DNA of 64,000 bases from assembly GCF_040938485.1 (NCBI RefSeq), contig NW_027270929.1, positions 930,001 through 994,000 of the forward strand. The letters are read 5' to 3'. Source of the DNA: Diadema antillarum. Its lineage: Eukaryota. Below are positions 1 to 64,000 of this stretch, piece after piece. The notes below the pieces were generated by a model, which saw only the letters and a program-made list of their open reading frames with translations, was not told the DNA's origin and did no database searches. Position 1 is the stretch's first letter, and every line of letters begins with the position of its first letter. The translations under genes and the position numbers were made by a program.

Positions 1-529
1 ATGCATGTATATATTTCTATGTGTGCATAGATTCTCTTCTTTGTTTACTATTGACAAGGTACAAGAATTTGTACTACTCAATGTAACCTGATATGAGGAA
101 TAAAAGTATGAAATAAACTGAAACTTTAATCTATCCATTTACAAGGCATAATGTTTGAAGGACGTTTTCCAAGTCAATCGATTTGCTTATTGATAACCCA
201 CCCCTGTATAATTTTGAAGATTTGCCATGAAATATATGTATTATTTCACATGATTATATATTTGTAATGTGAACTCTGAATGATTATGTTTGATATTGCC
301 TTACTTATTTTTCTTTTATATACAAGTCACAAGTGCAAGTGGAGGAATGAAACTAACTGAAACTGAAATTGAAAAAAAAAGAATTGTGTAATGGAACCGA
401 AAAGAATAAGAAACAGTGATTAAAAAAAAAAAACGAAGTAGGGATACGGACAGGAGCATGGAAGGATGAACAAACAAGAAAGAAACGAAAAGAAAGAAGT
501 ACGAAGATACCCTTCCCAGAGGTCAGTAT

Positions 530-738
530 NNNNNNNNNNNNNNNNNNNNNNNNNNNNNNNNNNNNNNNNNNNNNNNNNNNNNNNNNNNNNNNNNNNNNNN
601 NNNNNNNNNNNNNNNNNNNNNNNNNNNNNNNNNNNNNNNNNNNNNNNNNNNNNNNNNNNNNNNNNNNNNNNNNNNNNNNNNNNNNNNNNNNNNNNNNNNN
701 NNNNNNNNNNNNNNNNNNNNNNNNNNNNNNNNNNNNNN
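530..738. other. Assembly gap (run of N)
   Basis: 209 consecutive N just upstream of the IFT22 promoter region. Confidence 0.99.
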
Positions 739-928
739 TATCGAATGAAAGCAGAAACAGAGCAGTTTTTCCCTGATCACAGCGCGCTGAGCGATATAAA
801 TATTCATGAGGTAAGCGTCCCGAGTTACGACCCTTGACCTCAAGAAATACCGCTGCGCTGGTACCTGCCGAGACGCTGGCGGAGAGAACGAGTACTGCAA
901 TAAACCTGCTTGATTATCATCCTGCATC

Positions 929-3900
929 ATGCTGAAAGCCAAAATATTAGTAATTGGACCCACAGAGGTAACAGCAAAGATTATTTGAAGCGTTATGACT
1001 TAATGTAGTCGAAATTTCGGGTCACACAAACAAAGATGAACGGATATATTTCTGTTCCGCCACCCAGCGTAATCCCATATATTGAAATTTTTGTTGGATG
1101 CGGACTCTTGTTCTTAACAACAAAGGACAGCCCTCGATCTCGACCCTCGACTACCGGTACTAATTAAAATATTTGCTCTTGATTAACGTTAAGCATGTGC
1201 TATTGAAATTGGAGTATAAATATAGACACTGCTTTTCATTTCAGCAGTTTTGATCACTGCCAATGATGAAACCTGTGTCACGTTTTACAAGTGTGACAAA
1301 ATCTGCTTTTGAATTAAATTTATCTCTTTCAGACTTTATACTGTCAATGTCACTACTATTTTAGTGTATAGCCGTAGACCATAGGTCTAGAATGTCAACT
1401 GTTGTGTTTTTGGAAATCTTGCCCATTTCAAAACCGATTTTCATCAAACAAACTTAAAGGACAAGTTCACCTTCATAGATAGACATGTTTTATGTGGGTT
1501 GAGTGAATACAGCAATATTAGTAGTAGAACACATCTATCAGTGAGAGTTTGAGCAAAATCGGACAATCCGTTCAAAAGTTGTGAATTTTTGAAGTTTCTG
1601 CTCAGTCACGGCTGGATGAAAAGACTACTATAGCTTGTGATGTCACATGAGTACAACAATACAAAGAAAGAATAAAGAAAATTCAACATACACTTTATTT
1701 CCATTTTTCTCTCATAACAAAAGAACACTCGACTTCTCTCTTTCAGAAGGCAGGGGGAATAATATTACCCTTAACATACATCAGTAGCAAGTCGAAGAAA
1801 TGTGCACTGTATTCAAAAAGTAAAGTTTTGTGAAATTCTCTTTTTATTTTCCTTATATACAGTGTAGTTGTATGCATGTGACATCATACACTGTAGTAGT
1901 CTTCTCTTCCAGCAGTCACTGGGCAGATAATTAAAATATTCGTAACTTTTGAACGGATTGTCCAATTTTCCTCAAATTTTCACTGATGTGCTCTACTACA
2001 GTACATGTAATAATATTGCTGCATTCTCTCAATCCTTATATGTATATGAAGGTGGACTTGTCCTTTAATTACACCAAGAATTCTATGCTCTCGAATCATA
2101 GTTTTAAGTGGTTTCTCATTATTATCTCGAAAAATAGCCATCTCCCTAGATCCCAACTATTACTGTCCCTTTAAAATTTGCCAATCCAAAACTGTGAATT
2201 ACGGTAAAAGTGGATATTTTCATTTGAGTTTACAATTTTACTTGCCCGGCTGTCTAAGATGAGCTTTAGTGTCTTCATGTTATTCCAAATCAAGACATGA
2301 ACTAAAATTACTGGAACATACACCGTCGTAGCAAGCAAAAATGTTTGCATGCTTTTCACTAATTCCTGTGTTGCACAAAATGCACAAAAATTTCAATATC
2401 ATAAAAATTTCTAATTTTACAGTAACTGTGATTTAAGTGTAAATGAGGAGGGCAAGGCATGCCATCCTTTAGAAATGTACCTCCTTCTAAAGGGAGAGTA
2501 GTTGAGTCTTCAAACAGACAGATTTCTTGTCTAGGTTTCTAATTGTGATTATGAATACTAATGACTTAACATGATTAAAAATCTGATTTTGCCCATAGTC
2601 TGGAAAGAGTGTCTTGTCCAACTTTCTGGCTGATGCAACAGAAATATCAGGAGGAGAATATCATCCAACACAAGGTGTCAGGTGGGTGTTTTCTAATGTA
2701 CTGTTTTACATGTATATATTAGAGAGATAACATGAAAATAGAAACATTATGGAGTACATTTGCTGGAAAAGCTGAAAATATGTGGCTTCGGGAGTTACAA
2801 ATTCTCTGTCAGATGTACATTGTACTGTAATGCTGAAGTGGAAGCCTGTCTCTTTGTGGGATGATCAGACACTGACAAGACCGGTTCTATGAACCCGCAT
2901 TTTAATGTCGGATATTATAGCCCCTCTAATATCCTCATGGACTGTACAATGTGATAGTGATAACCATGTTTTTACTAGCTGTAGTCATGTATGTAAAAGA
3001 AACACTTGATTGTATCCGTAATTTTGTTATTTGTGTGTAATGATGTGTACCCTTGGAGTTTCGAGCATTTTCTTTTCTCAAATACATGCATTACATTTCC
3101 TGTTTTCATTGTTTCAGAGTGCAAATGTAAGATTCTCTTTAATCCTTACTAGCCTATTTTTTATTCTCATAGTGAGATTGTGACATGATGGTACTGTTAT
3201 GAATGCATACATGTATATTTTGGCTTCACGGTATGTACAGCTGTATATAATGATTTTCATCTGACCTAGAATACTGGAGTTTGAGAGTGGCGCCCTCAAT
3301 GTTGGAAATCGCTCGCTCTCTGCCGAGGTAGAGCTGTGGGATTGCAGTGGAGATCAGAAGTGAGTATGAGTTCAAGCTGTAGGCTACATCACTCCATTCT
3401 CTGTGTCAGAAACTTTGTGGACAAATATGAGCTGCATAATTGTCTGCACTATGTTCTAAAATCTAATCTGTACTTGATTTGACAAAGTGATTTTCATAAA
3501 AATCTAAGTCTCTTTGTTTTGAAATGCAAGAATCATGTTGATATATCTTGTATAAGTATAACAAGGAGATTTTTTAGCATTTGGTGTAGACTTAACTACA
3601 GTGCACTCCCGTTATAACGAACATGGTTATAACAAAATTCTGGTTACAACGAAGTAAAAATTAGGGCCGCAACATTATCCACTCTATGTATTTTTATTAT
3701 TCATTTGTTTGGTTATAAGGAAATTTCGATATAACGAAAGAAAACTGCTGGTCCGAGAACTTCGTTATAATGGGAGTCCACTGTATATCATGTGAGTCAA
3801 TAACTTGAGTGCCTGCCTTTTGTTGTAATGCAGTTCTTTTCTGATCTTTTCTTTTTCCATTCTAGATTTGACGAATGCTGGCCAGCCTTTATGAAGGATG

Positions 3901-6703
3901 TTTCTGGGGTCGTCATAGTCTACAACCCTGATCAGGCAAATCATGAGAGAGAATTAGACACATGGTATGATACACTGCACATGTGATGTTTATTGAAGCA
4001 TTATTTAAATCTAGACTGACTGTTATGTTCCATCCACTTGACCACTTCTTTGAGTTAATGATAGAAGATAGAAATTTCATTTTATAATTTTAACTACTGG
4101 TAGTAGTTTAGCTTGCATTTTCCAACAAAACTAAAGCAAATAACGATCCCATATTAGATATGACTCATACTATATTTCTCCCCCTCTATGACATTATATA
4201 ACTCTTAAATTACCATATTCTTTCAACTCTGTCTTGTTTGCACTCTGTTATATGTTACGCTTGAACTGCACTCTGGAGTAAATGTTATTTTTTGTGACTA
4301 ATTCTTTTTATGTGTGTGGTGTGTGTGTGACCAATTTTTCTTGCTACATATGTAGATGAGGGAGTCACAGTTGTGCATCGTCCTATGGTAATTTGTTGGT
4401 TTTCACATCGTTCAAATCACAAATTCACTTTCTCCTGTTCTTTCTATGTTCAAAGGTACACACACTTTGTGACCCAGCAGGGACTAAAGGATGGTCAGTG
4501 TGTCATAATGGGCCATCATAGACCCAACACGTCAGAAGCAGTCAGGGTACAAATACGTGAGTGTCTCAACTAATTGGTTGTTGCTGTCATTTTCCTGAAA
4601 GTATTTGAAAACACGATTTAAAATTGGTCACTTAGTTTGTGTGTAGTTGATGCTGAAGGGGCTTTGTTTCTTCACTTTAATCCAAATGTAAGCATATAGT
4701 TTGCTATAGATGTAGCCACCTTAAGGTGGCTAATTCAAACATATACCTGTATTAGCACACTTTCTCTGCATTTACTGGTAGCAAGTATAAATGAAGCTTA
4801 AATTGTTTTTTTGTCCCCGCCGAACGAGTTCGAGCAGGGGACTATGAAACGGGCTCCGTACGTGTGTGTGTCCGTCCGTGTGTCCGTGCGTCCGTGTGTC
4901 CGTCCGTGTGTGCGTCCGTGTGTGATCAAAATGTTCAAAATGCTACTCCTTCGCCATTTCTAACCCGATTTGATTCTGTTTGCTTTATATGATAGCACTA
5001 CATGGGAGCTTTGAAACTTCTATACAGAATTTCAATTGTGACCTTTGACCTTGACCTTTGACCTATATTGTACATTTTGCTTCAAAATGCTACTCCTTCG
5101 CCATTTCTAACCCGATTTTGATTCCGTTTGCTTTATATGATGGCACTAGGTGAGGGCTTCAAAACTTCTACACAGAATTTTGACCTTTGACCTTGATTTT
5201 TGACCTATATTGTACATTTTGCTACAAAATGCTACTCCTTTGCCATTTGTAACCCGATTTCGATTCCGTTTGCTTTATATGATGGCACTAGGTGAGGGCT
5301 TCAAAACTTCTACACGGAATTTTGACCTTTGACTTCTTTGACCTTTGACCTTGATTTTTGACCTATATTGTACATTTTGCTACAAAATGCTACTCCTTCG
5401 CCATTTCTAACCCGATTTCGATTCCGTTTGCTTTATGTGATGGCACTAGGTGAGGGCTTCAAAACTTCTACACAGAATTTTGACCTTTGACTTCTTTGAC
5501 CTTTGACCTTGATTTTTGACCTATATTGTACATTGCCTACAAAATGCTACTCCTTCGCCATTTCTAACCCGATTTTGATTCCGTTTGCTTTATGTGATGG
5601 CACTAGGTGAGGGCTGCAAAACTTCTACACAGAATTTTGACCTTTGACTTCTTTGACCTTTGACCTTGATTTTTGACCTATATTGTACATTTTGCTACAA
5701 AATGCTACTCCTTTGCCATTTGTAACCCGATTTCAATTCCGTTTGCTTTAAGTGATGGCACTAGGTGAGGGCTTCAAAACTTCTACACAGAATTTTGACC
5801 TTTGACTTCTTTGACCTTTGACCTTGATTTTTTTACCTATATTGTACATTGGCTACAAAATGCTACTCCTTCGCCATTTCTAACCCGATTTCGATTCCGT
5901 TTGCTTTATGTGATGGCACTAGGTGAGGGCTTCAAAACTTCTACGTAGAATTTTGACCTTTGACTTCTTTGACCTTTGACCTTCATCTTTTTACCTATAT
6001 TGTACATTTTGCTACTAAATGCTACTTCCGGCGGGGACATATATTACGCACCGCGTAATTTCTACTTTTCCTTGTTTTAATTCATATTACTTTTTATCTT
6101 CTAGCTTTACGGTGCTGTTAAGGTTTTGTTACAATGTACAGGGGAAAGGAGTTTCTGCTAAAATTGGAATGGTGTGCAATGTATTAACAAAATTTGCATG
6201 CCATAATACCGTAATTTAGCCAATCAAGAATCAAACGTTAGTAATTCCTATATGTTTGAGATGTTGTTAATGAGCAGTGTAACGTGACAAATAACATTTC
6301 TCCCAAACAGAGAAGTTCAAAACTTCTATGTAATGATATCATCACTCAAGCATGATTCTTGTACAGTGTATATGACCAAGGAACTAGTGCATGTGCACGC
6401 CTGTCATTATCCATGTACACGTATTATGTTTTCCTTTTGCTTCATAAAATGCAAAGCAATTGCTAATTGCTAATGAAGATGATAGTGCACATGTGCATCA
6501 TCATAACTGATTACGTTCTTCCTCGACTCTTTCTTTTCCCCTCTCAAATATCAGCAACAAAGATGTCGAAGGTCAACCATGTGCAGACCAATCTTGAAGA
6601 TGATGCAGACTCGGTGAGGGCAGACTTCAACCTGTTCCTCTCCAAAGTTTTGGCTTTCATTAGCAAGAGGCAAGACCAGGAGGAGCTCAGCATAATACAA
6701 TGA
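929..6703 (+). CDS. IFT22: Intraflagellar transport protein 22 (Rab-like 5), 6 coding exons, 186 aa
   Basis: Exons 929-967, 2599-2681, 3270-3359, 3866-3964, 4456-4556, 6555-6703. All junctions GT-AG, phases consistent, total 561 nt. Translation MLKAKILVIGPTE-SGKSVLSNFLADATEISGGEYHPTQGVR-ILEFES...EVELWDCSGDQK-FDECWPAFMKDVSGVVIVYN...-...VQTNLEDDADSVRADFNLFLSKVLAFISKRQDQEELSIIQ* matches IFT22/RABL5 as recalled (P-loop GPxESGKS, LWDCxGD, SNLEDD, EELSI C-terminus). Confidence 0.96.
1454..2068. mobile_element. TTAA-flanked MITE, Kolobok-like (family A, copy 1)
   Basis: TTAA|AGGACAAGTTCACCTTCAT ... ATGAAGGTGGACTTGTCCT|TTAA terminal inverted repeats with TTAA duplication. An inverted homologue lies at 24664-25220. 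Confidence 0.8.
2200..2424. mobile_element. TA-flanked MITE with CTGTAAAA-type ends (family C)
   Basis: TACGGTAAAAGTGGATATTTT ... AATTTTACAGTA; internal sequence shared with 25310-25505. Confidence 0.6.
3597..3785. mobile_element. Tc1/mariner (pogo/Tigger-like) MITE, family B
   Basis: TA|CAGTGCACTCCCGTTATAACGAA ... TTCGTTATAATGGGAGTCCACTG|TA. Homologues at 9430-9615, ~13596-13778 and 31518-31707. Confidence 0.8.
4803..6069 (+). mobile_element. Helentron/DINE-1-like non-autonomous element carrying a ~158-bp satellite array
   Basis: Subterminal inverted repeat TGTCCCCGCCG (4812-4822) / CGGCGGGGACA (6029-6039). GTCC/GT-rich microsatellite at ~4862-4924, about 7 tandem units, 3' hairpin ATTACGC-ACC-GCGTAAT (6043-6059), T-rich flanks. 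Confidence 0.75.
4937..6027. repeat. Tandem repeat, ~7 copies of a 142-158 bp unit
   Basis: Unit AAAATGCTACTCCTTCGCCATTTCTAACCCGATTTCGATTCCG...TTGACCTTTGAC...ATTGTACATTTTGCTAC restarts near 4937, 5084, 5226, 5384, 5541, 5699, 5857 and 6017. Confidence 0.95.
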
Positions 6704-8179
6704 TGCATTCGTCTTACAGAGTATTTGATTTCAGGAGTTTAGCATCTTGACAACTGTATTTGTAGCATGTTCACACACACACACACACACACAAACTTAC
6801 ACGCCTGCACTCACACTCGCAAAATAGACAACAAATATCCCTTGAAGTGCTGTCATAGAAAAGGAAAGGGGATCTACTTTACAGTGTGCTTGAAAGATAT
6901 TGATCTATACACTGTAAAACACTTTATCTCTATATCAAAATTTATATTGATGAACATTATTTTCATGGATATGGCTGAGGTGTTCATACATGTTGTCTGA
7001 ATGCCAGACATAAGAAAGTGTGATATATGTAACATAAATGGACAAACATGAGAAATTGTGCAGTCTTTGCCATTATTATTTTTTTTTTTAAGAATACATC
7101 CTGGAAACTTTCACTATTCAACCTATGTGTAGCTCGGTTGGCAGCTCAGTACTGTTTACTGAACAGCAAAAATCTCTGCCCTTCATATGTATTTCACAAA
7201 TGTATCCCCTGATTAAACAAAATGAAGGTTAAGAAGGGATGAGACAATTGCCACATGATTACCTGGAATTTCAGAAATTCTAAAGGACAGTCTTTCAGTA
7301 TTGTCAGCTTGCGTTATTTTCAGTGGAGTAAACTTTCCCAGAATTCACACTCTGCTAAACTAGTGCAAAATCAAGAACATGTGAATACATGTACTGTATT
7401 TACTCATCAATTCCACATGATTTTTGAATTACAAGCAGAAAATTTCAGGGACATTGCCAAGCAAGAAAATCAATCCAATAAAATTGTCCCCTTTTACACT
7501 ATTTTATCATTACACCAGGTGTATTCCGTCGACATGTACAACAGAGTTTAAGTTAATCTTATCATTAAGAATTGGAGGACTGTTCCAAGTGATGTCACAA
7601 TGAAGCTGCCAAGACTTCCCTATGGAGGTCATCAAATTTGAAAGCTCACTAATGTGGAAATGGCCCTTTAACATGCATTTAACCACTGTTACTCAAATTC
7701 TTTACTAGTCTGCTGCATTTGATTGCCTGAAGTCATCGGAGGCACTGATCGCATGGGTTAAACATTTCTTTTATGGCCTTTCTAAATATGTAGAGTGTTG
7801 ACTTACTCATTCATACAAAAAGTCTGAATTTGATTTTCGAGGTCTATCAATCTGTAGTAAATGCATTGTGAAATAGATTGTACAGTGGTAAATGAGCTCA
7901 TGGGCAGTACAGTGTATCACTTTATGTAAATACTTCTCATATTGTAAACTCTTATATGCTATTGTAAATATTTGTGTATCTATTTCTTTGAATAGATATT
8001 GTCTTTTATTAGATTATAAAATAATAAATGTTGTAGAAGTACCTGTGATGTCTCACTGCTTATTTGCTTCCAGTTGAATATCTGCATATCAGTGTCAAGT
8101 TCTTTGCTTCAAACACAGAGTTCTAGGCAAATTTACAGCTCCACTTAAAGAGAAATTTGCCTCATATATATATATATAT

Positions 8180-8223
<44 letters not shown>

Positions 8224-8239
8224 GTATATATGGATTCAG

Positions 8240-8760
8240 TGCACATCAAGGGAGTTTGAGAAAAGCAGACAATCCATTTAAAAATGAATTTTTAAAGTTG
8301 TGGTTACCTCCATGTGCCCTTATAGTGGGATGAGAAAACTACAACAGTTTGTGATGTCACAATAGGGCAGTATTTGATAAAACTTCTTCCTTTATTGCCC
8401 TAAAAGTACATGTTCCTTTGACTTGGTACTACCATAACCTTATGTAAAGGGCAACAGTATTCCCCCTGCATTCAGAAGAGGCAAGTCAAGTGCTCTTTCA
8501 TTATGCCAGAAAAATGAAAATACTATGTATATTGAATTATCTCTCATCTTTATAGCATTGCCCTACATCTTACATCATGAACTTTTGTAGTGAGTCTTCT
8601 TATCCAGCAATGATGGCACAAGGATTTACCAAAATTTTAATTTCACAACTATGGAATGGATTGCCCGATTTTCCTCAAACGTCACTATTGTGTTCTTATA
8701 CCATTTCTGCATTGACTGACTCCACACACGTTTGGGGTAATAATTGCCTTGTAAGTCCCG
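8240..8760. mobile_element. Degenerate copy of family A MITE
   Basis: Internal blocks such as GTTTGAGAAAAGCAGACAATCCATTTAAAAATGAATTTTT and GATGAGAAAACTACAACAGTTTGTGATGTCACA resemble 1545-1650; the termini are eroded. Confidence 0.55.
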
Positions 8761-9429
8761 ACTTCATATTTGAATCATTTTTGGTGAAATACATTAGCCT
8801 CTCGTAACATCAATCCACAGATCATCAAAGTGAAGTTTTCTTGTCATGCCATTATGTGCTAGTTTTATCACATGTCTCAATATTGCTCTATTTCACACAC
8901 ACAAAATCAAACACATACATTAGGTACATAGCGTACACACTCTTAGAGTCCTGTGTGGCTCATTTTCTTTAATCTACATGTGTATGTACGACACATACAT
9001 CACAAAATGAAATTGACAGTATTTTTCTCATTTACTACAATATATCATGATTTATTTCACAATGAAGTAAACACATGGAGACTTGACACAGTCTTTCCTG
9101 TTGTGGAGTACCACGATAGCATCTGCTGCCAATAGAAGGCATGCTAGCGTGAATAAGTAACCTTCTGTGTGTCACGTGACAAGCACTTTGAGTAGAAACT
9201 TTTACCACTAGATGAAAGTATTCCTCTAGATGGTGCTGCTCTGGCATGCAATTTGATACAGCATGGGGATATGTTTACTTCAGCGACGGATGCTGAATTT
9301 CATTCAAGAGAACAAACACTGAGAAAATTGGGAGCAGTGCAGAAATTCAATGCACAAAGGGTACCTATTTCTTCTTTTATCAAGAAACACTTTCATAACA
9401 CACTTAATGAAATGTCAGACTGCATAATA

Positions 9430-9615
9430 CAGTGGATTCCCGTTATAACAAAGTTCGGGTCCGGCAGTTTCCTTTCATTATATCAAAATATCATTATAAC
9501 TGAAAGAATAAACAATAAATATACATAGAATGGATAATGTTGCGGCCTGAATTTTTACTTCATTGTAACCAGAATTTCATTATAACTGTGTTCATTATAA
9601 CGGGAGTGCACTGTA
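9430..9615. mobile_element. Family B MITE copy (reverse orientation)
   Basis: TA|CAGTGGATTCCCGTTATAAC ... ATTATAACGGGAGTGCACTG|TA. Confidence 0.75.
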
Positions 9616-10693
9616 GACAAACTTTAGTGTCTGAAAATGTGCTAGTAATATAAGGCTCATTACATATATGCAGGCATATAGAGGCTTTGGGTAATTCTGC
9701 AAGCAAAACAAAGTTTTAATTTCTCTCTTAAATTGGCAATGTTTTGTTGTTGAATTTTGTTCTTATTTTGTGCTGATTTAATCAATGTAACCAGTCCCAT
9801 CGAGTCTTTTCTAATACAAAATAAACAGTAAATTTCAGAGTTTCGAATGTGATTACAAAATCATAATATCTACATCAAAATATCCCCTAGACTCCCTAAG
9901 GGTAAGTACTGATAAAAAGTCCCATATGCCCCAAGGTTTCTGGGGCCCTAAGGGTGCTACAAAACATTGTGTGCTGCTTAGTGTCATGTTCATGATTTGG
10001 ATGCCATAGTCCTATATCACTGATATCATCCAAAGACCAGCATCATTGGTCATTAAATTGAGTTGAAAAACAGAAGAATAAAAATCACGATGAGGAATAA
10101 TAATTGAGAAATCTCAGAATAAATTCAGTGAAAATAGATACAGCTATACTGCATACACGATATATTTCATAGATAGTTCCACATTGTGCATTCAACCAGT
10201 GGTGAAATGTCCTACAAGTTCCAAGTCGCAAAATATATTTTGGGAAACATTTGCCACAGGGCACCCAATAGAAATTTCATAAAATTACAAAGAGCAGCCA
10301 ATTCCATTTCTTTAGAATCCTGTCAATTACCATCAATCAGAGGTAACTAATAGAATTAAAAGTTTACCAAATGATGACGAGGAAGGAATATCATGAAGGC
10401 ATGGACGGCTAACAGGCAACAGGTAGCCAAAACCACAACATAGCATTAGCTCACTTGGATGAGCTGCTACACATGAGAAGCTACCCGAGGCATCCTGCAG
10501 TTATCTTGGGGGAATTCCCCCTGCTTGTTTCACCAGGCTGAATAACTGAAGGTCTTCTAGTTGGACTTGAACAAGCGCCCTTGTCAGCAAAGTGAACGCT
10601 GCAGAAATTTATTCATCAGTCCCATGATCACAGTTACAAGATTGGGAGCACGGCAAGGCGATCCATTATGAGGTCACACTGAATGGTGCAGCA

Positions 10694-13600
10694 TCACGTT
10701 GCCCATATAAGGCTCTGATTCTTCCTGTAGCATTCCAAGCTGCAGAGGGGAACACCAGTCTTTGAACATGAGTACTTCTTGGCATTCCGACAGCCAGCGA
10801 TTCCACATGTGATGACAGGTTTGATGGGCCTGATGAAATGAGGTAAGCCAAAATGGAATACAGAGGTCATAGGTGATAGGAGTATCTCATAAGTCTTTAA
10901 CATCTTTTGCAAATATCATTTCCCAAAATTTGTGCTATGAAGATGGTATGGACAAGCTACATTCTCTTTCAAATGGAATTCATAGCATTTTGTCAACCTT
11001 ACATTAACATTCATTATTGTGTTGGCTAGAATACTTATGAATAGACAAGATTCACAATCCATCAAAGATTTGTCACTTCATTCCCTTCATTCTGATCTTG
11101 ATTTTGAACTGTCCTTCCCAAAGTTTGGGAGAATTTCCATCTTATATGCTTTTTAAAAATGCACATTGTGCAGATCACAACACTTGAGAGAGTTAGGATG
11201 ACACGAGGAGTGAGAAAACAATCTGGAAATGTGCATGAAACCAATGAGGTGCTTGGCACTGCAGAATGACATAGAGTAATGCACCATGCCTCTCAGAACA
11301 AGCAAAGAAGTTTTCATTTCATTCATTATCATCTGAGGTGCACACTAATAGAACATTGGTATGTGCAGAACAAATAATATGTGCATGCATTTAATACAAA
11401 TAACAATGTCTTCAAAAAATGACCCAAAACAAAAAATGACCAAGATGACTCAAGAGCAGTGGTACAAAATTAGTGAGGTATATAAGAAGGGCCCATATAA
11501 TGATAATGGCAACATCTCTTTGATCGCGGCACATTTTACCTCAAAATAACACAAGAATGCTGAGTTAACACTTACAGAGCTGACATTTTCTCTATTGGGA
11601 AGTCATGGCCAGCTGGGTAGGACAATGAGATTCCACTGATACCATTGATGTACCTAATGTGGGGCACCTCAAGACTTCTCTTCTGTTTAGCCTGTTACAT
11701 AACAAAGAAACAAAACCAAAACACTTCATAATACATCAGATTGATATACAAATGCAGGGTTCAATTAGAAACATTTCCCAGAACATGTTAGATCAAGCAT
11801 AGAAGGAAGACTAGCTGGTAGTGTCTATGAGAGCCATGTGAAAGCACCTCAACAGTGGCGAGTTCAACTGTTTTTAATAGTGCTCCATTCCATTAGGGTT
11901 ACCTTCCACGGTCTTGGCTCACAAACAGCCAATGCAAATTCCGACAGTAGAAGTAATTACCAATTTCTCCATCTCATACTCTTTTTCATCTTTTTCCCTT
12001 TTTTTATCAATTAACCCTTTTAAATTAATTTGTGTCCTTAGGGCAGAAGTTTAAGGAAAGGTAATTTCAATTCTTGTTTAGCGGAACATTAGCTCATCAC
12101 GTTTGAAACAAAGGCAAAACTACTCTGTGGATGCGATGACTGTATATTGTGGTACGGTACCCACTACAGCTGTACTATCAATCTGATCATAACAGCATAA
12201 TAATGACTGTGAAATCAAAGTGATTGTTGTCTTTTGTCGTTATAGATTTGTGGAAAGTTGTCGATGATTGCTAATCAATATTTCAGAAGCAAACTTACCT
12301 TTGCAGCTTTGGTTTTGGCATCTTGCTTCTTTAGGAGTTTTTCTATGGTTTGTTTCTGCAACAAAGGAAACATTCAGAAGTTTGGGATACTGATTCAGAT
12401 TGATGAAATACTGCCTAGTTTCAGATCAGCACTGTTCAGTGAATCATGGCATTAATATATAAGACTTCAAATATCAATCATACATTTCTGCATAATGAAA
12501 CAAGCAAATATTGACATCATGACCCAACATAAATGAATGACCATGACATCAATCATTTCATTACCAAAACTAAGATAGAAAGCAGTTGCTACACCTATCA
12601 AACATATCTTACATTTGAATCTGTATAAGTACATCATGGAACAAATAACCTTTAATCACTTGTCTTCGGTTACTTTGCTGTCCATCAAAGCATTGCACAA
12701 TTTAAAGGAAAATTTTTTTTAAATGTTTTTCTGGATCTTTATAAAATGAGGGATGTCACAAAGGGCATATATTGCACAATCAATCAGACTTTGTGCCAAC
12801 AAATGAGTGGCAAGGCAATATCATAAATGAAGAGCCAGCACTGACAGAGACTGTGCTACCTTGTTCTCTTCAACCTTCCGTCTCTCCTGTACACGTCTCC
12901 TCTGGGCTTTCTGGGCCTTCTTCTGCAGCATCTCCGCCGTCATCTCTGGCACCTTGCCCTGGGCCCCAAAGATGCCAGCTGTTGGGTCGTCATCCTCGGC
13001 TGTAGCTCGCTTTAGGAGGGATCTCTATTAAGAGAAATTAGAAAATCCATGACGGAATTGTCGAGGAGACATTTTTTGAAAGACGCAAGCTAGCCTTTGC
13101 AAATAGCGAATCCTTCTTAAATCATCATACCTGAATCACTGCATAACAAGTATACAATTTTTTCCCCATGAAAAATATCAAATTCTCCTGAAAAAAAAAA
13201 AGAAATTAATGTTGTTGGGATTTTTTCCTCCTCTTGCTCAGCAACACAAAAATGTAGCTGGCTGGTGGTGTCTTGGCTGATTGCTCTCCACATATCCTCT
13301 TTGCCTCGGAAGTTTGAATTGGTTGCAGTACACTTATCTAGCATTCTCTCTTCTGTTTATTTGTTTGCTTGTGTGTTGTTGTTTTTTCTAATATCTATAG
13401 TCTGAATGACGATGAAAACAGTGATGAGAGTGACTATAATTATGGTTACTCCAATGCCACCATTTACGTATACTCAAGTCCAACAGGGTGCTTCATTTAA
13501 ATCAATTCACAGTCAACTGTCCATGTCTGTGTAAGGTCCTGGTTATAACAAGGTTCCCCTGCACTATGACAGCTCTGTGGCAAACTTATGTAGATAGAGT

Positions 13601-16600
13601 GCACTCCCGCTATAACGAACACAGTTATAACAAAATTCTCGCTACAATGGAGTAAAATTCAGGTCCCAAAATTATCACCTACATACCTTTTTATAAAATC
13701 AAAATTAAAATTAAAATTTCAATATATGGAAAGAAACTGCTGGTCCCGAGGACCTTATTATAATGGAAGTTGCCTGTATCATCCACCACCTGTTCTCCAA
13801 GTCTCACCTGTCTGGCAGTCAACAAGGACTCATCTTTAGGTTTTGGTATCTCGCCATACTCGTCCAGCTCTCCCGCCTCTAGGGCGTCCAGCCACGCCTC
13901 TTCCTCTGCCTCCTCCTTGGACAGTTTGGACACTGACCGACCACTGGCCTGAGATGCCGTGCTGGGGGATGTGCCTTTCATTTTATATAAAACGATATGG
14001 AGATTGATTGGCATGAACTATCGAATGAATAACTATCAATCATAAGTTTGCTTTCATTCATGCACTAACCTGCCTACATATCACAAGGCACTTACAACGC
14101 ACTGATTTGTATAGTTAAAATTTGTCATGCATGTTGATGATAGCTTTGGGGATACCTTCTTGGCACATGTATACACTTTGTATCAGTATGTGAAGACACA
14201 CAGGAAACATATAAAGGCATATAAAGTTTACTTAAAAATTGCAGAGAAAAGAATAATGACTTTGTGCACATAAGATATTCAACCAAAAAAAGTCTTCTTC
14301 ACAGTGGTTCACAACTTAAAATTTCAGCATGTTGCAGGCTCTGAATTGTGAGAATATTGCATAAATTGTTTTTGCACAGAGTGCAAGTCAAGAGTGGGTG
14401 CAATATTTCGTGACCTATTTCCTATTGTGCTGCTTACATGGGATGTTCTGTTTTATGTTTTTTAGGCAAATGTTCTAAGTAGTTTGATGTTTATCATGTT
14501 TAGCACACGCTTTTCACATGTTTGATTACATTTTATTTTGAGCATGTTGCCAATTCTTGAGGATGTTGCGTACAATGTACCATGCTGCTGGCTTCTCAGC
14601 ATGTTGCAGCGACATGCTGAAACCCCTCATGGACCACCCTGCCTTTCTCTTTTTCTTACCACGCAAAGTGTCATTACTGGTGTCTTCTCCCAAGATGTCT
14701 TCCTCATCACTTGGTTCGTCGGATGATGCTGTCACGCTGATCTTGTCAAAGCTGTATAGTGAAAATCAGATACTGTAGATGAAAAATGCACCTCCCTGAG
14801 ACCAGAAGTGATGGCCATGCTGGTAGTATCTTAACCTTTCAGAATTCAATATAGAACGGGTTAACAGACATTATAACACGAATTAAACTAGAAGCAATGA
14901 CTGTGATGTCTTGTGAAATGCATATGTATAAACAAAAGCAATATAATGAAGATTCAATAATAAATACTGCATTATGCTTCATCCACAATGGAGGTGTTTT
15001 AAAACACAGATGTGTGTTTATATCAGTTCAGTCAGTCATTTTGGGAGGGATACAACTGTATGCTGAAAATTGGGTGTATTGCAGTCAAACAGATGTAGGA
15101 TAGGATTTGGGGTTGCTCAATAAACCTAGCAACATTAACTGCCTTTCCTTCCACCCAGACTGGTCAGAAGATATCAGGTGCAACCACTCTGCACTGCAAA
15201 ATTTCCAAATCTTAAGTAGTGATGTACAAGTAAATATAGTGCATATACATAACACAAATAACACAAATATGCAAACAAATCAACAAACAAACAACATTAT
15301 TGAGGATTCCTGTTCGGTGGAATGGAATTACAGTCAACTATGCTTAAGTCAACCTCGGATGAGTCAAATAATCGCCTAAATCAAAGGTCTTTTCAAGTTC
15401 TCTTCTCTTTACATTCTATTGACTTAAATCCCTCAGAAGTTGCATTTTCTCGAAGTCAAAGCCATTTCTTCATTTCAAATAGATTCAATTTAGGCAAGGT
15501 TGACTACATACCTTCTCCTCATTTAACAATCTTACCTCTTGGTTCTAAGTGTTTGTCCACCGATCTTGATCTTGAGCTTGAGCTGTGGTTTGCCAGTTAG
15601 TGAGTCTGTGGCTTCAACTAGTTCACTCTGCCCCGTGTCTGAACTTTGGCCGCCACTCATCAACTCGCGATGGCGCTTGTGCTTCTTGTGCTTGTGTTTC
15701 TTGTGCTTCTTGTGGTGCTGTGGACTGCTAGTGTAACCTTTTGAGTCAAGACATGAGAAGCCAATTCAGTAAACCAATATGAAGATGTGGCATGGGTGAC
15801 CCTATTGCCATTTGATGGAAATGTGAAACAAAGGATGACCTTGAAAAATCTGTAAGTTAGTAGTATACCAGCTTTTAAACTATGCAAAACTAAAAAAAAA
15901 AAGGCAGATGACAGATATAATCTGCTTTCTAAAATCTGTTATAAAGACTTAGAATTCCCTGAATGATACTTGATTATAAATCGATGTCAAGTTCAAATAA
16001 GAATATTTAGATAATAACATCACTGAACAAGCCTGTTTCCAGACTGTACATAATTCTCCTCCGCACATAAAGCAAGTGGCCTTTGATTCAACAGGGTTCC
16101 ATGAATAGACCACTCTTACAAATAAAAAATGGCGCATATTAAGTGCGAAATTCAAACTATGCAACTACCTCCACATGTGTTCCGAAGAGCACAACAGTGG
16201 GCCACGTCGCCGGACCCCCGAAATCATTGTCGCGACCCTCCAGGGTCAGCTCACATAAGCAGTTCAACGGGTAAGTAAACGGGTAAGTAAAGTTGTATAG
16301 CAACACATATAGACTCGTTTTATTCCAAGTTTTGAAGTTACTAGTCCGTTTATCTGCATTGAATCTGTAGGGCGTGTACACTTACAGCCATGATGGCAGC
16401 CGTTTCTGAGATAACTTGAGCGTGATACGCAATATTTATATTTTGCATTCCACCCGTGCTAGAATTTGCGGTAACACCATGGTTCGTCAACGTGTTCAGG
16501 CGTTGAATCTCTCGTACAGCGTGTGGAGTACATGGAGAACCGCGCTCTCGTAGTGCGATACCGTGCGATGTACTATGTATAGTTTCACCCGCACGTGGCA

Positions 16601-18460
16601 CGCGCACTAATACATTCACATAGGCAGGGCGAGCGCACGGGCCGTACTTCGCGAATGTCGAACCACAGTTACCCGGTGCCGAACAATGGTCACAGGCGTT
16701 CGAACAATGGTTGCAGCGCAAGCGTATGGATCATGCACGCTATTTTGATTCCGCAACTTAAGATGTCAAATCAGGGGCCACTTGCTTTACATTTAATACA
16801 CTTTTTTTTTCTTTTATGACGTGTAATGTTCACTATTAATAGCTTAATGTTAGACACATGCAACAAGCAGAAGTGAGGGTTCCTATCCAGTTATTTAAGA
16901 TTCACAACTGCATAATGATCATGCATCATCCCTGGTGCTGGTCACCATTGATGTAACGTTACCAATAATGCTATCATTGAAGGTCAATTTTATTTCAAAA
17001 TAGAATCGATATTAGAACTCTAGTCCAGAGTAGACTAGAGTAACTGCGTCAGTAAGCGGCCGTGCAGCCGTTCGCGGCAGGTACAACATACACGGTAATA
17101 TACAGCTAAACACAGCATTGCACTGTCACATGCACACTACACATATACTAACACACTAGCAATCAACAAAAACCAACCGATAAAATGGGCACGATCTCTG
17201 ACGAAAGTGAAATTTTCTCACCTAAATGACAACATATCGCATCCAAAATGAAATTTTCGGTACTTCTTAACATAACAGTTAAGAAACAATGGTCCACGAA
17301 ACTGAATTTTTTGTCGTTTTCTCGATGTTCATGGATTTTGAAAACATATCCTCACGTAAAATAGAACTTTCGCGAGCCGATGTGGGCCGCCATTTTCTTC
17401 GGAAAGTGGATGTTACCATCGAAAAAAAAAGAGAAAAACACGAGAAAGACATCAACAACACCGCCAGAATTGCGATCTTGTTTGCAGCCAATGCATGTGC
17501 GCATGCTATTTTCGCGTGCTTTCGCAATGGGAATTGGCGCTTACGCAATGTTCGCGAGACATGTGAAGGCGTTCAGCTAAAGATCGCGGAGCACGCGCGT
17601 ATTGCATAGGGATTGTACATCGTGCCGCAAGCAGAAATACTACGTCGCATATCGCCCTTATCAGCGAAAATTGCGCCGGGTTTTGCCCTGGTAAATCATG
17701 AAAACTGCGTTGGTCAATGGTAAATTTCTTTCATGAAAACAATTGCATTAATGAATAATCTTGTCTATGATATATGAAGTGGTTGAAAATAATTTGCCTG
17801 ATTTGTTTACAAGTTGGAAAAACCCTCAACAATGCTTAAACTGCCGCAAACGGGATATTTTACTCTAGACAACTCTAGCCTTATATAAATATACACCCGC
17901 ATCCGTTTCATACATATCCCAGTGGTCAAATTTTGGACGCCATTGGTTGAATAAAGGACAGGTTGCTATCATTTAATGTTAAATTTACATCTTTGTAATT
18001 CATTATTTAGTTTTACATTCCAGCAGTTGCACAAAATTTAATTTACAGACAGCGAAGCGTACGTACGTACGGTAGGTGTGCATTCCTACATGATTACCTG
18101 GCTGTAATGCTATAAAGTGTTACTGCTACTGCTAGACACATCAACACTACTGTCGATCCGTCGATTGACCCGGGGAGGTATCACCTCGTACCTCGACCTC
18201 CCTGATTGAACAAACCTGTCTGTGGCTGTGCCCTGTGGCTGTGATGCAGAGTATCGGTAAACGGTCGGATCACAGACGTTTGTCATGATTTATACGTGTG
18301 CCCACATACTTAAAACGCTGTTGTTGATTAATGAGCTTGCGGCTCGCGTACCAAATTATCAAAATATCCCAAGAAAATACGTGTTCCCACTACAATTTAC
18401 CATCAAAAAAAGATTGCACTCACCATCTTCAGCTATAGCTTGGTCTCTCCGTTTTCCCAT
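10694..18460 (-). CDS. INO80B: INO80 complex subunit B (PAPA-1 / zf-HIT protein), 8 coding exons, 323 aa
   Basis: Minus-strand exons 18460-18424, 15737-15536, 14751-14660, 13974-13808, 13024-12860, 12355-12299, 11691-11576, 10829-10694. All GT-AG, total 972 nt. Motifs: MGKRRD; HHKKHKKHKHKKHKR; KPQLKLKIKIGGQTL; EEEAWLDALEAGELDEYG...LLTARQ; EMLQKKAQKAQRRR...KQTIEKLLKK; C-terminal zf-HIT CGIAGCRNAKKYSCSKTGVPLCSLECYRKN. Confidence 0.95.
13596..13778. mobile_element. Family B MITE copy (degenerate ends)
   Basis: GTGCACTCCCGCTATAACGAACACAGTTATAACAAAATTC ... AACTGCTGGTCCCGAGGACCTTATTATAATGG matches 3599-3783. Confidence 0.65.
16068..16789. mobile_element. CpG-rich MITE in INO80B intron 1 with TA duplication
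   Basis: TA|AAGCAAGTGGCCTTTGATT ... AATCAGGGGCCACTTGCTT|TA, plus a weaker subterminal inverted match (TTAAGTGCGAAATTCAAA near 16140 vs TTTTGATTCCGCAACTTAA near 16743). Confidence 0.65.
17017..17880. mobile_element. Putative degenerate CpG-rich TIR element in INO80B intron 1
   Basis: Left end has hairpin ACTCTAGTC-N7-GACTAGAGT and CCGTTCGCGGCAG. Right end CTGCCGCAAACGG...TTACTCTAGACAACTCTAG is a gapped inverted match. Confidence 0.4.
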
Positions 18461-19633
18461 TGTTGCATAAATTGTAAATATCTGCGATTTATCTTCTGGC
18501 AGTTCTGCTGCTTTTTCGTGAAGATGTTGGTAATCGCTTCATTGCTGCGACAATCAACGCGGAGGGCGCCAATCAAGCTACCGCCACATCAAAACACCCC
18601 ATTCATTGGAACACGATGGTTTGACTTGGGCCATGGCATTGACAGTTTACTCTCTCTAAGTTGGGAAGAGAGAGTATGCTAACAATTGCAGTATATTATC
18701 TCTTCCCAATTAACCATTACCTTTTCAAATGATAATTATTTCCTTCCATTCAAATAATACCAGAAACATCAATTATTTTGGAATTACTGTACAACATAAC
18801 AGAATAATATTCCTTGAGTAAAGTGACAACAAAGATGAAAATTTTTGTTATGTATTATTTTTTTTTCAACATGACATGTAAAATACCATTAGTACAGCTA
18901 CATTTTTTTTTGAGAAAAAATGTAGATACCATAGAGTAAATACAATATATACCACACCCTCCCTTCCCCGCCCACTTTTGTTACTGTTTTCAATCAACCA
19001 TGCTGTCATGACACCAATGAGGGAAAGCTCGGAAAGAACACAATCAATTATTATCCGCACCCAATTAGTGCACTGGAATCATAAGCATGTGTAACTGGAA
19101 TGAAAATGCCCTCTATCCTTTCGTAAATTCTAGCATAGATTTCAATCTTTTACATGCAGACCACATTTAACTAGTAATAGAAACTGCAGATACATAACGG
19201 GAAAGATTTGATAGATTGTTCCTAATGTGCGCCTAAGTCATTCTTGCCCGTTGAGCATTCGAGTTTGGGTCATTTATTTCCTTACTGTCTCTGCGCTGAC
19301 AGGAAATTTTTAGAACGTGTAAGCTAGATCTGCAACTGTAGGCCTATTTATGAAATTATGAGAGAACGAAGAAAGGATAAATGATAGGGCCTACCAATAT
19401 ACAGTTATAAAAGTTTTTAGTAACTATCAATATAGCCTGTATGGGCAGGAATTCTGTTTCTTTTTCTTCTCCGTCTTCTTCTTCTTTTTCTCATTTTTAA
19501 AGTGTGGAAATCGATTCGATCAGCATTAAGCCTCGTTTTAATAGTCTTTTATCTAAATGAACAGGATGATTTGTATGTGATCATGCTAATACTTTCATTA
19601 TAACATACTAAAATAGTGTACGCATGAATAGGG

Positions 19634-19666
<33 letters not shown>

Positions 19667-20386
19667 GACACACACACATCCACTTTTTGTTCTTCATTTT
19701 TAAAAAAAAATGATAATAATACTTGGAAAATAAGGTTCAGAAAAATCATATGCAACCAAAAATCAAAGCAACGCATGACTTTCCGAGAGTTCACGGCTTG
19801 AAAATTCTGCTCCATGAAAACGGGGTAGGGGAATTCTTACTGACCCTTTAACCCCCCCCCCCCCCCCCCCCCCCCCCGCCACAAACACACATGCGCACTA
19901 AACATTCCTCTCCCCCTTGCATGTATGTGTGTATTTGTGTGCCAGTGTATTATCTTGATCGGTTCCATTCCAATATAACAAACTGAAATCTATCATCAGA
20001 TCGATGAGGATGATGACTGTTCGTCTGTATGTAATCAATGAATTTCATGCACTGGGGGAATTCACAAATTCCACAAGTCAGTTTTCAACGCCATTAGGCC
20101 TACTAAAAATAACTAGTATATCAATCGGTCGCATCCGCGTAAGTGCACCCTTGCTAGATTAAACAGTATATTGTACCCCACCTCTGCTCATCCTAAGATC
20201 TAGATGCCGACAGATTGATAACGCCATCTACGTTGACGAAGAGCCAGTAAATAAACAACCGCACGTGTTTCAACTTCCTCCATCTGATGAGCGACTTTCT
20301 GAAGGATTATCCGTCACGTTGTTGATCCCAACCACTTACACTTTGTTTGTCAGCCTTAAAATAAGCCATCTTTGTACACATGAAAA
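18461..20386. promoter_or_regulatory. Divergent (head-to-head) promoter interval INO80B / DCTPP1
   Basis: Start codons face away from each other 1.9 kb apart. CpG-enriched stretches lie near both starts, with a poly-C tract at ~19853-19878. Confidence 0.55.
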
Positions 20387-23348
20387 ATGAATTCGTCTAA
20401 TGGATCAAACGAGGTTGCTCAAGAAAATCCCAATTTCAAGTTCAGCGCAGAAACAACGTTTGAGGAGTTGTAAGTGACGTAGGCCTACCAATTGGTGTTA
20501 GTCCCGTGCGCCTATAGTGATGTCAGTTGATTTGATGGTGCCCTTGCCCGCCCGCGACGCAACCAGACGCCGTGCGAAACCGCGACTTACTACAACATAC
20601 AGCGACAGGGATGTGTGTAGTTAATGTGAATATTAAATGGTGCCCATGAAACGAAATGTGGAGAGTTGTTTTTCTAGTTTCATAGCTACTTCTGCGAGAA
20701 AACTCCGCATGCTAAGGAGGCATAGAAGGATCGATCGGATCCGTAAGTCAGAATGTAAATGCTGAGCTGAGGTTTTTAAACTTGCACTGTAGGTGCATTG
20801 TAATTTGTGGCGATTAATTTCTATTGCATTGGTGTGCATATTAAGATGCAAGTAAAAATCCATCCCTCAGTTTAGATGCTGCAGCAGCTTGGTGGTAAAG
20901 CTCTCGTGAGGGCCCATACTGGTGAGACAGCAGCGATCAAGGGTTGTTGGTCGGGAGCCCACTCCAGAGTGTTATTGTTCTAGAAAAGTGACTCTGAGTG
21001 CTGGTACAGTTTGGTGCGAGGAGGAATCATCTGTAGGTTGTTAAGGTGATGATGCCGTGTGTTGCCGGGTATCTTGGGTGTGGCATAGTGGGTTAATGGC
21101 AATGTTTGCAGCAATCCTTCGTTTCTCTAGGCCCTCTCTTTCAAATGATACAGATGTCATATTCAATTCAATTCAACATCAATTTTACATAGCATTTTAT
21201 CTGAACCTTGAACATGATAAATTGGGCTGTCTTAATTTTCATTTCTTAAATATTTCTATTTGTCTATGAAGTGATGGTATCATGAAAGCTTCAACTCTAT
21301 GGTAGCTCTATAGTAGGTAAGAAGCATTTTATGACAGTTCAATCGTCAATTTTGTGTTAGATCTACAGTATAAGGCTGCCCTTTTAGAGCTTTATTGATT
21401 TATAATTCTTGATAGATAAGTATGGCTGTTGCGTAATTTTATTTGGAATAGAGAGATGGGTAAAATTCAAATCATATTCTTAGTTTGAGACTTTAAACTT
21501 GATGCGGCGCTCAACTGATTTTTTACCTGCCAATCAGCTATCCGTATGTAATTTTGATAATGTGTGTTTCTGGTGTGAATTGACTTTTGTTTCATTTCTG
21601 TTTTTGTTTTGTTGTGTTGTCAGGAGACAAATGGCAGACAAATTTGTGGAAGACAGGGACTGGAACCAGTATCACTCACCAAGAAATCTGCTGTTAGCAA
21701 TGGTACTTGAAGTTTGATCTAATACATTCCTTCCTCACTGGCATGTAGTGTGCAACATAAGCATCACAAGGATCTCTTTATAATTTGAACTATGATATCT
21801 TACATTTTGTGACCTTGTATGATTAATGTCTGTAAGAGAATGATAATTAATACTAATTATATTGATAGCAAACCAAATGTTAATTTATGCTCTGTTAGTA
21901 ATATCTATCATAGTGAAATTACTAAGAATTTCTTTCTTTTTTATCCAAATGGCTCAAGGTATCTTCATGAAACCTAGCCTTGCATGTATTGCCCGACAAT
22001 AGTTTTCTTGGGAAGTTTTAGGGCAAGAGGTCAAAGATCTCAAAATGCTAAAATGACACTATTTAGAGCTGAAATTACACCATTTTTGTCATGCATGTAC
22101 CTAGGAAATGCTCAATATATACACCTAATTAAAGTTGTCTTTTTCAGTTCTGCATATACTTCACACATGAATATGGTGTTTTTGATTGTTGTCATCTCTG
22201 TGAAATAATTTTGCATTGGGCAGACATGTAAACTTTTCTTTAAAATGTTGATTTGTTGCCCTTAGGTTGGTGAAGTTGGAGAGCTGGCCGAAATTTTGTA
22301 AGTAAGATGATAATACACCATTATCCCTCAGATGTATGCACTTTGTTCCACTTGTCCTGTGTGCATGTGCTTGCCCATTCTTGAGATTTACATTTTTGTG
22401 GTATATTGTATTTAACAAGTACATCAGGAAATGAAGACTTTAAATGCAGAAACAGATGTATCATTTGTTATAAATTTGAGATAGTGAGATTTAATCTCCT
22501 GAAAAACAAAGACAAATGATTAAAATATATGCGATCATTTTCATAATATCTTCTAAAGTATTTTATGTCATGTGATGAATGCAGTACCATTTAAAGTTTT
22601 TGTTTTTCTCTGTTTGATGATGACTGACCTTTAAAAAAATGAAATGGTGGAGGTTTTTTTTTTTTTTTTTTTTGCATTCAAACCCTTCAAATATGTGAAT
22701 GTTTCTATTTGTTTTATTCTATTTGATCTAAAGACAGATGACACAGGGCTTTTAATACAAGTTTAATACATGTTTGATTAGGAAAACCTCTGTAAATTCA
22801 GTTTGACTGGTACTCTGTAGCGTCATCTTAAAATGTGCCATTGAATAGCTGGCATGCAAATTGTCATATGTAAATGTGTTGGAGCAAACAAGTTAATAAA
22901 ACATGTGCTACGTACTTTCGAATGAGATTTGAAAAGATTTGAAATGGTGCAATGCTAGAAATATGAACAAATGGCCAAAGTTTCATAATGAAGCACATGC
23001 ACTAAAAAGCAAATGTTACCACTACTGTAGCTGTGCCCAAAATATTGTAAGTTTTATTATGTTGTTTTAATTTTGTTTTCCTACTGTTTTGAAAGTTCTC
23101 TCTATTTTAATCCCTTTCTGTAGCCAGTGGCGAGGAGAAGTGAAAGAAGGTCTCCCAAGTAAGTTAACATCCTACTCCACAGCACCAAATCTATTCACAT
23201 AAAGTGCATGATATATATTCCCTTGACCCGTCCCCAAGATCTGTAGGACAAATTACATTTTTCATGCCCCATGGAGGAGCAAGGTCAAGTCTTCTTTCAT
23301 TGTCCAAGGGAAAAGATTTTTTGAGAAATTTTGATTCTGTCATATATG

Positions 23349-23411
<63 letters not shown>

Positions 23412-23888
23412 CATGAAATTAAACAAAACTTTCAAAAAGTTGTACCTTCTATACAGATCATCCAATGTTCTTCAAACTTTCGCTGTTTCATCATTTTGCC
23501 TGTGTGAGTGGGAAAATGTCCCCCTTCACAACATAGAGTAAAAATTTTATTTTAAGCATACACCTTTATATGGTGATGGCATCAATTTGATTCTGTTTAA
23601 AAAAGAATGAATAAACAGTTTTAAAAGAGTATATGTGCTACCCCATTGTTAATGTGTCCTTTTCAATCTATTTCTGCAGATTTTTCAGAAAAAGACAAAA
23701 CTCATGTAGCCCAGGAGCTGAGCGATGTACTCATCTACCTGGTCCGCCTCGCCCAGAAGTGCCACGTGGACTTGCCTCTCGCTGCCAAGGAAAAGATGGC
23801 CCTCAATGAGCAGAAGTACCCAGCGGAGAGGGTCAGGGGGTCAAGCAAGAAGTATTCCGAGTACTCCGAGAGCGGGGAGAGAAAGTGA
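20387..23888 (+). CDS. DCTPP1: dCTP pyrophosphatase 1 (MazG-like), 5 coding exons, 145 aa
   Basis: Exons 20387-20469, 21624-21702, 22266-22297, 23124-23158, 23680-23888. GT-AG, total 438 nt. Translation ...FKFSAETTFEELRQMADKFVEDRDWNQYHSPRNLLLAMVGEVGELAEIFQWRGEVKEGLPNFSEKDKTHVAQELSDVLIYLVRLAQKCHVDLPLAAKEKMALNEQKYPAERVRGSSKKYSEY shows the MazG/DCTPP1 signature (EVGELAE, ELSDVLIYL). Confidence 0.96.
20870..21140 (-). pseudogene. Decayed 3' end of a non-LTR retrotransposon (LINE) RT ORF
   Basis: Minus strand reads LEKRR...YQHSESLF[fs]RTITLWSGLPT, resembling the SFFPRTIxxWNxLP motif that ends CR1/L2/RTE-group ORF2 proteins. It contains stops and frameshifts. Confidence 0.45.
23345..23410. repeat. 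(TA)n microsatellite
   Basis: Long ATATAT run in DCTPP1 intron 4. Similar runs lie at ~8164-8230 and ~28797-28832. Confidence 0.95.
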
Positions 23889-24663
23889 TGATGCAGTGGA
23901 GTATGGGGAAGGACATTCTCATCTGCAAGACATCAGTGCAGAGAAGAATGCTGATGAATGAAAAAAACATTTGATAATTATCAAGGAAACATTTGAGTGT
24001 AATTTCATGGAAGATATCCTATACGACCATGCAGCCGCACAGTTTTCCTCTTGATTGTAGGCAATTGTTGCCTTCCAAATAGATTTTTTTTTTAATGGGG
24101 GGGGGGTGGTTAAGAGGGGCATAGGGGAGCAAAAGTGATTACTCTAGACTTGATTTTCTCACTGTCATTTTAACTGCTTGTCGTCCAGTACTCGTGAGTA
24201 AGTATTCAACTCAGTGACAATACCGTGAGCACTTTCTCGCTTGTGACTGTTGACATTTTAAGCTTTGTACTGCATAAAGTGTTAGGACAGGTCAAATTGT
24301 GAATGATACTCTCATGGGCATATGCTTTTGATTTAAATGTATTTAAGTATAAATTCCTGAAAGATTGGGGAGAGACTTTTGGAGATGGACAATGGTTAGC
24401 TATGGTAGATGTATGTGCAAGTGTGTAAAAGAATCTTTCATATAGGAGTATATAGTGAGATTAAACATTGAAGTAGGCTTTATGGGTTTCATGTTCATAT
24501 ACAATATTCTACAAGGTTATACTGCATATACAAGTGTACGTAGTCTGTATGAACATTCAAACTTTCATCTATTTCATTTCTTGATACAGCTGTCTTGTAT
24601 GCAAAATTGCTGAGAGGGTGCACTGTAATTTTGAAAATATCACTGACATTTTGTAAAGTGCTC

Positions 24664-25220
24664 TTAAAGGACAAGTCCACCTTCATATACATGTGGATTG
24701 AGTAAATGCAACAATATTAGCAGAACACATCAGTGAAAGTTTGGGGAAAGTCCAACAATCCGTTCCAAAGTTATGAATTTTTAGAGTATCTGTGCAGTCA
24801 CTGCTGGATGAGAAGACTACTACAGTGTATGATGTCACATGCATACGACGATATGAGGAAAATAAAAGGAGAATTTCACAAAACTTTACTTTTTGAATGA
24901 CATGCAAATTTCTTCGGCTTGTTACTGATGTATGTTAAGGGTAATTATTTCCCCTGCCTTCTGAAAAAGAGAAGTCAAATGTTCTGTTGTTATGCGAGAA
25001 AAGTGAAAATATGTTGAATTTTCTGTATTCATTTCTTTATATCGTTGTACACATGTGACAGCACTAATCTTCTCGTCCAGCCATGACTGAGCAGAAACTT
25101 CAAAAATTCATAACTTTTGAACCGATTGTCTGATTTTCCTCTGACTCTCATTTATGTGTTCTACTAATATTGCTGCATTCACTCAACCCACATGTCTATG
25201 AAGGTGAACTTGTCCTTTAA
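24664..25220. mobile_element. TTAA-flanked MITE family A, copy 2 (inverted relative to copy 1)
   Basis: TTAA|AGGACAAGTCCACCTTCAT ... ATGAAGGTGAACTTGTCCT|TTAA. Confidence 0.8.
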
Positions 25221-25309
25221 CTAATGAAGTTAAGATGTGTGAAAACAAAGGAGAGAGTCTAGTATCTTTCTGCTTAAAAGTTAGCCTAAACAGTCTTGAA
25301 CCTGTGACA

Positions 25310-25505
25310 TACTGTAAAAGTGGATATTTTCGCCTAACTAATTTTTTGCGCTTGGCCGGGTAAGAAGAGTTTGATGTGTTTATAATTCTGCAGAATCGAG
25401 ACAGTACGCACAGGAACATACGGCAAGCAAAAATATTCACGTGCTTTAATTTTCGCGCTAGTTTCTGGTTGCACAAAATACACGAAAATTTCCACTTTTA
25501 CAGTA
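25310..25505. mobile_element. Family C MITE
   Basis: TA|CTGTAAAAGTGGATATTTT ... AAAATTTCCACTTTTACAG|TA. Confidence 0.7.
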
Positions 25506-25948
25506 TACGTACATGTATATAAAATTTAGGAATACTACCTGATGTTAACCATCCTCGGGGACCAAAGATAATGAATTGATACATCATACATGTCCACACA
25601 CATACATACATGTGTGTAGTGCGATTGTATGCACAGGTAAACTTGTAAGTACAGCATACCTTTTTATATAGCCAACATATTTCTGCTCCATATTTCTGCA
25701 TCATTTTTCTGCTCCAAGGAGTTGTTTTAATGATTATATTATATATATATATACAATGTATGTGTGTGTGTGTGTATAGTCAGGGTAATGTATGTGTACG
25801 TACTTGAGCATTCGTAAAACATGTAGGCCTATGTGTGCACACATAAAGTGTCAGTTATTTCTTCTAAGCACTTTACTGTATATGCCATATATTTTGCAAG
25901 GATTTTATTTCTCAAGTCAGGTGCTATTTGAGGATTTAAAAACAAACG

Positions 25949-26454
25949 AAACTAGAAAAGCACTCTGACCTCCGCCAAGCATGCAGCTCATTTCCACCAC
26001 TGATCTTGTTCTTCCACAGAGATATCGGTGATTTCCACCCCTTGTGTGCTGAAAGTCGCCCGATTTCCCAATATAGAAGCCTTTGTTACGTCATAAACCC
26101 TCAGCTGCATGGTGCGCTTCACCCTAGCAGAAACTAGAGCACGTACTTTAGTGCGCGCATGCAAACCTCAAATACGTGCAACCTGAACACCCAAGTTCAT
26201 TGACCGAGTACCTGCCAAAATATCAAAAATCCTTCATAAATTCCCCCAAAATTTTTGGATCACTACCGAAAGTTAATCGTGTATTACTTGTGTCATTCTA
26301 AACCTTTCTTGCAAGTTTCATCCAAGTCCGTTAACTACTTTTTGAGTTATTTTGCACACGGACAAACTAACTAACTATTAAACTAAGGAACAAACAAACA
26401 AACTAACAAACCAACGGTAACGAAAACATAACCTCCTCCCTTGGCGGAGGTAAA
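25949..26454 (-). mobile_element. Helentron/DINE-like non-autonomous element (second family)
   Basis: Inverted repeat ACCTCCGCCAAG (25968-25979) / CTTGGCGGAGGT (26440-26451). (CAAA/CTAA)n microsatellite lies next to the 5' end; the minus-strand 3' end reads ...AGAGTGCTTTTCTAGTT. Confidence 0.7.
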
Positions 26455-26852
26455 TATTCCCTCTGTTCCTGACATGAATATGACAATCATGCACGTATAG
26501 ATTTTTAAGTTCAGTACTGTACTCCACAAACGCAAATTTAACCACTTGCGAAATTGTCAGGAAGTCACAATTTGCCAAAAGTTGGACTCGCTAAATATGT
26601 ACCTGGTAGGCCTACAGCTTGCACATGTATATGGCATACAGTATTATGCTTCTGTCAAGCTTGTCTTGTTCATAGAAGGGGACTTGTGAGGTACCCTTCA
26701 TTTTTTATTTTAGTCATGTTTTTTACTTCCATAAAGAAAGCTGTAAAAGAGGCATTTACTCTGTATAATTATGCTCTGTTCATTTTTAGTCTGATGTAAA
26801 AAGTACAAGTACCAGTACCTGGTAAATCTGAGTTGATGTTTCATCAAGTTCA

Positions 26853-27422
26853 GTTCATTATGTACTCTTAAACTTCTTTCTTTTCTTTTTTTCAGTTTGA
26901 TGTCCAATTTGCAATCCTTCTAAAAAAGGATTTGTTGTATGATTTGTTTTCCATATAAGTTATGTAAAAAAAAAAAAAAAAAAAAACTCTATCATGAGGT
27001 GCTAGTGTTAATGCTATAGTAGATACAAAGCAATACATTTACATGTATTTTCTGAACAGGACAGATACAATGTATTTCTCATCCCTTACACACTTGGATA
27101 CATGTCCACAGTATTCACACTCAGTATCTGAATTAATGTTTCGTAAAGTTGTCACTTCATTATGTAATCTTAACTTCTTCTTTTTTTTTCAGCTTAATGA
27201 TAATGTCCAATATGTAATCCTTCTAAAAAAGGGATGTGTTGTATGATTTGTTTTCCTTCGGTTATGTTTAAAAAAATAGAACTTTATCATGAGGTGCTAA
27301 TGTTGATGCTATAATAGATACAAAGCAATACATTTACAAATGTACATGTATTTTCTGAACAGGAGAGATATACAATGTATTTCTCATCACTTATACACTT
27401 GGATACATGTTCACAGTATTCA
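26853..27422. repeat. Diverged tandem duplication of ~300 bp
   Basis: 26853-27116 aligns with 27155-27422 (e.g. TCATGAGGTGCTA..GATACAAAGCAATACATTTACA..ATGTATTTTCTGAACAGGA). Confidence 0.8.
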
Positions 27423-28109
27423 TTTTTCTTTTTAGGATTGTTCAGAGTTTTGAAATCACAAGTGAAGAGGAGAAACCATAATTGTATGTATCTCATACAA
27501 TGATGAAGAAATGATGAACATTTGTGTGCAGGCAAGGTTTCAGTAAATGAAAAAGAAATCCATGAAACCTAGAAATTTGTGAAGTGTAATTTGCATATTG
27601 TTTGCTCGTCTAAATAATCTGGAATGCATAAAAATACAATGTACAAAAAACTGCACAAGCAGGTCAGTCTTTCTGAATCAACAGTAGATACCATCTGTAA
27701 GAATATATACTTGTATTTTATAAATACATGTACTGTACTTGATGTAAAGCTGAGGTAAAGTTGAATTTTGGAGCAGTCTAATACGTATCATTGTCATACA
27801 CTGTATCTCTGAATTAATGATTTTGTGTAACAGCATCCACTTTGAATATGCAGAAATTAGATCTGATTCCAAAACAATAACAGGTTCAGCTAGGTTTTAA
27901 CAATGAAATTTGTGTTGATCCACTGCCTTTGATTTGTATGAGCTGGTGATGTTTTTGAACTGCCTCTCTGTTTATTTACCCAAACTTTTTAGCAAAGGGG
28001 GGATGGGAAATCGAGGACTTCAACTATATTCTCACGTGTACAGTGATAGTTGACAAGGAAGTAATAGTGTAGCAATCCTTTGGGAAGGAAGTACACACTG
28101 AAATATTGA

Positions 28110-28797
28110 AACAAGACAGGGAAAACTGACCTGAAACAAATAATGAATAATGAAAACTTTGAGCAAAGAAAATGGGTTTTCATCAGGATTCTAGATCGGT
28201 TTTCGTCCCAAACCCTTAACTCTCTTTGCTCGCGTGGTCAGAAGCTATAGTGTGTGTATGTGTGCCACACACACACACACACACGTTTACCTGACATAAA
28301 CCCAAGGGATGTGAATCAACTTTGGAATAAATGCAAGGGATCGCCGAAGCGATGCAGCTTTTTTTGTAATATATATTGAAATAAGAAAGGGATACTATCC
28401 AGAGGTCTTGGGTTCGAATCCCGATGAAAACCCATTCATTTTCTTTGCTCAAAGTTTTCACTAGTCATTATTTGTTTCTGGTCAGTTTTCCCTTTCTTGT
28501 TTCAATATATATTTAAAAAAAAGCTGCATCGCTTCGGCGATCCCTCGCATTTATTCCAAAGTTGATTCACATCCTATGGGTTTATGTCAGGTTAATGTGT
28601 GTGTGTGTGTGTGTGGCACACATACACACACTATATAATAGCTTCTGACAACCCGAGCAAAGAGAGTTAAGGGTTTGGGACGAACACCGATCTAGGGCTT
28701 TCAATAGCTCAGTCGGTAGAGCACCGGTCTAGTAATCCGGAGGTCTTGGGTTCGAATCCCGATGAAAACCCATTTTCTTTGCTCAAAGTTTTCACTA
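28110..28797. mobile_element. tRNA-Thr(AGT)-derived SINE-like repeat in tandem plus inverted arrangement
   Basis: Head at ~28685-28770 has A box TAGCTCAGTCGG, B box GGTTCGAATCC and anticodon loop CTAGTAA. The body at 28490-28695 is the reverse complement of 28190-28392. Confidence 0.75.
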
Positions 28798-31517
28798 TAT
28801 ATATTTATATAAATATATATATATATATATATTTTAATAAAAGTGACGTGGCATCAAACTCCTTTGTATTTCATTCCATATCAATTTTATGTGTCACAGG
28901 AATATGTTCAAAGTGAGAGGTCCTTACTTCTAGAGAGTTATTATAACTATAATACTATATACTATAATATAGTATAATACTTCAAGTGAATTTTTCGAAG
29001 TTCACAAAATTATTGTATTTACTGCTTTGCATCAAGTTGCACACATTAGACTCATTCCAGTTGGGATGACAATAAGAAACTTTGGAGGCAAATGAGCGTG
29101 TACAATTAGCATAATATGATATTTATTGTTTGAAGGTAGCATGTCATAACTTAGCAAACCAAGTCTTGATCACCAAGCTTGCGTTGGAAAAGCTCACTTG
29201 TTAGTGTTTAATAGCTTTGACAGAGAGGCAAACACACTTCTCAGGATTGCTCACGCAGTAAAATTTATATGCCAGATTCTTTTAATATGTGCATGATTGG
29301 CTTAGTCTAAGTCACAGCAAGTCTGCAGCCTGAACACCTCCGGATCTTCAGCTCAATACATGTATAAAGAAGTTACCAGTAAGCAATAATACAACACACT
29401 ATATACATAATAATATACTATATAGAGAAAGAAACGAAAATGTCTTGTGGAACTTCTGACCAAATAACAATAACAGCACTGAAGTTACTTCTGGCCCTTT
29501 ATTTGAAAAAGAAAAACAGATATTTCAAGCGACTGTGTCCAGAGACGAGCTGACTTTCTGACTTCATTTCAGAGGTCCCATAGTAGGGTAATACACTAAA
29601 AACACAATAAAAACTATCTATTAACACAGTTGAAACATTTGTAGTATTGAATTTTCTTATATGATTGGTACAATAAAAAAAAAAAAAACCGAAATTGCTA
29701 TATTCAGCATTCAAATTAAAATGATATACAAATGTACAATAATTTTTTTTTCTTTTCTAGTACAAACACATCCTGGCAACTCTCAACATGTATATCACGG
29801 AAGCATTTGTCAATTTAACTTTATTCTCCTTCTTTTCTTTCTTTTTTTCATGTGTGTCCAGTAGATTATTTGACATGTGGTGTGCTTGGAGAAATTTAGG
29901 TTGTGTGCTTGAGAAATGACGTCCACAATCAGTAACTCTTATTTAAAATATGCTTGAAGAAATCATATTTTAGCATTACAGTTCTCAATTGAAAAAAAAC
30001 AACAAACAAACAGATAAATAGTACATTTTGTAGAAATAAATTGTAAACACATGTACATGTACAATGTACATTCGAGATGGTAAAACATCAGTACACTCAC
30101 ATTTCAATCTTTATACTTTCTTTTACTATCAATTTATTTACATTTTTAATACTTTCTCAAGCATATATGCTTTTTCTGCTATCAAAAAAAACAAAAAAAA
30201 ACAGACTTTGCATTTTGGCTTTTTCTTCTTTCTGTTTTTTCAATAGAAAAATAGAATAAAAATTTGTGATAAATACAAAGACGAGTATGATATATTCGAT
30301 ATGCACAAGGATAGGCCATAATGTACATTATATCACACAGAATTGGATGAACTAGGCATCAGTCAAACAGAGATCAATGAATATTCATAAATAACAAAAT
30401 CTAGACTACAACGTGGCCTGGCTTTCAGGGACCAACACTTGGTGGGATTTGGAACACATATCATGTCGATGCTATGTTCGTGCAACGTACAAGGTGTACA
30501 CAGTACGAGTGTGCAAGAAAACAAAAAATTGCCAGGGAGACAAGAATGCACTCACTGTTATTGCTTTGCTGTTTGACGAAGTCTACAGGCAGCCACTAAG
30601 GAATCGTGATTACACTTGGGTTTGAAGACTTGCATGAGAGATGATAACATCTGTATAGAAAGGCATGTTAATTTTGTTTATTTTTTATTCAAAGCGGAAG
30701 GCTTGCTCTGCATGTCTGCAGCTTGCTACACACTTTACTGCAATTGGGCAAAAAACAACAAAAAATCAAGAGGCTCCCAGTCAACCCTCACAGACTTCAG
30801 ATAACTTGGGAACAATCTCACAGCTAGGAATTACATTACACCTCGTATCTAACTTACAGAATTTCCTAGTGGTGACTTGAGATACCAACTCCCTAGCTTT
30901 ACAAAGTACAAAACTTCCACCTGCCATATTTTTACCCACTGGTGGGGGATTGGGTTAGGAACATCTTTATACCGCACGAGTACAGAAACTGATGGCAATA
31001 TCAAGGACTACACAACCTCCCGCCATGGAACTCACTGCATGTAATACTACGTGCAGAAATACATGTAACACTAAATATGAAAGAGGCAGCAAACAGTGTT
31101 AAGGCTCTGCAGGCTCCTTACATGTAACAAGTGGAAGAATATCTCTATATGAGAATTTACAGAAGAACAGCATGGGAAATTGGGAAGTTGTTACTTACTT
31201 CCCTTTTTCTAGGGTGCAACATGTGCTGGAATAGTCAGACAGACACGCAGACAAACTCATTCTAAAGTTTAGATCAACACACCTACAAGGTTAACCTGCC
31301 CTTTTTGATCCAATGCACAAAGACAACAATAGTTGCTACAAAAGAACATTCTTCACTATCTCTTTCACTCACCAGTAACAATTATTCACTCACCAGTAAC
31401 AATTATTCACACACAGCAGTATCTGCAGAAATTCTCCCATTTAATTAACGACAACCACAGCTGTTCCACACATGAAGTCAACGTAAGTCAGCTTGAAATG
31501 GTAACCAACGGTAGTAG

Positions 31518-31707
31518 TACAGTGTACTCCCGTTATAACGAACACAGTTATAACGAAATTCCTGTCACAACGAAGTAAAAATTTGGGCTGCAACGTTATC
31601 CACTCTGTGCATTTTTATTGTTTATTTGTTGGTTTATAATGAAATTTCGATATAACGAATGAAAACTGCCGGTCCAGAGGACTTCGTTATAACGGGAGTC
31701 CACTGTA
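31518..31707. mobile_element. Family B MITE copy
   Basis: TA|CAGTGTACTCCCGTTATAACGAA ... TTCGTTATAACGGGAGTCCACTG|TA. Confidence 0.8.
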
Positions 31708-33665
31708 TGGATAGTCATGGTGTGATTTTCATTCTCTCTGATGCTCATATTGACCTGAGACCAAAAGAACTCTTTTCAGGTAGGCTATATATACATAAAA
31801 CTTGCACAATGTCAGAGTAAATGACAGTACACCAAAAAGTGGTCTGGGATTCCATACGTTGTGAAGCAGTGATGGCATTATAAATGCGTAGTTGTTGCTG
31901 AGAAAAGGTACGGACACATGAAAACAGAAATGGCTGAACAATACAAAACACATAGTAATACTGCAGCACCATTGAAAATAAATAGCTCATATGAATAAAC
32001 CATGAAGTTATGACTGGATGCTAATACAAGAGGTGATGTATCAATGATGTCGTGACTGAACATGCCCAAGTCAGTGTGTTGCCAATTTAATGCATACTAA
32101 CATAATATAATCAACATATACATTTATGCTGACTAAAATATCTCACACCTAGCTGTGTGCTACTGACACATACGCACATGGAAAACACTTGCTAAAAACA
32201 GAACATTGACATAATGGCAGTGGTTTGATTCAGCATGCACATTGTACCTTTTACTTTCTCCTTTTCTTCTTTTCAACACAACTTATGAGAGTACAGAATC
32301 ATGTCTCCAAAATCATATTGCTCATAAAAAATAAATAAATAAATAAAAACATTATGAAACTTAAAATTTGGGGGCTGCTCATATCTATTTTGCATCACGA
32401 ATACGTAATGGCACAATTTTGTCATTCCCACTGGCCTCTGTTTATAACTCTTGACACAAACAATAACATATAACTGGATCAACTCTGCACAGTACAGTCC
32501 ACCTGTTTTATCTGAAACTTAGGTGTATACTCCATATGAAAATCTACACGGGCAGCTAAACTTGAGAGAATAGGTATAGCGACAAAATATATGGAAGCTT
32601 CGCTTCACAAAGTATGCAAAAAAAGAAGTGCCCCCCCCCCCTAAAAAAAAAAAAAAAATCAGCATACAATACAATGTCCAGGATAATCTCATTTTTCTTT
32701 TGCTCAATACATAGGGAGAGACAAGACTCGAGATGATTATTATTTTGTTATCATTACTCTTTTTGTATGATTTTTTTGGAGAATGAATAAAGTGCATCAA
32801 GTGATATCACATTTGGTTTTGCTGTCTTATCCCTCCACAGAGTTAATACTGCTCACAAAACCTAGTGTAATGCTTTCTGAAAGATTGTACAAAATCAGTC
32901 CACAGGTGAAGCAGAAACATAACCACAACCGACTCAATACAACCATCAAGTGAATAGTGGAAGAGGGCCAGTGTTTGTGTAAACCCTGTCCATATGCAAG
33001 TTTTGAGATTCTACATTGTACAATATTAAGAATTATTTTATTCCACATCTTGCAGAATTCAATCAGTATCATAGTCCAACCATGGCAAACGTACGGCATG
33101 TCGTGAAGAAAAAAAAAGCAACAGAAAGAGCTCAGAAGTTGTTCAACAAAAGAGGTTTATATGCTGGTAATGACAGTGGCTGAAAATGAACTATTTCAGT
33201 GGGAAAAGGCTAAACTTTAATAGCTACCAGTAAATACTCTAGGACACGATGTGGCGTGCAATGTTGAAAGTTTGGTTTAATAAAGCAACATCTCCATGTA
33301 CAGGTACACACAAACATACATGTATTATACTTCCTGTCAGCTCGCTTCATTGCTGTTTCACACAAAGTGAGGGTGTTTGTGAATGAGGATAACAAAATAA
33401 GACTGATGCTATTTCGTGACAGCCTGGAAACTCCATGAACGATGAGCTAGAGCAGCTGAAGATCAGAGTTGCTTTGTCTCCATTTGTATCACCGGAGCTT
33501 TTCTCACTTTCTCTTCCAGGGCTAAAGTCTGCTGGAATCTTGCCAGTCAAAGAAAGTAGTAATCATCGAGTCTCCTGGATGTAGCCTTGTTTCTTTCTTC
33601 AGTGCCAGGCCCCCAATCCAATTCTCTTGCCTGTTGCCAAGGCTCGGCAGCTAGATCGCACACCC

Positions 33666-33713
33666 TCACACCAAATCGGCAAAATCTCCCTGTCCACCAA
33701 AGTCACCATTTTC
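33666..33713 (-). CDS. HIP1: Candidate distal terminal coding exon of HIP1 (ENGDFGGQGDFADLV*)
   Basis: Long polypyrimidine tract plus CTAG acceptor at 33715-33714, phase 0 as required after exon 45273-45101. Encodes a short acidic peptide then TGA, followed by UTR-like sequence. Confidence 0.55.
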   Translation of the reverse strand, partial: ENGDFGGQGDFADLV

Positions 33714-33829
33714 CTAGATGGCCGACCAAAACAAATGAGAGAGAGGGGAGAAGCCAAATACTCAGAGTTAGCGGAATCACATAAAGTATTTATCATTTGG
33801 ACACATATCATAAATTTACACTTTTCTGG

Positions 33830-34051
33830 TACTGTAAAATTAGGAAAGTTCACATGCATTTTAATTTCGTGAATTTCATGAGAGTCATGATTTGCAAAAT
33901 TAAAATGCATGTGAAAGTTTTTGCCTATACTACAATAATAACATTATGCATTGGATGCCAGTGGCAAGTCGCAAATTTCATGCCACAAAAAAAGGCCATT
34001 GGCTCCAATTCTCGGAAATTTTGTGCCGCAAATGTATCGTGTTTTACAGTA
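33830..34051. mobile_element. TA-flanked MITE with CTGTAAAA ends (family C2)
   Basis: TA|CTGTAAAAT ... GTTTTACAG|TA; reverse-complement homologue of 57055-57265. Confidence 0.7.
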
Positions 34052-34930
34052 CATTGTACATTGTTATTCCATGAGTGTTGCAATGCAGTGGTACAAAATA
34101 TTTTGGCGACCCAACTCTCAGAATTTTTACGTTTTTTTTTTCTTTTTATCTCAATTATTGGGACCATCACAAGGTAAGGACAAAGAAACTACATCAAACG
34201 AAGGGCCAATGAAGAAGAGTTAAAAATGCTCTCGTGACAGGGATGTTGTAATGTAATTGTATCCCCAGTACTTATCACATAGATACACTGTATAGCAAAG
34301 CACCTGCTGGCAAATGCAGGGTGCAAATATTAACATATAATTGTATGTGATTAAAATTTGACTATAGGCAATATAGATAATTGCAAGAAAGCAAAAAAGC
34401 AGGGCAATGAAGGACATTAAAATGAATCAACTCATTGACAGGGTCGTTTTACATTTCATACCTGTGGTAGCTTTGAAGAGTCAATAACAAAGCAAATGAT
34501 GCAGAAATACATGAACAAAAGAAGACTTGCAATTCCTTAGCACTTAAATCACTGCTGTCTGATTAATTCACTGATTCAAAATGCTCTCAGGCAGTATATC
34601 TTAAAATATGATTTGCTGGCATATAGACTGACTTTTGCATTACCTACTGAGAAAAAAAAGAAAAGAAATGATAATAGTAAAACCAATATCAATATCAATA
34701 GGAAATTTAAATGAGAACTTACCTGTTTGAAATTTAAATTGTATTTTATGAGGAAGGCGAAGGAAGAGACTACGAAGCATAAAGAGTAATAATAGGAGAG
34801 CCCGCACGCGCGTCCAGCAATATTAGTAGCTCCGAAAAATGTGAATACCAATACCAGCAGTCATCCTACTGCTATTGAGAACTACAACCTTGTACCTGAG
34901 ATTATGAAGAAGGGTGGGAGAGGAGGGACT

Positions 34931-35061
34931 GTAGTCTCTTCCTTCGCCTTCCTCATAAAATACAATTTAAATTTCAAACAGGTAAGTTCTCATTTAAATT
35001 TCCTATTTTATTTCGGAAGTCTCGAAAGAGACTACGAAGCATAAAGAGTAATAATAGGAGA
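34931..35061. repeat. DIRS internal complementary region (ICR)
   Basis: 34931-35007 is the reverse complement of 34697-34773, and 35004-35061 is the reverse complement of 39691-39748. Confidence 0.95.
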
Positions 35062-35151
35062 CTTTGAAGCTGGTAGTCACATTTTTTGGCCACACAGAAC
35101 TGTGCCAATGACCATAATTACCACAAGGGGTACAATGTACGGCTTTACCTT

Positions 35152-36126
35152 TTATGATAATACTGCATGGCTGAAACCCCTATTCTCATTCCTGAGGGGT
35201 TTCGCGTAATATGTTTGAAATGTCTTCTCGTTACTCCAGCCTGCCTGTGCCAAAATCTCATGTACAGGCAGATCTTTCCTCTGGGCAGCAGACGCTGAGG
35301 CTGCTCTCGTGGAGTGTGCCGAGAACAAGCTGGTGTCAATCCCAGCTTCCGTCATAACTGTCTTAATCCATCGTGACAAAGTTTGGGTAGAAACTCTGTG
35401 ATACGGTTTACAAAAACTTATTAACAGATACTTTTGGTCCTTCCTAATGATCTGAGTCCTTCTCAGATACTCTCGAAGGTATCGTACAATGCAAACTCGT
35501 CTGTCTGGAGGGTACGCTCTTAGGCTAACGACTTGGCCTGTATTACCAGGTCTGTGGTGCTTTAACAAGTCATCAATGACGAAATTGACAGAGTTGTCTT
35601 TGAATGTCATCTTGTCTATTCTCAAAGCATTCAATGTCTGCACCCGCTGTGCTGAGAGAAGCGCTAATAACATAGTCACTTTCAACGTTAGCTCTTTCAA
35701 ACCCAATTCGCCTGCAGGTGATTTCCTCCTCAGATAGTTGAGGACAGTTCTAACGTCCCACACCTCCGTGTAGCGTGGTCTGGGGGGTCGTAAGTGAAAG
35801 ACTCCCTTCACAAATCTAGTTATTAGAGGATGAGTGCTTATGGAAAACGAACTGTCTGTGAGTGTCAGAAAAGAAGCCAGTGCACTTCTAGCAGAGTTTA
35901 TAGTACCGTAGCTAGCTCCCTTATGGAACAAGTCTGAAAGAAATTCTAGTGCCCATTCCGATGAGGTCTGGAGATAGTTAATGTTGTTGGCAGTGCAGAA
36001 AACTTTCCATTTGCTGATGAAGCTATGATATTGCTGTCGTGTAGATTTCCTCCAAGAAGCTACGATGACCTTGACGGTCCCTGCACTCAATCCCTGCGAC
36101 CTGAAGGGTTGGCTGAAAGCCTGCAA
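35152..36126 (-). CDS. DIRS tyrosine recombinase (YR) ORF, 324 aa
   Basis: N-terminal SAM-like region (STRQQYHSFISKW...GTINSARSAL...HPLITRFVKG). Catalytic residues recognisable in LSAQR, KHHRPG, AHSTRA, AGW and TYY. No internal stop. The ORF-track start is TTG; the first ATG is residue 152. Confidence 0.95.
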   Translation of the reverse strand: MQAFSQPFRSQGLSAGTVKVIVASWRKSTRQQYHSFISKWKVFCTANNINYLQTSSEWALEFLSDLFHKGASYGTINSARSALASFLTLTDSSFSISTHPLITRFVKGVFHLRPPRPRYTEVWDVRTVLNYLRRKSPAGELGLKELTLKVTMLLALLSAQRVQTLNALRIDKMTFKDNSVNFVIDDLLKHHRPGNTGQVVSLRAYPPDRRVCIVRYLREYLRRTQIIRKDQKYLLISFCKPYHRVSTQTLSRWIKTVMTEAGIDTSLFSAHSTRAASASAAQRKDLPVHEILAQAGWSNEKTFQTYYAKPLRNENRGFSHAVLS

Positions 36127-38114
36127 CAGAGCAAATCCAAATGTTTGTGTAAGGGGTGGGGCATAAAAGACACAGGTTGAACAAGAAGTTGTGCATGTCT
36201 ACATAGGACAAGTGGTTTTTCAGTCAGCATGTCCTGAAGTGCTGGGAACCATGATTGTGTAGGCCAGTTTGGTACTATTAACAACCCTGTGGCTTTATCT
36301 GCCCTTATCTTTTGCAGACATTTAGGGATAAGGCAGAAGGGAGGGAAAGCATAGAACCATAATGGACCCCAATCCACTGTAAATGCATCTACATTCTCTG
36401 CCGAAGGATCAGGCTGCCAAGTGATATACCTGGGTAGCTGTGCATTAAGTCTGGAAGCGAAAAGATCGATTTCAGGGAGGCCGAAATGTTCTACCACTTC
36501 TGTAAATTGGGTTTTGTTAAGCATCCACTCTGTTCGATCATTAAACTTCCTTGACATGAAGTCTGCTGTGGTATTGAGCCGTCCTGGCAAGTAGGCGGCT
36601 GTGATCCAAATCTGTCTTTCAATACACCATTCCCAAATATCATGTGCCAAATTGTTGCATTCCTGGGATCTGAAGCCCCCCATATTGTTGATATATGAGA
36701 CTGCAGTTGTATTATCCATTCTAATGAGAACATGAACATTTCTCAGGTTAGAGCAAAAGGACTTCAATGCCAATCCTGCTGCAAGGGTTTCTAGATAATT
36801 TATCTCATTGTTAACAGCCTTTTCTCTTTCCACTTCATTCCATCGTCCCCCTATGTTTGTGCACATGTCTGTTGCTCCCCAACCAGACCCACTCGCATCA
36901 GTGCGCAATTCTATTGTATGCCTGGGTCTGTCGATAGGATTAGAGGTGTACTGTATGTGATCAATCCACCACTTAAGTTCCTGTTTGGCTCTACTAGACA
37001 AGCTCATTTTCCTATCAAAATGACCTTTATTGGCCTTCAATGCCAAAATCTTCTCTTTTTCCAAGATTTTGTAGTAGAGGGGCCCATATTGGGCTGCAGG
37101 AAAGGTAGCAATCAGTTTCCCTATTACTCTAGCCACTTCTCGGATAGAGGATTCTGTGGCATGCAACAGACTTGTGCACTCAGCAGTGATATCTTCCTTC
37201 TTAGATTCAGGAAGAGTAACTGTCATGTTCACAGAGTTAAGGACAAATCCCAAAAAGGTGATTTCTTTAGTGGGTTTTAACACTGATTTAGTCTGATGGA
37301 CAAGAAACCCCAAGTCTTCGAGGAGATCAGTCGTAGCATCGACTGCTCTTTGAGTGCTAGCCTCACTCTTCCCAATAATGATAGTATCATCAAGGTATCC
37401 CACTACCATGTGACCTGCTCTTCTCAGATGAGCAAAAACCGGTTTGAGAAGCTTTGTGAACAAACGCGGTGCTGTACTAAGCCCGTTTGGCAGTGCGCAA
37501 TATTGCCAAAGTTTGCCCTGCCACACAAATCGCAGGTATTTCCTATCCTGCGGCTCAACTGGTACTGAATAGTAAGCATCCTGAAGGTCGACTGAGGCTA
37601 GCAAGCAATCTGGTGTAATAAATTGCATTGCTGTATGGATGGAATCCATTTTGAAATGCTGATAGACTAGGCTTTTGTTCAACTCTGAGAGGTCAAGAAT
37701 GACCCGAAGGCTGCCATTCTTCTTAGGGCGGGTAAAAATGTTCGAGATGAACTCCCCCACTTCATGTGAACAAGGTTCAATAACATTCTTGGCTGCCAGT
37801 GAATCAATTTCAGCTTGGATATTGGCCAAATCTTCATTCTTTACTTTGAACTGAACCAAAGGATTAACCCTTTCAGGTGGAAAACATTCAGGCTTGAATT
37901 CAAGTTTATAGCCATTCACAGCTTGTAGTACTGTGGGATCTGAAGTTAACTTCTCCCAATTACATGCATGAAGCCTCAGTCGACCTCCAACTGGATGGTC
38001 ACTTACACATGAAGTGGTAGGTCTAGATTCTATAGATCTAGTAAATTGAGGAGTAGATCTAGAATACCGTTCTTCTAGATAAGGTAGAAATGCATCATGG
38101 TCAGTTACTGACAT
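36087..38114 (-). CDS. DIRS Pol: reverse transcriptase - RNase H - adenine-methyltransferase-like domain, 675 aa
   Basis: RT motifs RVILDL, SVDLQDAYY, LPNGLSTAPRLF and YLDD. RNase H motifs TDASGSGWG, INYLET, RMDNTTAVSYIN and NTTADFMSR. C-terminal IDLFAS...YAFPP MT-like domain. ORF uninterrupted. Confidence 0.97.
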   Translation of the reverse strand: MSVTDHDAFLPYLEERYSRSTPQFTRSIESRPTTSCVSDHPVGGRLRLHACNWEKLTSDPTVLQAVNGYKLEFKPECFPPERVNPLVQFKVKNEDLANIQAEIDSLAAKNVIEPCSHEVGEFISNIFTRPKKNGSLRVILDLSELNKSLVYQHFKMDSIHTAMQFITPDCLLASVDLQDAYYSVPVEPQDRKYLRFVWQGKLWQYCALPNGLSTAPRLFTKLLKPVFAHLRRAGHMVVGYLDDTIIIGKSEASTQRAVDATTDLLEDLGFLVHQTKSVLKPTKEITFLGFVLNSVNMTVTLPESKKEDITAECTSLLHATESSIREVARVIGKLIATFPAAQYGPLYYKILEKEKILALKANKGHFDRKMSLSSRAKQELKWWIDHIQYTSNPIDRPRHTIELRTDASGSGWGATDMCTNIGGRWNEVEREKAVNNEINYLETLAAGLALKSFCSNLRNVHVLIRMDNTTAVSYINNMGGFRSQECNNLAHDIWEWCIERQIWITAAYLPGRLNTTADFMSRKFNDRTEWMLNKTQFTEVVEHFGLPEIDLFASRLNAQLPRYITWQPDPSAENVDAFTVDWGPLWFYAFPPFCLIPKCLQKIRADKATGLLIVPNWPTQSWFPALQDMLTEKPLVLCRHAQLLVQPVSFMPHPLHKHLDLLCCRLSANPSGRRD

Positions 38115-38173
38115 GTCAAATGAGCAATATGTTGAATCTATATCTCCTACCTCTTCAGAGGCGGGCTGTTGGG

Positions 38174-39481
38174 TTACTTGTTGTGGGGAGTCTTGCTTCT
38201 GGCCTGTGGATGAGCTCTGCTCTGTGGCCGTTGCTGTGGGGGAGGTCGCGACTTCCCCTGGTAGCGCTGGTCTAAAAAAGGACGATTTGCCGTTCCATGC
38301 ACGAAGCGTGAGGCTGCAGCGCTACGCGAGCCCGTCCAGCCCGCATCGCGAGCCTGCCGGCGAGCTCCGCTGTTGAAGGGCCGTCTGTACGGATGGAAAG
38401 AGCCGCTCGGACGAGAAGTATGTTTCTGCTGGGTCCTCATGACCCCAGCAGAGGCCTTATGTTGTTCTTTTAGATCTTTCATCTGTCTTGTGAGATCATC
38501 ACCAAACAACAGCTGCGTGACTGGTGTAGAAGGCTTACAGAGATGCACGTATTCCGAGTTGATGTCCGGCTTAATCAGCTCCTTCCGCACGCAATTCAGT
38601 TCAAAGTGCGCATTACTCAATAGAGCAAGTGCGTCTTGCTGAGACTCGGAGATATCTCGCGCGTCGAGAGAGCGAAGAAGAGCCCCAATACCGCGAGTCA
38701 GACATTTCTGCACTCGCTGTAGTTTCAAATCACGATTACGCGTGACGGACTGCAAGTGTTCCCAAATGGGAGCGTTCACTTTAGGTGTATCGAGGTGGGG
38801 GCAGTTGCTCGGTGGGGGGTATTTTTCAACCGTTTCCTCGATGGCTTTATCTTCTAGTTTGTTGCCAATAAAGTAGTTCACCGATTTTGCGATTTCCTCG
38901 TCAACTGCCTCCCCAATCCCGAGGGGGATAGCATACTTGGCTGCCAACTGTGGTAGTTGTGCAGCAGGGGGAACCTCTTCCACCCCTTCGTCAAAATCGA
39001 ACGGTCCATCACGCTCTGCGTCTTCAGACGTAGACGTATCAAAATCGTCCCCAACAAAATGGCGGACGTTAGTAGGCAAGCGGGAAAATTCCTCCGCTGT
39101 AGATTTCGATGTAGACGCGCCTGTATGTACCACAGCAGCACGGCTAGTGGTTTTATCATGCGATTGGGGAAGGTGTTTCACCACTTCAGCGAGGAGATTT
39201 TCAAGTTTGTCTAGACGAGAACTAACGTCCCCGGAGGTAGACGCCCGATCCTCGGAAGGGGCTTTCGATACCGTATGAGGAGCTTTTTTGGGAATTTTCT
39301 TCATCGTCTTCTTCCCTGAATCTTGAGCCTTTCCGATGCTCACATTCTTCTGTACGTGCGCCGTACCGGCATCGCCGGAGGGAGGCGCTGGTGGTGGTAA
39401 CTCTGACTTCGTGGCACAGACCTCCTGTCCACGTGTAGCACGTAAAGCGAAGGATGGATCGTGCTGCTCTTTCGAGCTCAT
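38174..39481 (-). CDS. DIRS Gag-like ORF (435 aa from first ATG at 39481)
   Basis: Low-complexity N-terminus, then the conserved DIRS gag block (PPPSNCPHLDTPKVNAPIW...RDLKLQRVQ...RKELIKP...LLFGDDL) and an Arg-rich tail. The ORF-track start at 39616 is TTG. Confidence 0.88.
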   Translation of the reverse strand: MSSKEQHDPSFALRATRGQEVCATKSELPPPAPPSGDAGTAHVQKNVSIGKAQDSGKKTMKKIPKKAPHTVSKAPSEDRASTSGDVSSRLDKLENLLAEVVKHLPQSHDKTTSRAAVVHTGASTSKSTAEEFSRLPTNVRHFVGDDFDTSTSEDAERDGPFDFDEGVEEVPPAAQLPQLAAKYAIPLGIGEAVDEEIAKSVNYFIGNKLEDKAIEETVEKYPPPSNCPHLDTPKVNAPIWEHLQSVTRNRDLKLQRVQKCLTRGIGALLRSLDARDISESQQDALALLSNAHFELNCVRKELIKPDINSEYVHLCKPSTPVTQLLFGDDLTRQMKDLKEQHKASAGVMRTQQKHTSRPSGSFHPYRRPFNSGARRQARDAGWTGSRSAAASRFVHGTANRPFLDQRYQGKSRPPPQQRPQSRAHPQARSKTPHNK

Positions 39482-42332
39482 ATTTATCGAACCAACGTAA
39501 CGATTAGGCTCGAAAGATGCGTCAAAACACTTCTCAGTAGGTTCCGGATGACCGGCGAAGCAAAATTTTCTCGCGAGAAGGAAAATTCCGGCGATGAATT
39601 TATGGAAAAATTTCAAACCGCGGAGCTATGCAGGAGAACCTCCTGTCGGCTGGAACGAACGCGAACGTATTGCTGGACGCGCGTGCGGGCTCTCCTATTA
39701 TTACTCTTTATGCTTCGTAGTCTCTTTCGAGACTTCCGAAATAAAATATCAATAATAATCATAATGAACTAGACAATTCAGATCAACAACATTTATAGTC
39801 TGCAAGTATATCAATATTCAACATCATATATTTGACACCCTTATCTACACCCTCATGGCCTATGGCTAATAATACTAGATAATTCCCTAGCTATCCCACA
39901 GAAAAAAAACAAAAAAAGTCTAGTTTCATTGTGCATCCTAACATGTAAACATACCAAACTAACCACCCAGGTGTTGAACTTGCAATTAAGTTGTCTCGAC
40001 CCATAGCATTATACTTCAGTTATTATGTATGAATACATTGTGATTAATAACACACACACAAGTAGTATCTGGACTACTAAACAAAAATTCCGATGAGATG
40101 TGCATTATCATTAATGACCTAATGGTGCAAGGTGTAAATCCATTTCTCATTATAATCCTACTACAACATTGTGAATTTGAGATGACATTTTCTGAAAAAA
40201 AAATTACAATTAAAATTGAAAATTAAGAGCAAACAACACAGTGTTTGTTAACAGCTCTAACTTGTTACACAGGGTAAAAGGGAAGGGCATTATTATGACA
40301 GTGGGTCATTTAGCACATAGCATATCATGCTGTTTATATCTGTAAATTTTGTGGATACTGCTACACTCTTCTGCCTCAGAAGGGTTCAATATACCAAGTT
40401 GCACACAAGACAGTTTGTGCTAATCAGTGCTGTGAAAGAAGCTGTTAGAAGCAGTGACAAAAATCTATCCATTGGTGCACTAACATAATGGGTTTTTAGC
40501 ACGAGTCACTGAGTTAATCACACATACTGTATCTTATCTTATTTTGACTGAGTACTTTAAGTTCAGAATAAATGATGGCTGCTATCTACAAGTTTTGTCA
40601 CAAGGATTTTGAACAAGACTGACTCCAAAGATTGGAAATGTAACATGATTCCATCAAAAAGAGTGAATTACAATTGAAACAAAAGGATCATTCCAAATCT
40701 TATACAGAACTTTAACTTCAGGAAAAGCAAGGCTGATATCTACAAATAAAGACTTTAAATTTACATCTCTTATTACATGGGGAACAGACAACAAGATTCA
40801 TCAAGAGAAAATGAAAAAGTAACAAATCCCCCCCCCCCAAAAAAAAAAGAAGAAATAAATGAAATAAAATAAAATAAATAAAGGAAACAAGAATGCTTTC
40901 AGATACTATGAACATTCCCAATCCTGAAACAGACTACTCTAAAGAAAACAACAATAACTCAATCTGTAAAAAGCAATTTGTGAACATAAAGCTGAATGAA
41001 ACTTGGCAAAAGTGAGATGACGGTGCAAGTACTCCAATGAACACAGACTACAAGCATGATTAATTTGGTCTGAAATTGCGAATCTACTGGTGAAAAGCAT
41101 GCAGAGCATTAGATGAATTCAAGTAAGCTGAAGTGCTTTCATCTCATCAGGGGTTTTTTTTTTTCCCCCACAACTTTCACCAGTAGCTAGAATTTCACAA
41201 GTGATCACTCGCCACAAAACCACACGACAGAAGAGGGATACTAAGAAAATTAGACAAGACATTAAATCTGTATATGAAGAGCTAATTCCAGGTTCGATTT
41301 GCTTTTCAGTGTTATTTCTCTTTTACATTCAGAGCATTTCATCCCATTCTACTTCATCTGCACATTAGAAACCTCGACTCAAAACAAGAAAACACTTCAA
41401 GACAGTTTTCTGGGGCAGTGTTTGATGAGCAAAACTCGAAGAGTCCTTATCGCTTGGGTCAAACTGGCTCTGAAGGGCACGGTACAAACTCACTACAACA
41501 AATTTTGAGAAGAGAGAGGAGAGCATGCAACATGATTTGCATGGCAGCTTTCAGCTCATTCAGTTGAGAGCTTAAATACTTGTTGCCATGCAGCATCAAT
41601 TCCTGTTTTATGAAAGGCAAGTCTACAATTCATTGTATGAATACAACTTTCTTTGTATTTCATGTCAGCTGACCTCCCTTGCGGTGGGAGTTTCATTATC
41701 TGGTAGTGATGATGAGTGAATAGACGGCTCAAATCTTAGTAGGTGATATGCAATTTAAAGCTGACAGCCAACAAACAAATAAGATAATAGATGCAGGAAC
41801 ATCACTTTGGTAGCTGAATGCTGTTTCTTAATAAACCATGATTTTTACGTGTACAAAAAATATATTTTTTTTTTCAGATCTGACAAACAACAGAAGAAAA
41901 ACATCCATTTTCAAAGCTGATACAAAACAATTGAGAAAACAAATAATAGAAGTAGGAAAATTATTTCAGTGGTAGTGTGATGGTTGGTTATATACTGCAA
42001 TCTCACAAGAACAAAAAAGACCTGCACACACCTATCATGGGCACCAGTTTATCAAAGTTCCAGATATCTTCTCATATTATCTTTTGGCAAGACATCATGC
42101 ACACAAGAGTTCTCAGGCACCTACTTCTACCTCAAGTCAATCTTGTCTGAATGTGAACGTGATATTGTGCAATCACTCTGATTTAGGGGTTCCATTCACA
42201 CTACACAGGATGAAAACATTGAAAAAGCATGATAATACTACACTCGTGATTGAAGCATTTATGTGTGATTGGCTGTGTTTTCCCCACACAGATGTGGATG
42301 GATGCGTGTTTCTCAGTGTGATGGAAAAAGAA

Positions 42333-42570
42333 GTGCAGTTCACACAACACTCAGATGAATGCATTCAAACACACAACGCTTCTACTCTCATGTGAACGCA
42401 CCACTGAAGGTAGTGCAGTTCACACTACACTCAGATGAATGCATTCACACACACAAACACTTCTACACCCGTGTGAACTCACCACTAAGGGTAGTGCAGT
42501 ATACACTACACTCAGACGAATGCATTCACACACACACAACACTTCTACACTCGTGAACTCACCACTGAGG
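42333..42570. repeat. Minisatellite, 3 copies of ~80 bp
   Basis: GTGCAGTTCACAC..ACTCAGATGAATGCATTCA.ACACA..CTTCTAC..GTGAAC.CACCACT restarts at 42333, 42413 and 42494. Confidence 0.85.
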
Positions 42571-44647
42571 CTTGTGAATGGGAGTGTTGTGAGGAGATTA
42601 ATGAATTGTAAATTGCAAACATCAATATTTTGTGCTATGACATGTGTCATTGACTCTCTGGTAAGGATTTCAACAAATAAGTGAAGGCTGATAAATCATT
42701 AAGGGGAAAATGGTGCTGTATCATTGTTTAAATGTGGGGAAAAAGGGGTTGGAGAGTAAATGAGGGGAAAATTATTTGTTGGGTAATAGGATGATAGAAT
42801 GGCGGGGAAACCACATAAGGCACCACATACCTGTGAGTTATTTACCATCCTGCCAACAACACAAGCGTCATGCACAAAACACAAGAGAAAACATTTTGCA
42901 GGAGTTAGCCATAAACTTGTATTAACTGTACATTGCATGTGTGGATTTCAATGCACAGGCACAAGTATTGTAGATTCCACACCATGAAAGAGCAAAAAAC
43001 TGCATGCAGTCAAAGTCGTGCTTACACATACCGGTATGCACTCTCTGAAACAAAATTCTAACAAACCCCATAATACATACCCAAAACTAACTTGTTTTCA
43101 TCAATCAGAGACATTATTACATGTAGGTCAATATCATACATATTGTACAAAAGCAATACATGTCCCTGCAACAATGATTCGAACAGAATTAACCGACGGA
43201 TAAAATAACATGGAGCGACTTCACCAGTTTGAGATAAATCTGAGTGGAGTAAATAGCAATGGCTAGACACCTTTGCTGGCTGTGTAGAGATATTATTCAG
43301 CTCTACTGTACCACACACACTAAAATGAGCATCCCTTTCAAATCATGAAAGTGGGCCACTGATAATTCATACGGTTCAGTATCTGCAATATAGTGGGATA
43401 TAACATGGCATTACATCCAATCATATTCCCTGCAATCATAATGCATCCATCATGCATATAATATATACAAGTGCATATGAAATATATTCCCACACTTCAT
43501 CCCTGTCTCCAGTCAATAACTGCCCACTTAGCAGTACATATCTATTCCACTATTTCGCAAGCAGCATGCTTCAATTTAAAACATAACAATAAGAGATGAA
43601 AAATCAAATTTAACCTATGTCAGCTTAATCATGAAAATAAAAATAAAAGAAACTCAAATTTGTAGGAACATTCTGAAAACACTTGTTTAGATTTTTTTTC
43701 AGGCACAATAATACTTGAAGTAGTATCCAAGATTAGAAAAAAAAGTGTTCCTCACCCAGAATTTTCCTCTATTTACTTTATTATTTCTTCTTCTTTTTTT
43801 CTCAAAACAAATTAAACACTTATCTGACTAAAGTATCACACTTTGCAGAAAAAAAAATTTCCAACAGAAAGTTTTACCAGATATTTTTACTCTGCAGCAA
43901 GCCAACTTGTATTCTTGCATTTACTTTATACATGCTGTCTGGTGCCTGCCTGGCACATCAACTTTAAATTTCTGCTGCAGATTTACAAATTTTGGCAGAA
44001 ACTTCATATCATTTTCTTTTTTTATTTTTGTTTGCTTTAGTCATTGGCAGCTTTAACATTACCTGTCCACTTACCTCATATAGCAGGAAATAGTCAAAGG
44101 GCTTTGCATATGACAGTTATTGAGTTGGAGATAATAACAATGTGATTGAGTGTATCGTAAATAAATCATGTTCACTCTATCAAAAGAGAGATATCATGGA
44201 TTTGATGTTAATTGCAATTACTTCCAAAAATTCTATCACTTCTGTCACTTTGCCCTTTGAGTTTTGCATGACCACAATTTTCCTCTCTTTTTCTCTCTGA
44301 CCCCATTTTTCTCTGTAGTACTTTCAACAGACTTACACATTGCACAAAAGGCACATATTGCTTGTAAGTTCCTGTAACTGTTTCCACTTTGAATTTGTTC
44401 ATGTAGCCCCTAAATATACTCGAGCAATATTTTCATCCTATGGACTCTAGACAATCATTTTGTTGAGACCACCCCCCCCCCCCAAAAAAAAAGGTGTGTC
44501 ATAACAGTATGCATGTCAAATTTCCAGGTCATAAGTCCATATGTCACAGGCAGCAGTTCCTTCATGCACATACTAATGAATGCATACCAGCTCTGAAAAT
44601 GACAATCGAGGGCCCATCGAATCTCAGTATCTGCTGCCCGGTAATTG

Positions 44648-44674
44648 TCAGTATACAGCTGTTTTTGTTAGGTG
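44648..44674 (-). CDS. HIP1: Candidate proximal terminal coding exon of HIP1 (HLTKTAVY*)
   Basis: Strong acceptor TTTTCACCTCTTTTCTACAG at 44676-44675, phase 0, stop TGA at 44650-44648. Confidence 0.4.
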   Translation of the reverse strand, partial: HLTKTAVY

Positions 44675-45100
44675 CTGTAGAAAAGAGGTGAAAATACACT
44701 ACATGGAACAGTGCTTACGAACATAAGCTGTTCACAAATTGAGTGTATTCGCTCGGTATCTATGTGCAACACATCATTTCAACTCATCAAACAAGACTGG
44801 ATGGAACAAAGGCTACATGTTACTAGTAGTTCAAGGGTCGCTACAGCCTTTGCTAGTCTCCAAAGGTATACTGCCTTCACACACTACACTCGTAAAGTGT
44901 CACTCCCAGAGATATGTGACGAACAAACCATATCAATAATGCAGAGATAGAATTTACAATCTCCGAGTCGGAAGGCAAAAATGGCAACACATGCAAGGAA
45001 TGTGTGTAGTGCATACCACTACAAAAATTTGGTCACTGATAAAACAGGTGTTAGATAAGTATTTGCAGGTGTGAGAGAGAGAGAGAGAGGGGGCACTCAC

Positions 45101-48100
45101 CTCATCACCCCAGCCTTCGGATGCTCCAGCCAGCTGGTAGTGCTGCTTCCGGAGCTCGGCCAGTGCGACGCGTTCCTTCTCCAGCTTACTCTCCAGCTCC
45201 AGGACCCTCACTTGGGCCTCCATCTCCATACGCTTGGTTTGCGTCAGGCTGAGCTTGGTGAAGTCTGGAGATTCTGTTGGCGAGCGGGGGAAGATGGTCA
45301 TCAATCAACCAATCACACCAGCTAAACTCCTTGTCATTTCATAATCTTACTAAAGCAGCAATATGGGGATTACTTTGTCCCTACTGTATCATGACAGTCT
45401 CTATTTGGAAGTGTGGCATTATTCTATCAGAATGGGTAGCTTATGTTACTGTCAAGCTTTGGGGGGGGGGGGCACTGAAGTACTAATGAAATGCCTCTAG
45501 GTTTTTGGGGTAAGGGGATATTCATATGCTCTACTTACTTAGATGCAGTGACTATCGTTATCCTTACCCCCTTCGTCGATCATCTGTGCCCCCGTCTTGG
45601 CAGAGGCCACCACGCCCGCAGTCGCCGTGGCAACGTTCCTGGATGCGGTCTGCAGGCCCTTCAGGTTGGTGCTCTCCTTGTCTGCCTTGACCCTGCTGGC
45701 CGCCACAAGTTGGGCCGTGCTGGCCGCAATCTCGTGGGAGCAGACGATGAGCTCCTCAAACTTCCCTGTGCCCTTCATCACCTTGTCTGAACTGTCACTG
45801 TGAGTGGAAACACAAACCACAAGATTGGTAATATTCCTCCTCTTTTTCCATTTTTTGAGCTCATACACAGCCAGATTCGTTTTATCAGCAGACATAATAT
45901 TTCACTCTAACATAACCGTATGAGCCTGAAATATAGTAAGCAAAGTAACATTAACCTGTTGAGGGCGAGTCCCAAGGACACAAGTATACAAGTGTCCATG
46001 GGAAATGCGTGTTGTAGCAAAATCAGCCCATCCTCAACAGGTTAAATTTTGAAAACTTCAGAATCTATTTCATTTTTATTTCAATTTTTATTCTAATTTT
46101 CATTTATTGGCAGATATGGATGTTGTGTCATATCAAAGTCCATAAACACTACATGCCCAAACACAATACCTTATGTGTTTCACATATTCCTTTCACTAAT
46201 AAACATGTCCACAATATCAAATTAATATCACATTATGCAATACTGCAAACGCAGACACAGAATTAGCCATTTGTTTACAGAATTATTACTGTCTCACCTT
46301 AAAAAAAAAAAAAAAGAAAAGCAGCACAATTGCAGTTCTCTTATGACAGGGTAGTTTTTCTGTAATTCCAGTCTCACAGATATAAATATAACTCTTACAC
46401 AAGATGAGAAGCACCGACTCCAACCAGCTTTGCAGCAGAGAGAAGACCCTCTGTCCACCTGTGGTGCCTCTTGTAAAAGTCCTTTGCTGAAGCAGTGCCC
46501 TGAACATGGAACACAATAGTATATTATGTATATGACTGTCAGCATATCATTTTTCCCAAGATTTCAGAAAAGATTTGCTATAAGGCAGCGACACAATATC
46601 TGTGGAGCAGTCTACTCTACCAGCTCAATCAGCATCTGACTCTTCAAAAGCTCAAATCAACTGTATGTCAAGAACTTTTAAACAATGTAGTTTCAGATGT
46701 CTATTGAATCACAGTCTTCATAATGTCACACATTAACACGACTGAAACAACAGCAGCAGTTATAAAGTATATCATACATACTGACTTAGTTCTATGGTAT
46801 CAATGACTATACAATACATGACTGAGGATAGTAATGCACAGGTCAGTAACATATATAGAGACAGTCTGGCCAAACCAGTTTTTGTCTTATGAGCTGTGAT
46901 TGGTCAATAACTGGTCCTGCAATTACCAGGCACCATGTCATTACCAAGACCACATGCACCACGCAGTGGCTACTGTTAGCAAACAAAAACACTGAGCACA
47001 TATGCATGAATGTACATGCCTGAACAAACATGCGTCAACACACTTTTGCTGGGTAACAACCTGTGTGCCAGATAACAACATGGTGCCTATTACTGTGGTC
47101 AGCTAGTACACTCTCTATATACGGCTCTAGCGTAGATTTGTATCTCCCGCCCTCACCCGGCCACTTGCGACGATCTCCTTCTGAAGGGTCTTGGACTTTG
47201 TGATGAGTTCCTTGATGGAGACCATGAGTTGTGTGCAGGAGTCCAGAATCCTCTCATTCACCTCAAGTTTGACCCCTGTGTCAGCCTCCCGCGACCTCTT
47301 CAACATCTCCTGTAGACGTACAACGGCAGACAGAGTGGATCATTTTCATCATCTATCCCATTTCTCTTTATCACTTTCTCTTTCTCTATCCATTTTGATG
47401 ATGACAGAATGCACACTGTTTTTGTCAATGCCATATCAGCCTTCGCAAACTCCTTCAATATCTTCCAAAATATGCAGGAAAAAAAAAAGATGATTCACTC
47501 CATAGCTTTATTATCTATTGAGGTATTGCTCATTATCTGCATGCCTTCTTTGTTTGATAAAAGACATGGCCATATTTTTCTATTTGAACCCAAATTTTGA
47601 CATGATGGGCATAGACAATTTCTCCCTTCATTAAACAGAGTTATTTGTATTTCCTTTTAATCAGCATCGTTAACAAGATATGCTTATAAATATTAGCATA
47701 AAACTGGTGTGACAGATATGTGATTTTGACAGATACAGACAAAAAGCGCACATAGGTGCTATGAATGTAAGCTCAGAAAGACAGAAATCAGATAACTATT
47801 ACACTACCTCGATTCGACTTGCCATCTACTCATTGGTGCTTTGTATATAGACACAGTAAGACAAAAACTAAATAACTATTGCATTACCTCAATTCGACTG
47901 GCCGCCTGGTCAATGATGTCCGTCGTCATTTGCATCTCTGTTTCCACCAGGTCACCAATCTCCTCCTTGCCAGTCGTTTCTTCCGACATCAACTCCTGTT
48001 TCAAGAGCAAACCACAGAGGTCACTTTATTTTTATTTCTAGCCCTCAACCAAAAAGTCATTAGTATCATTTGTATGATTATCATCTCATCTGGTACCTCA

Positions 48101-51100
48101 ACCAAAGATGCAATACACCTGCAACAATACTATAGTGGAAATGAATGAACACAAATATGGATATAACATAGGAGGATATCTGAGTGACTGCCTACTTTGT
48201 CTAGGACATGAGCAAATCAGACCGTACAGGAACAACACTCGGGTGAACATATCAATTTGTAAAACTACTTTTATGGTTCGCATAACTTGATGCCACCATT
48301 CACACCATCCTCACCTGTGTGGTATCAGAGATCAACTTCAGTTTGTCCTTGAGGTCATCCCTGTCCCGACAGAAGATGTCCACATTGCCGTCCCTTAGTG
48401 ACCCCAGGACAGTCAAGGCACTGTGACAGGTGTCGTGGCAGTGGGATGATAGTCCTGCACGGACGGGGACAATGACGTCAGCAGTGACCATGGATTCAAA
48501 TTCAGAGCTCAAACATATCATATGAATATCAAAAGGCAATATCCTACCATCTTACATGATTCCAATATTAAACAGATTTCCCAGCAGCCTGGCATTTGGT
48601 AAATAGATCTACATGTAGTTAAAAGATCAACAGCAAATCTAAATCATTTGAAGTGTTCGAAAAGTGCTCCTAGTATCATCTCATTACAATCTCCTAACTT
48701 CTTTGAACTTGCCTGACATAGTTCATTTACGTAATATGAGTTCCACATACATTTGTGTCTACATGCATGTCTCCAGACCTCATATCTATTTAGAATCAAT
48801 TATTACCATATTTTTGATTTGCTGATTTGATGATGATGATGGCGACAATAGTGACTTTTTTTTTCACTGTTAATACTTCCTACGCCAGAATTATGAAACA
48901 AAGTTGTCACTGCGGTCACACGACATTTTCTTCTGCGACAATTGCTCCATTCCTATTTTCTCCATGGACTTAGGGATAGGTTAAGGCTGTGATAGAGTTT
49001 TAGGTTCAGTTTGATGCGAGGATTAGGATTGGGGTTCTATAGGGTTATGTTGGTAGAATATGTGTTTGGATTAGTGTGCAGGTATTTCATGGGAGCAAAT
49101 ATCGCAGGAGCAAATGTCATGGAACCGGTCACGGCATTACAATTGTACCATATCATTATGACTGCTTAAAACCAATTGTCTGGAGGAAATGACTACCGGT
49201 ATACAGCATACTTGACTTAAGTAGTCACAGACTGACAAGTATTATGGCAACAATCTACTCAAATTCTACTCCCAATAAAGCTAATATATTGCAACTGATT
49301 GACAAATTGCCCTACATCGACGTAAATAAGCACTGAATTGATCAGTGTTATAGTAGTAGCCATGATAAAAAATCATGGGCGTACATACTCGAGCAGGATT
49401 CGAACCTACAACCTCCTGATCACCGGACAGGCGTCATCTCCACTAGACCACCGAGCTTTCGCCCGAGAGCAAGTGTTGGTTCTAATCCTTATAGCATGCA
49501 GCGGGTACTGCTTTGTTATTCAAATTCATGAATTTCTTCCGTCGAGATGTTTTAATTGCAACTGATTGACAAATTGCCCTACATCGACGTAAATAAGCAC
49601 TGAATTGATCAGTGTTTTAGTAGTAGCCATGATAAAAAATCATGGGCGTACATACTCGAGCAGGATTCGAACCTACGACCTCCTGATCACCGGACGGGCG
49701 TCATCTCCACTATTCCTTCCTATTTCTTCCGTCGAGATGTTTTCATTGCAACTGATTGACAAATTGCCCTACATGAATTTGAATAACAAAGCAGTACCCG
49801 CTGCATGCTATAAGGATTAGAACCAACACTTGCTTTCGGGCGAAAGCTCGGTGGTCTAGTGGAGATGACGCCTGTCCGGTGATCAGGAGGTCGTAGGTTC
49901 GAATCCTGCTCGAGTATGTACGCCCATGATTTTTTATCATGGCTACTACTAAAACACTGATCAATTCAGTGCTTATTTACGTCCATGTAGGGCAATTTGT
50001 CAATCAGTTGCAATGAAAACATCTCGACGGAAGAAATTCATGAATTTGAATAACAAAGCAGTACCCACTGCATGCTATAAGGATTAGAACCAACACTTGC
50101 TTTCAGGCGAAAGCTCGGTGGTCTAGTGGAGATGACGCCTGTCCGGTGATCAGGAGGTCGTAGGTTCGAATCCTGCTCGAGTATGTACGCCCATGATTTT
50201 TTATCATGGATACTACTAAAACACTGATCAATTCAGTGCTTATTTACGTCCATGTAGGGCAATTTGTCAATCAGTTGCAATGAAAACATCTCGACGGAAG
50301 AAATTCATGAATTTGAATAACAAAGCAGTACCCACTGCATGCTATAAGGATTAGAACCAACACTTGCTTTCGGGCGAAAGCTCGGTGGTCTAGTGGAGAT
50401 GACGCCTGTCCGGTGATCAGGAGGTCGTAAGTTCGAATCCTGCTCGAGTATGTACGCCCATGATTTTTTATCATGGCTACTACTAAAACACTGATCAATT
50501 CAGTGCTTATTTACGTCCATGTAGGGCAATTTGTCAATCAGTTGCAATGAAAACATCTCGACGGAAGAAATTCATGAATTTGAAGCTAATATATATATAT
50601 GACAATAGGTTTCAATGGCATGAATTGGATGTTTGGCAGGACTTTGCTGAGAGGATCTAATTATTTGTCTTTCAACATCTACTTACTCTCCCCTACATCC
50701 ACTGGGGCAAGATTAGATGTGGCTTTCCCCTGCAGAAGATACTCGCCGAGAGAGTGAGAGTATGCCGCTAGCGCTCCAACCAGCTCACCAAAGTCTGAAA
50801 CGGTAGAAAACCAATTACTTGTTTCTATCCAGTGTAAGAACACCCAACACTGCACATAATTGTGCATGCACATGAATATACACAAAATAGTATCACCACA
50901 AGTGGTGCAATGTCATAGTGTACAGTAGCACAAAGTACATAAAGTATTGAAACAAGGGCAAGGCAACGGGAGTTAAGTACTTGTACAATTTATCACAGTC
51001 ATGCATTCATTTCGTTACACCTTCAATAAGCTAGTGGAAATGGTTGATTAAATACAAAAACAAAACAAAAGCAAAACAGGATACTTCTCTCTAGTTTCAA

Positions 51101-54100
51101 TTTACAATCCTTTATTAACCCAGAGTCTACCAAGCACATAATCTGCAATGGCTTTTCTGTGATATTCAATGGTATCTACAGGACTGGTGCTCAAATACAC
51201 ATCCTTGCAGTAATATGGGGTGTAAACTAAAACCAGATCTGGGCATTTCCTTCAAATTACAATTTTTTAATTATTCAGGAAACTTTACAGATGAAGTTCT
51301 ACACAGCAAGTGCTCACACTCTCGATACAGCAGGTAACTGGCCACTCAGTTTTAACCCCAGTAGGACTAAATTCAACTTAACTTTACCACAGGAATGCAA
51401 TTGGATGCAAGGGGTCAGATTAAGATTTCTGGATATGAGACCTTGCCAGGTCTAGAGAAGGAGCAACAGACATCTCACACATGGTTCAATTGCTTCTTTG
51501 ACGTGAAAGAAAGCACATTCAAGTAGAATTTGACACAAAACTGCTTCTTATGAGATAACCAAATGAATATATAGATGAATATAAAACTCCAGCAGCTTAT
51601 TCCTCTTGAGGCCAGGCTAGATTGCTGGGAGGTTGGCTGGGGCTGTGACTGACCTGTGCCATTCTGTTGGTAGGACATGAAATATCTGTCCAGGTTCTGC
51701 ACACATTCATTGGCAATAGGTGTTCGGCTTAGCAGATACTCTGAAAGAAAAAGAAATAGAAGAAAAAAAAGAACATATTTTTAAAAATCAGGAAAATAGG
51801 ACGAGACAACTGATGACATATGTAAGCACAAGCAAAATGATGATTTACAAGTGTTTATCTACTATGATATGAACTACAGATTCATGGACAAGCAGTTAAT
51901 TACCAATCTGATACATTTTAAATATCCTTCCCTTTGTCATTCATTCCCTGATCTAATTATCCAATCAGTCTACGTGCCTAGTTTTAGAGAAAAATTGTTC
52001 ATGTGTTATGTTTTCCTATTGCCTTAGAGCTGCCTAGACGTAAATTGTACAATGAGCACTATGTTGAAGTGCTATTCAATATCCATCAGCAAAATGCATA
52101 AACAACAATATATCTTCTTACAATGGTCCATGGCGTGCTCCAAAAGGTTTCATCTCTGGATTTTCAATGTGGTCACAAAAAATTCTGAGCTGCAGCTAGT
52201 TAGACAAGTCTCTTCAGAAACACCGAAGCAACAAACCCTGAAATACCTCACACAGGCAGCTGGAAAGAGCAAAAGAACCAGAAACAATGACATTGCTTAC
52301 CTGGTGTACAAGTGGCTGTTGCAAACTGAGGATCGTCCATCTGTTGGAGGATGAGTCGTAACGTGTCCTCGGCGCCCTCTACTGCTCTGGCTGTACGGAA
52401 TTGAACATAAACTATATGTCATCACTTTCCTTCCTTAGTTACCACATGACTGGAGTAAGCAGTTGTGATCAGTAACCTTGTTGAAATTTACAGCTGAAGA
52501 TGGCTTTAATAGTATGCTATCCCTATGTTCGGTACCTACATGAGTGGCCTTTATCAAGCTTGAAAACCAGTGCAACAGATCCAAGAAAGGACTGCAAGAA
52601 TAATACTGATACAATGCATGCAAACACTGCATAGTCTTCAAAGAACTCACTTGCAAGTGTAAACACCAAGGCATTTTTTTTTTCACATACAGAATCATCA
52701 ACTACGAGCAAAAAAAGAAAAAAAGGTTAAAAGGTCAATTTCTATAGTGTGACAACCCTTACATTATCGGCAGTCAGTGATTATTTCTTTTCCTGTGTAA
52801 AAACAGCATGATTACCTTCATAACACAGCAATCTATTGGAGGGTTGCTAAGAGAGACGCTACATGGCTCACACTGCACTTTCTAAAATGGAGAGAAACAG
52901 CAATGATCACACTGAAACACCACCACCAACTCCCAGTGGGGAAGGGGGCTAAACGTTCCTCACCTAAAAGCGCCCTCCTCTGTTCCTCCATCTGCCGTCG
53001 GAGCTGCGCCTCGCGGCTTGCCGTCTCGGCCACCGACATCTGGAGCTTCTCCACGGTCAGCTGGGCGACCTGCTGGGCCTGTCTCACCTCCTCCGAGCTC
53101 CTTGAGACTGTGGTCAGCTGCCTCTTGGATTCCGCATTCTGTGGATGGATGGATTGAGGCAGGATTTCAAGTTTTCATTGGGGGAGGGGGCATTCACACG
53201 AAAAAAGTTTTGAGAACATGATAGGTTAGCTTGAAAGTGGTGATAGTTGAGAGTAGTTGGAAGATCTCTTCCATTGCAGTGTTAGTTTAAAGTCTCCTCT
53301 TTATGGTTTTCTTTTCAATATCTTACTAAAAGGAGATAGATTTGATTTCTGCAACAGTTAATCAGACTATCCTTACACTTAATATTTCTGTAGGCACCTA
53401 AAATCACTGTATGCTGAACTCAGCCTTGACCTTGAAAATTCAGGCTGGTAGCAAATGTCAGCTATTATAAGTGGGGTTGTGTGGTCACTAGATCTTTTCT
53501 CCTGACTTTATAAACTTGATTTATCAGAGTAACGCAACTCTGCTACACATCAGCAGCCTTGAGAACAACCTGTTTGTGGAAAATCTGAACAATTTTTACT
53601 CAACTCAATTCTCTTGCAATGCAGCTACTTGTATATCACTTTTTACTATTCTTGAATCACTGATCATAACATTTTCTCTCTTTTCAATTCTGTGATGCAA
53701 AGAAAAGCTGTCACAGAAATTCTGACAACATCAAGAACAATGTGATATGCAGCACCAAATGCATAAAAACAACACACATTGTACACAACACTACACAGCA
53801 CCATAGAGTCATTATCAAAGTACCCTTTCCAATTAGTTACCACCTTTGGATTAACAAGATAATTGTATTTTATTGTGTTGTATTACAAGTGGAAATCAAA
53901 GAATACTGACCTCTCTCAGAAGGGTAACATGTTCCTCTCTGAGTTTGTTGTACACGTCTTTCATTTTCTTGAATCTCTCCTCATTCACTCTTGCCCTCTC
54001 TATTTGTCAGAAGATGAAAATAAAATGTAAGGCATTTAGCAAATTACAGAGACACAACAGAAATATGTGGGGACTGCTTAAAAACTGTCTCTTCATTCCA

Positions 54101-57100
54101 ACTGACTTGAATTTGTTGTTTTTGTAGGTAGTCTTTTCTATACATGACACTGCTTGTATCCATTTCATAAATACAATATACAAAAAAAAATAGAATATTC
54201 AAGGAATTAACAACAAATCTGATGGCATCAAAGTGACTATTATGAACATATAGAACTCCGCATTTGACTTCAAAGGGTGATTTTGCATTGTTCAAGAGTA
54301 CAAATTTACAGAACTCCATAGTAATGCCAAAGACAGCTATAAAGGGGGATGGGGGCACGTTATTCACATTTGAGAGAACATATCATGACATAATATACTA
54401 TCATAATCTGACCCAGATATTTTGAAACATGAGTCCCTATTCCTAAGACAAAAGACACTCTAAATGACTTGGTTCAGTTTTGAGACAAACATAGCATGCC
54501 TTGTTTGATAAACACCACAAAAGATCAGAAGGAAAGCAAGCAGGCAGACTTTGCACTGAAAACATTACATGTACATCCCATATCTATATCAGTGTGAGAA
54601 TTAAATCCTGGGGGAAAGCCAACTGCGTATTAAAAACCTGGTATCTTGGGGATATAATGGGAAGGCTGACTTGGCTCAAATATTCAAGAATTCTCGTAAC
54701 AAACTGCATACAGTTTATTACCAATCTCTATGTAAGTACACACACAGCCAAAGAACCTCAAGTATAGTCGACCAGTGGTTTTCAAATATACCCCGATGGG
54801 CAGCGGCTGAATCGGGCCACCCGTAAATCCCCATGCTATCGGGTCTTTAAAGCAAAGGTTAAAATTAATAGTTTTCACTTCCAACTTACTCTCTGCATCT
54901 ACCAGCTTGTCCTCTGAAACCATGAGGGCAGCAGCCTCCATTTCTCTCACCCTGTCTCTTAGTGTCTCATTCTCCTGCAAATAAAACACACATGTAATAA
55001 ATGAGACAATGTAGGATAAGAAATTTAAAGTGACTGCCACACAGAGATTGAAGCAAGGCTTGTATGCTAACCAAATAAACATCAAGTTTCATGAAATTCA
55101 TCAAAGAGGGATTTTGTTTGTTTGTTTGTTTGATTCTTCCTCTTTTTTACTATGATACCCCAAACTGAAAAGGATGGGAGTGACAGACAACACAAAATGC
55201 ATCCAGCACCCCTCAGGGATGGAGGCATGTAAATCATAAATCTGGGAGTGGGCATGGATAGTCCAAGGGGTCATGAACCTTCCAGGAGGTACAAACCCTC
55301 CTGGAGGACACAGACTGTCCTTAAAGGGATGGTATAGTATTGGTTAAGGCAAGGATTCAGCCTTTAACTTTTTGCAAGATACTTAGAAACCACTTTTTAT
55401 AAAATGTTAAAGAGCATACGATTCTAAGAGGAATTCAAAGTTCATTTGATGTTCAGCGATTTCAGAACCAATTTTTATCAAATAAACTTTGAATTCCTCT
55501 TAGAATTACATGCTCCTTCATATCTCATACGAGGTTTCTCATTACCTCTAAAAAGGATCATCAAAAAATGTTGGAAACCTGGAGTACCATCTCAACCGAA
55601 ACTGTACCATCCCTTTAAGGTACAAAACCTTCTCAAGGCACAGACCCTCCCTAAGACACAGGATGAGACCTCCCAGAGGTCAAGCCCCTCACCTCACACT
55701 GTGTCTCCACCACCGTCCGGTGCTCGTTCATCTCCTGCTCCATCTCCATCAGCCGCCTCTTGAGCTCCTCGATGATGCGCTGGTCCTCCCGCTTGGTCCG
55801 CTCCAGCTCAAACTTCAGCTGCTCCACCTCCTGCCTCAGCTGTTCTATGATCCAGTCCCTGAAGAAAAAAAAAACACAAGTAAATTCATTACATGGACTC
55901 AATCAAAGGTGAATTGTCTGATGTCTCGTGTTCCATTGGCAGCATGGACTGATTCCCCCAGGGTACCTTTCATCCCCTTGCAACCAAATATTTATGTACA
56001 CCTGAAACTGAGATTGTTTGATGATAATTCCCTTGCAGACATATACGCATACAATGGCACACATACACACATACAAACACACACACAGAAACCATTCTAA
56101 AATCTACATCTCCAAAGTTTATAATCATTCCATTGATACCCCTTTATCCAAGCTTGTAACCTTTCCTTTATTCTGACAAAACAAGCAAAAAAGGTAAGGT
56201 GTTTGAATACAGTGATATGGGAGTATTTCTACTTTCATATGAGCAAGGTGCCAATGAGAGACACAAGGGGAACGTACCTCTCATCTGGTCCACTCTGCTG
56301 CACCTGCTGCTGGCCGTTCTGTTGGGGAGCGGCGGCCAGGTCCACCAGCAGGGCACTGTTTAGGAAGGACTCCTCCAGACGCTCCACAATGGGCTCTTCA
56401 ATGGACGCTTCACTCGGAGGCTGAAGGGGTCAAGGTCGATAGTGGTCACACAATGATGGACTTGATAGCAATGTCTGACAATCAGTGTGACATGATGGAA
56501 CTGTGACTCATACATTCTCAAGATACTCTTCATCAATTTGTCTTTTTACTCTCTTCCTGTATTGTGTCAGTGGGGAACATCCGGCTTGAATTTCATGCCA
56601 TCTCCTTGAGTTTTTTTGCGACATCGCCACAACAAACACACATATCAATGCTGTCCAGATTAATAGTTCAGCAGCCAACACTGAAAACCAGGAAGCTGCT
56701 GACTTTGGTCATGAAAGAAGGTAGTGTATGTGTCATATATTTTGCAAGGTAGCTAATGTGTGTGCAACTAGCAACATGCTAAAACACTGCTTCCTATGAC
56801 ATGAATGCAATGAATATCATGTCTAACTTTAAGTCACTACATGTACCTTTACTTCTTAACCCACTGAGGACGAGTCCCGAGTATACTCGGGCAGGTGTCT
56901 ATGGGAAATGTGCGTTGCAGCAAAATCAGTCCACCCTCAGAGGGTTAAAAAAGAGAGACAATTCTTACTTCACATTACATCACTTTGTGACAGTGTCCTA
57001 CAAGTCCTGATTTGGAAAATATTATGCTTGCAGTATATACATGTATATACGGCCTACTGTAAAACATGATATATTCGCGGCATGAATTTTTCGCGAATTG

Positions 57101-60100
57101 GAGCCGACGGCCTTTCTTGCGGCATGAAATTTTCGCGAACTGCCACTGGCATTCAATGCATATAGTGTAGACAAGAACTTTCGCGTGCATTTTAATTTCG
57201 CGAATCTTGGCGCTCGCGAAATTCGCGAAATTAAAGTGCACGCGAACATTCCTCGTTTTACAGTATATGATAACTACTGGGTCCAAGTTCTGCTCTTCCC
57301 GAGAATGCTACCCATTGTCATCACCTCTGCATTGCCTGCTATTCCATGGCTGCTGATATTAGCATAGCAAAAGCAGCGAGATTCCACAGACCAGTCATGG
57401 AAATACTTGTGTGTCGCATGCATCTCAATTAGCAAATGTAACTTCCAAATCTGGAGGAGCTTTCACATACTCTTGTCAAGATATCAGAGATCATTTAATT
57501 TTTTGAGGGAACATCCTGCAGAGTTATAGGGGGACATGGCAGTCATGTTCCACGCATCAAGTTTGCTCTAGAGGAACATGTTAGAGAACAACACCTATTT
57601 ACTTCATCAAGGAAAGAAGTTATATTTTCATCGGCATTGGTTTGTTTGTTTGTTCATTTGTCTGTGTGCACAATAACTCAAAAAGTTGTGGTTAGATCTG
57701 GATAAAAATTGTGGGAAACGTTGATAATAACACAAGGAATGGATGATTGAATTTTCGGTAGCGATCCGGGAATTTTGACAGATGTTTGAAAAAAATTTTT
57801 CATCTTTTTGCAGATAGGGTCAATGAACTTGGGAGTTCAAGCTGCGCATATTTTGAGGTTTGCATACACGCTCTAAAAGCACATGCTCTGCTCGGGCAAG
57901 GCTCCAAGCAGCTGAAAGCAGATAATGTAAACAAAAGGCTACTATATTTGGGAAACTGGACGATTTTCAGAATGTGTGTATGGGTGGAAATTAGCTACTT
58001 GGCGGAGGACTGCGCTCTCAAGAGTGCTTTCCTAGTTCAAGGATGTAGTCAGACACAGAGGTTCACAACGAAACATGGACAACACTCACCGGAGGACTGT
58101 CTCTCCCTCCACTTGAATCATTCATGGATTCGTTGATGGCCAGCATCACTGCAGGACTGATGTATGTGTCTTGGTTGAGCGCCATCACAAAGAAGTTTGG
58201 AGGCTCCTAGTATAAATCGAGGGGAAAAGAGACAGATGAGAGGAATTTTTTTTTTCTCTTCCTTTTTGAGTGTTGACTGACAAGGTTTTACTCAAATAAG
58301 CTATGGCATACTTGCATTCTTCGACTTCTGTATCAGATCCCTGCATCTGTAAGGTAATGTTATTTCATTTGCACCATTTAGTCTATGATATATGGCTGTT
58401 TATAAATAAACCTACGGAAAACAGCATAATATAACTATGTTCGCACCAAAAGGACAGCAAAGTGCAAGAAGAAAAGGCAGCTGTAAGCACCACAGTTTCA
58501 ACATCAGCAATTTCAGCAATATTTGTCATATTTTCTGTGAAAAAAAAAAGCCACAGACAAAAATATTACTCTTGAGAGAAAAGACAGGATATGACACAAT
58601 TGAAGTGGTTTTGTTAGCTAGTTTTATATTTTGCCATTGGTGGTCTGGTTTGTTAGTGACAATGAATTCCTGATGGAATATTACACAGTAGAGAGAGACA
58701 GGGGAAAAAAAAACAACAACATTATGTCCATATAGAAGCAGCTAAAGTGCTTTTTGTTGTTGTTTCTTTATTCCTATCGCTCAAGTTGATTTTGGTTTGT
58801 TCTGCACCCCTCTGTGGAATCAGCTCTGGCAAAAGGAGTAAACACTTGTGGGAGACAAAAACAGATGTTTGTGACAATATGCAATTCATTTTGTTTGCTC
58901 AACTGTAAATCACAGCGGACTTTATTTCTTTTTAGTTGCTATTTTCCCTACATTATTCTCCTTGAGAATAACTCACTGCAGGGAGCGTAGGCACTTGAAT
59001 GAGACGTCTGAAGTACATGAGGCTGCTGGACCTGGAGTAGAATTCCTTCAGAGCGTGGAACTGCTTCAGGAACCGTGACCTATGACCGTCTAAAGTGTCT
59101 GACGGCAAGCCTGGACGGTTGAGTGAAAGAGAGAAAAAATATACAAATTGTCATTGGTTCTCTGCTCTACAAAGGACCACTGGGCTTATACTAGAGTAGC
59201 TTGTACATTACTATCACATGAGTGACTTCTTCAATAGTCAATTAGGCGTTCGGTAAAAACAGGAGCTTTATGCTGTTTCAGGGATAAGGAAATATCACAA
59301 CCATGTTGTATGGGGTAAAATGTGATTGAGGACAAACCAAGTGAGGCTTGCTGTTTTACTTACATTTTTTTCTTCAATTTGGCCTTATATAAATCCTGTA
59401 TATTGAAACAGGGAGGTTCCACAACTAGTTGCATTGATTTAAATGTAGGTTGTGGGGTCAATATGTATCTTTAGGTTTCAGAAGATCGCACTTAGTTTAT
59501 ATTTAAACAAAATAATTAGTCTAAATTTTCTGATATGTCTGACAGGAGCTTTACAAAGAGAAGATAGAAATGGGGTCAACTGAAGCACAGCACTTCAATT
59601 ATTGCAAAATTTGAAGGGACTGATAAAATATGTCTGCTCACAACATCCTACTCCATTGACACTGCCACAGAAAATCATATCAAAAGTGAACTAAATCCTA
59701 ATCTGCTTTGGAATTAGACTTGACTTGCTGCAACTTTGGATATATTGTTCATAAGAAATTTCTGTGATTTTATGGAGTTAGGTATAAGTTTTTAAATGAC
59801 TGCGCAAAAAGAAGAAATTAAAATATCATCACTGGTTGTGAACACAGTTTTGCAATTAAAACAATCTGAATGACAGGTGAAAATTCTACTAGCAGTTATC
59901 ATGATGATACATACACACTGTAGTGACAGACAAGTACAATTGGCTAGTGGAGATAAAGCTGAATGCTGCTTATAACAACACCGTTATGACACTCGGAACA
60001 CTAGATGATTTGATTTCTAAATATATTAAACATGAACATCCTGAAACTACTGCCTATGTAAATAGAAATGGGGTCATCACATACAAGAGTACCAGATGTG

Positions 60101-63100
60101 AACAATTGATTAATCTCTTTGATACAAAAGCACAGGTTATCACCTAATATCATGAATTAGCTAAAATCAGGGAGGTGTGGGACACCTCCCTCGCTGAATG
60201 AAGATAGCTCTACATTCCATGAGCTATAGAACAACAAAGAACATGGATAAATTTGAGTGACTGACCTGAAAGATTGGAACAATACAGTGGAAATACATTG
60301 TGTTATGATACATAATGTGGTGTATGGTGACTTTCTATACAACATAATATGCACAGTGGACCTATCTTTCATACACTGAAACTCACTCTGGGGAAAATTT
60401 CCTTCTCCGTAATTCCCAATAGGGAACCTGTCATCATAAAACCTAGATGGAATCACTGAATTCGCAATATAAATAAAATGCAAAATTGATGTGTTAGACT
60501 CTCCAGTCGTTGTACAGAGAATAATGTACATACTGAGCCAGTAATACAGAAATATGGAGTATCACATGCTCTGGGAAGTATGCATAAACTTCAAAGTGTG
60601 CCAATGAGAGTGTTCTGGGAAAAAGATCCAGGAAATATACAGTCTATAATTGCATTTAAGTACAATGTAGAATAGATTCCCCCTCCATAGACTTTCCAAT
60701 ACAACTGTTCTAGATCATATGATGGCCATCATGTTCAACCACCAACTTCAAATGCTGCTGATTTTAGTTTTAAAGAGACCAAACATAGACACAGTCATGC
60801 TTCTTCTATGAACAAAAATGATGCCCACTCTAAGTAAATCAAACAAAGAAAAAACACTTCAGAGAAACCCAAGCACAGCATGGCATGGCATTGCTTGGTG
60901 TACTTTATGCTTGCACTGTCAGTTGGCTTCTCTCACACAGTAAAGTAATAAGAAGCAAGAACGTTTTACAAGAAAGTAACAGTGAGACTGTACTGATTTC
61001 CATTTTCAAATTGAAATACAGCAGTAAATTTCCATACACTCTTTCTATATCTGATTCCTAATACAATTGAACCTCTCGTATCCGGACAAGTCGGGACCGG
61101 GGCTCATCCGGATAAGGGATTTGGCCGGATACGGGAGACTCAATGCTTTATACATGTACATAATATACATACACATGTACAGTAGCCCATTGTAGTACCA
61201 CATGTAGTAATGTAACAGACCCCAAAATAGAGGTTCGTGTTTGCAAGAATGAAATAATTTTCTTTTATAAATTCTTGGGATTATTTACCTAAATAACTAT
61301 TAAGAAATGTATCAAGTATATGTAATTCATGTGTGTTTGTGTAGGAGTTCTCAAGGAGTTGGGAATCCCCCTTTCCTCCCGTAATTATTGAAAAAAAAAA
61401 AAAATCACGGCGAGATTGTGTCCATATAATAGAGAGATCCGGATAAAGGGAGGCCGGATAAGAGAGGTTCAATTGTATGACAATTAGCAAATTCAATTTC
61501 ATCTTGGGAAAACAAAAAGACAAAAATAGAGAGGTCAATAGGATCCTTTCCAGGCATAATGCAGGTCTGCTTAAGGGAGGAGGAATGAAAATGAGAGTCC
61601 AACTTACAAGCATGAAGTTTGTAGAGTAGCCTGACGCTGAAGTCGTAGAGTTGACTGGAATCAAGGATGACTGGAATGAGGGGAGAGAGACGGCACTGGC
61701 CCGACGAGGTGCCTGACATTGCCTTGGACAGATCAAATGATCTGAAAACTGAGGGAAAATAGTCATGAAACACGTTGGTTTCAGAAACAGAGCATACCAA
61801 GAGTAGTTCTGAGGTAGAGAGAATCTAGAGTTGGATTCATAAACCTGGAGCAGTCTGGTGGGCCTGAGCGACCTGCATGTACAGTTGTACAGTATGTTTG
61901 AGGAACCTTCAGTCGGTCTAAGGAACTTGGTACAGGTCTTAGGAGCCTAGAGTGTTCTGAGAAACTTTATTGCTGAGAAACTTTGCAAGAGTCTAAGGAA
62001 CCTGGAATAGGTCTTAGGAAATTAAAATGTGCCTGAGAAACGTGGAGAGGGTCTCAGGAACTTGCTTGGGGGGGGGGGGGGGGGGTTGAAGAGCCTGAAA
62101 TGGTTCTCAGGAACCCTTGAGTGGCAATTGTGCTTCTGAGGATCTCCTGCGTAGGTCTGAGAACCTGGAGTCCTTGTGAGGAAACCCCGAGTGGGTTTCA
62201 TTCATTGATTCAAGCATCTGGTTGATACTGCTTGCTAACTATTGCTAGTCACCTGGGTTGAACCACAAGGGGTCGGCATTGTTCACCCATTTTCTTGTGT
62301 GGGTGGGTAGGGGGACCACTTCACTGGGTTAGCACCCTGCTCTTTGTGATGAATAAAAAAATGGAGTGGTTCTGAGGAACCTGGAGTGGATCTGAATAGT
62401 CTTGACTGGTTCTGACAATCTCCCATATGGGTGTGAAATCCTCAAGTGGTTCTACAGAATTTGGAGTGGTTTGGGGCAACCTCCAATGACCTACTAGGTT
62501 GCTGAAGGAGAAATAAAGTACCCTAAAATGTAATTACATCTATAAACCAGCACATTACATTGCATGAAGTTTTACAATACTGCTGAGTCACACCCCACTA
62601 TCATAACCCCCAAGGACAGCCACGATATAAAACTGTATGCAAAAATAGCACTTGGCATCAGACACTTACTTCCTGTTTCCAAGGTGATCAGGCCATCCAG
62701 ATAGTCGAATATTTCTACAGAGAGTTGGAAGCTGCAAATAGAGCGAGAGAGCCAAGAATAGCAGAGAAAGTGAGGGATGAGTAGCAAAAAATACAGATTA
62801 TATTACGATGTATATCTCAAAATCATAGCTACTAAATTATTTTTTCCTTTCTCGCAGAAAGAAAAAAAAAAGAAGTCCTTCATTTCTGTCACGGTCAACC
62901 CTTCTCTTTTCCCCTAATTGCACGAACTTTTATGTCCTTGAATTCACAAAGGAAATTTCTGGTAAAATTGCAAACAAAAAAGTTGTCATTTTGCACATTA
63001 CAAAAATTGAAATATTTCATTTAACAAACAAAGAGAAAAACTATTTCTTTTAACCAAACAGAGCATATTCAAACATAATTGTCGTACTTACACCACCAAC

Positions 63101-63483
63101 TCTATTGGGATTAATTTTCATTCACAAAGAAACCACCACATTACTTCTTTGAATGAACAGTGCGCTTATTTAAATGCCAATGAAATTTGGTAACAAATTA
63201 AGTCTTATATCATGGTAAACTTTTGGGGACTATATTAAAAAGTAAAGGAACGGAAAATAAAAGAGAAATAAATACGGGAGGCCACTGATAGCAAAGCAGT
63301 TCATTTGATACTCTCTCTGCTCCTTCCCCTCCCAATTACAGAAAACTACCCAAATTGATAAGGTGACTTCAACCTCACACAAACCAGCTGAGTCACTTAC
63401 TAGTTGTTGATGTCATTCTCACAAATTTTCTCCAGCTCCTTTTCAGGGTCTTGAAGCACAAGGTTGCCCGGTAAGTTGGGGTT
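45101..63483 (-). CDS. HIP1: Huntingtin-interacting protein 1 / HIP1R orthologue (end of ANTH, coiled coil, I/LWEQ-THATCH); 19 exons in window, 5' end outside
   Basis: Minus exons 63483-63401, 62731-62670, 61748-61608, 59110-58977, 58206-58090, 56420-56278, 55858-55693, 54974-54890, 53999-53911, 53138-52964, 52390-52301, 51740-51654, 50794-50687, 48454-48315, 47995-47888, 47309-47157, 46499-46399, 45797-45568, 45273-45101. All GT-AG and phase-consistent. Motifs NPNLPGNL, GQCRLSPLIPVILDSSQLYD, GVKLEVNERILDSCT, RWTEGLLSAAK, KFEELIVCSHEIAASTAQLVAAS and QVRVLELESKLEKERVALAELRKQHYQLAG. Confidence 0.96.
45951..46045. mobile_element. ~90-bp TTAA-flanked mini-MITE, piggyBac-like
   Basis: TTAA|CCTGTTGAGG ... 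CCTCAACAGG|TTAA; homologue at 56856-56948. Confidence 0.65.
48913..49128. mobile_element. TIR element enclosing a degenerate TTAGGG-like tract
   Basis: GACATTTTCTTCTGCGACAATTGCTCC (from 48922) is the inverted match of GGAGCAAATATCGCAGGAGCAAATGTC (49092-49118). The interior is T/G-biased with TTAGGG, TTAAGG, TTAGGT, TTAGGA and ATAGGG. Confidence 0.6.
49290..50582. mobile_element. Array of a 267-bp tRNA-headed repeat (about 2 copies minus, then 3 copies plus), flanked by a 12-bp direct repeat
   Basis: Plus units start at 49773, 50040 and 50307. Each contains GCTCGGTGGTCTAGTGG (A box) ... GGTTCGAATCC-type B box. AAGCTAATATAT lies at 49278-49289 and 50583-50594. Confidence 0.85.
55321..55618. 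mobile_element. TTAA-flanked MITE, Kolobok-like (second family)
   Basis: TTAA|AGGGATGGTATAGT ... ACTGTACCATCCCT|TTAA. Confidence 0.75.
56856..56948. mobile_element. ~90-bp TTAA-flanked mini-MITE, piggyBac-like
   Basis: TTAA|CCCACTGAGG ... CCTCAGAGGG|TTAA. Confidence 0.7.
57055..57265. mobile_element. Family C2 MITE, CpG-intact copy
   Basis: TA|CTGTAAAAC ... GTTTTACAG|TA with internal TTTCGCG/CGCGAA repeats. Confidence 0.75.
57598..58037 (+). mobile_element. Helentron/DINE-like element (related to 25949-26454)
   Basis: Degenerate 5' TTTACTTCATCAAGG...GTTATATTTTC plus (GTTT)n. 3' end CTTGGCGGAGG, hairpin GCGCTCT-CA-AGAGTGC, terminal CTAGTT. Confidence 0.7.
61062..61477. mobile_element. Tc1/mariner (Tigger-like) MITE
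   Basis: TA|CAATTGAACCTCTC ... GAGAGGTTCAATTG|TA with subterminal CCGGATA repeats. Confidence 0.75.
61840..62490. repeat. Highly degenerate ~20-21 bp minisatellite in HIP1 intron
   Basis: Recurrent GTGGTTCTGAGGAACCTGGAG-like units (e.g. 61990-62010, 62101-62116, 62364-62389). Confidence 0.6.
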
Positions 63484-64000
63484 CTGCATTATGTGAAGAA
63501 AAATAGAGAGAAACGATAGAAATAGACACATAAATATGTCATTCTAACAACGCTGTACATAAAACTCCACTGTTTTCAAGTGCATGTTGTATGCCAACAA
63601 CACATAGAACTCTGTCTGTCATACAATTATATGTGACTGCAAAAAAGCTTTCTTCAGCTGGAATTCTTTACACTATTTTCACACTAGAAAGAAGGAGCAA
63701 TTTCTGGATCATCTGCCATTTGAGCATACTATACTACTGTTGCTACAGATGGGTAATATCATTAAAATGTTGGATAAACATCAGATGTTTTCCTTTGAGT
63801 AACGACTGGCAGTGTTTCTCTTGGGAAAAGTGACAGATGAAAACTGAACAGTACTTATATCAATGTTTACATGACACTCAAACATATACAAACGCATGAC
63901 TACCATGGTAATATGAAGCCTTACTACACAAACATGGGGAATGAATGCTAGCATCAGTCTAGATTTGCAGGACAGACACGACTGATGGCGGTGTCAGACA

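What the first reader, a model, noticed from the sequence alone, without database searches (positions are those of the whole stretch)
49278..50594. Five-unit tRNA-headed array with internal inversion inserted as one TSD-flanked event
About 1.8 minus-strand units (49290-49772, the second truncated with a small rearrangement) flip at a CATG microhomology into three near-identical 267-bp plus units (49773-50582). The whole 1.29 kb is flanked by the direct repeat AAGCTAATATAT. That geometry is what twin-primed target-primed reverse transcription produces. It implies the template was a multimeric RNA or circle of a tRNA-derived unit rather than a monomeric SINE, and there is no poly-A tail. With the analogous array at 28110-28797, this points to a possibly undescribed mode of spread: tRNA-promoter satellites mobilised as concatemers. 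The mechanism is inference.
Basis: partly seen in the sequence, partly recalled or inferred. Interest (0 to 1): 0.7.

Follow-up and report, generated by a model that had tools for sequence, protein, structure and literature searches.

The report
Penelope-style insertion of tRNA-like tandem repeat
The 1.3-kb two-armed array is a real single insertion, absent from the other chromosome copy, of an abundant 267-base repeat carrying a tRNA-like module, and its shape matches the way Penelope-like retrotransposons are already known to insert.

Summary
There are 1.8 minus-strand units, a flip at CATG, three 267-bp plus units, no poly-A, and AAGCTAATATAT on both sides (twice in the window, 0 expected).

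The other haplotype contig, C616, joins the two flanks directly and carries one copy of the 12-mer and no array. The whole block is therefore one hemizygous insertion.

The geometry is a family rule:
- 20 of 22 independent loci are [inverted arm][direct arm].
- The inversion point differs at every locus.
- TSDs are about 10-14 bp.
- In 16 of 16 complete loci, one outer end lies at unit position ~242 and the other at ~277.

[quoted passage not shown] Intact PLEs abound in this genome and are arranged the same way.

A T6 run after each tRNA-like module argues against Pol III concatemers.

The possibly new part is a tRNA-like module where PLE passengers usually carry a hammerhead ribozyme. The partner PLE was not identified. 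This scan had already reached the same reading on other copies of this family.

The parts
49278..49289 (.). Left copy of the target-site duplication AAGCTAATATAT
   Evidence: A single copy is present at the empty allele C616:782665-782691.
49290..49529 (-). Minus-arm unit 1, unit positions 242 to 1. Its outer end is the tail-less reverse-transcription start site (..CAGTTGCAA).
   Evidence: It has three private substitutions against the family consensus.
49530..49712 (-). Minus-arm unit 2, 5'-truncated (unit positions 267 to 85), ending inside the tRNA-like module
   Evidence: Partial tRNA match at 49659-49713.
49713..49721 (.). 9-nt filler between two minus-strand pieces, read as a template-switch scar
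49722..49772 (-). Third minus-strand piece (unit positions ~265 to ~213), running into the flip
   Evidence: (I5-I7).
49772..49775 (.). Inversion junction with CATG (3-4 nt) microhomology
   Evidence: Junctions at other loci show 0-6 nt of overlap or 1-24 nt of filler.
49773..50573 (+). Three full 267-bp plus units (49773-50039, 50040-50306, 50307-50573)
   Evidence: All three share G212C, which the minus units lack.
50549..50584 (+). 35-nt 'tail' (unit positions 243 to ~277), present only at this outer end. It ends ..CATGAATTTGA at the second reverse-transcription start site.
   Evidence: 16 of 16 complete loci have one tailed and one tail-less end.
50583..50594 (.). Right copy of the target-site duplication, at the edge of an (AT)n tract
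49384..49458 (-). tRNA-like module, Thr(GGU)-like, in the minus arm
   Evidence: 42.8 bits, five non-standard pairs.
49844..49918 (+). tRNA-like module of plus unit 1, with further copies at 50111-50185 and 50378-50452. A-box- and B-box-like motifs are intact.
   Evidence: Box motifs were read from the sequence.
49930..49935 (+). T6 run, a Pol III terminator-type signal, 12 nt after the tRNA-like module, in the loop of a 7-bp hairpin. It repeats in every unit.
28103..28797 (.). Second, unrelated family (~333-bp unit, tRNA-Thr(AGU)-like) with the same [inverted][direct] build and a ~40-nt longer left end, next to (TA)n
   Evidence: Present on both haplotypes: 731 bp in the window against 729 bp on C616 between the flank matches.

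Best explanation
The block is one retro-insertion of a non-coding, non-autonomous 267-bp tandem element, made by the reverse transcriptase/GIY-YIG endonuclease of a Penelope-like element.

Proposed sequence of events:
1. The enzyme nicks both strands of an AT-rich target about 10-12 bp apart.
2. Each 3' end primes cDNA synthesis on multi-unit element RNA. One strand starts at unit position ~242 and the other at ~277.
3. Both cDNAs run toward the RNA 5' end and stop at arbitrary points.
4. Their ends are joined by a few bases of microhomology (CATG here) or with filler.

This gives two outward-pointing, 5'-truncated tandem arms, a one-sided 35-nt tail, and a TSD.

Shown here: a single insertion event, the family-wide geometry, the fixed asymmetric ends, arms that share array-specific variants, and abundant intact PLEs with the same arrangement in this genome.

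Inferred: that a PLE enzyme did it, that the template was RNA, and what the tRNA-like module does. My guess for the module is an RNase P/Z-type processing or stabilising role, standing where PLE passengers usually carry a hammerhead ribozyme. It is unlikely to be the promoter of the template RNA.
For: Single event:
- The flanks abut on haplotype contig C616, with one 12-mer and no array.

Family rule:
- 269 or more unit matches in 39 scored regions, out of 641 candidate regions.
- 20 of 22 independent loci are [minus arm][plus arm], and none is [plus][minus].
- 16 of 16 complete loci have ends at 241-245 and at 276-282.
- 17 of 22 loci have TSDs of about 10-14 bp.
- Arms range from 0.2 to more than 21 units.
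- Every locus has a different junction, with 0-6 nt of overlap or filler.

Same template for both arms:
- Array-specific variants are shared by both arms in L032, L033 and L034.

Match to published PLE behaviour:
- Partial tandems, an adjacent inverted 5'-truncated copy and a 30-40-bp tail at one end (PMC8557442).
- A PLE protein cleaves and extends both strands, starts reverse transcription at two adjacent internal sites that define the tail, prefers AT-rich targets and uses multi-copy RNA (PMC11167929).

Control within this genome:
- 146 or more GIY-YIG hits.
- Two sampled elements have intact RT plus C-terminal GIY-YIG ORFs of 955 and 1031 aa. They are tandem and end in (TA)n tracts 33 and 66 nt into the ORF.
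- Neighbouring opposite-strand GIY-YIG hits are in (-,+) order 34 times and (+,-) order twice (my count from the table).

Unit geometry:
- A short ORF starts at unit position 243, exactly at the tail-less end. The tailed end lies 35 nt into it, as in the sampled PLEs.
Against: - No autonomous partner was identified.
- There is no hammerhead or other known ribozyme in the unit.
- In the window's own array the three plus units share G212C and the two minus units do not. Either the template was heterogeneous or the plus arm changed after insertion.
- The PLE assignment rests on anatomy matched to published descriptions, not on a demonstrated enzyme-template pair.
Confidence: 0.75

Rival explanations
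1. This is L1-type twin priming by a LINE (CR1/L2-type, the known partners of sea-urchin tRNA-derived SINEs) acting on a concatemeric SINE RNA. This is essentially the first reader's model.
For: - The unit has a tRNA-like head with A- and B-box-like motifs.
- There is a TSD, and an inversion with microhomology.
- Sea-urchin tRNA SINEs are listed with CR1/L2 partners (PMC3747384).
Against: - Twin priming uses a variable internal priming site and affects only a minority of insertions. Here 20 of 22 loci are inverted, and both ends are fixed 35 nt apart with strictly one of each.
- There is no poly-A or microsatellite 3' tail.
- Seamless multi-unit arms are not a LINE/SINE feature.
- A T6 run inside each unit blocks a Pol III SINE transcript.
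Confidence: 0.08
2. This is a foldback-type DNA transposon or MITE whose long inverted termini are built of tandem subrepeats and which moves by cut-and-paste.
For: Inverted arms made of tandem units, and a TSD of roughly constant size.
Against: - The two termini are not inverted copies of each other. One is always 35 nt longer (16 of 16).
- The centre differs at every locus, with microhomology or filler typical of joined cDNA ends.
- Arm lengths are unrelated to each other.
- There is no shared internal or coding part.
- TSD length varies from 10 to 14 bp.
Confidence: 0.05
3. A monomer or short insertion arrived first. The array then grew, and part of it inverted locally by unequal exchange or replication slippage.
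For: - The window's plus units share G212C, and two of them share G28A, which the minus units lack.
- L035 shows a roughly three-unit higher-order pattern.
- Some post-insertion change in unit number is therefore plausible.
Against: - The empty allele lacks everything, not just the extra units.
- The same two-armed, tail-on-one-side build recurs at 20 or more unrelated loci, down to 0.37-kb insertions with less than one unit per arm.
- Local inversions would give both orientations, yet [plus][minus] was never seen.
Confidence: 0.07
4. This is an assembly artefact, caused by fold-back chimeric long reads collapsing a simple array into a palindrome.
For: Palindromic tandem repeats are known trouble spots for assemblers (PMC8557442 notes this for PLEs).
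Against: - Four loci are assembled identically on two different contigs or places: L037/L038, L040/L041, L043/L044 and L049/L050.
- TSDs and fixed asymmetric ends recur at every locus.
- The arms are unequal and carry their own substitutions.
Confidence: 0.02

Closest known systems
Penelope-like element (PLE) insertion architecture (Craig et al. 2021, PMC8557442; Frangieh et al. 2024, PMC11167929)
   Same: Partial tandems, an adjacent inverted 5'-truncated copy, a 30-40-nt tail at one end only, AT-rich or microsatellite targets, no poly-A, priming of both strands, and two adjacent internal reverse-transcription start sites.
   Different: The unit is 267 bp and non-coding, and it carries a tRNA-like module. 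No sequence link to an autonomous PLE has been shown yet. The tail was strictly one-sided here (16 of 16), whereas the papers say 'often'.
Animal non-LTR retrozymes and non-autonomous PLE derivatives (bioRxiv 10.64898/2026.07.22.740005; the non-autonomous Chlamys element MRC1 in PMC8557442)
   Same: Short non-coding units in head-to-tail arrays, dispersed through the genome and thought to ride on PLE enzymes.
   Different: Retrozymes are defined by a type I hammerhead ribozyme in every repeat. This unit has none and has a tRNA-like module instead. Circular RNA has not been shown here. The preprint does not mention tRNA, tails or inverted arms.
L1 twin priming (Ostertag and Kazazian 2001, from my own knowledge)
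   Same: Both nicked target strands prime cDNA on the same kind of RNA. The result is an inverted 5' part joined to a direct 3' part by microhomology, within one TSD.
   Different: L1 starts at the poly-A and at a variable internal site chosen by chance homology. Here both starts are fixed sequence positions, there is no poly-A, and inversion is the rule rather than the exception.
tRNA-derived SINEs of sea urchins and bivalves, including tandem and palindromic SINE structures in the blood clam (PMC3747384, PMC4824008, PMC11481361)
   Same: A tRNA(Thr)-like head with Pol III box motifs. In bivalves, SINE arrays of 4-15 units and palindromes were noted.
   Different: Classic SINEs insert as monomers through a LINE-like 3' tail and are Pol III transcripts. 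Here a T6 run follows the tRNA-like part, the 3' end is PLE-like, and insertions are multi-unit and two-armed. The bivalve paper explained its arrays by recombination, not by PLE-type insertion.

Membership tests
PLE-type insertion / PLE-dependent non-autonomous element | An inverted 5'-truncated copy directly next to direct (tandem) copies, with 3' ends pointing outward | tested here: met
   The window plus 20 of 22 loci. [plus][minus] was never seen.
PLE-type insertion / PLE-dependent non-autonomous element | [quoted passage not shown] | tested here: met
   Ends lie at unit positions 241-245 and 276-282, one of each in 16 of 16 complete loci. In the window they are 49290 and 50584.
PLE-type insertion / PLE-dependent non-autonomous element | An AT-rich or microsatellite target, a short TSD of variable length, and no poly-A | tested here: met
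   TSDs of about 10-14 bp. The window target lies at the edge of an (AT)n tract. The sampled PLEs and the second family lie in (TA)n.
PLE-type insertion / PLE-dependent non-autonomous element | Sequence similarity to an autonomous PLE around its 3' end or ORF start | tested here: inconclusive
   No similarity to the two PLE families fetched (L051, L052). Other families could not be fetched.
PLE-type insertion / PLE-dependent non-autonomous element | Potentially active RT + GIY-YIG elements present in the same genome | tested here: met
   146 or more GIY-YIG hits over the cut-off. [quoted passage not shown]
Non-LTR retrozyme | A type I hammerhead ribozyme in each tandem repeat | tested here: not met
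   An Rfam scan at E up to 10, both strands, gave only tRNA matches.
Non-LTR retrozyme | Unit-length circular RNA | not testable with these tools
tRNA-derived SINE (LINE-mobilised) | A tRNA-derived head with an internal Pol III promoter | tested here: met
   Rfam tRNA scores of 37-43 bits, an ARAGORN Thr(GGU) call, and A-box- and B-box-like motifs.
tRNA-derived SINE (LINE-mobilised) | A Pol III transcript that covers the whole element up to the 3' end used for priming | tested here: not met
   A T6 run lies 12 nt after the tRNA-like part, about 80 nt before the first start site. No transcript data were available.
tRNA-derived SINE (LINE-mobilised) | A LINE-like 3' tail, poly-A or short terminal repeats, and monomeric insertion | tested here: not met
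   There is no such tail, and insertions are multi-unit and two-armed.
L1-type twin priming | A poly-A at the direct end and a variable internal priming site at the inverted end | tested here: not met
   Both ends are fixed and there is no poly-A.
Foldback / TIR DNA transposon | The two termini are inverted copies of each other, with a constant TSD length | tested here: not met
   The termini differ by the 35-nt tail at every complete locus, and the TSD is 10-14 bp.

The most novel reading that the evidence does not exclude
The tRNA-like module is the functional stand-in for the hammerhead ribozyme of ordinary PLEs and retrozymes. It sits about 95 nt upstream of the first reverse-transcription start, much as the hammerhead does in the anole PLE, and host RNase P/Z would cut the multi-unit transcript there.

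The strict one-tailed, one-untailed rule (16 of 16) would mean that a PLE dimer primes the two target strands in a concerted way from two different neighbouring sites.

Together these would define a ribozyme-less, tRNA-processed class of PLE passengers and give a natural 267-nt minimal template for dissecting PLE integration.
Probability: 0.25. Interest if true: 0.7.

Novelty: new variant of a known kind. Interest (0 to 1): 0.45.

Why it matters
PLE integration is the least understood of the retrotransposon mechanisms. So far it has one in vitro system and no minimal template.

This family offers several things:
- A 267-nt non-coding substrate.
- Hundreds of young insertions, with empty and filled alleles in a single individual.
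- Precisely mapped start sites.
- A clean rule, one tailed and one untailed end, that a mechanism has to explain.

It also shows that tRNA-headed repeats, which annotation pipelines would call SINEs, satellites or foldback/MITE elements, can be PLE passengers. That may apply to the unexplained tandem and palindromic 'SINE' structures reported in bivalves. For genome annotation it is a caution, not a new class of mobile DNA.

Tried and rejected
- Ribozymes. Rfam at E up to 10 on the array and at E up to 1 on two PLE loci found no hammerhead or other self-cleaving RNA.
- Partner search. The unit and the second family were compared by BLAST with two fetched PLE families and with all fetched flanks, and nothing was shared beyond simple repeats. 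I did not try to read those loci by other routes.
There is therefore no read-level support for the array, no expression data, and no test for circles.
- Empty-site guess. A shorter gapped pattern then found the site, which has a shorter AT run.
- Lead from an earlier scan note. That note reported a conserved AGCWACGTC motif at a fixed distance before PLE ends. It is present in L052, 89 nt before the end. The 267-bp unit has only TACGTC, at 30 and 66 nt from its ends, so I do not count it as a link.
- Possible related subfamily. The diverged 69-bp minus arm of L042 looked like one, but it reads as the same sequence with a 5-nt deletion and decay.
- Snap-back (hairpin self-priming) origin. Rejected because the arms differ in length and in end position, and the flanks show a direct TSD, not an inverted duplication.

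Full report
**1. What is there**

Tandem Repeats Finder gives three 267-bp copies at 49772-50584 with 98% matches. The repeat finder gives 425-nt inverted arms between 49288-49712 and the plus units, 98% complementary.

Mapped to one unit, the left arm consists of:
- Unit positions 242 to 1 (49290-49529).
- Unit positions 267 to 85 (49530-49712).
- A 9-nt filler (49713-49721).
- Unit positions ~265 to ~213 (49722-49772).

The strand flips at CATG (49772-49775). Three full plus units and 10-11 nt of a fourth follow.

AAGCTAATATAT sits at 49278-49289 and 50583-50594 and nowhere else in 64 kb. No match occurred in 100 shuffles.

Each full unit has a tRNA-like module. ARAGORN calls it Thr(GGU). 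Rfam scores it 37-43 bits against a threshold of 29, with five non-standard pairs. It has A-box- and B-box-like motifs. A T6 run follows 12 nt downstream, in the loop of a 7-bp hairpin.

**2. One event**

The assembly (1.75 Gb, 2963 contigs) holds both haplotypes.
- The left flank with its TSD (48290-49289) matches C616:781682-782680 at 97%.
- The right flank with its TSD (50583-51582) matches C616:782675-783671 at 92%.

The two flanks therefore abut on C616. A gapped pattern hits only C616:782665-782691, which reads AATAAAGCTAATATATATGACAATAGG. That is one 12-mer and no array.

The whole two-armed block is a single hemizygous insertion. Its units differ from the family consensus by 1-4 substitutions each, so it is not brand new. 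That fits the 3-8% divergence of the flanking haplotypes.

**3. The geometry is a family rule**

The unit has at least 269 matches in the 39 regions that were scored, out of 641 candidate regions. I fetched 20 further loci and used five of the automatic ones, giving 22 independent loci in all, counting the window's own.

- 20 of the 22 are [minus arm][plus arm], with unit 3' ends pointing outward. None is [plus][minus].
- Arms range from 0.2 to more than 21 units. Whole insertions range from 0.37 kb to more than 6.5 kb.
- The inversion point is different at every locus, with 0-6 nt of overlap or 1-24 nt of filler.
- 17 of 22 loci have a TSD of about 10-14 bp. The exceptions are cut by the fetch or decayed.
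- In all 16 complete loci, one outer end lies at unit position 241-245 (..CAGTTGCAA) and the other at 276-282 (..CATGAATTTGA). There were never two of the same kind.
- If each end chose its site independently, one of each in 16 of 16 loci would have a probability of about 1.5e-5. This is my own arithmetic.
- Units within an array are almost identical. Array-specific variants are shared by both arms in L032, L033 and L034. Both arms therefore come from the same kind of template.
- Four loci are assembled identically in two places, which argues against assembly artefacts.

**4. What it is**

This anatomy matches published descriptions of Penelope-like elements.

Craig et al. 2021 (PMC8557442) describe:
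- Partial tandems.
- An inverted 5'-truncated copy immediately adjacent.
- A 30-40-bp 'tail' often present at only one end.
- An insertion bias for microsatellites.

Frangieh et al. 2024 (PMC11167929) found that a purified PLE protein:
- Starts reverse transcription at two adjacent internal RNA sites, and the interval between them is the tail.
- Prefers AT-rich DNA.
- Probably uses multi-copy RNA.

The 35-nt interval between positions 242 and 277 is such a tail.

The genome itself provides a control.
- There are 146 or more GIY-YIG hits over the Pfam cut-off.
- They are tandem, with periods of 3633 and 3864 bp.
- They end in (TA)n tracts 33 and 66 nt into the ORF.
- In the table, neighbouring opposite-strand hits are in (-,+) order 34 times and (+,-) order twice. 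This is my hand count, and it includes some haplotype duplicates.

The 267-bp unit even mimics the PLE layout. A short ORF begins at unit position 243, right at the tail-less end, and the tailed end lies 35 nt into it.

**5. Template and the tRNA-like module**

The arms place the RNA 3' end at the flanks, so the template is the tRNA-sense strand and contains the U6 run. Pol III starting at the tRNA-like promoter should stop about 80 nt before the first start site. Pol III concatemers are therefore unlikely.

Read-through or Pol II transcripts of existing arrays are more likely, as proposed for PLEs. Template jumping or circles remain possible. The seamless 267-nt period cannot tell these apart.

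L035 shows a roughly three-unit higher-order pattern. The window's plus arm has a private shared variant. Templates can therefore be heterogeneous, or arrays change after insertion.

Arm inner ends are enriched just 3' of the tRNA-like module: 24 of 42 fall in 36% of the unit. This fits reverse transcriptase stalling at a structured module, but it is only a trend.

No ribozyme was found. My suggestion that the module replaces the hammerhead as a processing signal is inference only.

**6. Limits**

- The autonomous partner is not identified.
- No reads or RNA data could be obtained.
- The organism was not determined by me. Earlier notes of this scan call it a sea urchin.

**7. Literature and earlier notes**

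No held paper combines 'Penelope-like' with 'tRNA-like' in this sense. The retrozyme preprint does not mention tRNA.

Sea-urchin tRNA SINEs are listed with CR1/L2 partners. Tandem and palindromic SINE structures in a clam were attributed to recombination.

Other agents of this scan had already read other copies of this 267-bp family (s1-211250, s1-215053) and of the ~325-bp family as Penelope-style insertions. I reached the same reading before seeing those notes. They are not independent evidence.

**8. Verdict**

- The mechanism is the known PLE insertion mode, not a new one.
- The possibly new aspects are the tRNA-like module in place of a ribozyme and the strict one-of-each use of the two start sites.

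Noticed in passing
window 28103-28797: A second, unrelated tRNA-like family (~333-bp unit, Thr(AGU)-like, internal (GT)n) has the same [inverted][direct] build. Its left end is ~40 nt longer, and (TA)n lies on its right. It is present on both haplotypes, and the flanks are 100% identical to C616 there.
   Followed up: partly
G000 GIY-YIG hits (table); L051, L052: Autonomous PLE copies are very abundant, with identical ORF lengths (961 and 1031 aa) at many places. Neighbouring opposite-strand copies are almost always in (-,+) order (34 against 2). Two sampled families end 33 and 66 nt into their ORFs inside (TA)n tracts. No hammerhead was detected by Rfam in either.
   Followed up: partly
L035:3157-5559 (G000:C58): The minus arm shows a roughly three-unit higher-order pattern of variants (X Y Z Y' X Y Z X Y). 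This hints at a multi-unit heterogeneous template or later segmental duplication.
   Followed up: no
window 48910-49130: A ~215-bp dispersed repeat lies just left of the insertion. It matches dozens of scored places at 81-84% identity, with 1843 first-look candidates. It was not classified.
   Followed up: no
window 27300-29700 versus 48290-51582: Divergence between the two haplotype contigs (C41 and C616) is uneven. Identity is 100% around 27-30 kb and 92-97% around 48-52 kb.
   Followed up: no
L037 and L038 (G000:C74, 23 kb apart): The same two-armed insertion, with identical flanks and the same 29-nt-deleted outer unit, occurs twice on one contig. This is either a segmental duplication or an assembly duplication.
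   Followed up: no
L032:8152-8435: A second, small insertion of the same family lies 1.4 kb from a large one. Its two arms are joined by a 24-nt A/T-rich filler.
   Followed up: no
window 5179-6026 and 42332-42570: There are other tandem arrays in the window: a 158-bp unit with 5.4 copies (95% matches) and an 81-bp unit with 3 copies. Neither was examined.
   Followed up: no
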